Positions 1-64,000 of a stretch of DNA of 64,000 bases are shown piece by piece. This DNA comes from Carcharhinus longimanus (Eukaryota): positions 13,695,411 to 13,759,410 of the forward strand of contig JASCQW010000148.1 in assembly GCA_030264375.1 (NCBI GenBank). The letters run 5' to 3'. A model generated the notes under the pieces. The model saw only the letters and a list, made by a program, of their open reading frames with translations, ran no database searches and was not told the origin of the DNA. How positions within the stretch are numbered: position 1 is the first letter of the stretch; each line of letters starts with the position of its first letter. The translations under genes were made by a program, and so were the position numbers.

Positions 1-623
1 CAAAAGTACAAAAGGTTGGCCAAGTCCATGCCAAAGTGCTAGCTCCTGGAAATGCTGACACATCTATCCCACATTGCTAGTAATCCCTACTGGAAAGCCA
101 GAAGAAGCAAGCTTAAGGTCTGGAGTTATTACCAACAGTATTAGGGTTCTCAGATAACATGACAAATGGTGTGATTATTTCAGTTTACCCTGTACACTGG
201 ATCTGATGTTTTCTTAATGAGGTGTGGACAGTTTTATAGCACAATCAGACTTGCTTTCTAGTAGCATCCGTGGAGTCTCTCATTTTGGAAGTATGGGATA
301 GCATTGTTGGTTTTGAAGCACACAAGGTAGAGGAGAAGAGGCACAGTGCACAGAAATAAATGATTGAAAATGTTTGGGCTCCATGTTTGCCAGGAACAGC
401 TGAGTTTGCATCACTACATGAAAAGAGCAGAAAGGAGCTCCCTGCTATGAGGAAGGTGGAAGCAGCAATCATCAATAATCTTAAAAGTCAACTGGATAGG
501 ACCTTGAGGGCAATAAACTTCTGGGGCCTAGGGGATGGAGTGGGACTGACCGAGTTGCTCTACAGAGAGTTAGCATGGATTTGATAGGTCAAATGGCCTC
601 TTCTTTTGTGATTTGTACTCTAG

Positions 624-1277
624 GGGCTGGATTTAACACTCTCTAACCCCCCCCCGACCCCCCATGGATTTGAAAGGGGCCTCAAAGCATAGCATACGGC
701 CTGTCCGCCAGCCCTATTAAAGTACTTAAATGGCCAAGTAATGGCCATATCCTGCCGCTATTTTACCCATAACAGGGGGACACCCAAGCCAAGTGGATAG
801 ACTGGCAGCTTTAGCTGCATGGGCTGGTATTGGCCAAGGTGGCAGGGGAGGAACCCCTTTAGTAAATCCTTTGCAACTATCCGTCACAATCCTATTTCCC
901 CTTTTCTCCGACTGCTGCCACCAGCACCTTCTCCCACCTCCACCCCCCCCGCCCACCCCCCAACTCTTTCCCCCCCACATTGGATTTGCCAGCCTAGTCC
1001 GATTGATACCTCAGACTTACCCTGGAGTCTNNNGCTTCACGGGAGACTTACCCTGGAGTCTGGGCTCCTCTTTGTTGGAACTGCCTAGCACTGCTGGTAC
1101 TACAGAGTTGCTTGCCATCCATTTAGCTGGCAGCTCTCTAAGGCAGAACTCCCTCCCAAGTTTTGTCTTAAGGCAATTAAAATTGCTCTGAACGTTAAAT
1201 TATTGTGGGACAGCTGGCAGTATTGTGAGTGGGCTAGCTGGGCAGAAAGGAGATCATAACACCTCAAAATTTAGCCC
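624..1277. mobile_element. GC-rich MITE-like element
   Basis: Imperfect terminal inverted repeats gggctggattt ... aaatttagccc. Confidence 0.45.
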
Positions 1278-1543
1278 AGTGACTCTTAACAATTGGTAAA
1301 TAAGTATTTTTCAAGTTTCCCTTCTGGGATTTGGGGAAGCTCAGCATTTACCATCAGCCATAACACTGACTCAAATTTTTTGTCATCTCCTAATGCTTCC
1401 TTCCATGGTTTGGTATCAATTTTTTTGATGAACTTCTTGTTAAACACCTGCGTTATTTTGTTCCTAAATGTATTATATAAATGTAAGCAGTTGTTATTAT
1501 TGTTATGCTTTGTGGTCAATTTTAGTGTCGCAACTTCTAGATA

Positions 1544-1549
1544 TTTATT
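1544..1549 (-). terminator. Candidate polyadenylation signal AATAAA
   Basis: tttatt on + strand about 90 nt past the putative stop. Confidence 0.35.
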
Positions 1550-1639
1550 TACAATACAGCATACCTGGCAGCAAGTGTAGCGTGTTTTGCATCAATACCA
1601 GAGTGGACAACTGGAGATCAAAACTGAACACTATTCAAG

Positions 1640-1765
1640 CTATTCTTTACCTGCATCTTTTTCAGAAACATGTGCTTCTTTAACAAGTAAATGAGCACTC
1701 TTTGGTCGAAGAGATCTTTCTGCGGATCTTCTGGAAGGTGTTTGGGATATTCCTTGGAGAGGAGA
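1640..1765 (-). CDS. CNTRL: Putative terminal CNTRL coding exon (SPLQGISQTPSRRSAERSLRPKS...DAGKE*)
   Basis: ctgttgtttcag acceptor, open in phase 0 to TAG at 1640-1642; little recognisable homology. Confidence 0.6.
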   Translation of the reverse strand, partial: SPLQGISQTPSRRSAERSLRPKSAHLLVKEAHVSEKDAGKE

Positions 1766-2770
1766 CTGAAACAACAGAACTAATTTGTATTTATAAATTG
1801 CCTTTCTTTAATGGAGTAAAACAAAGGACTTTCACAGGAATATTGTCAAACAACATTTAATATCAATCCACAAAGGGAGATAACAGGCAAAATGGTCAAA
1901 AGCTTGTTCAAAGAAGTAGGTTTCTAGGAAAGTCTTAAGCACAGAGAGGTAGAGATTAGGGAGAATATTCCAGAGGCAGCTGAAGACATGCTGCCAATAG
2001 GAGAATGTTTAAAATTGGAGCTGCACAAGAGGCCAGAACTGGAGGAACCTAGAAATTGTGGATGGTTGTAGGTCCGGAAAAGATTGGAATGAGTGAGAAA
2101 ATTGAGGTATTTGAAAACAAGTATGAGAATTGTAAAATCTAAATATTGATGGACCTTGAGATTGATTAGGACAATGAAACTTGAGCAGCAGAATTTTGGG
2201 TTAGTTAAAATTTAGGAAAATGGGAAGCAATCCAGGAGAGCTTTAGAATAACCAAGTCTAGAGATTACAAAGGCATGGATGAAGGTCTGAGCAGCTGAAG
2301 CAAAGCAAAGACAAGCGACGTTATGGAGGTGAACATAGGCGGCCTTGGTGATGGAGCAGATGTGTGGCCAGAAAACAACTAAAAGAGGACACCAAGGTTG
2401 CAAAAGACCTGGTTCAGACTCCAACAGTGAACATGCAGAGGGTGGAGTTGGTAGCTCAGGAATTGCATTTGTGGCAGGGGCCAAAATCAATAGCCTGGAT
2501 GTTAAGATAAACAGTTTATGTGCGGGGGTGGGTATTTCAGATTGGAAACCCAGAAGACTGTGTTTCTCCGCACACTATGAAGTTTTAACCCCACTGGTTC
2601 CAACAAGTTTCCTGCCCAGAAGTCATCCTGATCGAGAGGCTTGGCTTTCAAAAGAGTGGGGAAGAGGAACAGTGAGCAATGGTGCTTTCTTTCGTGGGGT
2701 GGACGTGGGGAAGAGTATTGATGGGGAGTGATTTGAAGGGGAAGAGGACTGCACCTGAAGTGATGTCACT

Positions 2771-3755
2771 GCTAACAATATAGAGAGTGGTTGCGGATGG
2801 GTCTTTTTCTGCATGGAGGTCGGTCACTAGTGGAATGCCCCAGGGATCTGTTCTGGGACCCTTGCTGTTTGTAATTTTCATAAATGACCTGGACGAAGAA
2901 GTGGAGGGATGGGTTGGTAAGTTTGCCGACAACACGAAGATTGGTGGTGTTGTGGATAGTCTGGAGGGATGTCACAAGTTGCAGCGTGACATAGATAGGA
3001 TGCAAGACTGGGCAGAGAAGTGGCACATAGACTTCAACCCAGATAAATGTGTAGTGGTCCATTTTGGCAGGTCCTATGGGATGAAAGAGTATAATATCAA
3101 GAGTAAGACTCTTAGCAATGTAGAGAATCAGAAGGGCCTTGGGGTCCGGGTCCATAGGACTCTTAAATTGGCCTCGCAGGTGGAGGATGTGGTCAAGAAG
3201 GCATATGGTGTACNNNNNNNNNNNNNNNNNNNNNNNNNNNNNNNNNNNNNNNNNNNNNNNNNNNNNNNNNNNNNNNNNNNNNNNNNNNNNNNNNNNNNNN
3301 NNNNNNNNNNNNNNNNNNNNNNNNNNNNNNNNNNNNNNNNNNNNNNNNNNNNNNNNNNNNNNNNNNNNNNNNNNNNNNNNNNNNNNNNNNNNNNNNNNNN
3401 NNNNNNNNNNNNNNNNNNNNNNNNNNNNNNNNNNNNNNNNNNNNNNNNNNNNNNNNNNNNNNNNNNNNNNNNNNNNNNNNNNNNNNNNNNNNNNNNNNNN
3501 NNNNNNNNNNNNNNNNNNNNNNNNNNNNNNNNNNNNNNNNNNNNNNNNNNNNNNNNNNNNNNCAATTTTTTTCACACAGAACATGGTACAAGCTGCCAGA
3601 GGTAGTAGTAGAAGCAGGTACAATTTTGTCTTTTAAAAAACGTTTAGATAGTTACATGGGTAAGATGGATATAGAGGGATATGGGCACAACTGGGACTAG
3701 CTTAGTGGTTAAAAAAATGGACAAGTTTCCATGTTGTAAACCTCTATGACTCTAA
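2771..3755 (+). mobile_element. 5'-truncated CR1 LINE (RT 3' part and tail)
   Basis: ORF reads GMPQGSVLGPLLFVIFINDLD...KFADNTK, typical CR1 RT; interrupted by N gap. Confidence 0.93.
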
Positions 3756-4039
3756 TTGTCGAATCACATCTAAGATTAGATGTTATTTGTCTTTAATGGG
3801 CTCCACTTGTTCCCTGGTCATCTTCTTGCCCTTAATGTATTGATAAAATGCCTTCAGCTCTCCCTTAATTTTATCTGCTAATGATATTTGATGCCCCCTC
3901 TTTGTCCTCTTGATTATTTTTTAAGCACCCCCACTGATAATGTCTAGACTCCTGAAAGGTCTCCTCCCCCCATTTTTAATGCTCTGTGCCTACCATATTT
4001 CCAATTTTTCTTCATCAATCCCTCGTTGTTCCTTGACAT

Positions 4040-4560
4040 TTACTGTGCGCAGTTCTGGTAGCCTCAATACAAGAAGAATGTGAAAGCTATTGAAAGGGTG
4101 CAGAGGAGATTTACAAGGATGTTGCCTGGATTGGGTGGCATGCGTTATGAGGATAGGTTGAGGGAGCTCGGTCTTTTCTACCTGGAGAGACAAAGGATGA
4201 GAGGTGACCTGATAGAGGTTTATAAGATGTTGAGAGGTATAGATCGGGTTGATTCTCAGAGGCTATTTCCCAGGGCTGAAATGGTCGCTACAAAAGGACA
4301 CAGGTTTAAGGTGCTGGGGAGTAGGTACAGAGGAGATGTCAGGGGTAAGTTTTATACTCAGAGGGTGGTGGGTGAATGAAATTGGCTGCCGTTGGTGGTG
4401 GTGGAGGCAAACTCGTTGGGGCCTTTTAAGAGACTTCTGGATGAGTACATGGGATTTAATGGGATTGAGGGTTATAAGTAGGCAGGGATATGATCAGCGC
4501 AACGTTTGGGCTGAAGGGCATGTTTGTGCTGTAGTTTTTCGATGTTCTATGTTTTCTAAT
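4040..4560 (+). mobile_element. CR1 LINE 3' fragment
   Basis: IERVQRRFTRM...RGDLIEVYK C-terminal ORF2 motif followed by 3' tail. Confidence 0.9.
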
Positions 4561-4869
4561 ATAAATTAATATGAGGGATTGGAAGAGAATTTGGAACAAA
4601 TGGTCAGTATGTAAAAGTATATACAGATTAACATCCTAACCAAAATACTACTGTAGCAGCAATCATTTAAGACAACTCTTTGGTATAAGGAATATTTGTT
4701 TGGTTACTGTTACTTTCACGAAGTGCATGCAAATTAAAGAATGGGTGGCTCCTGTGAATTTAAACAGGAATTGGTGAGCCTGGCACCGAGTAGAGATTTG
4801 TGAAAACTTTGTTAAGCAATCTCTTGGTTGCAAACCAGGATTCCATTGCCAGTCTTTGCAAGGTAATGT

Positions 4870-5295
4870 TGAGGACTCTGAGTCCATACTCATTGGAGTT
4901 TAGAAGGATGAAGAGGGATCTTATTGAAACTTACAGGATATTGCGAGGCCTGGACAGAATGGATGTAGAAAGGATGTTTCCACTAGTAGGAAAAACTAGA
5001 ACCAGAGGGCACAACCTCAGGCTAAAGGGATGATCATTTAAAACAGAGATGAGGAGGAATTTCTTCAGCCAGAGAGTGGTGAATCTGTGGAACTCTTTGC
5101 CACAGAAGGCCGTGGAGGCCAGGTCATTGAATGTCTTCAAGACAGAGGTTGATAGATTCTTGATAAATAAAGGGATCAGGAGTTATGGGGAAAAGGCAGG
5201 AGAATGAGGATGAGAAAAAAAACAGCCATGATTGAACGGTGGAGCAGACTAGCGGGGCTGAGTGGCCTAATTCTGCTCTTATGTCTTATGGTCTA
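4870..5295 (+). mobile_element. CR1 LINE 3' fragment
   Basis: SLEFRRMKRDLIETY...TRGHNLRLKG followed by tail. Confidence 0.9.
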
Positions 5296-5679
5296 GGGGT
5301 AATAACAAAATGGGCGATATTGAGTCAACAATGTTATGGTAATATCATCACTTCCAAGTCCCCCTACACGCTATCCTGATTGAACATTTATTTATCCCTC
5401 CATTGTTGCTGGTCAAAATCCTGGAATGCCCTAAAATCTTTGTGGGATCACCAATACCATAGGGCCGAAGCTTTTCAAGGAGAAGATTTGCTCCACTTCT
5501 TAGGGTAACCAGGCCTTGCCAAGCATCTCAAAAGTAAAGTAAATCAAAGGACATAAATTAGCACAAATTATTTCCCTAAAAAAACTGAATGTTTCTGAAA
5601 ATTAAATCCAGTTGGGATAACTAGAATAAATATTGACTAAAACTGATTTTTCCCTGCATTTCAATGATAAAAAAGAAAT

Positions 5680-6068
5680 GACTTCATGCCAGCTGAGTCC
5701 CTATTTCATTCTCATACTTTAAATAATTTGTGCATATTCTCCTCTATGCAAGTAAAACAAGTTGCAACGTTAGCATCATGACATGAGAAAGTGCAAATGA
5801 CTAATTCAGCAGAGCACCAGGATATCTTATCAAAATACTAGTCCCACTCAATTTAATTAAAATGTGATTGTTCCCAGTCAAACACTGGGAGCAAAACTGT
5901 GAATTTGTTTGGCTTTCAAATAGTGGCATAGTTAAGTCCAGAGTCAAAATTCCAAACTGCAGACGATCCAATCCAAATACCTACTGGTAGAAATTTTAAA
6001 CATGGTACTTCCAGGGCCAAATGAATCTGAACAAATATCAAAATCCTGCCAACATGGAGCATTTTATT
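5680..6068. repeat. Left arm of long inverted repeat (pairs with 7109-7506)
   Basis: Reverse complement aligns by eye, e.g. ctgccaacatggagcattttatt / aataaaatgctccatgttggcaa. Confidence 0.92.
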
Positions 6069-6527
6069 ATTACTATTCAATCAGAAACACAAGGAATCAG
6101 ATTCTTGATTTCATTGATCCTGCTTACAGGTTTGTCAGGTGTAGGTACCTTCACTTTCCAAATGAGAAAGATATTATAGTGCTGACTTAAAAAATCTTCT
6201 TAAAGTAAAAAAGTCCTCTGTTTCCCAACTGAAATGAAAATTTAGACTAATCAGCTTCATTTGCACTAACAAAATGAAAAAGCTTTTTACAGAATCCTAC
6301 AACACACACAATACATTATACAATCTTGTTATAATTGTTACAGCGGGATTATATTTCCATTTATCATTGAATTAACTTAAGCTGAAAATAACAATGAGAC
6401 CATGAATTTATCTTTTTCCTACTGCAGCTTTTACAAAGTCACTCAATACTAGAACCCAAGGATAGTTTTGGTTACAACCAATTCTAGCTGTTTTGCCCGT
6501 CTTAAATTGCTAGATTTTAAAACCCAC

Positions 6528-6707
6528 CTTGCTCTGTCCGTGGTTGAATGAAGATTGGTATTGGTGAAACGAGTCTACGTTGGTACAAGTGACAAGTTCA
6601 TCCAGTGCATCCACATGTCTTTTAAGGTTGGTCAGATTGCCCTCTGTCTGCTGCTTTCGTTTACTAAGTGTTTCGGCTTGCTTTGACATGCACTGACGAA
6701 TCTGTGC
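6528..6707 (-). CDS. CNTRL: CNTRL exon (AQIRQCMSKQAE...QTEGNL...VDALDELVT...)
   Basis: gtttag acceptor, gtgggt donor, 180 nt, phase 0/0. Confidence 0.94.
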
Positions 6708-7108
6708 CTAAACAAAAGAAAAGTGGCAATCCTTAACACATGAAAAAGTTAATATTTGCAAGGTCAGCTATGTCATTTGAGTTCTTTAGTTAAGTTACAA
6801 TTGTATTATTCACTATGCATTTTAAGTTTCTCCTCTTTAGATTAAGCTGCTCGCAGGTCTCTTTATTATTGTTTAAACTATTAAGAAGGGCATTTGTAGC
6901 TTAAACTAATTTGAGTTGAGACTTACTAACTTGTCCGTAAGGAGGGTATCTTTCTGGAACGTTCCTTCGATGGCCCGAGGAAGGATTGGAAGTCAATTAT
7001 TTGAAGAGGTCATGAACATGAATCTCACATGTTCTGTTTGTTATTCATTCTCAACAATTCACAATGCCAAACAGTTAATTTAGCATACTGCCAATGAAAA
7101 AAGATAGA

Positions 7109-7506
7109 AATAAAATGCTCCATGTTGGCAAGATTTTGATATTTGTTCAGATTCATTTGGCCCTGGAGGAACCATGCTTAAAATTTCTACTAGTAAGTAT
7201 CTGGATTGGATAATCTGCAGTTTGGAATCTTGACTCTGGATTTAACTATGCTGCCATTTGAAAGCCAAACAAATTCACAGTGTCGCTCCTAGAATTTGGC
7301 TGGAACAATCACTAATTTAAAATGAGTGGGGCTGGTATTTTGATAAGATATCCTGGTGCTCTGCTGAATTAGTTATTTGAACTTTACTCTCTCAAGCCAT
7401 GATGCTAATGTTGCAACTTGTTTTACTTGCTAAGAATATGCACCATAATTGCACAAATTATTTAAAGTATGAAATGGAAAAGAAGTTGAACTGGTATTAA
7501 GAGTCA
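7109..7506. repeat. Right arm of long inverted repeat (pairs with 5680-6068)
   Basis: gataagatatcctggtgctctgctgaattag is the exact reverse complement of the left-arm ctaattcagcagagcaccaggatatcttatc. Confidence 0.92.
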
Positions 7507-7849
7507 CAGCTTCTTTGGCATTAGAACGCCAATGTAGAAATACTCTATAATGGTCAATGAAATTGAAATAGAACAGGAATGATTTGTGTTTTAAAAGTTG
7601 CACAAGAAGTTCAGGGATACAAATAACTTGTTTCAGGCACTTAGGAAATTTACAGCTATCCTTATGAATTGAATTATCCGTTGTAACATATTCTACCTGT
7701 CTCATCACAACTGGTTCCTATGAAAATATTAATTATTTCTGATAATTTGTCTGTAATAATGCTGGAATGGCATTAACAATGAATCCAACAACTATTCTGA
7801 GTCTTTGCACACAAATTTGGCAGGACTGTCACTTTTGTATAAATGTAAA

Positions 7850-7982
7850 GGGGAATTTTCCAGCTGTTTATGCCAACAGGATTTTCTTGTCCTGCTACAG
7901 TGAACAGAGAACTGCTGAGTGCCACGTTCTCCATCCTTGCTTGCAGTGGCAGCAAAGTGGAAACAGCTGGAAAATTCCGGCC
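7850..7982. mobile_element. Small MITE
   Basis: Inverted termini ggaattttccagctgttt ... aaacagctggaaaattcc. Confidence 0.7.
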
Positions 7983-8011
7983 ATAATTTCACATTAAACA
8001 CATTTTTCAAC

Positions 8012-8074
8012 CTTGAGATGATCTTCCTGTTGTCTTAAATTTTCTCTCAGCACTTCTCCTCGCCACTGTTCATC
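8012..8074 (-). CDS. CNTRL: CNTRL exon (DEQWRGEVLRENLRQQEDHLK)
   Basis: attcag acceptor, gttgaa donor, 63 nt; resembles DEHWRGEALREKLR. Confidence 0.94.
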
Positions 8075-9481
8075 CTGAATGGCAAAGGAACAATAGAATC
8101 ATTTTAATGTACATTTCAAGCATGATATTCTATAGGGCAAGTAAATAATCTGGCTCTACCTTCCCCTCAACATTATTTCACAATTGCCTAATAAGGGATT
8201 TTAACTTCAGCTATCAATGTCTTTTCTCCATCTTTTCGTTCCCTCTTTTATGCAGAAAACCCAGTGCCTTTCTCAGTAACCCATTACATGATCAAAGTAA
8301 ATATGAAGCAATATCCAGCATTCCATGGTACCAAATGGATCAATATTCTTTGACAACACATTCTCTGCAGCCTCCACTGTTCCCTCAGATACTCTCTCAA
8401 CTACTCCCCTTTTTCTCATTGCCAACATGATTCTTATCTTTATATTCCTGTATATAAGTATACATCTGATGCTTCTTAATGGATAATTTTCTGGTGTGTG
8501 CTCCCTGGCTTGCAGCAGGAGTATAGAAGCAGGAAGCTAGTGCAATATTAGTAAGTTGTCTGACAGTTTTTAATATTTTCCATATATAATTCAAGAACGT
8601 TCTCATAAAACACTCAAAAGTTCTAAGTTTAAAAAATTCCATAAACCTACAATTCAATTTAGATTGGGATTTATAACAGAAGTTGCAGCATCCATTCTCT
8701 GTAAAGTGCCTTTTTCATTTCTAACAGTCAAAAAAACCACAATCTGTTCACACATGCTCTTATTCCCAGGTATTGGTTATGAAATTTTAAATAAATGCCA
8801 GACTTGCCTGAAATGAAAGTTTTGACAGTTCAATTTCAAGCTTTTTTCAATAAAATATTTTAGAGAAAGCAAAGAAACTCGCAAAATCTCACCAGGTTAG
8901 AAGTTCATAAAATCTGTATGGTGGAGAAGCAGGCCATTTGGTCCATCGAGCCTGTCTACCTAACTTGCACATCTTTGGAGTGCGGGATGAAACTGAAGCA
9001 CAGACATGGGAAGGACATGCAAACTCCAAACAGTCACCAGAGGCTGGAATTGAACCTCATTCCCTGGTGCTGTGAGGTAGCAGTGCTAACAGTACTGTGC
9101 CACCCTTTTGCAAACTTTCTGCTTCTTTTGATGCACAGGTGACGTGGTGAGACATTCTGCAAACTAACAACTTCAGAATGCACACCATATCTGTATCCTC
9201 CCATTGGTAAAGCTGTCAGATCTTCATTCAGCATAGATGAAGTTACATGTGACAAGTTTACATAAACTGTTTCCATTATAAGTTTGGATGTAGGGAGTTA
9301 TAATGGAAAAAGTTGAGAAGATGTGCACAGAGGAGCAAGATTGATGACATATTAATGATAATGTAGAAATTAATATATACCATATAATCTTACAGCATGA
9401 GGTAATTTGACTCATTGTAAGTATTTAGGAATATTAATACATAAGTTATGAACATTTAAATGAACTGCAAAGAAATATCAC

Positions 9482-9748
9482 CTTAAAATTGAATTTCATC
9501 AGACTTAACCTCTCATTGTATGTTCCGTCATTGGTTGCTGAGGGAAAATTTTCCTTTAAGCTTTCCATTTCACTCTGAACAGTCATCTCCTCTTCCCAAG
9601 TTATATTCAGATCATTCCTCGGTTCCACACATGACTGATCCAGGTCTTTCAAACTATTGCTAATTTCTGCTTTCACATCTGATCGAAGGGTTCTTATGGC
9701 TTCTTTTATCTCCTTCTGTTGTTGTTCCATTTGTTCCTGACTTCTCAG
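9482..9748 (-). CDS. CNTRL: CNTRL exon (LRSQEQME...ESLKENFP...FNFK)
   Basis: ctttag acceptor, gtgata donor, 267 nt. Confidence 0.93.
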
Positions 9749-10591
9749 CTAAAGGATCATTAAAATATTAAGGAGAGAAGCAGTTGAACAATCTAGAAAT
9801 TTATCAGTATTTGTTTTCCAATTATAAATTATTACATTACTTTCTTCAGCCTCTTTTTTATTGCCCCCTTATTTATATCCTACTTGCTTGCCTTCCCTTC
9901 ATGAAGAGTAACATTACAAAAACCCCTTCTGCTCTTCTCAACTTACTACCTAATACTTTCTTTAACTCCGCATTGGGAAGTATCTAACCTCCACTCGTAG
10001 TCTCCACCAAGATCAGGAGTTTGCTGTGGGGAATCACTCTTGGTCTTGCTAACACACTTGACACTCCCTGGAATGCTTCCCTTAGGAACCAGTGCAAAAG
10101 AGTAAATATAATGAAATACATAAAATTGCAAAAAGTAAGTCCTGGTAATAAATTTTTGTTGGTCATTTTTAGTGGTATTAATGATACTATATCTCAAATA
10201 TTCTAACCACAGGCATTGCATTACTCTGCAACCTTTTGTGATATTAGCATCAAAATCAACATATAAAAGTCAAATACAGTATATCAGTGATATTTTTATT
10301 GCATCAATAAACTCCAGATTATTTGTAAATAGAAACAGCACATGGGTAAGAGACTGCTATACTATAATGTCACTTCAGAGATTCATATGACACTGAAAGA
10401 CTGTTCATGAAATTTGAAAGATGTAAACCTACATTATAAAGCTGTTTTCCAATGAAAAATCCAACTTTTGAATACTGAACATCCACATGGGAAGAATAAA
10501 GGGATAAAACTGAAACGAACAATTCTTGCATAGAACAAATTTATTTTGTTTCAGCTAATTGTGAAAAACACTGTTTTGTTTTGTTGGGTAC

Positions 10592-10732
10592 CTGTTGCTT
10601 CAGTTCAAAATATTCTTGTCTCATCTCATTTAACTCAGTCATGACACGTTTGGCACGTTCATGGTTATCATGTGCAGCCTGGTCGATTGAAGATAATTCC
10701 TTCTGCAGTCTGCTGTTTTCGCATTTTTGTTC
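10592..10732 (-). CDS. CNTRL: CNTRL exon (EQKCENS...DNHERAKR...ELKQQ)
   Basis: acacag acceptor, gtaccc donor, 141 nt. Confidence 0.94.
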
Positions 10733-11211
10733 CTGTGTTGATAACACAAAGTCAGAAATTACCTCAGCGAGTTTGTTAGGCTAACGACACACAGGTAAGG
10801 TGGATTGGCCATGCTAAATTGCCTCTTAGCACCCAAAGGTGTGTAGGGTTAGGTGGATTAGCCATGGTAAATACACAGAGTTATGGGGATAGGGCAGGGA
10901 GAGAGAGCCTGGATGGGATGCTCTTTCAGAGAGTCGGTGCTGACATGTTGGGCTGAATGACTTCTTTCTGCAGGGTAGGGATTCTGTACAGGCTATTTGG
11001 TAGTTACAAATTGGTCCTTTATTAACAGATTTAAATTTTACCCTTTCAGATCTCTTTCGTATTTATCACTAAGGTGATATCAAGTGATAAATCGGCAGTT
11101 TATATTCAACAGTTCTCTTAAAAGTTTGTTAACACTACAGTTCAGTTAAACTATAATGGACTGATGGAATAACTGCTTTTGTACAATTGCTGGGTGGCAG
11201 CAGTAACTTAC

Positions 11212-11417
11212 ATTAAGGATCTTCTCCAGCTGAACTCGCTGAACTTTGGACTCTTCTTTGATTGCAGCAACTTGCTTCTCTGCCTTTTTCCTCTCTGAAT
11301 GAATTAGTTCCTGAAGCTGAGTTAGATTTTTCTTTGAGAGCTCAACCTCTTTATGACAAAACGCAAGCTCGTTGATCATTTCTTGGTGCTTTTGCTCTCG
11401 GCTGGAAAGCTGACGTT
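11212..11417 (-). CDS. CNTRL: CNTRL exon (RQLSSREQ...ERKKAEKQVA...LEKILN)
   Basis: ttctag acceptor, gtaagt donor, 206 nt. Confidence 0.95.
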
Positions 11418-12067
11418 CTAGAACAAAACAGAATGTCAGATGTAAAATTTATTTGTAATCTGAAAATGAAATCATCAATTTTTTATAAATGGGAATAGAA
11501 AAGTTCGAGAGTGGCTTGTCAGCACAATCCAGGATGTGTTTGTTCTGTCCTGGTTTAGGAAGTAATTGCTTAAATTCTAGTCTTAATCGGGACTTGGACT
11601 TCCTCTTGGGGTGGCAAGCAGACCAGATCTGTTTGAGTAGTAACAGCAGCACCAACACAGAATAATGCTCAGCGCTCTACTTAACATGCCTTCATTTTTT
11701 AAAATCCCAACACTCGCTGATTTCACAGGGGCCAGGCAGTTTCCATTAACTTGCTGGTGCTCACATGCTAGTCCTGTCAATTGGGAGGTATTTCACAGGC
11801 GAGGCTCATCCCATTCTCATCCAATGTTCGTGGCTGTCCACTTTCTATCACAGGACAAAGCACAATGTCAACAAACAGCCAGGTATTTGGCACTTTTCTT
11901 TTGCCACCCCAATGGACTGAGGCCAATTTTAGTGCTCTGCCTAAGATTAACTAGATCAAAGTAAATTGGTGACTTCATCTGGGATCTCTACATAGTTGTT
12001 AGTCATTGGATTGCAACTTCCAAACACACTTCCTAAGTCACTGCTACAATCAGCATTCAAGACTTAC

Positions 12068-12293
12068 TCAGAGTAGCAATCTGATCCTCCAGCATAATGC
12101 ATTGTTCCTCATCGTGTTGCAGTTTTCTTGATCGTTCTTCCATTAAGTTCACTTTTGCAACAGCTTGCTCAAATTTATCTCTCTTATCCGATAGCTCAGC
12201 TTCCAAAGCTTGGAGGTGGGTCTTTACCTTAGATGTAGATTGTTCCAACTTTACCCCCTCACATTGAATATCCTTCTCAATACGCTGTAACAA
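12068..12293 (-). CDS. CNTRL: CNTRL exon (LLQRIEKD...LEDQIATL)
   Basis: gtttag acceptor, gtaagt donor, 226 nt. Confidence 0.93.
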
Positions 12294-13214
12294 CTAAACA
12301 GATTAAATGAAAAAACTTCAGTAAATTCTTCCTGCATTTACTATAAAACCTTCCTTACTGAGAACTGGTACAACGTACCGCCATTCCACCATAAGGCCTT
12401 ACGATAAGGATTTATATCCACAAATGTCTGAGTGTCGGCAATGGGAAGGTATTTAAATGCTAGGCATTCTGAGGTGAAAGGGTGGCGTGAAGAAGGATAT
12501 TGAGCAAAGTATCCACATATACGAGGAAGAGATGATCATCTTTCAGTCCTCTTGATGAATACCATGGTGGAAATCGAAGAAATTCAGTAAAAAGATACTT
12601 TAAATTATGTAATACATTGAGCACAAAAAATAAAATCAAAATTGTGGTATTTAAATTCAAATTTTCTACCACGCAAACGGACAAAGGCAGTGATTGAGAT
12701 TTCCACATTTTTGTCTGTTTCACTGTAATACCAGGGCAGCAGGTGAAGTCATAACACCTACTGGATTCCCTCCAAGTCATGTGCTCTATGACTTGGAAAT
12801 ATATCGTGTTTTATTCATTGTCACTCGTCAAAATCCTGGNNNNNNNNNNNNNNNNNNNNNNNNNNNNNNNNNNNNNNNNNNNNNNNNNNNNNNNNNNNNN
12901 NNNNNNNNNNNNNNNNNNNNNNNNNNNNNNNNNNNNNNNAAATCCTGGAACTCTATACCCAACAGCTCTGTAGATTACCAACACCACATGGACTACAGCG
13001 GTTTCAGGAAAGCAACTGACTCCCACTTTGTCAAGGGCAATTAGGGATGGACAATAAATGATGGTCTAGCCAAGAATGCCAAAATCCCACAAATGAATAA
13101 AATATTTTGAAAGCATTCGTATTTTAAAAAGTCATCCTTTAAAAAATTTGTTTTTGACATAAAGCCCTCTAATAGCATGAATTCAATTTTTATTATTTCT
13201 GCATTATTTTGACT

Positions 13215-13480
13215 GCACAGTGGCTAGCAGTGCTACCTCACAACGCCAGGGACCTGGGTTCAATTTCTAGTTTGGGTCACTCTCTGCGCAGTCTGCATGT
13301 TATCCCAGAGTCTGCGTGGGTTACCTCCCACAGTCCAAAAAACATGTTAGATTGATGCATTGACCATGCTAAATTCTCCCTCAGTGTATCTGAGCAGGTG
13401 TCGGAGTATGGTGACTTTCACAGTAACTTCATTGCAATGTTAATGTAAAGTCTACTTGGGACTATTAAATAAACGTTAAC
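13215..13480 (+). mobile_element. tRNA-derived SINE
   Basis: tRNA-like head (cacagtggctagcagtgct...ggttcaattt); same family at 27520, 44115, 62605. Confidence 0.75.
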
Positions 13481-13558
13481 TGTAAAAAAAATTTGAAATA
13501 GTGCTATTAATTGAATTGCACAGGCTATGTTAGATACATATTTTCTCAGCCCTCTTAC

Positions 13559-13747
13559 CCTTTGCTGCTCTGCAAGTTCATTTTGCTTTTCTTCAATCTG
13601 TTGATGAAGTATGAATAACTCTTGTTGTTTTCGGTTTTCTTTCTCCAGATAGGCTTGGTATTTACATGCACTTTGATTTATGTTTTCCTTAAGTGTCAGC
13701 TGTTCTGCTTTTAACGCATCACGCTTCTTGGTGATATTCTTAAGGTC
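13559..13747 (-). CDS. CNTRL: CNTRL exon (DLKNITKKRDAL...QIEEKQNELAEQQR)
   Basis: tcttag acceptor, gtaaga donor, 189 nt. Confidence 0.92.
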
Positions 13748-14579
13748 CTAAGAAATCCGTGAAAGGCGAGTGACTATCTGACATGAGCATTTATTCACCT
13801 ATGCATAAAATACAAATTCTGCAAGAACTAAGTTACAATTAATTGAACAATTAAAAACCTAAATGCTTTGAGATTTATTTTCATTAAATTAACAATTTGC
13901 ACCATCTGCTTATATGCATTCTGTTTATAATTGTACAAGTCCTTTTTTAGTTCTATGAATCAATTTGGAAGATGAAACTAAGTTATTATATAGTTATTAA
14001 ATTGCATTATTCCTAAACTTTTAGTAGTTACATTGTTAAAATGGATTCTGTTGTGATGTTACATAATTAAATGCCATAAGTTGTTTATGGCTTTCTCAAC
14101 TAAACAGCACAACACAGAGAAAACACATCATTCTATTCACCTCAATCTCTATTTTTCACACATACCTGTAAGGTATATTGTCTGACACAACACAACAACC
14201 AGATGTGACACAAACTGGCACAAATCAATAAGTATGAAGAATATATTTTTGCATAACAGGATTACAGATTGCCATTCATTGACAGTGTATCTTGAAAATG
14301 GATGGCAATTGCTTTGTCATGTGGTGAGGCCTTTAATTAAATTAATACCACAATCTTACTTTAAAAGTAATATCTCACCATTTTGACCTCTATCAAAATC
14401 ATGCCATTGCAAATTATTTTGATGTACTAACATCTCATTTTGTTTTCTTTGCTCTCGCCCTCATTTCTTTTGATGACAATCTAACTCCTTCCACATTAAC
14501 AATTTAAACAAAGTTCAAAAGTCAGTAGAAATAAGTCATAGGAACATCCCTCTGCATCTCAGTGCTCTGCCATCTCTCA

Positions 14580-15470
14580 CAAGTTACATAATGTGCTTCT
14601 TTTTTATTCTTCCTGCCAAAATGAACGATGATGCATTTTCCCAAATTATACTCCTATTACCAGATCTTTGTCCATTCACTTAACCTATCTATAACCCTCT
14701 GTGGTGTCCATATGTGCTCTTCACAGTTTAAATTCCTACCTATCTTTGTACCATCAGCAAATGTACTAATTATACCTTCTGTTCCTTCATCCAAATAATT
14801 TATACAAATTGTAAAAAATTGTGGCCCCAGCACTGATACCTGTGGCACACCATTTGCTACATTTTGCTAACCAGAAAATAATTATTTTATGCCTACTGTT
14901 TCCTGTTAATTAATCAATCTGCTACCCATGCCAATGTGTTAGTCCCTACACCATGAGCTTTTATTTTCTGTAATAAGCTTTGATTTAACACTTCTTAAAA
15001 TGCCTTCTTGAAATCCAGTAAAGTACATCCACTGGTTCCTTCCTATCTAACGCACGTTACTTCCTTAATGAACTCTAATAGCTTGGTTAACCATGACTTC
15101 CCTTTCACAAAACCAAGTTGACTCATTCTCCCAATGACAGATGTTAAGCTAACTGGCCTGCCGTTTTCTGCTTTCTCTCTCCCTCTCCTCTTGAACAAAG
15201 GCATCACATTTCCCATGTCTAGGGAATTTTGGAAAATTAAAACCAACCATTTCATGAGCCACTTCTTTCAAGACACTAAGATGGAGTCCCTCAAGACCCA
15301 GAGACTTGTCAGCCTTCAGTAAATACCACTTCCTTGGTGACTGAAATTTTCTTGAGTTATTCCCTTCTAATTGCTATTTTATTCTGAAATATTAGTTGTA
15401 GCCTCTCTAGTGAAGACCGATGCAATATAGCAGTTTGATTCATCTGCCATCTCCTTATTTTCCAATATTA
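14580..15470 (-). mobile_element. Decayed CR1 LINE ORF2 fragment
   Basis: RPVSLTSVIG, PQVSVLGPQFFTICIN, FADGTKIG motifs on minus strand. Confidence 0.85.
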
Positions 15471-15635
15471 TGCAACGGTCAAAGTTCAAACATTAAATTG
15501 CAGTCCAATTTTTGATAATTACTCGGTAATATTGTTTAAAATAGTTTACTTGTGTTTCTACTTGTTCTTAAACCTGACAGCAAACTCCATATTAACGCTC
15601 AGTGTGTTCAACTTCAAGTTAAGTCATGGAATTAC

Positions 15636-15709
15636 CTGGTCTGCTGACTGTAGCTGTTCTTTGGTACCTCTGAGATTATCTGTCACCATTTCCAGTTCTG
15701 CCTTTTTCT
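15636..15709 (-). CDS. CNTRL: CNTRL short exon (KKAELEMVTDNLRGTKEQLQSADQ)
   Basis: gaatag acceptor (weak pyrimidine tract), gtaatt donor; 74 nt restores phase. Confidence 0.85.
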
Positions 15710-16312
15710 CTATTCAATAGAAATATTTTCTGATTAAGTATGAAACTTTTCACAATTTAAATATTTTTGTATTTCCTTTACTGAAGATTGTTGTAAAGAC
15801 AAATGAGAAAAATTTCAACAGTGTGAGTCTCCAGAACAATCTGTTGATATAAATGCAGCAAAGCAAGACTTCTGCTTACCCAATGATCCCACCAGAAATC
15901 AGCTACTTTCAATATTGCCGGATAGGGGAAAGATGCATATGCAATTGACTGTTCACACCAGGAGATGTGGAAAATAGGTGAAGGTGGGGAAAATTGGGGA
16001 TTTTCAGACAAACCTGCATGCTACCACGGAGGTCCAACGTGTCAAAACATTCTGCAATTTCAGCTTTCATTTAGTATTAAATTCTTCCATACTTGAATCA
16101 GCTACTTCCATCTTATTCTTTGCCAAACAGAATGTAACCATACCACAGCTTCTGATTTTACTGTTTCTTGCTAATTTGACCAACTGAAAACAAGTCTTCA
16201 GAAGGCAGATTAGATAAATGCGGCAGCCATTCAGCAGCCCATGGCATAACAATAACTGGCTGCCAGTCTGGAGTGCCAGCATTTTGTACTTTGAGCTTGC
16301 AAATTTACATAC

Positions 16313-16470
16313 CTTGCAGACAGGTTTCCATATCTCCTATATTTTCATTTAGCTCTTCCTTCCAGATGTTCTTTTGATTGATTTCTTGATTCAGTTCACC
16401 TATCTCAGTTTGTAGTTTCTGCAATTTATTCACAGCATTTCTGTTATTGTCTTCGCTTACTTCAAAGGCT
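16313..16470 (-). CDS. CNTRL: CNTRL exon (AFEVSEDNN...METCLQ)
   Basis: ttccag acceptor, gtatgt donor, 158 nt, phases 2/1. Confidence 0.9.
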
Positions 16471-17010
16471 CTGGAACAGCAAAAGTGTAAATCATAAAGT
16501 ATATTTATGTAGCCAGTTGAACTCCAAATACCCATTTAGAATTTAATGGTTTCAGTATTTTTTAATGAAAGCACATCAAAATGTGTGGGGAAATACAGAA
16601 ATAGGTTACCAGTGATATTGTTTTGGATTCAAATGAAAATTTGAAAAGAGGACACTGCACAATATAAAATACAGGCAGCTCCAAACAGATACCGCAGCAA
16701 TAAATTATAAAAAAGTTTTTCTTTTATTTCATATAGCGCTCTTTATAACCTCAGGATACCACAAAGCATTTTGCAACCAATGAAGCATATTACAATTCTG
16801 TAAATATATTACAATTATAATTAACTTTATGAAGTTACAATGTTTTGGGACTGTCTCTTTTCAGGCAAAATTAAAGGGGTCATGTGACCTATTCTCAAGT
16901 GTGCCTGGGTGATTTGATTGTTAGAAATTAAAGGGTTTTACTGGATAGAAGGATGTGATTGCACTATAGAGGGTACAGAAGAGATTCACCAGGATGTCGG
17001 CCGGACCAGA

Positions 17011-17078
17011 GGGGTTTCAGCTATTAAAAGAGGTTGGTTAGGCTGGGGTTTCAGCTATTAAAAGAGGTTGGTTAGGCT
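17011..17078 (+). repeat. Exact 34-bp tandem duplication within a CR1 fragment
   Basis: ggggtttcagctattaaaagaggttggttaggct occurs twice in a row. Confidence 0.95.
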
Positions 17079-18500
17079 GGGGTTTTCTTTTGAACAGAGA
17101 AGATCGTGGGGGAGACTTGACCGAGATGCACAAAATTAAATGGGACATAAGATAGGGTAGATAGGAAAGAACTTTATCTGCACTAGAAGGATCAATAAGC
17201 AGGGGACATAGATTTAAGTAAAAGGTAGGAGATTTAGAGGGGACATGAGAAAAAACTATGAATCCCTCTGAAGCACAGAATATCCGAGATTCATTCAGGT
17301 GAGTACACCCAAAAAAAAGGGTGGGAAAATCTTCTGTTTTTCCACCCGTTGGACACTTAGGTTTTTTTGGGAGAATCCCAACCATAGTGTTTAGTCAATA
17401 GTACTTGTGGTTTTTTTGTTATAGTGAGTCTTAAAATGTGAAAACTTGTATTGTTATTCTTTCAGCTAGCTATTAATTGGAAGCTCAAATTTATTCTTGA
17501 AATTATGGGTCTCAACAGAGATTGTAACAAGTATTTTTGAAATGTAATCATTACTTAATCTGGTAAACATGGCAGCCAATTAATGACTAGTGAGATCTCA
17601 AACCAGTAATAAAATAAATGACCAAATCATTTATTTCAGGTATTGATTGAGGGATAAATATTGGCCAGGACACCAGAAGAATTCCCTTGCTATATTAAAT
17701 ACTGCCGTGAGATCTTTGATGTCTCATTTAAAAGGCAATGCCTCTAACACTGCAGCATTTCCTCAATACTGCAAGGAAACACTAGCCTAGATTATGTGCT
17801 CAAATCTCTGACTTTGACTCCACAATCTGGTGATTCAGTAGTGAACCCTATGTCAAAAAGGGTAACTGATCTGTTCTCTCCACAGATGGTGACTGATTTG
17901 CGGGGAATTTCCTGCCCTTTTTTAGATTCAGTTTTGTGGCAATTGGATATTCTTTAATTTTTTTTGGTTTGTATGTGGTTAAACATGATGGATAAACAAA
18001 TGTGAAGTTACAGTGTCTAATGGTTAGGAACTAAGTTATGAGGCTTGCCAACAATACTGGTTATCTATGCTACTTAATCTGGCATATTTGTGGGGAGGTG
18101 GTGGCTGAGTGGTATTGTCACTGGACTAGTAATCCAGAGACCCAGGGTAATGTTCTGGTTCGAAATCTACCACAGTTGATTATGAAATTTGAATTCAATA
18201 ATTTGAAATTAAAAGCCTTATGTTAATCATGAAACCATTTTCGATTGTTGCAAAAACCCATTAATGCCATTTAGGGAAGAAATCTGCCACCTGGTCTGAC
18301 TCCAGACACGGAGCAATGTGATTTACTCCTAAATGCCCTCTGAAATGGCCAAGCAAGCCACTCAATTAAAGGGCAATTAGGGATGGGCAATAAGTGCTAG
18401 TCTAGCCAGTGAAGCTTACAACCCTGAACGAATAAAAAAAAGTTATTGCTAGATGTGCTAGTTTTTATCTGGCATGGGACTATCTAGCTCTGCTCCTTAC

Positions 18501-18718
18501 TTTTTTGCCTGAGTAAATTTGTTCTCCAGTACAAGGAAATTCCCCTTCATGTGGCTTCTCTCTCTCTCCAGAGATTCAATACTGTGCTGAAGGGAATTTA
18601 TCTTGGTGTTCAGCTGGTCTACATCTTGCCGATCCTTCTCAATAAGCTGCTTTTGATGGTCTATTTCTGCTCGTTGACACTGAGAGGCAAGTTGCAGGTT
18701 TTCTAGTTCACTCTTCTC
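18501..18718 (-). CDS. CNTRL: CNTRL exon (EKSELENLQ...QKQLIEKD...)
   Basis: cttcag acceptor, gtaagg donor, 218 nt. Confidence 0.94.
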
Positions 18719-20952
18719 CTGAAGCAAAATGACGTTTATATGAGTACAGTAAAAATGAATCATGCAACATTGCCCAAAGAAGTCCTACTCTGGCAATATC
18801 CAGGGGTTTTTGTTACAAAATATCTTACGTGCAAGTTATAGTGATGAATATTCTTGAACGTAGCATGCATTTTTGTGGAACAAAAGTTCAAATTTTATAT
18901 TATTATACCTGTCATACTGTCACTGACCATTAGAAAACAAAACGTGAGTGCTTTTACACAATAACACAATATGTTACTTACAAATAAATGACATGGTACT
19001 ATGAACTAGTGTAATAAAAAAGGACCAAAAGTTTTATAAAGGGCGAAGATACATTCCTTTATCTGGATTGTTCTAAGTTTACGAACTGCCTTAGGTATTT
19101 TGTTCATAACACAACAATTTACCTGCTGTAACAACTAGCCAAGACAGGGCATGAAAATGCCCTTTTTCTCTGAGTAACAGCACTTCGCTTGCACCATTCA
19201 ATAAGAATTAAATGCAAAAAGGAAAAGCTGCTTATGTTGAATGATTTAACCCATAGCACTTATCGCCTAAAACCACCTGGCATAAAAAACACATCTTGTT
19301 GATTAGGGACCAAAAAAGGAGCTTTCATTGTGGAGGCAGAGGGCAAGATTGAGGTACTAAATTCACTATAGAAAAGAATGCTCCAATGTCACAGTAAAGG
19401 AGGAAGTAAGAGAGCAATTGAATAGATTAAAAAGGCAATGGTTGGTAGCACTCAAGTAGAGAAGTCTCCTGGTCTGGTTAGGCTGCATTGGGTGAATAGG
19501 TTAAAAATTGTGGCGGTTCTAGCCATAATCTTCCACTCTTCCTCCAATATGGGGTGGTGTCAGAGGTCTAGAGAACTGTAAATGTTACACTCATGTTCAA
19601 AAATAGGGAAGAGGGATAAATCTGGCCAAAGCCTAATGTTGGTAGTGGATAATTTTTCCAATGCTAATGATATGAAACAAAATTAAGTGGCACTTGGAAA
19701 AGTATGGGTTAATAGATGAAGGCCAGCAGATTTGTTAGGCATAAATTATGTTTGATTAACTTGTTAAACTTGGGAATACAGGGACAGGTAGGCATTTAGC
19801 TCAGAGAACCTGTTCTCATTCACTGAGATCATGAGTTATCTATAAGTGAATTCCATTAACATATATGCCTCTGTCCCCTCATATTTATAACACAGATCAA
19901 CCTCAGACTTAAAATTAACACCGATTACTGTTTGCAGGAGCAAATTCCAATTTTTCTATCAGCTTTTGTCTGTAGAGTGTTCCCTCATTTCATTCTTGAA
20001 TAATCTGTATCTAATTTTTAGACTATTCCTCAGTTCTAGATTTCTGAACCTGCAACGATTGCTTTTATTCCTCAATCCTATTTGTTCCCGAATATCATGA
20101 AAATGTTAAGTCACTAAACTTTTTAAAATTCCAGAGAACATAGCAATAGTTTCTTTAATCTCTCTTCATAATTTAACCTTTGGAGTCCAGGCATTATTGT
20201 GTTAATCAAGGCTGCTAAAAGCGTGATGTCCAGAATTGCTCACAATACTCCACAGCTAAACAGCTCTTTGAGCAGCTGTAACATGGCTTCTACCCTTGGT
20301 ATTCTAGTCCTCCAGACATAACGATTAGCATTCCACTGTCCTACTTAATTATCTTCTGTACCTTTTCAAACATATGCCCTAGTGTCCCCCAAGTCTCTTT
20401 GTTTTCACAATTTAATAAGTTACCTATTCTATTCTGTTTCGGTCCAAAGTGGATGATCTATCATTTGCTTTTATTGAAATCTATTTGCCGTGATGTTGTG
20501 CATTCACTCAAAAGAAAGTGAAGAGTTGGTAATGAAAAGTTGGTGTACGCATCATGGTGATGTTGTGTATATGGACTTTCAAAAGGCAGTTGATAAAAGT
20601 ATCAGATAATGGCATTGTTAGCAGAAGTGAAGGTCATGGAATTAATAGGGGCAGTGGCTGTGTGGATATGAAATTGACTAAAGGACAGAAAGCAAAGAGT
20701 AGATGTGAATATTGTTTTTCAGGCTGTAGGGAAACGTGCAGAACTTACCATTGAGGTCACTGTTGTGAACATTGCATGCCCATAATTGCTGAAATAAACC
20801 CCCCCTCGAAATGTCATGTTAGCCCTTATATTCATATGTAGCAACGTCATTAATGTATTCAAAAACAATGCATTTATAATGTCATTACTCAGGAGTCATT
20901 CTTTTGCCAGTCTGTGAAGGTTACAGAGTATTTTGTTATACAAATTACAGAC

Positions 20953-21068
20953 CTCCCGTAGCACAGCTTGTGTCCTCTCCAGCTCCTTAACTTTCAGCTC
21001 ATGGTGCTGTTTCAATTCGAATAGTTCATCATTTTCTAACTGCACCATTTCCAGAACATGTTTCAGCT
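20953..21068 (-). CDS. CNTRL: CNTRL exon (LKHVLEMVQLEN...ELERTQAVLRE)
   Basis: ccttag acceptor, gtctgt donor, 116 nt. Confidence 0.93.
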
Positions 21069-21659
21069 CTAAGGAAAAAAGATTAGAAAACAAAATCTGG
21101 TTTTGACTGAGGCAAGAGTAAGAAGAGAAAAGAAAATACAACCAAAGAATATTCTTTTATCTCGACTGGTTTAAAGCTGAAGTTAGGTTTTGTTACCAAC
21201 AGCTCATCATACATGTATTATTGATTAATAGTAAGACCGAAATGACAATGACATGCTACACTAATTTTGCATTCCTGCTTGCAATTGATCTCAATAACGG
21301 GAAAACATGGAGAACAAAGTTGCCTTCGTTAACTCATTGTCTAACCATTAAAAAAGTAAAAGCAAAATACTGCGGATGCTGGAATCTGAAAGAAAAACAA
21401 AAAAATGCTGGAAACTCTTAGCAGATCTGACAGCATCTGTGGGCAGAGAATACAGCCAACATTTCTATCTGACGGAAGATCATCTAGACTTGAAATGTTG
21501 GCTCTATTTTCTCCTCACAGATGTTGTCAGACCTGCTGAGATTTTCCAGCATTTTCTACTTTTGCATTAAAAAAGTAAAACTATTCCTTTGTGTGAATAG
21601 GATGAAATAAAACAGCAATTGTCCAATACAAATTTACTTTTAGAGTTAATCTACAGAAT

Positions 21660-22158
21660 GGAACTGTGAGGATAAAGGAGTGCAAGGAGGAGCGAGATTG
21701 AGAATGGAGCCAGGAGGATAAGGGAGCGAGATTGAGAGTGGAGTGCTAGCTTGGAGTTTGGAACTCCTGAGGTGACATCAGGGGCAGTAGGAGTAGCTGA
21801 TTGGGCGAGTATGATTGGATTAAGTAATTGCTTTTAGTTTGTAAGGACTTCTTTGTGGTTTTTATTTTGTAAGGTCTATACACTGTTGTAATGCAGACTA
21901 TGGGGCAAGGGCCCTAGAGTAATTCATATTATTTAATTTTGAATATCTTCCAAAAGGTTTAATTTATTGGATCAGCCATGGCAGGAGAGTTCAAAGCCAT
22001 GGTGTGCTCGTCCTGCTCTACGTGGGAGGCTGGGAACATTTCCGGTGCCCAGGGCCAGCATATGTGCAGCATATGTCTCCAGCTGCAGCTCCTGGAAGTC
22101 TGAGTTTTGGAATTGGAGTGGCGGCTGGAGACACTGTAGAGAATCCATATGTGGACAG
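21660..22158 (+). mobile_element. CR1-type LINE 5' end / ORF1 start
   Basis: MAGEFKAMVCSSCSTWE..HMCSICLQLQLLE, a CxxC..CxxC ORF1 N-terminus. Confidence 0.7.
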
Positions 22159-22258
22159 NNNNNNNNNNNNNNNNNNNNNNNNNNNNNNNNNNNNNNNNNN
22201 NNNNNNNNNNNNNNNNNNNNNNNNNNNNNNNNNNNNNNNNNNNNNNNNNNNNNNNNNN

Positions 22259-22672
22259 ACACATAACGCAGAATCGCCGAGCAAAAACTGATAGTCAAGT
22301 TCCACATGCATGAGGATGGCATCAATCGAGATCTTGGGTTCATGTCACACTACATTTAACTCCCACCACTTGGCCTGGGCTTGCAAAATCCCACTAACTG
22401 TCCTGGCTCAAGACCATTCACATCTCTTCAACTTGGATTATCCCTCTCTCCACTCAACTTGTCTGTACCTGCAAAGACTCGCATTCCAACCATTATTTTG
22501 CAATTGCGTCTCTGTCTATGCCATGTTTGTGAACCCAACTCTCCACTCACCTGAGGAAGGAGCAGTGCTCCGAAAACTCATAATTCCAAATAAATCTGTT
22601 GGACTTTAATCTGGTGTTGTGAGAATTCTTACTATGCCCACCCCAGTCCAACGCCGGCATCTTCACATCATG
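22259..22672 (+). mobile_element. Penelope-like element 3' end with degenerate hammerhead (22548-22582)
   Basis: RIAEQKLIVKF...GINRDLGFMSHY GIY-YIG C-terminus; cac-ctgagga-a-ggagc-agt-gctcc-gaaa. Confidence 0.85.
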
Positions 22673-22689
22673 GACATTGGGATAGGCAA

Positions 22690-23190
22690 TGAGCAGCACC
22701 TCAAGGAGAGTGCAAGAGGACGACACCAGCACAGACAGTCAGCACCACAAAAAGGGGAGCACGAGAGGAGGATACTGGGACAGGCATTAGCACCACCTAA
22801 ATAAGAGTGTGAGGGGAGGACACTGGGACAGACAGCAGTGCTCAGAGGAGAGTGAGAGAGGAGGATACCGAGACAGTCAGCAGTGCCTCGAGGAGAGGGC
22901 AAGAAGAAGACACAGGCAGTCAGCAACATATAGAGGAGAGGGCAATAGAAGGGTACCAGGACATTCAGCAATGCCTAGAAGAGGAGAATAGGATACTGTC
23001 ACTCCAGGTCAGACAGTCAGTAGCACCAAGAGGAGACTGTGAGAGGAGGACACCAGGACAACCAGCAGCACCTAGAGGACAGTGTGAAAGGAGGACACTG
23101 TGACAGATAGCAGCACATAAAGGGGAGTATGAGAGGACATCGGGACATACGGTCAGCACACCTAGATCAAAGTGTGTGAGGAGGCTGAAA
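22690..23190 (+). repeat. Degenerate purine-rich minisatellite, ~40-45-bp unit, ~11-12 copies
   Basis: Recurring cagcacctagaggagagtgtgagaggaggacac(t)gggacagacag(t) motif. Confidence 0.8.
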
Positions 23191-23219
23191 ACAGCACAAG
23201 AATGTAGTAAGATTGCTGA

Positions 23220-23975
23220 GTGCTAATTTGGAGCTCCCAAGGTGATGTCAGGATTCAACATGATGCAAGGCAAGTGGAGGTAGTTGATTGGCTGAGCATT
23301 GTTTACTACTTTTATTACTGATAGCTTGTTACGTTATTATTTTATGGTTTATAGTTTGTAAGGGCTGTACTCTGTAATAATGAAGCCCAGGGAAGAAGAG
23401 CCCTACAGTAATCAATGCTTTTTTATGCAGCTTTCAAAGGTTTAATTTAAAGGGATAAGCTGTGGCTGGAAAGCTCAAAGCCACGGTTTTGTTTTTCTGT
23501 TCCATGTGGAAGCCGGGAACATTTCCAGTGCCCAGGGCCAGCATGTGTGCAGCAAGCTGCTCCAGCTGCAGCTTTTGGAAGCCTGGGTTTCAGAGCAGGA
23601 GAGGCAGCTTGGGACGTTGTGAAGATCCATGAGGCAGAGTATCGTGGATAGCACGTAAAGCGAGATGGTCACACCTCAGGCTAAGACTTTACATGCAGGA
23701 AAGGAATAGGTGACCACCAGGCAAGTGGATAAGACAGGCAGTGCAGGAATCTTCTGTGGCTATTCCCTTGCAAAACAGATATACCACTTTGGGTACTGGA
23801 CTTTAATCTGGTGTTGTGAGAATTCTTACTATGCCCACCCCAGTTGGGAGTAATGACCTTTCAGGGAAAAGTAACAGCAGCCGAATTTGTTGCATCGCAT
23901 TGGTTCTGCTGCACAGGAGTACAAAATATGGGAATGCAATAGTCATAGGGGATTCAACTGTAAAGAGAATAGGTC
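23220..23975 (+). mobile_element. Second CR1-type ORF1 relic (zinc-finger region to esterase motif)
   Basis: Similar to 21760-22158; AIVIGDSTV (SGNH/GDSL esterase block I) near 23935-23962. Confidence 0.7.
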
Positions 23976-24002
23976 AAGAATAATCAGGAAATTAATGATG
24001 CA

Positions 24003-25650
24003 TGTTGCAATAAACTTATCAAGGCCAGTTTTCCATCACCGATCATCCTTTACTTAGAGTGTGCTCGGAATGCTGTTTATCAGCCACAGAGTGCAGTTCA
24101 GCCCCGATTCTTTTGATTGCTGGCCTGAGTGGAGCCAGCTGGTTTTGAACCCCCCGATGTTCCTTCCCTATGGGGCGAGACTCATATTTTATGAGACCCA
24201 TGAGGAGATCGATTGACAATCCCATGTGGCCATCAAAACATCCCCCCCTCCTCAAGTCTGTTTCTTCCCCGCACCTCTGCCCTCGTGGACCTTTCCTGCC
24301 ACTTTGAGATCGCCCTGGGGTCGATGGAGGCAGGACCAGATCGGGGTGTGGAGAAGTCTTTGATTCTCTTGACATGATTCACACCATCTGACCAAGTGTC
24401 TGCGTCAAGCTCAGGCCACCATATATAGTTCCTGGCTAGCATTTTCACCTTTGAAATCCCAGGGTGGATATAGTGTAATTCCACTTGTACCATCCATTGT
24501 CCTGGGCGAGGGACAACTATGCTAGAATACCATAGGATGATGCCATTAACACTGAGTGTCTTTTTTTTGTTAAATAGCATTTCATTTCATTTGAGGACTA
24601 TCTTCTGAATCACCCATATAATATTTAATGTTTTAATTTAGTTAGGACTGGGTCCTTTTGCATCCAGGCCTTGATTTACCTTGCAGACATCAGCAAGGTG
24701 TGCAAAAATTGAGGCTCATTACAACCTCTTCCACATCATGTAATAAAGTTGGGCTTATGGGCAATAGCAAATGACTCAATGTATTGGTGTTAGCTATCTG
24801 GTCCTGGGGCGTGCTCTAGAAGGGATGCATAAGGCACCGTTAACAAGGCCTAATGCTGTATACAGGCGGAGGCAATGAAGGGTATTGCCTTGTATTCTTC
24901 AAAAAAAAGTTCCAGCAATGGTTTATGATCAATTACTGTGATGAAGCATGCATACACAGATGTAATGATGGAGTATTTTAAGTCAAAAACTACAGTCGAC
25001 CCTTGGAGATCCGGGAATACTTCCACTCAGCTTCCGAGAGGATCCTTCCATCTCTCCAACAACATGCTCCAACCCCATATGGGGAGGCATCATATGTCAA
25101 AATAAGGTTATTTTTGGTGTCAAAATGGGCTAATAAATTAGAGGACAAAAATTGATGTCTAATGTGTTGAAAGCCTCCAGCTGTGGCACACATTCCATAC
25201 ACCACGCCCCCCTGCCCCATATCACCTTTAATGTTTTCATAGAAGGGTGTGCAAGGGAATCAGTGAAGAAGCTAAATTTGGAAGAAATAATTCACTAACC
25301 TCAATAAGGATTTCTATGAAGTTCCTGGAGTTGGCGTCACCTTAATGGGTATCACTTGTCCTCCACTTAATGAAGGCCCTTGCCATTCATCAAATAGCCC
25401 AAATAGACCACAACATTTACTTGCAAGACAATTATTCCCTTTTAGTCACACCCCAACCTCTGAGACTTGTCGCAAGACCTCTTCCAAGTTTGCTAAGTTC
25501 CTGTGACAATTTCCAGGTACTTTGTTATTTGGGGTAACCTCTAGAGTATGTTTTCCATGACCCATTGAAAAATGGTGCATGCAGGTGAGACCCTGAAGGC
25601 CATGTCGGTGTACTTGTATAATCCTTTGTGCATATTGTTGTGAAGTTGAA
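24003..25650 (-). mobile_element. Gypsy LTR retrotransposon relic (3' LTR ~24003-24240, PPT, integrase Zn-finger, RNase H, RT)
   Basis: ELHYIHPGISKVKMLARNYIWWP, TYDASPYGVGA; purine tract (minus) at 24241-24253 abuts a TG LTR start. Confidence 0.85.
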
Positions 25651-27853
25651 TTTATAAAGATGTACAGAATGTCTGTAAAAAATGTAAAATACTACAGGAG
25701 AAATAATAGCGTATGGTCCCTTTAAAAGCTGATTGCGTCAGTGCCTTTAAAAGTGGCTTTGTTCAGTGCTGAAATGTTTAAAATACGGAGTACATACAGA
25801 CATTTCTTTCCAGCATCAAGCCACAGGATTGCCTTGGTAACCAGCTCTGTAGGTTTTTGTATTTTGTTAGCCAATGAGTTTAAAGAAGACACTCAGCTAA
25901 CAGCCTATGAGTTTAAAGAGAACACTCAGCAAAAGGAAACATATCAGATTTGAATTTGCTGTTGTTGTCAGCATCAAACCAATCCTGATGTCTAGATTGC
26001 ATAGGTCATCAGGAATATAAAAAAGAATCTCAATTGCTTTCAGTTCAGTCCCTCAATCCACCAGGGATTGAACCAGGGGTTCAACCAGAAGCAGGGCCCG
26101 ATCACCTGAATCAGTTAAAGGTAGTTAGATCAATGGAACAGTTGGTTCTTAACTCTGCCAGCTTCAGACATGTCTCAAAATAAAATACCCTCTAACCAGT
26201 GAAAAGCACCAAATCAGACAGCACTTACACATAGCGGACTACTATCAAAGAACTCCAAAACTTCCGAATGCTGTCACACCGGGTTGTACATTTTCTTCGA
26301 GAGGAACTAAAATTCTGTTATTATTGTTTTGGTAATGAATGTTCTTTATGTTTATCTGAACAGCATTTCAGTCAAACTTTCCTTTAATTAAAATGTTTCT
26401 GGTTTGTTAAAGTTCTTGTTTGGTTCAAAAAATAAAATAACTTGTTAATTATTTTCTTAAAGTGAGTGTCAGGTCTTTATGCTAATTAACCTCTAACTAT
26501 TAAGGTAGAACACTTGACACTTCTCAAATACTTTTACCAGATTATGAAAAGATNNNNNNNNNNNNNNNNNNNNNNNNNNNNNNNNNNNNNNNNNNNNNNN
26601 NNNNNNNNNNNNNNNNNNNNNNNNNNNNNNNNNNNNNNNNNNNNNNNNNNNNNNNNNNNNNNNNNNNNNNNNNNNNNNNNNNNNNNNNNNNNNNNNNNNN
26701 NNNNNNNNNNNNNNNNNNNNNNNNNNNNNNNNNNNNNNNNNNNNNNNNNNNNNNNNNNNNNNNNNNNNNNNNNNNNNNNNNNNNNNNNNNNNNNNNNNNN
26801 NNNNNNNNNNNNNNNNNNNNNNNNNNNNNNNNNNNNNNNNNNNNNNNNNNNNNNNNNNNNNNNNNNNNNNNNNNNNNNNNNNNNNNNNNNNNNNNNNNNN
26901 NNNNNNNNNNNNNNNNNNNNNATTCCACGCCCTTACTACCCTGTGAGTAAAGAGGAAGTGGGGTCTGGGGGGAGGGGGGCTGGGCATCTGAAGAGGCGGG
27001 GCCGGGCAGGAGGACCAACTGCCACTCTGCATCACAATTGGAAATGAGGACGGGGCCCCGTGGCCACTGCAGGAGATTGTAGGGTTGAGTTTGGTCTGGG
27101 CGGTAGCGGGGAGGATATTTCCAGATGATGTGGGACTTGCGATCACCTGCAGGTTCCTGTGGTAGCTTGGTTGGGGGGTGGGGGTGCGCGTTCTTTGAGG
27201 TCATCTGCAGCAGATCTCTCTGTCATTCCTCTGCTGTTGCAATTACACATGTGCAGTCACAAGAGTCTGCACATGAGCAATAGATCCCTCCACTGCTGGA
27301 ACAGGTTGCTGGTGAATTAAGCCTTGTCCACTGCCTTTGGTGGCTAGAAATGGTCTAGCCCTTTTTTTCCATAGTCTAAGTCCCTAAGATTAGAAGTAAA
27401 GACCCCCCAAAAACACATCTGAAACTCTCCCAGGTTCGTGCTAGTTGCATACTTAGAATTTTTCTCGTAAGATCGCCCCCTTGATTCACTTATTGTCAAT
27501 ATTGTGTCATCATCAAGGTGTGGGCGACACAATGGCACAATGGTTAGCACTGCTGCCTCACAGCGCCAGGGATCCAGGTACAATTCCTGACTTGGGTCAC
27601 TGTCTGTGTGGAGTTTGCACATTCTCCCCTTGTCTGCATGGGTTTCCTCCGACAGTCTGAAAGACATGCTGGTTAGGTGCCTGAGTGTGGCGAATAGGGT
27701 AATTTCACAGTTACTTCATTGCAATGTTAATGTAAATCTTACTTGTGACTACTTTTAATCACCCAAAAAATTCTTAGGAAGTAACATTATGTAATACAGT
27801 TTCTAGGTTTGTAAATGTTCTGAAATATCTTTTAGAATTTTTAGAAAACCAAC

Positions 27854-28013
27854 CTGTCTTTTGCTTGATAATCTGTGCTCGCATGCTCTGAAGCCTTACT
27901 TCCTCATTCATCACTTCTTGTTTTGACAAGAAAAGTTGCGAATTCTTCTCACTGATCTGAGCATTTAGTTCTCCTTTTTGGGCACTCATCTCTTCAAGCA
28001 ATGTCTTCATTTC
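27854..28013 (-). CDS. CNTRL: CNTRL exon (EMKTLLEEMSAQKGELNAQISE...)
   Basis: ttacag acceptor, gttggt donor, 160 nt. Confidence 0.94.
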
Positions 28014-28859
28014 CTGTAAAATATAAATTTATTAACTATCCTGAGAAGAAAATTTAAAATGTTTTAATATATAGAAACAAACAGCAGACTAATTAGCCAA
28101 TCTGGAAAGATTAGAAAAGTTAACATTTTGGATGTTACCTTTGACAAGGAATACAGACTTTTAGTTAGCATACATACTTGTTACTGAGAAAGCCAAGCCC
28201 AGACAGAGCAGATGTCCTAACATTTGGTTTGGAAATGATTTTCTCTTTAACCCATCATAAAACCTGCAAAGTTTTGAGGTCTTACAGACCAGTTAGGGTC
28301 TTCACAATTTCTTCTCCAAATAAATAAGCCTCACGTGGCCCAGAAGAGCTCTATTCATTTTAATGGTAACTGGTTCATTATTCTTTCAAGGAATCTGATC
28401 TAGGGCAGTTAGTTAGAGGGAAGCTCACTATTTATTGGCAGGGTTCTGCGCACTCAGTAGATTTATGATCCTCTTAGAGGCTATCACCATTTAAAAAACT
28501 TGTGAATTCCCTGTGATCAAGGCAAAGAATTGCACAAGATTTCAGGTTTAAGACTTTCATTGTAACAAAAACAAACAAAATTAATGAATTAAACATTATT
28601 TAATAGACAACTAATACAAGAAAGGTAGACTAGTTTGAAAAGAGTGGCGACCACCAAGTACAGTAGCTTTTTACTATTTATTAACAGGAATAACTACACA
28701 TTCAAAGAGTGAGAAAGATGCTCCTAATGATTTCGACTCCAGTTTCAGGGAAAACCCATGCAGTGCCAGCCTGGATTCGCGTGCTTTAGCCCAAATGACT
28801 GAATGGGTCACATAACGCTCCGAAATCACACACCTTAAAGGAGTTCACCATTGTATCCT

Positions 28860-31800
28860 CCCCCTTCCCCCAACACACACTTTAAGTCCCTACTAATACA
28901 TACCAACAAAGTTAAATGATTTACAATATAACACCATAAATGAATTCTTTTGCAGTCTATTATAAAGTCAGTCTGTAGTGGGGGGCAGTTTCTCTTCCTC
29001 TGGGAGAAAACATCTCAACAGGCGGTGCTCAACAGCAGGGACTCTGACTTTCAAAAATTGGACTTCCAACTTGTTAAGGTGCATCAGTGCAGATCACTTC
29101 TTTACTTCTTGATGCCACTCCCATCTTCTCGATGATCTAAATGCTTCTTTAAAATTTTATCTTGAACTTCGACTTCATACGATACCAGGCCCATCCTGGT
29201 CATGACAACACCTGGGACCCAACTCTGACCATTCTTAAAATTTTTAGCAAAGACTAGATCATCCATTTTGAATGTCCCTCATGCTTTGTTGACTCATGAT
29301 GATGTTTCTTTTGCGCATTTTACTTTGCTTCCACCTTCTCTACCAAATTTGGAATACATCAGGTTTAACCTGCTTTGAATGCACCTACCCATCAGCAACT
29401 CAGCAGCAGTTACTCCTGTGTTCTGTTGTTTTATAGGTAATAAGAAAATGCGCTAATTTGGTCTGTAGGGATGCTGGTGATTGCCTTTGTCTTGGTTGTT
29501 TTAAAAGTTTGCACAGCCCTCTCCGGCAATCTGTTTGAGGAGGGGTGGCACAGTGCAATATGCATATGCTTAATGCCATCTGATGACATGAAATACTGGA
29601 ACTTTTCATTGGTAAATGCTGTCCACTGTCCAAAATCAAAACCCCTGGCAAACCATGGGTGGTGAAGGCTTGCCATTACTTTTCCATTGTTGCTAAAGAA
29701 GTCATGGATTTCATTTCATAGGTGTTTGGTCATTTTAATGTGCATCCACTTTAAGTAGGAACACTGTGCTCAAAAACAAGCCTACACAATCAATGTGGAG
29801 TCTCACCCATGGCCATCATGGCTACTCACTTTAGGGTTGCTGATGGTAAACTTTGTTGTACCTGACATTGGTCACACTGTTTAACCATGCTTTCTATATC
29901 TACATCTAACCCAGGCCACCACACAAAGCTGAGAGCCAACATTTTCATCTTGGAAATCCCTGGACACTGTGTAATTGCTCCATAACTTCCTGCCAGGTGT
30001 AGGAATAACTGCCTTCACTCCCCACAGAAGGATGCCACCTTTGCAGCTCAATTCATCCTTCCTTATTTAAAAGGTTTTAGTTGTTTAGACATTATATTGT
30101 AACGCCTGTCATGAAGAATCACACGCTTAATTCTGGACAATACTGGATCCCTCTGAGTCTAGTATTTGATCTGTGGTGACAGCAGGGGTAGCGTATTGAG
30201 GAAATTCAAGGCGAGGATAATTACTTGTGGAGCCGGCGTGGCAGCATACTTTCTTGTAGTGGGAGACAGCTCAAGGCTTGTGCATTTGATATATGTGTCG
30301 CTGGTCTGTGTTAGAAGGTATATTCATAAGTGGTGAACCATAAAGCCTAAGTTTGCATCCCTGTAGACACTATTGGTCATTCTGTCTTCTCTAAATATGC
30401 CTAATAGAAGTTTATGATCAGTAATTATGGTGAAATGCATTCCATAAACATATTGGTGGAATTTATTTATAAAAATGATGGTCAACCCCTCTTTCTCAAT
30501 CTGTGAGTATGCTTACTTTGCATCAGTTAGGGTTCTTGAAGCATAATTGGTGGATCTTCTTAACTCGTTCTTCATTTCACATGACAAAACAACTCCAATT
30601 TCACAAGTGAGAATGATTTATTTTGAAGGATTAAAATGCATTAAAAGGCAGGATGATTGCAGGGCTCATTTCACCTGTCTGAAAGCTTTGTTTTGCTGTC
30701 TCTTCCAGTACCATTAATAAAACACGTAGAGATGCCAATATCATAGACAAGTTTGGAATAAACCTTCTGTAATAATTTAATGTTTCAAGGTAAGATTTTA
30801 ATTCTGATACATTCCTTGGGACTGGTGCTTCTTTAATGGCCCTAATGTTATCTTCCATTGGGTGCAACCCTTGTGCATCTATGCTAAACCCTAAATAAAT
30901 CATCCTGTTTACCTTATTGTGCATTTCTTTCCCTTTAATCTTAATTCAGTTTTCTGGAATCTTTTTAAAACCACCGCTAGGCTGGTTAGGTGCTCTTCTT
31001 TTGGGGCTCCTGTGATTAGCACATCATCCAAATAAACATCTACCTTAGATAAATCTTGTAACATGCTCTCTTGAAAGGTTGCACAAGCCGATGAGATTCC
31101 AAATGGCAATCTGTTGTATTGGTATATGCTCTTATGTGTGTTAATAATGACAAAGTCCTTGGTTGTATCATCCAGTTCCAGCTGCTGGTATGCATGATTT
31201 ATGTCTACCTTTAGTGTAAGTTAGACCTCCAGGTAGCTTAGTGCGCATGTCCTCTACTTTAGATATCAAGTACATCTCCAATTCATCATTAACTTGTAGT
31301 CTCCACATATTTGTACAGTCTTATCTGGCTTACGTATTGGCACAATGTGAGCTTCCATCCCATAAACTGCACAGGCTTGATAATGCCCAAATCTTCTAAT
31401 GCTTAAGTTCAGTCTCTACCTTCTCATGTAGTGAATATGGCATGAGTTTTGCTCTGTAAAATTTTGGTGTAGCCTTTGGATGCATGTAAATTTTGCCTTG
31501 TACTTCTTGAAATGCCCCCAGGTATTGCCTGAGGACATCATGTAGTTCTGTTCATTAATTTTGAAAATTTCTAGCCAATTAAATTTTATTTCCTGAAGCC
31601 AATTTTATCCCATCAAGCTTGGCCCTCAACTATAATTAAAGGCAATTGGGAAGACTGCTGTCTGTAACTCACAGGTGCTGTTGTTGTTCCCAAAATCCGT
31701 ATAGCTGCCCCTGTATACAGTCTTGATATGGGGTACATTGCCATCCTGATTACAGTGTTTTTTAAATTTCAGGGGTTGGACTCTAATGAGGCTTTGCAGA

Positions 31801-31870
31801 TAGCCTGACTCAATTTAATGGCCTTGGAATGTAGAAGGTGGAGTGATGCAAATGTGCAGCCATCTTTGAT
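28860..31870 (-). mobile_element. Gypsy pol relic (protease region, RT, RNase H, integrase), many frameshifts
   Basis: PFGISSA, VYLDDVLITG, YLGFSIDAQGLHP, HPSSNRLPERAVQTFK. Confidence 0.9.
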
Positions 31871-32014
31871 CGTGTTTTCAAGTCTTTTTTTCACAATTCA
31901 AGTAGAGGCTTCCAGCCAGTAAATTCAAAAATATTTCTTTGACATAAAGATTGTACAACAATATTGAAAAATTTTAGCAGAATACATTTTGCACTGAAAA
32001 ATAAATGTACTGAC

Positions 32015-32179
32015 CCGAATTTGGCGCTGCTTATCAACTACCTCTGCATTAACATCATTTAGAACTTCCACTAGGCGTGCTTTTTTCTCTTCAATATCAT
32101 TCTGAAAAAAGTGAAGCTCCTCTTTCTTTTTGCTTGAACACCTATCCAACATCATTAACTCTTTCTGCACCGCCTCAAC
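32015..32179 (-). CDS. CNTRL: CNTRL exon (VEAVQ...KKEELH...QIR)
   Basis: tgtcag acceptor, gtcagt donor, 165 nt. Confidence 0.92.
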
Positions 32180-33996
32180 CTGACAAGAAGGAAGAGAAGT
32201 CACAATATCAATGTTGTAAATATACTAAGCAATTAAAATTGGTTTTCAATTTAAAATTGAAATGATTAGTATTGTAATGGATCCTTTGTCTACACTAATG
32301 TATTAATTTTGTGTGCTTTAATTTTTTGCTGTATCAACTTTTAAAGTTAAGTTTCTCTTCAATCTGTAGAATCTTCCACATCACACTGAATGCAGTGGCT
32401 GATAGGCTAGCTACTGACCAACATTAAAGTCTTTGATTATGTTGGTCTGTTGCCAGATTTTCACAAAGTCAGGGAAAAATGCTAGACAGGACCCAATTCC
32501 TGCACTCATTCCTAACTCTCCTAATTTTCACCAGTGTTGGAGAAGGGTGCAAGTTAGCCAGCTCTATTGCAGGAGGTTTATCCTAGCCTCTCCAAATTTT
32601 CATGGAATTGGGCCAGCATCCAGATGACTCATGCTTCACAGCCCCTCATAGATGTCCTGAACCATGGTGAGGGAACCTTTTGAAAAATAACTTTAAAAGG
32701 TCTTTCTTACCCATGCTCCTTATGCCAATCTATACCCTCCCCCTTCCTCCAATGGCTCCTCATACCCTCTATGTCAAACTGTGCTCTTCCCCAATCATCC
32801 CTCATATCCTCTTTGCCAACTTCAATGCCCATTTACCTAGGATATACCCTACATAGAACCAGTGAATCCTATAAAAACAATGATGTATGGAAACACCTAA
32901 AAAGACAGTTCATAACTTTCTTACAAAGCAACTGTTACAACTCTATTAAAGTGTCAACAACCAGATCTTTAAAGTAGCAACAGCAGAAACTACAAGCATT
33001 TGACGTCTCTATTTTATGTGAATGGACATTGAACCATTGACAAAAAAGATGTCAGGAAAAAGACTTGTCAATCAAGTAACGTTCTCCCTTGTGTGTACAT
33101 GTTTCAACAGGCTAATGGAAGTTTGGGTGCCCAGCAAAGCTTGCATAAAGCAGCATGGCTGAGAGCCCAGACTTCCAATAGTCGGTTCAAATAGATGCAT
33201 ACAAGAGAAATATTAATGGATTGACAGTTTTTTAAGATCTAAAACGAAGAAATGCCAAGTGCTGGCTGCTTCTATGATTGATACTGTAAAGGTATGGTTG
33301 ATTGACACATTTATAGGAGTGTTGTACCAACACTTTAAAAAAAGTTATGAAGGGCTGATTTTATGCTTTTCCACAATGCCATTGTTACTTTAGAATGCAC
33401 CGGTTTTATACAGAGTGCATTTTGGATGAATGTGTATGTAAGTGCAATGAGTTGGCATGGAGGGTTTGAGGAATCAGTGGGGATGAGTCGAGTGGCATGG
33501 AGAGTACGAGAGATCATTGAGGGTGGGTGGGGCATGGGTTTACATAGATAAGGAGTGGCTGAGGGCTAGAGGGCCCAATATTTAATAAAACAACTGGGAG
33601 GCAAGCCTCTTAACCAGTCCATCTCGGCACTCCCTGTGGCCAGCTCCTAATGCTTCCAAGGGAGGCAGACCTGACTCCATCACCCACCCACCCCCATAGC
33701 AAAAACTGCACTTTTCAACCCCATTTTTCCCTGAGGCAGGTGTGTCGAGCCAGGTAGGTTCCTGACTCCTGCTACCTGCCTCTAACATGAAAATCCATCC
33801 CAAAGAAGTAAATGATAGCAGCTATTTAATATTTCAGAATATTCTAACCTGTATGCACCTTGCTCAATTCTTCAACAGCGAAAACTAAATTTATTATTTC
33901 TGACATCCATTTCTTTGTTCAACTCAGCTTTGCCAAGATGAACTATCCTTTCAACAGAATAAATTGATTTAATTCAGTGACATCTTCTGAAATTAC

Positions 33997-34123
33997 CTTC
34001 ATATTTAGACTTTCCAATTCACTCCTTTGGTCATGTAACAATGTTGCTGTTTCTTTCAGTGTTTCCAGGTGCTGTTTTTCTTTGGTTTCAGCCAACTGAA
34101 TCTCTGTTTGTAGTTTTTCTAGA
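33997..34123 (-). CDS. CNTRL: CNTRL exon (LEKLQTEIQLAE...LNMK)
   Basis: gtttag acceptor, gtaatt donor, 127 nt. Confidence 0.92.
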
Positions 34124-35393
34124 CTAAACATTAAAAAGATAATTAATAAACTCTGCTGTATTGCAGTTTACTATAGGTATAATAAAGTGGCTGGGATTTT
34201 CCTGGCCCGTGCGCAAATCCCATTAAGGATGCTAACTCACACAATAAGCCATAACAGGATTTGTGCTGGGGAGATTTGAGAATCAAATCTTTCCTGCCAC
34301 CGTTGGCGACATAATCAGGTTCAAGCTTAGCGAGGGCATGAAACTGATTTCCATCAATTTAAATAGACACAAATGGCTTCATGCCGTAACTTCTGCCAGT
34401 GCAGACTGGCATTGCCAGGGTGCCAAGGACAGGGCTAGAGGCGAGGCCTCTAGGGAACCCAACTGGGGCCTTCCCACTGCTGCGCAGTGATGATTGGTGG
34501 AGTGGGAGGGAGGGAGCACTGTCTGCATTGTGAGGGGTGGATGGGAGCTCTGATGCCAGGGGGGATGACAGTCTTTAACTTCAATATGAGATCAGAGCCT
34601 TTTAGGCCCTGCCTCTCAGGATTGAAAGTGCCAAACATGCCGCTGTCCCCCCAACCCACTTTTTTTTTTGACAAAGTATCAGAAGATCTAGAGAAAAAAA
34701 TCTGTTTCCATGGAGTAAAACATGCTGATTTGATTGCCTGTTTTCTTTGGAAGTTCTGCCCATTATGTTAGCCATACCAGCAAACATTACTTTAATGAGG
34801 CTAATTCCCTGAATAAAGAACCTTTTTAAGGTTCATTAGTGCTTTCCTATTTGTAAAGCTGCTGAACTTCATCCTTTAATTAATTTTAAATTATATGGTA
34901 TGCAAAACTACAGAGCAGTTATAAATAGAACCTAGCTAGAACATGCAAAATGTGTAGCCACTGAAGTCTTCTTCTAAAAATAAGGAAGTAATAGATTGAT
35001 CATTCTTTAATTATCAAGTTCTGTTATCAAAGGATGAGCATGTTTTGTTTCATTTGTTTTACTGGACAGCCAGTTTAAATCCTTCGAAGAATTAATTGAC
35101 ACTAAGATGGGGTCTTAATTTAAGAAGCTATTTGTAACTAATTATCCTTTCACACAAATTTAAATATTTCACTTTTGCCTGCCTGGATCTGTTTGGGGGC
35201 TCAACTGTTAACTGTATTTATTAATGCTTCATAGGACAGGATAGGGAACCATATGCCCAAGTTTGTCAATGACAAAGATAGGCAGCATTGTAAGTAGTGT
35301 ACATGGAAATATAAAATTACAGAGAGATTGTAATAGATTAAGTTAATAGGCAAAACTGTGACAAATGGATTTTAGGGTAGTGAGGGGAACAGA

Positions 35394-36310
35394 GGGCCCG
35401 ATTTTACCATCATGTTGCACCAGCTTTTGGGTGCGAAAACTTGGTAAAGTCAGGCATGAGGCGAGTAGCGCGATCCGCGCCCACCTCCACACCAGTTCCC
35501 CCTTTATCAAGGGCCAAAAATGGCCATGATTGAGACCGCGCCCGAAATGCGCGATGGCCATTTAGATGTATTTGCACGCATTTAGATTGACTTAATGGAC
35601 TGTACACCCAATCTTACCGATAACTTACCACCTCATTCGCCCATCCAGAATCGGCCTGAAACAGACATGCTGCATATAAGTCTGGTTTGGGCGCTCCAGT
35701 TAGTGAGGAGGTAACTGCCGAGCATCTAATGACTCTCTGCTTGAGATCGGGGTGGAGGGAGGAAGGGTCCGCTGCTGTTCTGCCTGAGATCAGTGGGTGG
35801 GGGTGGTAAANNNNNNNNNNNNNNNNNNNNNNNNNNNNNNNNNNNNNNNNNNNNNNNNNNNNNNNNNNNNNNNNNNNNNNNNNNNNNNNNNNNNNNNNNN
35901 NNNNNNNNNNGGGGGCCTTCTGCCAGTCTACCTGAGATTGGTGGGGGGGGGGCGCGATTGGTCTGGATGGCGGAGGAGTTGGGGGGATAAGGTGGTCGTA
36001 ATGTTGGTGGGGGTGGAACAATGTCTGTGGGGGCCAGGGGGGCATTATCCGGTCCAGAGGGATGTGGCAGAGGAGCGGCATTCTATCATTTTTTTTCTGC
36101 ACATGCACAGTTGGAGGCTTTGATCGGAGCTGCAAGGTTTTGGGCACGTTAAGCTCCGCCCACAGGCTTGTGTAGCTCGATTTGGAATTGTTGATTTTTT
36201 TAAGGCAGGTGCGTATGGGGGTGTCTGAGAACAGGCTTAAAAGTCACATCTGAAACACTCCAGTTTCAAGTCCGCCCAGCACTTTGAATCAAAATGGTAA
36301 AATAGGGCCC
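35394..36310. mobile_element. Non-autonomous DNA transposon (Harbinger-like MITE) inserted in a CR1 fragment
   Basis: 17-bp TIR gggcccgattttaccat / atggtaaaatagggccc (1 mismatch); AGA duplicated on both flanks. Confidence 0.85.
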
Positions 36311-37633
36311 AGATAGAGAGGAACTATTTCCATTGGTTAAGGAATCTAGCAACACAGCACATAGTTTAAAATTTGGAGCTAGGCCTTTTAGGTGCGAAGT
36401 CAGGAAACACTTCTACATGCAAAAAGTGATAGAAATTTGGAACTGTTCTGTAAATGAAAATTGATGTTGGATCAATTGTTAATTTTAAATCTGAGTTTGA
36501 TAGATTTCTGTTAACCAAAGGTATAAGAGGTGATGGGATATACGGCAAATGTGAGCATACAGACATAGGTCGCAAATCAGCCATGAACTTATTGAAAATA
36601 GGCTGGATAAGCTAAATGGCTTATTCCAGTTCTGATATTCTCCACCAGTTATAAGGAGGTGAAGAGGAAGTCAATGCCAAGAGCTTAGCTGGTTTTTGAC
36701 TTAACCCTCTGGTGATTGGCACCTATCACATCCTAGCCACTGATGATAGGCCCTGCAGGGATAGGGCTAGCAGCTTATCTCAATCTTAGGGCTGCAATGC
36801 TGCAAATTCAATGACCTCTCTAGATTCATCAAGGTAAGAATATTCAGACCTTCATCACATCGGACCCCAACTTATAAAACCCCTCTTTCCTTGCTTCCCT
36901 TCACTCTCCTATAATCATGCACCACACTGGTCCAACTATTTCTCCTTGTGCTCAGACGCATCACTAACGTAAACCTCACTTCTCTACAACTTTCATTTTA
37001 CACATTGCTTTGGTTGAACAAAGCAGACACATAATCTAAACACCTCACAAGAATGTATTAACATAACTCCCTCTTACTTACAGAAGGCAGCTAGGACCAT
37101 TTTCAATAGGGGGTTTCTGCCAAAGAAGCTGAACCTGCCTGCAAACCCACTGCCGTGTGGAAGAAAACGGCGAGCTATCAGGAGCTAGGGGAAAGTCTGG
37201 ATTGTGGGGCAATGCTGGAGGAGACTGCACAATATCTTTTTAGACACATATCATTCATTCCTTTATTATTTTCATCTCACTCTACACACTATGGAAGACA
37301 AGCACTAACTTCTTTCAATAGATTACACATTAAAAGCTAATACTCCTTCCTCCCTTTTAAACATACTTTAGAGAATAGATTAGATGGCTGAACCTTCCAT
37401 GCTTAATCATCTCTACTATACGCAAGGTCAGGTTAAGGTATAAGATACCACAGGTGCCAGCTCATTGGAAAGTAAAGTTATAAACCAGCTCTGTTGCAGA
37501 TAATTCACTACAGACCTCTAGGGCCTACACTTCTAAAGAAGATATTGGGCACATTAGGATATTGACCTTGAACAGAATTCATTCAAAACTGGAGGTAAAA
37601 AAGAATTGCATCAAATAGTTATTATCCACTTGC

Positions 37634-37774
37634 CTTTCAGTCATGATTTCTTTTTTCTGGGTGAGTGCCTGGAATTCTGAATCCCCTTTAGCTATCTCTT
37701 TGCTAATTTCTTTCAGAATATTCTCCTGTTCAGTTTTGCGTTGTGCAAGATCTTTTGAGTCTGTCTTCATTAGT
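37634..37774 (-). CDS. CNTRL: CNTRL exon (LMKTDSKDL...QENILKEI...), GC donor
   Basis: tctcag acceptor; AAG|gcaagt donor needed for the phase-2 join to 34123. Confidence 0.9.
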
Positions 37775-38555
37775 CTGAGAAAAATCACATTTTATTATTA
37801 CTACAAATAGTACTAGCAACATAATGAAGAATCAAGTATTTCCCACTTAGTGACAACTTCCATTCTAGTACTAGATTAGGCGAGATGTAGATTTGATTTA
37901 GGATGACACCTACATGCATACTTGATATTTCTTGACTATTTGAAAAGTACAACCAAGATATTTCCATTTCTGACATATTCAATCCTCAATGGTCAAGGAC
38001 TACAATAGATAGGAATCTCCAGAGATATTCATTTGGATCATTAGTAGCAGTGCTGGTGAATATTAGTTCTGCTCAAGTGCCTCAATTGTAAGTTTATGAA
38101 AATGGTCAGAGAATCAAAAAAATCAAAGGAATCTAAAACGTCATTGAAGGTTTGATGTGAATGTGTGGAATTCACTACCACAGAAAGTAGCTGAGGCAAA
38201 AGTGTTGTCTGATTTCAAGAAGAAATTAGATATACCTTTTGGGACTTAAGGGATATGGGGGTGAGGGGGGTCAGGGGGGAGTGCAGGGGCTGGGAAATCA
38301 GGATACTGAACTTGATGACCAGCCATGATAGAAATGAATGGTGGAACAGGCTCAAAGGACCAAATGGCCTAATTACTGCTTCCAGTTTCTATGTTCTCCT
38401 CATATAGGCTAGAAAGTTTTGGATGTTCTCATGGGATCTTCTGATTCGACAATGGCGAAAACTGCCGCAGCAGGTATTCTGGCAGCAGGTGGTGCTGAGA
38501 ACAGGAAACCCCATTGATGGTGGCGGAATCATAAGATCCCACTGGCAGCCAATAG

Positions 38556-38770
38556 CAGTAAAAAGTCTGACAACACTAGGTTTTAGTCCAACCGATTTAT
38601 TTGATAGTAAACGCACGAGCTTTCGAGGTTTCCCTCTTCGTCAGGTGAATGGAGAGTTCTGGCCTTGAAAGCTTGTGCATTTACTATCAAATAAATCGGT
38701 TGGACTAAAACCTGGTGTTGTCAGACTTTTTACTGTGTTTATCCCAGTCCAATGCCGGCACATCCACATG
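38556..38770. mobile_element. Penelope-like pLTR ends in inverted arrangement
   Basis: 69-bp arms 38556-38624 and 38667-38735 with 3 mismatches; same terminus at 40361 and 46467. Confidence 0.88.
38614..38647 (-). ncRNA. Minimal type I hammerhead ribozyme motif
   Basis: Minus strand reads CAC-CUGACGA-A-GAGG-GAAA-CCUC-GAAA-GCUC-GUG: core boxes, stem II with GNRA loop, palindromic AGCU helix III, stem I CAC/GUG. Confidence 0.8.
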
Positions 38771-40360
38771 GTGAAAATTACTGACAGAATATTGAAGTGG
38801 AAACTGCCAATTCCAATAAAAAATTACATATTTGATTATCCTTCCCCACCACCAGCAATGTTCCCTGTACTGCTCATCAGTATACCTCACCCAAGGTCCT
38901 GTTTTCAAGAGGCTGTCTGGACAGTACGGGTTGGCAAGTCATTTTACGCTAAGGGGTGTGGGGGCGAGTGCAGGGAGGATATGGGTGAGGCTAGAATAAT
39001 ACAACTCCCAGTCAGGACCTGGATACATCCATGTAAGCACATCTTAAATGGCCGTGGCAGTGAGGGGGAGGGGGACAGTTCGGGGGGTCTAGGTCATGTG
39101 CAGAATTAGATGCAGAGTAAAGTTTCATCCGACAATGTGCATCAACGCGACCACAGAAGAATATTCTCCCCTGCGTCAGCGTGATATTTGTATTCCATTA
39201 TCTAAAAGCCACATGGTACCCAAGGACCCCTGTTTTTTTTTAATGACCATCCTTACTTAGAGAAGACTAACTCCTCAGGGCGATGCAACAGCCTTTGAAT
39301 TTTACCTTTAAAATAACTGCGTGACTCAAATTCACCATGGAAAATAGGAAAAACCTGGCAACAGGTCATCAATCTGAAACATTAACTCTTTGTTCTTCAC
39401 AGATGTTGCTAGACTTGATAAGTATTTTCAGCACTTTCTGCTTTTGTTACACACTATTCTTCTAGGAGACATCAGCATACTTACAAGTGCAAGATATTTT
39501 TCCATCTTTACACACCCAAGTGGATGAACACACCTGTCAGTAATGTCTTTGTGAGATCTCAGCACGCACAGTGTATGATTTTCTAACTGTTAATTCAAAC
39601 AGCAAGAAAACTGAATTTGAAATTTCTGATGTGGACACTTGGCAAACTAGGGTTCACAAAGCCAGAAAATGATCCATACACTTGCACCCCATACAAGGGA
39701 GAATTCACCAGAGAGAATAATAATCACATGGCCACACCATCTGTGAATCTGCAGTCCCAGCACTCAACACTGACAAGACTTCAAAAAAAGACTGAAATGA
39801 AAATATTCAGATCCATTGCAATACATCAGTCTGGATTTTATGCGGAGAGTAATAATGAGGGTCCATCAACATTAATCATCATTAGAAAGAAAAACTGACA
39901 ACTTCTGGCATCTGCACATTTAAAATGCATAAATCTTTCCACAAAGTGTGTTGTAACAGTTGTAACCTATAAAGGTGATATTGAAAGACAAACATATGCA
40001 CGGACTGTGGTACTTGCCCACTAGCTCTACACTAAAGGTGCCAAAAAAGGGGTGGTACATACAGAAGTAAGTAATTCCTCAAAGTGTAACATTGATAAGT
40101 ACTGCTGAATATATTAGATTCTATATTAGATATCGCTCTTGAGGCTAAAGGGATCAAGGAATATAGGGCGAAGGGGGGAATCAGGATATTGAATTTGATG
40201 ATCAGCCATGATCAAAATGAATAACAGAACAGGCTCAAACAACCAAATGGCCTATTCCTGNNNNNNNNNNNNNNNNNNNNNNNNNNNNNNNNNNNNNNNN
40301 NNNNNNNNNNNNNNNNNNNNNNNNNNNNNNNNNNNNNNNNNNNNNNNNNNNNNNNNNNNN

Positions 40361-40434
40361 TTGGACTAAAACCTGGTGTTGTCAGACTTTTTACTGTGTT
40401 TACCCCAGTCCAACGCCGGCACATCCACATCATG
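40361..40434 (+). mobile_element. Penelope-like element terminus next to an N gap
   Basis: Near-identical to 38700-38770. Confidence 0.8.
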
Positions 40435-40865
40435 ACAGCCAATGGCAGGCCACCACTGCTGCGGGGTGGAGATCCTGCCCATAGTTTGTCTTTAATTATC
40501 TCTAGGGAAAAAATGGTGGATGTGATCATTCTGGGCATGCTAGGTATAACACATCGCATTATTTAGCTAGATGAATCCAATAAAAGACTCTGAAGTCATT
40601 GTGATGACTATTTTGGCATTCAGAAACTTAATTTTTAATCTAAGCCTTCCCAAATGCTTGGAATACCAGAACAATACCAGACTCCTTGTGGATTTTATGG
40701 CAAAAGTGAATGATCTAGCCATACTGAAATAGGAACTTGAGCTTAAAGCTCTATACTTTTGGTAAATACTATCCATTATGTCATTCACTACTGTGCGAGT
40801 ACCTCATGTAATCAGCTTAAATCATTAAAAGCTGCATTCTTTTTGCTTGAAACTCTATTCAGTAC

Positions 40866-40996
40866 CTGAGTTGCTGGTCAGCTTCAACTAATTTAACTGC
40901 AGTCTCCTGTGCCCTTTGCTCCAGCTCTTCTGCATCTTTCTCAGTGTCTACCAAATGTTTCCTGGCATCATCATACCACTGGACAGTTTCTTTTGT
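40866..40996 (-). CDS. CNTRL: CNTRL exon (TKETVQ...DAEELEQRAQETAVKLVEADQQL)
   Basis: tggcag acceptor, gtactg donor, 131 nt. Confidence 0.94.
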
Positions 40997-41849
40997 CTGC
41001 CAGAATGATAAATGACATTAAAAAAACAAATTTGTGTGACTTTGTAAAGTAAACAGTAGAATTACTGTTGTAACTTTCATAGTAATATCCTCAAAAAATT
41101 GATTCAGACATTTAAAAAGGTAGAGATATAATTTACTGAACTAAAGAAAATAAACTGTACGTATATAATCAATGACCGAGAACTTAACAGCACAAAATGA
41201 TGATACTCGGTCCAACAAGTCGCTGTTGGTGCTTATGCTCCATGATCTGAAGCAGGGTTTTAATGCTAAAGCATTTTTGGTGATAATAGTAACATTATTT
41301 TAAAGAATTGAATGAATATAGTAACTGTATCGATTAAACATGATTAAATCCAAGATTAACAAAGATTAATTATGAAATTAATCACAATTTACTTTTTAAG
41401 AGGACACTTGACACCCAACTCGTATTAATTATTCACTAATACAGTGCCACCTCTCTCTATCGTAAGAGGTTATTTTACAAGTATGCACTACCATTAGGGA
41501 GTCTCATCAACAGACTGCGCGTATTCAAAATTTGAGCACGCGCTTTCCAAATTACTGTTAAGCCCCACTAGTGGAACAGACTTGCTAGACTACGTCTGAA
41601 ACACTTTTCTTAAGGCACAAATACTCATTAGCAGTAAAAGTTTTAAATAGTAAATCCGAAATACCTGGTTACATTTTTTGATCAAGTGGTTGCAGTAGGG
41701 AACTCTGTTTTTGTCAAATGTATCAACATGCATCGGTAGGGTGCACAATTGCCTCCCACTCTCTGCATTCAAAATTACACTCAGTGTCTTTACAAGAACA
41801 GGGCACATTTTCACTTCCCTTACCAACTCTATGCTCTTCAAAAAATCAA

Positions 41850-42905
41850 ACAGATCCCTTGGAGAAAAGAAGGTGCTGGAGTACATTTAAGAGAGAAATC
41901 AGGAAGGCAAAAAGAGGACATGAGATTGCTCTGGCAGATAAGGCAAAGGAGAATCCAAAGAGCTTCTACAATACATAGAGGGACAAAGAGTAACTAGGGA
42001 GACAATAGGNNNNNNNNNNTTAAGGATTAACAAGGTCATCAATGTGTGGACCTACAAGAGGTGGGCGAGATCATAAACAAGCATTTCGCATCAGTATTTA
42101 TGTTGAGAAAGGCATGGACGTTAGAGAACTTGGGGAAATAAATAGTGATGTTTTAAGGAGTGCACATATTACAGAGGAGGGAGTGCTGGAAGTCTTAAAG
42201 CGCACCAAAGTAGGTAAACCCCAGGACCTGATGAACCGTATCCAAGGACGTTGTGGGAGGCTAGGGAGGAAATTATGGGTCCCCTAGCAGAGATATTTGA
42301 ATTATTGACAGCCACAGATGAGGTGCCTGAAGATTGGAGGGTGGCAATGTTGTGCCTTGTTTAAGAAGGGCTNNNNNNNNNNAGTGAGCTTAATGTCTAT
42401 AATGGGTAATTTGTATTCTGAGAGACAGGATCTACAGGCATTTAGAGGGGCAAAGACTGATTATGGACAGTCAGCATGGCTTTGTGTGGAAAATCATGTC
42501 TCATAAATTTGATTGAGTTGTTTGAAGGGCTAACCAAGGTGACTGATATTATAGAAGTCTATAAAATAATGAGTGGCATAGATAAGGTAGATAATCAACA
42601 TCTTGGCGGCTAGGTCCAAAAATAGAGGGCATTGGTTTAAGGTAAAAGGTGAGAGATACAACAGGGTCCAGAGGGACAATTTTTTCACAGCGGATGGTGA
42701 GTATCTGTTACGAGCTGCTAGAGGCAGTAGTAGAGGCGGGTACAATTTTGTCTTTTAAAAAGCATTTAGACAATCAATGGGTAAGACTGGTATAGAGGGA
42801 TATGGGTCAAATGTGGGCAATTGGGACTAGTTTAACAGTAAAAACTGGACGGCATGGACAATTTGAGGCAAAAGGATCTGCTTCCATGCTGTAAATTTCT
42901 ATGAC
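41850..42905 (+). mobile_element. Internally deleted CR1 LINE
   Basis: KREIRKAKRGHE..KENPKSFY ORF2 segment; 3' tail of the same family as 3563-3755. Confidence 0.85.
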
Positions 42906-43164
42906 CTCCAACTACAAGACAGCATTGCTCGCGCCTAATGATCTACGTGGCAATGGACATTCCAGCACTCATGGAATTGATTAGAAATTAGGATATTTCT
43001 CACAACATGAGTCAAAAATGTGTTAAGTTACATTTATGTGATGAAGTATTTTAACTTTCAATCAAGACAAAACATTAGATTTAATTCAACCAAGGAAAAA
43101 ATGCATTTTAAAATTACAAACAATGGATTTCTAAAATAAGGGAATTTTCAGAATCTGTGGATCC

Positions 43165-43470
43165 AGAATGGCAAAGTGGTTAGCACAGCTGCCTCACAGT
43201 GTTAGGGACCTGGGTTCAATTCCAGCCTCATAACTGTGTGTGTGGAGTTTGCAAGTTCTCCCTGTGTGTGTATAAGTTTCTTCCGGGAGTTCCTGTTTCC
43301 TCCCACATTCAAAAAATGTGCAGTTTAGATGGATTAGCCTCACTAAGTTGCTCCATAGTGTCAGGTAAAGTAGCAGCATAAATACATTGGGTTACGGTGA
43401 TAGGACATGGTGGGATTGTTGTCGGTGCAAGCCAAATGGCCTCCTTCTGCACTGAAGGGATTTTATGAGT
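43165..43470 (+). mobile_element. tRNA-derived SINE
   Basis: tggcaaagtggttagc A-box-like and ggttcaattcc B-box-like motifs, LINE-like tail. Confidence 0.8.
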
Positions 43471-43668
43471 ATATGATATGTAGCACTTTGGTTAGGATAC
43501 TGTTTCATTAGATTTACTATTCAACAGCCAAGAAGTATCTTATGCTGCCTTTTGTTGTGGCCTTAGAGAAAGCAAAATCATTTTAGTCCCTTCTCAGCTA
43601 AGAAATATATGTTGAACATTAATGTGAACTGGTTGTAAGTATTAAGGATAACTTGGAAGCACACTTGC

Positions 43669-43861
43669 CTTTTCCCTTGTACTTTTGAGATCTGCCTCAG
43701 CCTCCATTAATAGTCTGTCTGCTTCTCGCAGTTCTGCCCTCCGTTTTGCTAGAGTTATCTCCAAGCATTCAATTTCATCAACAATACTGTCATGTTTCTT
43801 GAGACCTTTTTCCATATCAAGTTCATTCATGAGCAGGTCTATATGTCCATCGACAAAGCCT
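43669..43861 (-). CDS. CNTRL: CNTRL exon (GFVDGH...RRAELREADRLL...TREK), GC donor
   Basis: tcttag acceptor; AAG|gcaagt donor keeps frame with the next exon. Confidence 0.92.
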
Positions 43862-45991
43862 CTAAGAAAAAGGGACCGTCTTGTTTTAAACGCAATTACT
43901 TCTTAAAAGTTATTAATATGAATATATATCTTCATCACTTTGTTAATGCTGAATGAAAACGATGGGGATTACAGAAAATCAAAATGCGTGCACGACTTTA
44001 CACCACAGTAACTTGCATGCTGCAGCTATCCACAACCAACATAAATTCAAGAAGTTAACTTGGCCAGTGTCTCATTTTGATGTTGGTCCAACAGACTCTA
44101 ATACATAAAAAAAAATGGCAGCACCAGGGATCCAGGTTTGATTCCCAGCTTAGGTCACTGTCTGTGTGATGTTTGCATGTTTTCCTGATGTCTGCATGGG
44201 TTTCCTCCAGGTGTTCCCGTTTACTCCCACGTTCTGAAAGACGTGCTGGTTAGGTGCATTGACCCAAACAGGTGCCAGACTGTGGCAACTAGGGGAATTT
44301 TACAGTAACTTCATTGCAGTGTTACTGTAAGCCTTACTTGTGACTAATAAATTAACTTTACTTTGACAGAGATAGCACAGGAGCAATATGTTCAGGTTAG
44401 GAATAATACAACCTTGCTACTCAGAGCACTGTCTGACTAATTGAAATACATTTAGCACACTGAAGACAAATACTAAGTGTTATGATGAGAACAACACGTT
44501 TAAATCCATACAGATAATGGCTCATGCAGCACTTGACGAGATCTAAGTTTGCATCACTGACCTTATTTTTCTTAAAAAAGATAGCAGAGGCATAGAAATT
44601 AAATTTTGGCAAGATTTCCCTGGATGGGAGATCCAGGAGACCGAAAGAAATAGTGTAAATGTTTCACCTGAATTTCTGTGGATAGCTTGAAAAATTTATC
44701 CAAGTGATCAGGAAAAATTCAACCCCATAATATTTAGCATTTAAAATTAATTAAATTGTGATGTGTGTATTAAAGGAATTTCCCCTATTGCATCTACTTT
44801 GAAGACAAATTTATAGAATAGTATTTGTACAATTCTGAGGACATAGGTCTAGAAATTAGGTCATACCCAAAAATGGAGGTGCAGGGACAGAACAAACGTT
44901 GCGCAGTTGTTCAAATGATCACAGAGACCATATGAAATGATTGAATCAGGTTATTTATTGGCCGGGCTGAATTTTGTATATTTGGTCTCTTTAGTCACCC
45001 ACTCACCTCATGATACAAAATGATGTGGAAATATAGGTTGTAAGGAGAATACACAGAAGCTGCAAAAAGAGATAGGCAGGTTAAATGAGGGGCCAACAAG
45101 GATCATAATGTGGGGAAGTGTGTGGTTGTTCACTTTGGTAATAAGAACAGAAATGCAGAACATCTTTAAAAAGTTGTGAACACTTCAAATGTTTGTGTTC
45201 AAAGGACTTGGTTGTCCTTATACAAGGAATACAGGTACAAAATTAGGAACACAAATGGCATATTGGTCTTTAGTGCATGAGGATTGGTGTACAAAAATAA
45301 GGAAGCCTCGCCACAATGATTTGAGCTTTGGTGAGACCAGTCTTTGGTTTGGTCTCCACATATAAGGGAGGAGGCATCATTTAGGACTAATACAAAGACA
45401 GCAGGGGGAATTTTACCATCCCGCCTGCCACAGGAATCGTAGCGGGCAGGAGGTGGGCCATACAAAGGTCCGTTGACCTTGGGGGGGGATTTTCCAGCTC
45501 TGGGCGAGCGTGGCCAGAAAATTCNNNNNNNNNNNNNNNNNNNNNNNNNNNNNNNNNNNNNNNNNNNNNNNNNNNNNNNNNNNNNNNNNNNNNNNNNNNN
45601 NNNNNNNNNNNNNNNNNNNNNNNNGAAAATTCCAACCAGGATTGTGATTCTTTGGAATTCTCTTCCCCAATATACTACAGAAGCTCCAATTTAGATATAT
45701 TCAAAGTTGAGAGATCTTTGACCTCTCAGGGAATCAAGGGACATAGGAGCAGTGGAATTGAGGCTGATCATCAGCCATAATCTTAATGAATGGGAGGGCA
45801 GGCTCCTGGGGCCATATAATCTATACCCACTCCCATTTCTTACAGACTGGTATGATTTGAAACGTTTCCGAAATAGTAAGAATCAATCCTGTTAATTCTG
45901 ATATGCTTGTATGAAATGAAACAAATTTGAGACAAATGCTAAGTACTAGCAATAATACAGAACCTGCTTGTCACCAAATTAATTTTCTTAC

Positions 45992-46200
45992 TTTTGGTTG
46001 CTGTGCTTATGGGATGCCTTGTTCAATTCCTCAACTTCATGCTCCAACTCTTCTCTCCCATGCAATATTTCATGGATGCTGTGGCGAAGTTGTTCTATTT
46101 GCTCATGATACCTATCTGTGGATGGAGTTGTTGTCTGATCTTCACATTTATGGGACCTCAAATGTGCTAAAATATCTTCTAATCTACTGACTTCATTCTC
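45992..46200 (-). CDS. CNTRL: CNTRL exon (ENEVSRLEDIL...)
   Basis: tttcag acceptor, gtaaga donor, 209 nt. Confidence 0.94.
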
Positions 46201-46466
46201 CTGAAAGACAATTCCAAGTGTAAAATATTGCAATGTAATACAAATAGAATTTTAAATGTGTTAAATATAGGTGAAGGAATGCTAATAAGACTGCTATAAA
46301 ATTCTGCCTTCTATATATTGCGGGCAATTCTCCCAGAAAAATTCTAAGTGTCAAATTTGCATAAAAAATGGAGTAAATAAAAGTAAATTTTTTCAAACTG
46401 AATGTCTCAAATTGTGCACTGCAAAATGCATGAATTCATGGGCAGGGCCTATTCCTTCTGGAAGAC

Positions 46467-46538
46467 CATGATGTGGGTATGCCGGCGTTGGACTGGCGTA
46501 AACACAGTAAAAAGTCTGACAACACCAGGTTTTAGTCC
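46467..46538 (-). mobile_element. Penelope-like element terminus next to an N gap
   Basis: Reverse complement of 40363-40434 with 3 mismatches. Confidence 0.8.
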
Positions 46539-46933
46539 NNNNNNNNNNNNNNNNNNNNNNNNNNNNNNNNNNNNNNNNNNNNNNNNNNNNNNNNNNNNNN
46601 NNNNNNNNNNNNNNNNNNNNNNNNNNNNNNNNNNNNNNNNNNNNNNNNNNNNNNNNNNNNNNNCCCCCAATCTCTGCACCGATGTCTGGCTGTCAGTGCC
46701 AGAAATCCAACTGCCAGAGACTCGCGTAGGCTGTGCCCCCAGCAGGAAACCTGCTACACAGCGTCCGCTTGAGTCTCCCAGCCCACTGCATTGTAAAAGC
46801 AGTGCAACAGGCTCGCAGAATCATTCCCATTATGTTTTCAGAGATTTACTTACAAAGGTTTTTAAGCTTCTGATCAAAATAGTTGAAAGCTTTGGGAATG
46901 TTGCATTACACAGAAGGGTGTTAAAAGGCTTAC

Positions 46934-47241
46934 CAGGTCATGATGCTCCGGAACATTGCAGTGCAGAACACCAGCAGGAATAAGAGGGACAGTAAAGTTG
47001 GCAGGAGGAGGCCCATAAACAACTTGTGCTCCAGGTGGTGGAGGTCCATAGATAACAGTGCTCGAAAGATCAGGTCCAACATTGGCTGTTGCTGTTGGAG
47101 GTGGTCCATATACTACGGTACCTTGTGGCACAGGGGTACCATCAGGGTACATGGTATAAATAACTGAGCTTGGTGGGGCTACAAATGGTTGCCCGGGCAT
47201 GCCACAATCATCACTTTCAGTCCCACTATCTTCACCATCTC
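46934..47241 (-). CDS. CNTRL: CNTRL proline-rich exon (PDGTPVPQG..VYGPPP..GVLHCNVPEHHDL)
   Basis: ttacag acceptor, gtaagc donor, 308 nt. Confidence 0.96.
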
Positions 47242-48212
47242 CTGTAAAAGGCAAAAGGTTTATTTTACAATCACGCAAAATTCATGGAAACCTTCTAATC
47301 TATTATTTTCTTTATTAGACTAATTATTTTCTATAAAAATGCAACAATACCCTTTACAAATGTTTGGACATTTGAATTGTGCAAGGTTAGGACACAAAAT
47401 ACATTGTTCTTATCTTTGGGTAAAAAAAAACACATTGACCAGAAAACTTAAGAACAATGTTTTAGTTTTTTAATGGTTCTTCCTGTGTTATATGTCTTTC
47501 TTTGATACAAGTCAAGTATCATGCCTTATCCAGTATAAGAAAAGTTTAAATGCAAATTGTGGCCAGTACTACCCAGGTTTCACAATCTTTTGCACTAGTT
47601 TTAAAAGGATTCCCATAAAAGCAGACCCTACCTATTAAATAAGTGAATGAAATACCATTGAAAGCTTCTACCAATTGTGCACATTTGCAGGCCCTCAAGG
47701 AGACTCCAAAAATTAAACTGGAATATCTGGGCACAAGGACACTAATAGGTGCATTTTGAAAGATTCTGAATTTTTCTTCTGTTTCCATTTATTAAGGAAC
47801 TCACTACTCCACACCAATCTAATTAGAAAACAAACCTATTTTCTAATTTAAAATGAGTTATTTATTGATGATGGAGTGACACAAATTTAAATGCTTATTT
47901 TTTTTTTGGATAAACCCATTTTCAGCTGTCCTAATCAAATTTAACTGAAATACCGCTCTTAAAAAACCAAGGATTTTGTTTTAAAGCATATTTTTAAAAG
48001 CCAGGTTTTAAAACACTGCCTGACTGCACTGGTTCATGGCAAGTGTTGCATTTGGTAACACCTAAATGAGACTGAGCAGAAACTCAGGCAGAAAGGAGAA
48101 AACACTTTTCTAAGCAGATACAATATGGATTGGGATGGATGATTACGCCCAAAGCTAAAGATCTAGGCCCTTAAATCAATAGAGCCTTCCTTTTATCTCC
48201 TACGTTCTGTAC

Positions 48213-48408
48213 CTGTTTGGGTACAAGACTTCTGTGAAGAACGTCTGATTGGTGAATAAATCCAATAGCCTCGAGGAGCTGGCGGTGTGTATTCCACCTT
48301 CTCTCCTCTTTTAGGAATTGATCCTTGACCTGGAGTTGCTGGAACTTGATATACTGAGCTGATTCCAGAGTCTTTTGCATGATTATTTTGAGACAGCAGG
48401 CTTGATGG
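48213..48408 (-). CDS. CNTRL: CNTRL exon (PSSLLS...KDSGI...GYWIYSPIR...)
   Basis: ttttag acceptor, gtacag donor, 196 nt; the ORF track shows a different frame. Confidence 0.9.
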
Positions 48409-49264
48409 CTAAAATAAAAAAGGTGGAAAGAAAATCCATTAGCATCATTGAGGTATCAGTTACATTACAGGTCCACATACAGAATCTAACTGAACCTACA
48501 CAACTGGCAGTCCCAGAAGATCCATGTTGATTGGTAAATTGAATTTCTCATGGTCAATTTAGTACTAAATACCAAAGGATTAGTCTGATCTAGAAGTCAT
48601 TAAAATTAATATGTAACTGTAAAGAACATAATAAATTTTGATTAGTTGTACATCTGCCTTTCAGATTTTCGGAACACAAGCTTGTTCATTCGTAATAAGT
48701 TATGAGGTGATATGATTATAGCCACATATAAAGCTCCAACAGTCTAGATTTTTCAGTCGGATGAAATAACTACACTCACTGCTAACCTCAAAGAAAGATA
48801 CCTAAAAAGATCTAATCAATCTCTGTGACATGGATTACACCTTTTCCAATGTTAATCTTGCTTTGGCACCAGCTATATTAGATCTTCCACATCCAGCAAT
48901 GATATCATCAAGCAGGCTAAGCACCTAGCCATAATAAAGGATTTTCTCAAACAGTAAAGCAGGAAATAAAAAGCACAGATTGTCCCAGCAGTTCCAACCT
49001 TTTTTATGAAATGGTGAATCTTTGTATTAAAGAAACAGTTGAGGCTGGCTCCTATTTTCTCCAACTGAACTGCCCTCTAGCAAAAGTATTTTATCTCAAA
49101 ACACATCAAGCCACCAATTAATACAATTATCATTAGTTTCAGCAATCTACAATGAAAGTCCTATCATGAATTGCATGTCAAATCCAATAGATTTTTGTAG
49201 AAAATGTACACAATTTGAAAGTGTTTCCCATTAAAGACTTAAAATGTTTTCAGTTTATTTTAAA

Positions 49265-49765
49265 ATATTTTCTATTCATTCATGGGACATGGGCACCTCA
49301 GGCTGGCCAGCATTTATTGCTCATTCCTATTCCCCACCCCCAAGAAGGCTGTGGTGAGCTGCCTTCTTGAAACGCTGCAGTCCATGTGCTGTGGGTTGAC
49401 CCACAATTATGGTAAGGAGCGCCTTCCAGGATTTTGACTCAATGACTGCGAAGGAACGGAGATATATTTCCATGTCAGGATGATGAGTGGCTTGGAAGCA
49501 AACTTGCAGGTGGTGCTGTTCCCATGTATCTGCTGCCCTTGACCTTCTAGATGGAAATGGCTGTGGGTTTGGAAGGTGCTGGATCTATGGATCTTTGGTG
49601 CATTTCTGCACTGCATCTTGTAGATAGTACACACTACTGCCACTGAGCATTGCTGATGGAGGGAGTGGATATTTATGGATGTCGTGCCAATAAAGCAGGC
49701 CACTTTGTCCTGGATGGTGTAAAGCTTCTTCAGTGTGGTTGGAGCTGCACTCATCTAGGCAGTCT
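49265..49765 (-). mobile_element. LINE 3' fragment (CR1/L2 group)
   Basis: AAPTTLKKLYTIQDKVACFIG..HSLHQ C-terminal LINE ORF2-like text; related tail near 12950-13100. Confidence 0.7.
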
Positions 49766-50364
49766 ACAGCTCTCCATGTGAAAGTTACGATTGATACCCG
49801 GCTCTGCCTCTGTGAGCGGAATCTCTTGATCCAGGCGGAACTGATGACAGGGCAACTCTGAGGTCTTGCTCCACTGGCAGGTGCTCCCACCTTTCATTTT
49901 TTATATAAGCCAGTGCTGAGAATGCCAGTTCACACAGATAGGTTGTTGGAAATGGTGGGAAATACTGCTATAGTGCAATTTGAAATAAACAGGTTCTTTT
50001 GTCCCTCGTGCAGAGGCATCTTGCAAACTTCAGTTTCAGAGTACAATTTACTCTGAGTTCTGTAATTCCTTTCATTTTATTAATAACAAATCCTTTGATG
50101 ATTTAAAAGGAAGTGAGCTAAATGGAGCAGGTACCTAGTCAAAGTATTCCATACTCATGGAGGGGAAGTAGCATTCAAACATCTCTTGTATGATTTTGTC
50201 AGCAAGATTTGCTGCTACTAACCTGAACATCTCAATTTACCACTGGCCAGTTTTTCCTGCCAAAAGGTCAGTTTCGATCTGAAGCCTTGAAGTTTATCTG
50301 TGGCAGTCAGGATATTCTGGTTTTCCCCTGCACTTTAATACCCAGCTCATTCTGATGGTGACAA

Positions 50365-51185
50365 GATGGTGTTCTCTTCCCTGACAGGAAGAGAACACTC
50401 CTGCCTGGTGATTGTCAAATGGTGTTCATTCATCCATTGTCATAGAGTCTGCATGGAGACTTTCAGGAGAACAGTGACCACAACACCGCACAACCCCGTC
50501 ACAGCAACCTCTGCAAGACGTGCTGCATCATATCACGTGAGAACACCATCCACCAGGTACACGGTATGTATTCTTGTAACTTGGCCAACATTTCTACCTG
50601 ATATGCTACAGGAAAGGATGCCCTGAGGCTTGGTACATTGGTGAGATCATGCAGATGCTACGACAATAGATGAATGAACATTACTTGACAATCACCAGGC
50701 AGGAGCATTCTCTTCATGTCGGGGAACACTTCAGCAGTCACGGGCATTCAGCCTCTGAACCTCGGGTAAGCGTTCTCTAAGGTGGCCTTCACGACACAGC
50801 AGAATCGCTGAGCAGAAACTGATAGCCAAGTTCCACACACACGAGGACAGCTTCAACTGGGATCTTGGGTTCATGTCATACTATCTATAATCCCCACAAT
50901 TTGCCTGGACTTGCAAAATCTCAATAATTGTCCTGGCTGGAGACAGTACACACCTCTTTAACCTGTGCTTAATCCTCGCTCCACTCACATTGTCTGTACC
51001 TTTAAGACTTGATTACCTGTAAGACTCACATTCCAAGCATTATCTTGTAAATTGAGTGCATGTTTATATATGCCCTGTTTGTGAACACAACTCCTCACTC
51101 ACTTGAAGAAAAAGCGACATTACGAAACCTTGTGCTGCCAAATAAACCTGTTGGATTTTAACCTGGTATTGTGAGACATCTTACA
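50365..51185 (+). mobile_element. Penelope-like element 3' part (GIY-YIG endonuclease relic) with 5' inverted segment
   Basis: YLICYRKGCPEAWYIGE...RIAEQKLIAKF...DLGFMSYYL; mutated hammerhead near 51100-51134. Confidence 0.85.
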
Positions 51186-53291
51186 GAAACTTAAACCAAT
51201 ATTACCATGAGAAGGTAAAACAACGTAAGGAAGAACAAAGTAACAAGCAGGCTCCTAACTTTAACTACAGGCACAAGGCATGTGAGTTATCAGTGCTGAA
51301 GCCTGGTGAGAGAGAATGGGTTTGAGACCAACAGAGAGGAGGCACAATAACCAAATTAACTCCACAACTGCGATCATATAGGATTGAGACAGATCAGGGA
51401 ACTATAAGCAGAAGCCTTAATACTTTAGGAAAGAAAGCCAAAAGAAATCTGGCCAAACTACTCAGATCCTGAGGAGAAAGAAAAAGACAGACTAAAGCCT
51501 CAACAACCACCCAGGGGAAAAAAAATACATGAACAGAAGGGAAAGTACAAACTATCTTTGACCTCAGAAAAAAATCAGGAAGATTAGTCAAGGCACCTGA
51601 GAGACTAAACCGGTGAAGTCTAAGACCTTGTGGAAGATGTGGGAGGATGTAAATATTGTAAAGATAAAGACTTGAGGGGTGAGATATAAAGTAAGGGGTT
51701 AACATCAACTTCTTATGATGCTGACAGAATGATGATGTAACACTACATGATTGAGTAACAGAGATCTGAAGGGAGCAGAAGTTCCAAACTCTTGCAGAGT
51801 TCCAATGTGTACATCATAGCTATAAGTATAATGATTTTTAAAAACTACAATCTCTAACAGCTTTCTTTGGGAGAATAACCAAATCCCAAAGTATCCTGTC
51901 TCAACCTCAAGCACACAATTAGACACAGACCACCACAATTTAATTTCATTCTCATTAATATTCCAGCCATTCCTCCAAGGTAAGATTGTGTTGGGATCCT
52001 TCCACTACCTTTTTGGCTACACAACCCTCCACTACTTCCTTGATTGACATTATGACTTTGGATGACTCAACTCCTTGTTCAAGTTTTCTGCAGATCCAAC
52101 TGCTTCCCCACAGCTTTCCAAGCTAAATCTGCTGCCCGCTTTCTGCTACAATGCTCTGTGAGGACCACTGTAGATTTTTTCCACTATCTGCAAGCTAACA
52201 CCAATTGTTAAGCTACTTTTCCCTCATGAAATCCAAACTGAGATAGAGCCCCAATTACATTCCATGAAGCAAGTAATGAAATTAGTATCTAGTCTCTCGA
52301 AATGTAGACCTAACTGACTGTCATTGCCTATTGGGTCTCTCAACTGAGTGAGAAGCAGTCTTCACCAAAACAAAGCTACAACTGCCTCTCTCTGTTCCCA
52401 TTATGTGCTGCCTACTTCTGTCAGTAAACACACACAAATAAGTTAAACAAAGTAATTTCTTTACCAAACCTGCACACTGATTTCCTCTTTGGCAACATGT
52501 TGCACATAGCATGTTTCTAAGTAGAAAGGCAAATTAACATGCATACCAATAATTTTGATCTCTAATGGAGTTTTACTGCCCTTCTTCTCAATTTCTAGCT
52601 TTTAGCTTCTTTTATGGAGGTAATGATAGATACCCTTGTTCTATCAAGAGGTCCAGAAATGGGTTATCAATTGTCCAGTATTTACACTTCAACTCTAATC
52701 TTGCAAGATAAATATAGGGTAACAATTAAAATAATTTATTCCTTCTTGTTAACTTGCATTCAGTTCAGTATTATTACCAGTTTCTCGGTCAAGATTTTCC
52801 ATTATTTCCTATCTAAGACTTTAACTTTCTAAATGTAGAAGTTATTTTCTAAAATATATGAATTATGAACTAGATATTAGCAACACAAAGCACTGCTGTA
52901 AATAAAGCTCCCATTAGAGTGAATTATTTTTGGGGCTAAAACAATGCTAATGGAGACCTGATTTTATAGCGAGGGGGATTGAATATAAAAGTAGGGAGGT
53001 CTTGCTGCAGCTGTATAGGGCATTGGTGAGGCCGCAGCTNNNNNNNNNNNNNNNNNNNNNNNNNNNNNNNNNNNNNNNNNNNNNNNNNNNNNNNNNNNNN
53101 NNNNNNNNNNNNNNNNNNNNNNNNNNNNNNNNNNNNNNNCTGCAGGCAAGCCAGTTCTGGATCCACAAGGCCAAAGGCCCTCGGATCCCATGCCCTCTCA
53201 CCTTCTCAAGAAGGTGTTATTATGTTTATTCAGTTCTGAAAAGTTCATCAATGACAAGGAGAAAGCACAGATAGATTAGTTGTTTTCTTAC

Positions 53292-53434
53292 ATTTGGTGA
53301 AGATGGCACAAAGTACCAGTATCCTCTTGTCTTAAATGGATCAGTTATACTGGTAATGTAGTCACTATGATTGCCAAGGGCATTTCTGAGAGCAGTAATT
53401 TCATTGATCAAATCTTCCATCTCACTTAAATTAC
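53292..53434 (-). CDS. CNTRL: CNTRL exon (...DPFKTRGYWYFVPSSPN)
   Basis: tttcag acceptor, gtaaga donor; conserved DPFKxRGYWYF motif. Confidence 0.95.
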
Positions 53435-54778
53435 CTGAAAGTTAAATAAAAATACTTAGTAGTAAATAGCTTTCTTTTTAAATTGTTCATTTGCAGGACA
53501 TAAAGTATTGTTGCAAAGTCAGTCTTTATTGCCCATTCCTAATTATTAACAAATTTATGGGTCAGGCGCATTGTTGTGGATTTGGAGTCACACAGAGGTC
53601 AGACCAGATAAAGATTACAGATTTACTTCCCTAATGTTAATCAGCGAATCAGATGAATTTTTTATGACCATCTGCAGATTTCATGATCATCATTACTGAT
53701 TCTATCTTTTTATTCCAGATTTAGTTAATTAACCAAAATGTAAATTCCCCAGCTATTGAGGTGGGATTCCAATTCATGTTATCAGATCATTAATACTGCC
53801 TCTTGATTACTGTAACCTAGGCAACTACACTAGCTGAATTAAAAAAAAATAGTTCTTGGAATAAAAGCAGCAAGGCCAGCATTTATTGACTATCAGAAAG
53901 TGGTGGTATAAGCAGCCTTTTCCAACCACTACAGTCCACAGTGCTGTTAGAAATGCTGTTCCAGGATTTTGATCCAGTGAATTGAAAGTCTTTTGGCTGC
54001 AGGAATTGTGTTGTTTGAGTTACTGGTGATAACAGTGATTTTGTACTGAAAAAATTAACTGTATTGAATTCTCAACAGACAATAATTTGACAAATAATTG
54101 CACAGTAGTACAGTCAAATGATTCATTAACAATATTAAAAACATTGAAATAGTTATGGAATTCAACATATTTCAACAGACAAAAGCATAATTCTTCCCAG
54201 TTTATCAACTTATAATAAGGTTCTGTTAATAACAGACCTATATAAAACTGCAGTGAAATGCCACCACGATCCATTATTTATCATACTATTTCTATGTCCT
54301 TAAGTCATACCTGACTAATCATGGCTAATTTTAGTAGTTCAAGAAGGTGTCAGACTATGGAGACTGCAAGAATTTGGAACATCAATTAATTCAGTAAATT
54401 ACCATCCTTTTTCTGCTGTCTAACCAGGCAGTTTTGTTATTCTGTAAACACTGCACATGTGAAGGCTTGAAGAGTTGCTTTATAGTTCCACTGGATAATG
54501 CTGTTTCTTTTGCAAAAATTGAAATTTTAATTGAAGCTCATTAATTAAATACACAGAAAAGTTAGATGCATCCGACTGATAAAAACAGACTTTGGCATTG
54601 GCTTGCAATTTGCTACACAGGCATGATGCTTATGTTCTGGATTAGCCCCCTCAGCTGTGGAAATATAAAATGGGTAGTTCCTATAATGGATGCTGATCCA
54701 CTAGCTTTATGCCAAGATGACAAGTTGAAAATCAACCCCTCTAAAATTAAATTGATAAAGTTGTGCAAACTGGTTCAT

Positions 54779-55733
54779 GGCCGCGATTCTCCCATCTGTG
54801 CCTGGCACTTTTCCGGCAGGTCTGACCAGGAGACATATTCTGTGACCTTGAACGGGGATTTGCGCATACGCCGGGAACGCATGCACATTTCCCAGAGCTG
54901 GCGAACAGTCACTGGCCTGGCCAGACCATACTGGAAACCAGCGGGAAGGCAGGTAAGTAATTTAAATCTTTTTAAAATCTTTTTTAAATATGTAGGTTTG
55001 TTAATTATTGGGACCTTTCAGGTCCCAATCGAATGTCCCACCCTGCCAGGAGTACTTCATTCCAGCGAGGTTCAGACTAGCTTCCTACGTTCAGGGAGCT
55101 AGCAGGAGATGCTGCCGGAATAAAGGGGGAAGGCAATCGGGGCCCCCTAGGGGGTGGGGCTGGTGCCCTGGGCATGGGCATCTTGGCAGTGCCAGCCTTG
55201 TCCCCGGTACTGCCCAAGGGACAAAGTGCCCATGCCCAGGGAGCACAATGGCACTGCCCATTGGGCATCAGGCAGTGCCAAGGGGACAGGGCCTTTTGTG
55301 GGTGCGACTGGTGAGGATGAGGGGGTCCCACAGCCACTCTGCATTGGGATTGGTCTGGGATGGAGGGAGGACAGAAATTGGAGCTGGGGGAGGGCGCTGG
55401 GCATCAGGGCTCTGTGATGGGGAGGGGTCAGGGCTAGCCCGGGGATTGTTCTGGGGGCCTCTATTGGGTAATTGAGGTGGCCAGCAAATGAGAGTTTGAC
55501 AGTTTTGGGCCATTGCACATGCACAGAGCTCCAGGACGATCAAACTCTGGCGCGAATAGGCCCTGCACTGCCACCACCACCCTCCCCGGTTTTTATGAGA
55601 TTCACGACAGGGATCTCTTCAGTGCACAGAGTGCGGAAATTCAGATGAGAAGCTGAACTGTCAGAACTGTCAAGAACTGTCACAATTGAGAACAGTTTTC
55701 CTGCCAATTCAGCACTTTTGGGAGAATCACCCC
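54779..55733. mobile_element. GC-rich MITE / non-autonomous DNA transposon
   Basis: TIR ggccgcgattctccc / gggagaatcacccc; CAT on both flanks. Confidence 0.7.
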
Positions 55734-56077
55734 CATGATGTCTAGAAATGGCAGTTAGCAACTTAACTTGTCTGAAATCTTAACTATAAAAATAATTACA
55801 GAAAGTTTCAGAGAAAAAAATGTTGATGATCTTATGGCAGTTGAAGCAAGTTATCTTTGATTCCATATTTCTTTAACATGTTATAAGTTGCCACTGGTCA
55901 GCAATGCAGTCCCTCAGGTCTTTCTCGAGTAGAAGAAAAATTTAACTGACAACAGAGAGAAATTCTCACCATTGTGCCCCCTTTGCAATAGTAGACATTT
56001 TGTAACTATGCCTGCAAAGTGTTACCCTATTACAGACATACATAGTTTAAATACAAAAATCAAAGATCAAAACAAAC

Positions 56078-56222
56078 CTTCTTTGGTTCGATCCAGGTGA
56101 TCTTGGAGGTGTTTCAGTTCTGCCCGTTGTTGGTTTAGAGCTCGGTTTAGTCTGTCAATTTCTAACTGTTGGCCATTTATGGTATTTGCTCCACAATCAA
56201 GTGTCTGAATTCCACCCAGCAT
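56078..56222 (-). CDS. CNTRL: CNTRL exon (MLGGIQ...LEIDRLNRALNQQRAEL...)
   Basis: ttttag acceptor, gtttgt donor, 145 nt, ends phase 1. Confidence 0.88.
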
Positions 56223-56424
56223 CTAAAAGGCCAGACAAAATCCACAGAATACTAATTAGTCGAGTTAGAATATTGTATTATAATCATGCCACACACCCAT
56301 CCAATTACTAATGAATGCAATAAGCACACTAAAGGAATACAAAATTTGCAAAAAGGAAAAGAAATTGCTTGTGCAACTGTAGAAGTAGCTCTTCTAAATT
56401 TGAGAGTTAAAATATTGTCATTAC

Positions 56425-59123
56425 TGTTGTAGTGTTATTATAAACATCTTGTATAAATGTCTGTAATGGTGGTGCACATGTACAGAGTGACATCAGTAGC
56501 ACAGATTTAATCTTTCACTAGCTGCTGCTTCCAGTCCAGAATTGTTGCTGTAACATAGTTTAATGTTTCTTTGCATATAAAGCAGTTTGAATTAACACAC
56601 TTGACTACCTTTCGTGACTGAAGTTACCACATCTTTTTGGTGACGAGGAGGAAACGGTGCTGTTGAAAGGAACAGAAGTAATCGAACAATGATCAGCAAG
56701 GCAGCATGAAGATTTGCACACTGCGTAGCAAGTTTATGACATGAGCAGTGACCCATGGCTCAAATCAGCAGGTTCTCATGAGTTTTAACGAAGAAACAAG
56801 TAACAGCACCATGGCTACGTTCTGGACTATCAGTGAGTTTATAGAAGAGAACAGGGATCTTTTATGTAGAAAGATTACAAAACTCGGGGTGGAGGGGAAC
56901 ACGCTTTGGGACAGACTAGGTTTGTGACATTAATGAGGATAGCATTCAGTGGCTTTTGTGGGGAGAAGCCACACTTAATTTTAAGGCGGCTCTAGAAGCT
57001 TCTCAGCGCGTGGAAATGGTGCCAGCAATGCAAAAGATATTCAGAAGGCCAACAGCGGCCCACAATTAAACAAAGAGGCTGCAAGTAAAAAGGTGAAGAC
57101 AGTGGAGTGTTTTAGGTATGGAGGACGAAGAAATTCCTGATGCAAGAATGCCTTATAGTTGTAGAGGATGATGAGCTGAGACCATATGCAAAAGCAGAAA
57201 GATAAGCTAAATGTGCACGATGGGGTTGCATTCTTTGGGGTTCCAAAGTAGTAGTTCCCCCAACATCGTGTGTTATGGTTGAAATGCAAACCCAGGTATC
57301 TCCTAACATCAAGTGTAGTATCGACATGCTGTGCTCAGTTGAAGTCATTAGGTTACATTTTAGCTTCATTTGAAGCAATTTTTAAAAGTGGCATCTCGGC
57401 CTTTTGGCTAAGANNNNNNNNNNNNNNNNNNNNNNNNNNNNNNNNNNNNNNNNNNNNNNNNNNNNNNNNNNNNNNNNNNNNNNNNNNNNNNNNNNNNNNN
57501 NNNNNNNNNNNNNTTTTAGCTTCATTTGAAGCAATTTTTAAAAGTGGCATCTCGGCCTTTTGGCTAAGATGCAAATGAGATCAAGCCTTGCAGGAGGAGC
57601 TATGCCTACTCCAATCAGTTTGGATCATGTAGATCAAGCCCAAGACAGGAGGTGAGAGCCCTGTCTTATCAGCTTGGACCGGGAATGTCTCAACTCGTTG
57701 AGACTCTGAAATGGACTTGATTTGATTGAATTGGAATTAAAAACATAAAAAAGTCTAGTCAGGTCGTCTGTTTGGCGTCCCAACATGGATCAAGACTTGG
57801 AGAACAAAGTGAAATCCTGTAAGCTGGTGCCACCAGTAGCACTACATCCTTGGGAGTGGCCTGATCCTCCTTGGGCGAGACTTCATGTGGATCTTGAAAG
57901 ACCGACCACATGTTTTTAGTTATCACGGATGCACATTCTAAGTGGTTAGAACTACACATCATAAGCAACATTACAATTCCCAGTACCATAACTACGCAAA
58001 GTTTTTGCAACTCATGATTTACCGGATTCTCTTGCTTCAGGTAATGGGATAACGTTTACAAGTGACCTGTTGCAAGTTTATGTGAAGGAATGGAATACAT
58101 CATGGTATACTGTACCTTTTCATCCAGCATCAAATGGGTTAGCAGAGTGAGCTGTACAGACACTGAAGGAAGGAGTGAGTGAAAAAAATGTCAAGTGATA
58201 CTTTAGGAACCAAGCTCTCAAGGTTCTTGTTCCAGTATTGCATCACACTGCCATCAAAAACAGGACTCTCTCCAGCTGAATTACTAACAGGTAGGAAGCT
58301 AAAGTCTCACTTAGATCTGCTACACCCAGATGTCAAAGTAAAGGTAGGCAGAAAATAGGAAAAGCAGAAGGAGAGGCATGATTATCATACTAAAGAGCAA
58401 CAATTCCATCCAAATGACTGTGCCTATGTGAAGAATTTTGGCAGTAATCAACACAGGTTTAGAATAATTCCAGGTAGCCAATGTGATTCAGTATCTTTAG
58501 TAGTGAAACTACTTAATGGAAGAGTCATTTGCACTCACCAAGATCACATTCATCTATTCCATGATTTAGATTCAGCCAAGATTCCAAATCACACTGAAGA
58601 AGGCAATGCTGCTGTGGAAGTTCAACAATAAGTGGTTCCTGTTGTACCAGGACTTCCACTGGACTCTACTTCAGGACAGGAACACTCATGCACAGTTACT
58701 CAACCTACTTCTGTGCTCACAAGTTCAGCTGAACTAAATCAAGCATCACCAGAGTGGACATAGTCACCGGTGGTATTAAGCAGATCACAGAACAGTCACA
58801 AAATTCATGAATGCCGTATAGTTAAGACATTAGTTTCATTGTATTTCTGTCCTTAAGGGAGATTGGAATTAAAGGAAGGGGAGAAGTGTTATAGTGTGTT
58901 ATTATAAGTATTTTCTTATTGAAGTGCATTTATCGATGTCTGTAACAGCTGTGCACATGTGGAGTGATGTCATAAATAGCACGTTTAGTCTTCCATGAGA
59001 GACCTGTGTACCAGCTCCTGGTCCTGAGTTCTTGTTGTATTATATTTCGAAGTTTTTTTTGTAGACAAAGTAGTTTGAATTTATTAATGCATTTGACTAC
59101 CTTTTGTGGCTAAAATTACCACA
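56425..59123 (+). mobile_element. Internally deleted Gypsy LTR element with both LTRs (56425-56631, 58887-59123)
   Basis: TG...CA LTRs sharing ttgactaccttt..ttaccaca; PBS tggtgacgagga at 56638; PPT 58871-58886; integrase relics (FHPASNGLAE); flanks attac/ataac. Confidence 0.88.
57310..57741 (+). mobile_element. Inserted element with U2 snRNA-derived segments (SINEU-like or Keno/Utopia-related)
   Basis: atcaagtgtagtatc (57308-57322) and tctcggccttttggctaagat (57550-57570) equal recalled U2 nt 26-40 and 7-27; aacat on both flanks; splits the Gypsy PGIS|KSLVRS motif. Confidence 0.75.
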
Positions 59124-59693
59124 ATAACAATGCAACAACATTCATAAAACTTGCTAAAAAGTTAAATACGCTCCCCACTCACGCAATAAGTAAAGCATGT
59201 TAATTTAAACAAAAAATTCAAATCTTTTACAGTTATTTTGAGGGGAGGCAGTGGTATAGAGGTATTATTTCTGGACTAGAAATCCAGAAACCCAGGGTAA
59301 TGCTCTGGGGACTGGATTCGAATTTCGCCATGGCAGATGGTGAAATTTGAATTCAATAAAAATCTGGAAATAGAAGTGTAATGATGACCATGAAATCATT
59401 GTCAACTGTCCTTTAGGGGATTTCTTTCCTTTAGGGAACATGTAGGGCAGACCACGTAAGGATGGCAGATTTCCCTCCGCGAAGGACATTATTGAACCAG
59501 ATGGGGTTTTTTCAAATGATAACTGACAATGGTTTCAAGGTCAACATTAAACTTTTAGTTCCATATTTTTATCAAATTCAAATTTCACCATTTGCCATGG
59601 GTCTCTATGGGCATTATGCTGGGTCACTGGATTGCTAGTCCAATGACAATGCCACTGCCTCTCGCTCATGTGTCCACAATGTTTTGGCCTCAC

Positions 59694-59810
59694 CTGGTTT
59701 TCTTTCTCCTTTAACAAATTTTGTAGCATATCAATTTCAGCTTCTGCCTTGGCAAGGTCTCGAGCTGCCCGAGTTGCCTCAGCCCGGAATTTTTCTGCTA
59801 ATTCTATTTC
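59694..59810 (-). CDS. CNTRL: CNTRL exon (EIELAE...AARDLAKAEAEIDMLQNLL...NQ)
   Basis: cctcag acceptor, gtgagg donor, 117 nt. Confidence 0.92.
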
Positions 59811-59956
59811 CTGAGGAATAAATGCAAATTCACAGGTGAAGACAGAGGTTGAAAATACCCTGCAGTTTTAGCATGTTTCATTACAGGGAATTCAATAAAC
59901 TTGAAAACATGTATTCTGGGAGCATAGAATAATCTGTCATCAACAAAATATATTAC

Positions 59957-60124
59957 CTCTTCTTTTTCATGATTAAGTTTTTGAACAGTTCCCTGAAGAG
60001 CTTTCAGGTGGTCTTTAGCAGTGGAGAGTTCATTCGCAGCCATCTTTTCGGAAGCAGCCATAGTTGCCTTCAAGTCTTTCACGTCTTTTTCAAGACCACG
60101 TAGCTTTAAATGCACTCTTCGATC
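59957..60124 (-). CDS. CNTRL: CNTRL exon (DRRVHL...AKDHLKALQGTVQKLNHEKEE)
   Basis: AG/GT bounded, 168 nt; resembles AKDQLKSLHGTV. Confidence 0.92.
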
Positions 60125-61874
60125 CTGCAATTAATATTCAAATCAAGTTAAATCAAAGTTTCCATAGTATCTCTCTCTTCAAGTAGCTAACTGCTAATGA
60201 TGACTCTACACATCTCTATTTTGTGGATGCCACAAAATCACAACAGGGAAAGTAGAAGAGACAAGTCCCAAGAACTATCTTAGCCAATATGGGGACAGAA
60301 CCCAATGTTACTATGCACTGGCCAACAGAGCTAACTGGCCTTGATTTCCCTTTGATAAAATTTGTTTAAAACCTACAACATTTTTATCTTAATTAATTTT
60401 GTAGAAAGATAATGCCTTCCATTTTAAAAAAGTGTGAAATTTGAAACTTGAAGAATCATCCATATGATATTCACACTTGACCGAGTTTTTGAAGAAACTA
60501 GCAAATTTTTGGGAACACTAAAATATTTTAAATTGGTGTTAATATTTTGCAGCTAGTCCAGTGAAAATGTACTGCAAATCCAATCAACATGAATTTATAA
60601 CCACAGAAAAATTACAATATTGTTCTCTGGGTGGCAGGTTTTTAAATTCTCTGGTCATTTGATGTTTTGTTCCACATGGATGTTTTGTCCACCATGTGCT
60701 GACCTTATGTTAGATGAGTATGTATGATGACTTCCCAAAGAATGTCTAACAGTTGCAAAGCAAAGAGTAATTTTCCTACCTCACCTAACTCTACAACATG
60801 TGCATGAGGAGAGAAGATTTTCACAAAGAGGTTTTAATTAATATTGTTTCTACACAAAGGCTGCCTGACATATGTTTTTCAACATTTTCTGGTTTTTTTC
60901 CCCATATTTCTAGCATCCATAGTACTTTGCTTTTGTACCTCGCCAGGAATATGATTCGTCATGCCTGCACAATCTGAAGGCTCACGTCAGACCAGCATTT
61001 CGAGAAAAGCCTCAGAAAAATAGGCAATGTTAATTTTTTCTGGTAATTTCTTCCTGGACTTTGCACCCAGGAAGCTGAGTGTTCCCCAGCAGCAAAAATT
61101 GGTAAATTGGCAAACTCTGTGTACGGCTGGCAACAGTTTGAACTTTACTGGGATCTCTCCAACCATTTATACTTTTCGCCACCACTGTCACAGAAATCAA
61201 CACTGGTATGGCCCTTTACACCATTCTTTGGCACCTTCCCTTCCTTCAAGTGCCTCACCTTATTCCACCCTTCTTACCTTTCCATTACAGTTGACATTCT
61301 CTATCATAATTCATTCAGTTTCTGATCAAGCTATCATCTCATCTTTCTCCCTTCAGCCTCAGCAGTAAACAACTCCTACTCCACTGCCACTTTAGTTTCC
61401 TTGTCAATTTACTTTTCTTCCCTTCCTCAGATTTCACTGGCCTGAAAACTTTTCCTTCAATATAAACCCTCTAATAACATTCATGAATTCTCCGTGCAAT
61501 CTGCCATTTTATATGGCCAGTCTATACCCACAATCTCTAATAGATAAGCAATCTCTGTCCACTTTCTTGTATTCCTTTTGACATCTGTTTCCTCTACACC
61601 CTTTCAACTGTATTTCCTTCTGCATTTGTCCTGGAAAAGAACTCTGGTTCCATTTGCTCTGAATCCTGATCTACTTTATGGCCTATCTGGTCTCATGTGC
61701 TCTTTGATTTCATTAATGTTCATTAGACTCACCTCCTGTGCTCTTGACCCCAATCTTACTAAAATACTTAGAATCCTTCCTGCCCTCAACATTGATTGAT
61801 AGTTCACTCTCTTTGAGTACTACCCCTTCCTTTCAAAGATGCTGCTTTCACTGCTACACCATCCCAATCTCCAA

Positions 61875-62240
61875 AAAACATAAGAACATAAGAAGTAGGA
61901 GCAGGAGTAGGCCATCTAGCCCTTCGAGCCTGCCCTGCCATTCAACAAGATCATGGCTGATCTGAAGTGGCTCNNNNNNNNNNNNNNNNNNNNNNNNNNN
62001 NNNNNNNNNNNNNNNNNNNNNNNNNNNNNNNNNNNNNNNNNNNNNNNNNNNNNNNNNNNNNNNNNNNNNNNNNACAGGATCCCTCACAACAAGATCCCTA
62101 ATTCTACCTGCCTCGTTACATAACATCAGATCTAAGATAGCTCGCTCCCTCGTTGGTTCCGTCACACACAGTTCAAGGAAACTATTCCGGCAGCATTCCG
62201 AGAACTCTTCCTCAAGCCCACCGCGTCCGACATGGGTCAA
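61875..62240 (-). mobile_element. CR1 LINE (endonuclease fragment plus 3' tail, N gap between)
   Basis: FLELCVTEPTRERAILDLMLCN; tail cataagaacataagaa on + strand. Confidence 0.85.
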
Positions 62241-62604
62241 CCAATCGCTTCAAACAACTGCTTCAAACTTCCAACCTTGCAAACTACAGCTCAATCTTCA
62301 TTTCTTTTCCGAAGTTCAAAACAATATTCTTGCTTTCCAAGCTTGATCTTTAATTGAACTTCATGTTCTAATCTCTCCAATTAGGCTTTCATCTATGTTG
62401 TAGCACTGAAACAACGCTAATCAAAATCATAAATGACATGCTCTTGATTGTGATTATGGTGCATTCTACCTCCTCGGCTACACTTCAGCCTTAACACAAT
62501 TAACCACAGAATTCTCCCCCAGTTATGTTCTGCATTTAGGTACTTCTCCTAATATCTCCTTCTTTAGCAGAGTATTCATTTTTATTCAAAGTGTACCCAG
62601 AGTA

Positions 62605-62905
62605 TCCGTGAACGGCACGAAAGCACAGTGGTTAGCCCTGCTTCCTCACAGTGTCAGGGACCAGGGTTCGATTCCTGGCTTGGATCACCATCTGTGCAGA
62701 ATCTGCACATTCTCCCTGTGTCTATGTGATTTCCTCCAGGTGCTTCAGTTTCCTCCCACAGTCCGAAAGACGTGCTGGTTAGGTGCATTGGCCATGCTAA
62801 ATTCTCCCTCAGTGTACCCAAACAGGCTCTGGAATATGGTGACTAGGGGATTTTCACAGTAACTTCATTGCAGTGTTAATGTAAGCCTACTTGTGACTAA
62901 TTAAA
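62605..62905 (+). mobile_element. tRNA-derived SINE
   Basis: gcacagtggttagc and ggttcgattcc pol III boxes; shared cagtaacttcattgcagtgttaatgtaagcctacttgtgacta tail. Confidence 0.85.
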
Positions 62906-63233
62906 AAAAAGTTATCTTTGTCCATTAAGCCTATGTAAAGCACCTGAAGTTGAATATGTTAAATGCACTATTGGCATGCTAATTATTATGTTAATTTCCC
63001 AAGTAGGACATTCCCAAGGCAAGTCATGTCAAAAGAAATGAACACCCTTATATATTGGAGTGGCAAACATAATAGAGGAAAGATAATAGAAAAGAAAAAC
63101 AATTATTTCTAGCAAACTAAGTGATCTTTTCTTTGAAATAGGTTAAGATTAAGCTAACTACATTGGTTGCATTCTAAGGAATAGATTTCTACCAACTTTT
63201 TTATAGTCATTAATAAAATGAAACTTTTATTAC

Positions 63234-63413
63234 CTTGTTTTCTTTATCTTCAAGTTCTGTTAAAAGTTTATCTCTATCTGCATCAGCCTCCTGGAGCTGC
63301 TCATCTGTGAGTGCCTGCAACTCTTGCATGTTTGTCAATTGCTCCTGGAGCCGCCATATTTCATCCTTCAACTCCTGTGCCTTAGCTTCATTGACTCCTT
63401 TTTGAGATTTTCT
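63234..63413 (-). CDS. CNTRL: CNTRL exon (RKSQKG...LQALTDEQLQEAD...ENK)
   Basis: ttggcag acceptor, gtaata donor, 180 nt open; resembles human IQGLTDLQLQEAD. Confidence 0.9.
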
Positions 63414-64000
63414 CTGCCAAACAGATTACAATTAATTTCTAGAAAGTGCAATCGCAAATATTAGATCAGTTAAATCTACCTTGTAGAACACAGAAACCCA
63501 GGACAGTGAAGCTTAGGCAAATATGAGTTAAAAAATGGACTCTTCAAAACTATACCCTCTTTTGAGAGCTAATGTGAATGCAGGTGGATAGTGGAATGCT
63601 TCTTGCCTTATTTTGCATTTCCATTCAGCAAGCAAAACTGAAAGCCCTTTCTTACTCAATTTTAAAGAATTGGTTTTCAAGTTGAGATCCCTGGACTCTA
63701 AGTGCAGGATTTTTCAGTTGCACTCACCCCAAGACCGGAAAAATCTGCCCGAGGTCAACAGACCTTTGCATGATCTGTGTCTCACCTGCTACGATCCCCA
63801 TGGCAGGTGGGACAGGAAAATTTCACCCTGAACCTGGTCAAATTTTCCTATTGCATTCCTGTACGTTTATAATCTCTTTTGTTTCCTAGCCTATGTATAA
63901 CATCATGCTTTAAAAAATCTTTCTCTATTGCCTACACTGTTACATTGTTTTTCGAAAGTTAGTTATAATTATAACTTTCTTTTCCATTGTATCTTCAAGG

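Follow-up and report, generated by a model that had tools for sequence, protein, structure and literature searches.

A minimal hammerhead motif in a shark CNTRL intron lies in an inverted Penelope-like element stub and is probably a silent passenger

A hammerhead ribozyme motif within an intron of CNTRL raises the question of whether it cleaves the pre-mRNA that carries it. In the 64-kb stretch of DNA analysed here (the window), the minus strand at 38647-38614 reads CAC CUGACGA A GAGG GAAA CCUC GAAA GCUC GUG, a 34-nt sequence that parses as a type I hammerhead. Helix I comprises 3 bp, the C3-A9 segment is intact, and one extra A stands before stem II, which has 4 bp, G10.1-C11.1 among them, and is capped by a GAAA loop; G12-A13-A14-A15.1 is present, and a palindromic AGCU replaces helix III. 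The core of the minimal type I hammerheads (min-HHRs) of Penelope-like elements (PLEs), C3 U4 G5 A6 N7 G8 A9 / G12 A13 A14 A15.1 / U16.1 H17, is thus complete, and with C as H17 at 38617 the cut is predicted at 38617/38616. This confirms the intact minus-strand hammerhead claimed in a preliminary description of the locus, including its core nucleotides, extra A, palindromic AGCU and cut after CUC. A strict hammerhead descriptor matched once in the 64-kb window and in none of 200 first-order Markov resamples, and no Rfam hammerhead family matched at E<=10 within 37000-41500. The Rfam matches to MIR841 and mir-39 were rejected as miRNAs, as they correspond to the hairpin described below and score far under gathering.

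The host gene CNTRL lies on the minus strand, where 25 tblastn pieces tile the window. The exon upstream of the intron (40866..40996) has a visible splice site and 84% identity to a Pristis pectinata centriolin-like protein (one match among 32 candidates), in addition to its tblastn match. The downstream exon (37634..37774) is placed by tblastn, a visible splice site and a contig of 4391 nt from the presumed-RNA run X1, which covers only 37634-37779 of the window besides repeats of the PLE family. With both splice sites visible, the motif lies in sense to the CNTRL pre-mRNA in the intron between 40866 and 37774, as first described. The downstream exon ends at 37634, as does the piece of the X1 contig, and is followed by GCAAGT (37633-37628, minus strand), a donor of the GC-AG type.

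Minimal hammerheads of PLEs, as far as they are described in the main text of Cervera and de la Pena 2014 (PMC4209133), are of type I, with a conserved core, an extra, unpaired nucleotide that separates position 9 from 10.1, a G10.1-C11.1 pair, a palindromic 15.2-16.2 segment and no loop 3. They sit in the pLTRs, mostly as dispersed single truncated copies with some opposite-strand pairs, and fish Neptune is among the elements reported. The shark motif belongs to this class by its core, extra nucleotide, G10.1-C11.1 pair, palindrome and pLTR location, and the earlier attribution of the motif to a Penelope pLTR, as a type I hammerhead of the minimal kind, is upheld by this likeness and by the family copies described below. 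It differs from the Schistosoma families of the same paper in its stem II of 4 bp (7-8 bp in Schistosoma) and helix I of 3 bp (4-5 bp), and the CNTRL copy is unlike the cases presented there in its elasmobranch host and its position inside a long hairpin. RECK-type amniote hammerheads (described in PMC6155905) are similarly of type I, intronic, in sense to the host gene and of retroelement ancestry; however, as that source presents them, they are conserved in birds and mammals and have full helices and tertiary contacts, whereas the CNTRL motif is minimal, lineage-specific, high-copy and hairpin-locked. Neither a stable monomer fold with full helices nor the Rfam hammerhead match that would mark a RECK/HH9 motif was found. 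A non-LTR retrozyme, as defined in the portion of a 2026 preprint consulted (10.64898/2026.07.22.740005), has at least two consecutive tandem units with a complete hammerhead each; the locus has one complete motif and an inverted half partner.

The motif is not confined to CNTRL. A 105-nt query against the shark's own genome gave 2121 first-look candidates, the best 40 of which were scored and are 96-100% identical, and three further searches walking upstream gave 2323, 2496 and 4123 candidates, with the best 40 scored and 30 fetched each time. Through the longest copies this walk passes a pLTR of roughly 330 nt and then enters the end of an ORF with a GIY-YIG C-terminus. One copy (L109) retains 357 open codons with IDDIF and a C-X4-C-xx-C linker, the latter also found in other copies; its GIY-YIG Pfam match scores 23.4 bits, above the cut-off at 22.6, and most of its 43 homologues, the closest 77% identical, carry RVT_1. 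Reverse transcriptase followed by a C-terminal GIY-YIG domain in one ORF is therefore a property of the family copies, not of the locus at 38556-40435. No Pfam family was found in the N-terminal part of the ORF of L110. The tandem arrangement in L110/L121 runs from ORF end through motif and tail to a new ORF start, so that in these and in L124 the motif lies within the pLTR, past the ORF end and ahead of the next ATG; in L124, L126 and L136 it begins 127-129 nt upstream of the ORF ATG. A CX2-5CxxC linker between RT and EN defines the Neptune type according to PMC8557442, seen in part, and by its Cys linker the family is assigned, on sequence grounds, to EN+ Penelope-like elements of this type. 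Among the papers listed by the literature searches none deals with the present shark family or with the CNTRL locus; the supplements of PMC4209133 and PMC11167929 may list shark motifs, and the 2026 preprint sampled one chondrichthyan genome.

Parsing of the window together with 120 loci yielded 77 copies of the motif, the first 30 loci having been selected by likeness to the motif. The full core is present in 57 of the 77 and 42 passed the intact test. Of these 57 full cores, 56 have A as their extra nucleotide, and H17 is U in 49, A in five and C in three, the CNTRL copy being one with C17. C is the faster-cleaving base at this position. A fairer set consists of 47 copies from L031-L120 (among them L031, the locus that supplied the query), retrieved by queries that do not overlap the motif; it includes 17 intact and 18 core-broken copies, and 14 of the 18 breaks are G>A at CpG. 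Pairing was scored in 41 distinct rows chosen from the 77, leaving out the first set, whose members are nearly identical, and a few gapped rows, and 94.6% of 280 cells are paired. One stem II pair alternates between G-C (22 rows) and A-U (16 rows), which may be a single inherited change counted repeatedly; the 10.1-11.1 pair is G-C in 39 rows and G-U in two, and the palindromic 15.1-16.1 segment AGCU has A-U in 40 and G-C in 36 of the 41. This degree of pairing, together with the CpG-broken cores of inserted copies, suggests that the hammerhead fold is kept in element lineages and decays in the copies they insert.

At the CNTRL locus the motif occupies a tailless, 5′-truncated pLTR arm on the minus strand (38556..38665), which shares 96-98% identity with each of the other 39 best-scored copies and stops at the family's inner 3′ end. 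Its inverted partner on the plus strand (38663..38769) contains only the 3′ half of the hammerhead, the pLTR end and a 34-nt tail (38736-38769). The arms, each of ~107-110 nt, are joined via 3-4 nt of CCT(C) microhomology into a stub of 214 bp. The 3′ ends of family copies form two classes, one at reference positions 71-80 and the other at 105-107. The layout of the stub recurs across the family: the 136 loci contain 27 head-to-head pairs lying within 1.5 kb, of which 26 are tailed on one arm and no more than one, and the remaining pair is tailed on neither. A longer inverted unit spanning 1965 nt (L120:1044-3008) breaks this rule, as it is tailed at both ends; it has a duplication of 14 bp. 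An inverted 5′-truncated pLTR with a 30-40 bp tail at one end and a target-site duplication (TSD) identifies EN+ PLE insertions, and the shark stub has all of these; its inverted arms, 34-nt one-arm tail, short TSD and microhomology are like those reported in the consulted parts of Craig 2021 (PMC8557442) and Arkhipova 2013 (PMC3846280), where the head-to-head layout with a one-sided tail is described. The two 3′ end classes also match the two RT start sites known in vitro from the anole element Poseidon PAc (PMC11167929, main text), from which the shark element differs in its ~110-nt arms, its Neptune-type Cys linker and an ORF start ~95 nt past the motif rather than within it. The one-tail layout would accordingly reflect a staggered cut of which both strands act as primers, with two start sites in use, and the rule, which 26 of 27 pairs follow, serves as a genomic check on the in vitro sites. 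The element endonuclease would make a staggered 13-nt cut at the target, both of the cut strands would prime reverse transcription, which would start at the tail end and at a site 34 nt further in, and the two short cDNAs would be joined head to head via microhomology into the inverted stub. The ribozyme itself may originally have served the element's own tandem transcripts, in which two copies would pair through the AGCU palindrome, probably assisted by the element protein.

Insertion as an inverted stub has placed the motif within a strong predicted hairpin. The inverted repeat (38556-38628 / 38663-38735) measures 73 nt at 95% identity with four differences; the 69-bp repeat noted earlier does exist, its length omitting the innermost 4 nt. 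The final 15 nt of the 34-nt motif fall within one repeat arm, and the hairpin has a predicted energy of -117 kcal/mol. The plus-strand arm (38663-38769) is transcribed before the motif, as antisense. Under constrained folding, which yields equilibrium predictions without proteins, the penalty for the hammerhead is 1.5 kcal/mol in isolation, 12.5 kcal/mol with the transcript end 3 nt past the motif, and 18.8 kcal/mol from 14 nt past the motif onward, the last value being equal in 251-nt and 601-nt contexts. The predicted probability of the hammerhead fold is 5e-14 in the full insertion and 1.5e-9 with the polymerase just past the motif, which bears out the expectation that the hairpin would oppose ribozyme folding. 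In the isolated motif stem II is predicted to form with a probability of 0.86 and helix I with 0.58, and the minimum free energy cofold of two isolated motifs is a structure other than the dimeric hammerhead fold. During emergence of the transcript the antisense arm, made first, would capture G12-A15.1, the palindrome, the site of the predicted cut and helix I's 3′ strand, and the intron would then be spliced out with the motif unused. Since this arm precedes the motif and the hairpin is favoured, the ribozyme likely makes no cut in CNTRL RNA.

Contigs of the related organisms E (run X12) and F (runs X13 and X16, one sample) follow the window from 38769 on with 95-97% identity; to the left of 38769 the two organisms have another sequence in common, whereas run X11 carries the element junction. 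A contig of organism F moreover leaves the window at 38548, and the insertion is absent there. The different sequence in E and F at the 38769 junction indicates a lineage-specific insertion, without the conservation at the orthologous site that would mark a domesticated hammerhead.

Taken with the family data, these results make it very probable that the motif is the hammerhead of a high-copy PLE end that entered the CNTRL intron in the form of a truncated, inverted stub, and that it is a likely silent passenger, by prediction closed up in a hairpin of 73 bp, its ribozyme probably inert at this site on the folding models. The preliminary description had instead proposed that the motif could cleave nascent CNTRL RNA. 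Such cleavage, whether through a dimer in trans, a partner hidden by a gap or the PLE protein, and with an effect on splicing or transcript level, would draw on the intact core, the sense orientation, the C at H17, the ability of stem II and helix I to form in isolation and the many family copies that could act as partners; the hammerhead of the anole element is also aided by a PLE protein, cleaving only in its presence (Frangieh 2024, PMC11167929, main text). We judge it highly improbable, however, because the hairpin penalty leaves no kinetic window, the insertion is lineage-specific, and the descriptor finds no second intact sense motif in the 64-kb window, where gaps at 40261-40360 and 46539-46663 could hide one; the partner arm, which lies on the opposite strand, has no CUGANGA. 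Single min-HHRs likewise show no in vitro cleavage and dimers are weakly active in the main text of PMC4209133, and even for the anole element the main text of PMC11167929 reports no RNA-seq reads ending at the cut site. 

The hairpin might instead be the sole biologically visible part of the stub, a 73-bp intronic duplex acting as a substrate for A-to-I editing or small RNAs, whose influence on splicing would be slight at most. ADAR prefers long duplexes and A-C mismatches, and the predicted hairpin, with its energy of -117 kcal/mol, places A-C mismatches at three positions; yet it lies >700 nt from either splice site and the stub is not conserved, and we consider this improbable. It is compatible with a silent passenger, and the two do not exclude one another. 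The mismatches, possible editing sites in the pre-mRNA, fall at 38617/38674, 38577/38714 and 38625/38666, and 38617 is the scissile C17. For CNTRL the ribozyme matters little, being retroelement debris of an already described class, and the shark copies are of use as a natural set of min-HHR variants for tests of dimer cleavage.

The initial picture of the locus was also incomplete in overlooking both the high-copy repeat and a larger unit of 1.88 kb bounded by a TSD, of which the stub forms the left end. Taken by itself, the 214-bp stub lacks a duplication; a 13-bp duplication (38546..38558 and 40436..40448, plus strand, 12/13 identical) instead bounds 38556-40435, its right copy standing directly after a second tailed end. 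In order, the unit consists of the inverted end, a direct tailed end, 1.49 kb of non-PLE host DNA that is single copy in the assembly and has another left neighbour in the two relatives (the cargo, 38770..40260), an assembly gap of 100 N (40261..40360) and a direct tailed outer pLTR end (40361..40435, plus strand), which runs into the ORF ATG as placed from L124, L126 and L136. The gap likely holds the 5′ part of this outer plus-strand pLTR. The insertion splits an older host repeat, with its left half at 38410..38545 (plus strand) and its right half at ~40449-40481. Each of 19 paralogues of this repeat contains the 13-bp word once, and seven of the 19 extend into the right flank above shuffles (<=2/200), the rest more weakly or not at all; their continuations mostly begin with GCCA or GCTG, like the right flank. 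A stub replacing >2 kb of intron was dropped as a candidate after the 13-bp duplication and the split repeat appeared, and a local inversion of the cargo was rejected, as neither strand of the window contains the junction sequence seen in the relatives.

Comparable units occur elsewhere in the assembly. Of 28 inverted units compared, 16 have a duplication of at least 9 bp and four of these enclose >800 non-PLE bases, namely the window unit (38546-40448), L003:1456-2630, L014:1490-2815 and L021:253-1616, with 0.8-1.5 kb of host DNA; the last three have the same layout and perfect duplications of 11-13 bp. A gap of 100 N lies within all four cargo units and within eight of the 12 other duplication-bearing units. 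Such gaps are very often found inside or beside PLE stubs among loci L001-L140, which makes the family a frequent assembly break point. No donor in the assembly was found for the cargoes of the window, L014 and L021 (best 40 candidates scored each), and the relatives' cargo-junction pattern has no match in the assembly at <=2 mismatches; a shorter junction pattern gave two matches compared with one for a control, both with unrelated flanks. In run X11 the cargo is at single-copy depth, the tail-cargo junction is bridged and 38416-38497 is without cover; summed contig depth on the repeat was left out as a copy-number measure.

Two readings of the unit's boundaries have to be weighed against each other. 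In the first, a single genuine composite insertion spans 38556-40435, its PLE ends having brought 1.5 kb of host DNA into the intron. In the second, the true allele is an inverted stub of ~220 bp with the 13-bp duplication, into which an assembler misjoined, through the repeat, a 1.5-kb segment whose proper place is next to a different PLE copy elsewhere. The former is slightly favoured by the duplication at the outer ends, by the paralogues of the split repeat that hold the duplicated word once and continue into the right flank, by the bridged tail-cargo junction in X11 and by the like layout of the other three cargo units. It is also consistent with the contig of organism F, which after leaving the window continues for 1391 letters, a length that would fit a passage from 40439 to the next high-copy repeat at 41845, and with repeat arms of only about 107 nt, which ordinary read pairs would span. 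Host DNA captured between Penelope pLTRs is described from Adineta vaga in the consulted part of PMC3846280, in Pen1_Av with spacers of 0.9-1.5 kb and in a Pen3a unit with NRPS; the shark unit has a like order of ends, but its cargo is non-coding, has no donor found and has an assembly gap inside. A copied segment should leave its donor, so the missing donor, together with single-copy depth in X11, counts against simple transduction, and the left junction is without cover in that run. A misjoin, which we regard as a real possibility short of an even chance, would account for the single-copy cargo and the 100-N gap in every cargo unit, and in L014 the outer arms share a private base that is missing from the inner arm; however, most of the duplication-bearing units without cargo are gapped as well, and the ancestral left neighbour of the cargo, which a misjoin would be expected to leave somewhere in the assembly, was not found there. 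The verdict on the ribozyme is identical under capture or misjoin. A more speculative proposal, which we hold to be doubtful, is that shark Neptune elements relocate rather than copy host DNA, with 1.5 kb of single-copy DNA moved into CNTRL by non-duplicative capture during two-sided insertion; if true, a retroelement would reshuffle its genome, with cargo in four of 16 TSD-bounded inverted units. Were the cargo units real and donor-less, host DNA could travel within shark genomes by way of PLEs, and were they misjoins, they would point to an error that the assembly makes systematically at PLE stubs.

Further fragments of the PLE family, mostly older, lie in CNTRL introns at 22267-22668, 23797-23844, 50482-50884 and 51139-51184 (plus strand), and a minus-strand PLE end at 46471-46538 adjoins the 125-N gap at 46539-46663, which could hide a sense motif. 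An older hammerhead copy at 22548-22581 is antisense and damaged. Beyond this gene, three annotated shark proteins (P0014, P0033 and P0043; a PPP1R12A-like protein, a USP8 isoform and one uncharacterized protein) include stretches 72-84% identical to the PLE ORF, which are either exonised PLE pieces or annotation errors.

Follow-up and report, generated by a model that had tools for sequence, protein, structure and literature searches.

The analysed window, a stretch of 64,000 nucleotides (64 kb), contains at 56400-59123 a Gypsy element on the plus strand. This element is short (~2.7 kb), has both LTRs, carries many stops and frameshifts, and apparently lacks most of pol. The aligned ranges of its 5' LTR (56400-56631) and 3' LTR (58863-59123) are identical at 171 of 229 aligned bases; with LTRs just 74.7% identical, the Gypsy is old, and the insert that it carries is younger. 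The element lies between two putative minus-strand exons of a coiled-coil gene (59810-59694 and 47240-46933), indicating that the Gypsy and its insert are putatively intronic and antisense to this gene. Further putative minus-strand exons of the same gene were seen at 34118-33997, 21068-20949, 13747-13559 and 11409-11212, and one exon is proline-rich. Pfam and PDB searches gave the gene no name; we take it to be centriolin (CNTRL)-like.

According to the preliminary description, an insert flanked by aacat splits the Gypsy integrase. The integrase flank was upheld. To the left of the insert are PGIS codons (57292-57303), which we take to be part of the Gypsy integrase zinc-binding region, and the 32 aa upstream of them gave no Pfam integrase match. 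The zinc-binding region resumes at 57752-57823, which matched positions 28-51 of Pfam PF17921 Integrase_H2C2 with an E of 7e-4, below the curated cut-off. The status of aacat as a target-site duplication (TSD) was not upheld. Flank comparison gave a left candidate at 57305-57309 and a right candidate at 57742-57746. Random flank pairs shared a 5-mer in 1822 of 20,000 cases in a tight test (9%) and in 10,001 of 20,000 in a loose one, so the pair is at chance level and is no proof of a TSD by itself. Moreover, the U2 match on the left, which extends to nt 21, covers the left aacat. It may be that aacat was a short TSD whose end doubled as microhomology for a truncated cDNA.

The insert is about 280 bases long (~276-283 nt; 283 nt for 57303-57741 when a 56-nt overlap described below is counted once), non-coding and partly composed of U2 snRNA pieces, and it has the appearance of a single copy from a small family of mobile elements similar to SINEU. 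In 5' to 3' order, U2 nt 21-40 is followed by spacer X of 65 nt, another U2 head, a duplicated body unit of ~52 nt, a hairpin and a ttga-type tail. Coding capacity is absent: none of P0001-P0004 matched Pfam, and the translation of the insert showed no ORF remnant. The order of the U2 pieces had been described as permuted. Permutation is unnecessary, as a 5'-truncated element with two successive U2 heads gives the same order.

The first U2 piece lies at 57303-57322 and matches U2 nt 21-40 at 19 of 20 positions, as compared by eye with the U2 sequences printed in PMC2199211 and in S1 Fig of PMC4640811. Its part at 57308-57322 equals nt 26-40 exactly in the Xenopus U2 segment nt 19-46 printed in PMC2199211, and the branch-point recognition sequence is intact. 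The earlier report of an exact nt 26-40 match with this sequence is thereby borne out by eye, with the difference that the piece reaches further 5', to nt 21; the bases at 57303-57309 may be target DNA serving as microhomology. The second U2 head (57547-57582) matches nt 4-27 at 23 of 24 positions (57547-57570, against human U2 nt 1-75 printed in PMC4640811 S1 Fig) and continues into an eroded nt 28-40. Within it, the 21 nt of U2 nt 7-27 (stem-loop I) are exact at 57550-57570, as first reported. The chance expectation is ~4e-6 for this 21-mer and ~7e-5 for the 15-mer of nt 26-40 beside it. The anchored nt 28-40 continuation of the second head was equalled by 548 of 20,000 random 16-mers (p about 0.03), and the branch-point sequence has been lost in this eroded part. 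In the second head, three extra pairs lengthen stem-loop I, which folds with a z of -4.2. Besides the segments named above, the references printed for comparison by eye were Xenopus nt 92-115 (PMC2199211) and nt 39-58 (PMC6136364), and the U2 motif is confirmed in yeast in the available part of a preprint (bioRxiv 10.1101/2024.08.29.610268).

The suggested alignment to the Rfam U2 model (RF00004) gave a divided result. Positions 7-26 matched 20 of 20 at both 57394-57413 and 57550-57569, scoring 19.5 bits, which is below the gathering score of 46 bits; the piece of nt 26-40 was not reported as U2 in narrow scans, and these scans gave no U2 support outside nt 7-26. At the gathering threshold, the whole 64-kb window yielded 0 Rfam matches. 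A U2 snRNA gene would be expected to reach the gathering score and to have stem I contiguous with the branch-point sequence, neither of which was found here (19.5 vs 46 bits). The narrow scans also returned Afu_191 antisense to the branch-site piece (E 5.2), CRISPR-DR and miRNA models, which were dismissed as chance matches. The head and body together fold with a z of about -2.3 on the sense strand. Separately, we observed that the minus strand of 57514-57746, the strand that would be present in the pre-mRNA of the host gene, folds better than shuffles (z -4.0, 0 of 200; sense strand z -2.3). A hammerhead or HDV-like ribozyme was considered and rejected after both folds were inspected by eye and Rfam gave no match.

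Spacer X (57323-57387, 65 nt) contains a small hairpin at 57363-57376 and may resemble a promoter element. Its possible origin as an eroded homologue of the right body, which would make the insert a true dimer, was rejected, since 2522 of 3000 random pieces scored equally well. The body consists of unit 1 (57576-57626, ~52 nt), which contains U2 nt 48-55 at 57614-57621 (8/8), and unit 2 (57628-57680), an old duplicate of it that agrees with it in 39 of 54 columns. Unit 2 contains an 8-bp hairpin and, at 57661-57675, matches U2 nt 40-55 at 14 of 16 positions. Each unit thus ends in a match to U2 nt 48-55. The duplication score was reached by 0 of 5000 random pieces and 2 of 5000 shuffles. Two agatcaag...atcag pieces had been taken for further U2 fragments; both belong to this one old duplication of ~52 nt and are therefore not independent U2 fragments. 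Next comes a 7-bp hairpin (57687-57704, fold z -3.6) that corresponds in place to U2 stem IIb only by eye, with no Rfam U2 support. The 3' tail (57709-57741) carries the ttga-type simple repeats that were originally noted, visible at the 3' end of the insert between matches to U2 nt 93-99 (7/7) and nt 103-108 (6/6), and then an A run of 3-5 nt that merges into an A-rich flank. The tail matches come from a post hoc comparison with U2 nt 92-115 as printed in PMC2199211, and the control for the nt 103-108 match is approximate, as it used a 6-mer offset by one base.

A second copy of the unit was detected through a protein search. The stop-free frame of the insert (P0003) gave three matches among 1.84 billion protein representatives, one of which, P0004, was real; the other two, P0005 and P0006, are repetitive proteins that were judged chance matches and dropped. 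P0004 has 74 aa, bears the source label jgi and lies on a single 1548-nt contig. At 57551-57679, 43 of its codons aligned with the insert at 70% amino-acid identity, and the alignment crosses a stop codon in the window sequence, indicating that P0004 is a spurious ORF through another copy of the insert unit. At least 14 substitutions in 129 nt separate the two copies, so that they are at most 89% identical, and P0004 differs at one U2-matching base of body unit 2. The upstream residues of P0004 were compatible, in another frame, with X at 57350-57383 at 30 of 34 positions (20.7 bits; the best of 202 controls reached 19.6), showing that the 3' part of X belongs to the family. This homology reaches 57350, 8 nt past the start of the 56-nt overlap. 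Since P0004 has spacer, head and body in one pass, the three parts travel together and the unit occurs elsewhere. Residues 1-15 of P0004 showed no similarity to 57280-57352 (121 of 202 controls scored equally), so that the first U2 piece may not belong to the family unit. P0004, in which the codons at 57548 and 57572 differ, has not retained the lengthened stem I, and the latter was rejected as a conserved compensatory feature.

No further copies were found within the 64-kb window. With forward-strand frames, the protein search with P0001 gave no candidate and the search with P0004 returned only itself; alignment A2 gave 0 of 687 candidates among longer proteins, and a 21-nt pattern had 0 matches in GTDB genomes. 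Alignment A2 had at least two matches in GTDB genomes among the 600 stretches listed; both were actinobacterial, had no DNA similarity to the insert and were rejected. The collections searched are mostly prokaryotic or protein sets and give no copy number. The earlier proposal of a mobile, non-autonomous U2-derived family therefore gains support from the diverged P0004, with its spacer, head and body, and from an insert younger than its Gypsy host, with one other copy as its extent so far. The finding of P0004 also bears on whether the insert is a one-off chimeric U2 retropseudogene, or due to chance. There is no second copy in the 64-kb window and the TSD is weak, as this would lead one to expect, but P0004 has the non-U2 spacer and the body in the same order and the chance expectation is 4e-6. 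We consider a one-off event very improbable, as P0004 contradicts it unless P0004 is the orthologous locus of a related species.

The insert is interrupted by a gap of 100 N at 57414-57513. Runs of 100 N are the customary placeholder for a gap of unspecified size, and eight of the window's 14 gaps have exactly this length, so this gap is probably such a placeholder. The last 56 nt of the left contig (57358-57413) and the first 56 nt after the gap (57514-57569) are 100% identical and flush with both gap edges, an exact suffix/prefix overlap. The repeat across the gap is therefore as initially described, except that it is 56 nt rather than 57 nt long. Most likely, it is an unmerged contig overlap, since perfect identity flush with both gap edges is how two unmerged overlapping contigs would appear. 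The genuine repeats of the element are far more diverged (39 of 54 columns between the body units; at most 89% identity to P0004). Counting against an overlap, the other seven 100-N gaps of the window have overlaps of just 0-9 nt, and there is thus no fixed k-1 signature. Elsewhere in the window, a perfect 34-nt tandem of 2.2 copies (17011-17085) and an 18-nt repeat around a 3-N gap (1013-1061) could be further assembly overlaps.

The 56-nt repeat across the gap had been interpreted as evidence of ~105-nt tandem units. A real head-to-tail array of units of about 105 nt (U2 7-40 plus X), of the same mobile family and partly hidden in the gap, would agree with the short overlaps at the other 100-N gaps, with a left contig that ends one base before the point at which U2 and body diverge, and with the frequent tandem arrangement of SINEU copies described in PMC4494074. 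Nevertheless, the 56-nt repeat is perfect and flush with both gap edges, and with an identical tandem one would expect the right contig to extend left beyond 56 nt. The left head also has the nt-6 change of the right head, a change that pairs only with the body continuation, and in P0004 X, head and body occur a single time and are not preceded by U2 21-40. No second full 105-nt unit was found, and none of the 10 TRF rows in the 64-kb window lies at the insert locus. An array is accordingly unlikely, and we retain the contig overlap.

We also considered whether a diverged U2 paralogue shortened at its 3' end (U2 nt 1-108) makes up the right part, either as a variant snRNA gene or as a U2-derived satellite unit, with X as its upstream promoter region that moved along. 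By eye, matches to nt 4-27, 28-40 and 48-55, a stem-IIb-like hairpin, and matches to nt 93-99 and 103-108 are colinear; the head and body fold with the z of about -2.3 given above, X is conserved in P0004, and a U2-derived satellite is known in Ciona (PMC4640811). However, the colinearity past nt 40 comes from a post hoc comparison by eye, Rfam supports U2 similarity no further than nt 26, and the tail matches are short, AT-rich and picked after the fact. In addition, the second head no longer has its branch-point sequence, and U2 21-40 before X is left unexplained. We regard this origin as rather improbable.

Taken together, we favour, with a probability of roughly 55%, the explanation that the insert is one 5'-truncated copy of a non-coding, non-autonomous U2-headed retroposon family and that the gap repeat is an unmerged contig overlap. 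This explanation rests on U2 matches far above chance, on near-perfect U2 pieces within a Gypsy whose LTRs are 74.7% identical, and on the precedent of SINEU-1, for which repeated 5' addition of U1/U2 pieces, partial duplication and occasional TSDs are described in PMC4494074. It is weakened by there being one other copy only, by the lack of a clear poly(A), by the chance-level TSD and by the absence of the lengthened stem I from P0004. Retroposition, a LINE partner, a transcription route, a high copy number and the contig overlap are what we infer from these features.

In this proposed mechanism, the template RNA would have run from the U2 5' end (to nt 40) through spacer X, the eroded U2 head and the duplicated hairpin body to the tail. 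A LINE enzyme, by analogy with the proposal for SINEU most likely of the Tx1/L1 group, would have carried out target-primed reverse transcription at a nick in an A-rich site of the old Gypsy integrase. Synthesis of the cDNA would have halted inside the first U2 piece, and its end would have joined the target via a 6/7 microhomology. The family would grow as a fresh U2 5' piece is put in front of an older, eroded one, through either template switching or a master copy transcribed from a U2 gene. Both heads stop around nt 40, which lies two bases beyond the 38|39 site of Keno and Utopia (PMC4640811). Such ends agree with transcription of a master copy from a U2 gene, and also with template switching in this single-stranded region (PMC5322556).

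The locus thus contains a real U2-headed insert, probably of a SINEU-like family in a new lineage, with the tandem structure unsupported. A U2-headed family in another vertebrate lineage would mean either more than one origin of the design or a greater age than assumed so far, and its spacer and recurrent nt-40 junction would offer testable handles on the promoter source and the LINE involved. A bolder version, which we offer tentatively and consider unlikely as a whole, is that an uncatalogued SINEU-type family evolved independently in cartilaginous fish. Most of its body would have been remodelled from the 5' half of U2, from stem I to the Sm-site region, and would include a duplicated hairpin module. 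The family would keep gaining new heads of U2 nt 1-40 in which the branch-point recognition sequence is intact, would be transcribed from U2-type promoters, and would owe its mobility to a Keno-related Tx1 element. If so, it would represent a second origin of snRNA-headed SINEs and a system for studying their transcription. In principle, copies that are transcribed and have an intact branch-point sequence could interact with splicing.

The window contains several other repeats. A SINE-like family, which presumably resembles shark V-SINE/HE1, has copies 68-85% alike at 62623-62917, 13215-13481, 27528-27754, 43164-43361, 44119-44360 and 8958-9102. A young repeat end occurs at 40361-40434, 38700-38769, 46467-46538 and 22599-22672 (81-97% identical), and two assembly gaps adjoin these copies. 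We also observed an inverted repeat pair at 5701-6068 and 7109-7482 (~370 nt, 86% identical), possibly DNA transposon ends, a CR1-like reverse transcriptase fragment at 2784-3212 (Pfam RVT_1, E 3e-12) and a degenerate 45-nt tandem array of 9.6 copies at 22692-23137 (TRF). The CR1-like reverse transcriptase and the repeated SINE-like families look, on our assumption, like shark repeats; two motifs of this sort had no match in the published literature searched (0 papers). As for a tRNA-derived head, ARAGORN reported 0 genes in the 64-kb window; it also missed the SINE-like repeats there and so has little power as a test for tRNA-headed SINEs.

We compared the insert with known U2-linked sequences. 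Like the U2_sat of Ciona, it contains repeated U2-derived sequence, but U2_sat is a satellite of near-contiguous U2 (PMC4640811), whereas TRF found no array at the insert, with gap content of unspecified length. With tailless and chimeric U2 retropseudogenes it shares U2 5' pieces that end in a single-stranded region; those are, in contrast, independent copies with TSDs of 8-35 nt in the screen described in PMC5322556, and the insert has a non-U2 spacer and a body in common with P0004. Utopia (NeSL clade) has the same U2 site, and reptile Utopia copies also occur outside U2 genes, but Utopia encodes a reverse transcriptase (RT) and a restriction-like endonuclease and has U2-like 3' flanks, and the insert has neither; the Utopia organism table includes no fish (PMC4640811).

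A link to Keno or Utopia, which had been suggested from the point at which U2 identity ends, proved a near miss. As described in PMC4640811 and PMC6136364, both insert between U2 nt 38 and 39, so that U2 nt 39 onward follows. U2 identity in the insert ends close to this site, at nt 40, where an element of this kind would have a 5' flank of U2 ending near nt 38; its 3' flank, however, is Gypsy and not U2 nt 39 onward. Keno (Tx1 clade) and the insert are thus alike in a U2 junction near nt 38-40 (PMC4494074, PMC4640811, PMC6136364) and differ in that Keno is autonomous and the insert has no ORF, with none of the Tx1-type ORFs (APE, RT) of Keno found in it. The insert could still stem from a Keno-related Tx1 element, as its 5' end or as a short derivative with internal deletions, co-transcribed from a U2 gene and inserted off target, which we hold to be decidedly doubtful. 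It is true that both U2 pieces stop at nt 40 or close to it, two bases beyond the 38|39 site, and that the crocodilian Tx1-11_Crp carries a U2 head (PMC4494074). Yet no ORF remnant is present, the 3' flank lacks U2 nt 39 onward, and such U2 ends arise otherwise: SINEU-3 keeps the first 32 nt of U2 (PMC4494074), and tailless U2 copies also break in single-stranded regions (PMC5322556). The insert is neither Keno, Utopia nor a U2 gene.

No report of a U2-headed SINE in sharks appeared among the literature matches listed, and no occurrence of the four body motifs was found among those listed; the available excerpts of PMC5499810, PMC1513397 and PMC5786205 contain no shark snRNA-headed SINE. SINEU families are reported only from crocodilians, with none found elsewhere, in the available text of Kojima 2015 (PMC4494074), an attribution repeated in the available part of a 2017 review (PMC5381603). 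According to the former, U1/U2 pieces were added repeatedly at the 5' end and partial duplications occurred, the TSDs are uncertain, mobilisation is probably by Tx1, and the promoter and transcription mode are left open. SINEU hosts are crocodilian and the host of the insert is probably a shark, and the two were compared by structure, with SINEU bodies taken from their description only. SINEU ends in poly(A), whereas the tail of the insert is of the ttga type and carries no more than 5 A; SINEU prefers Mariner-N4_AMi as a target, though in just 13-23% of cases for SINEU-1 and -2, whereas the insert lies in a Gypsy integrase (PMC4494074). Of the many dispersed copies with one structure that mark SINEU, a single one besides the insert, P0004, turned up in the sets searched. 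The insert is below 500 bp and non-coding (283 nt, overlap counted once) and has an snRNA-derived 5' head, as expected of SINEU with its U1/U2 heads. SINEU-1, SINEU-3 and the insert are all short and non-coding, with a U2-derived 5' head, stacked U2 pieces and partial duplications, a weak or absent TSD and a site within another transposable element (PMC4494074). Judged by its sequence, the insert would work like the crocodilian SINEU, although we do not assign it as a member.
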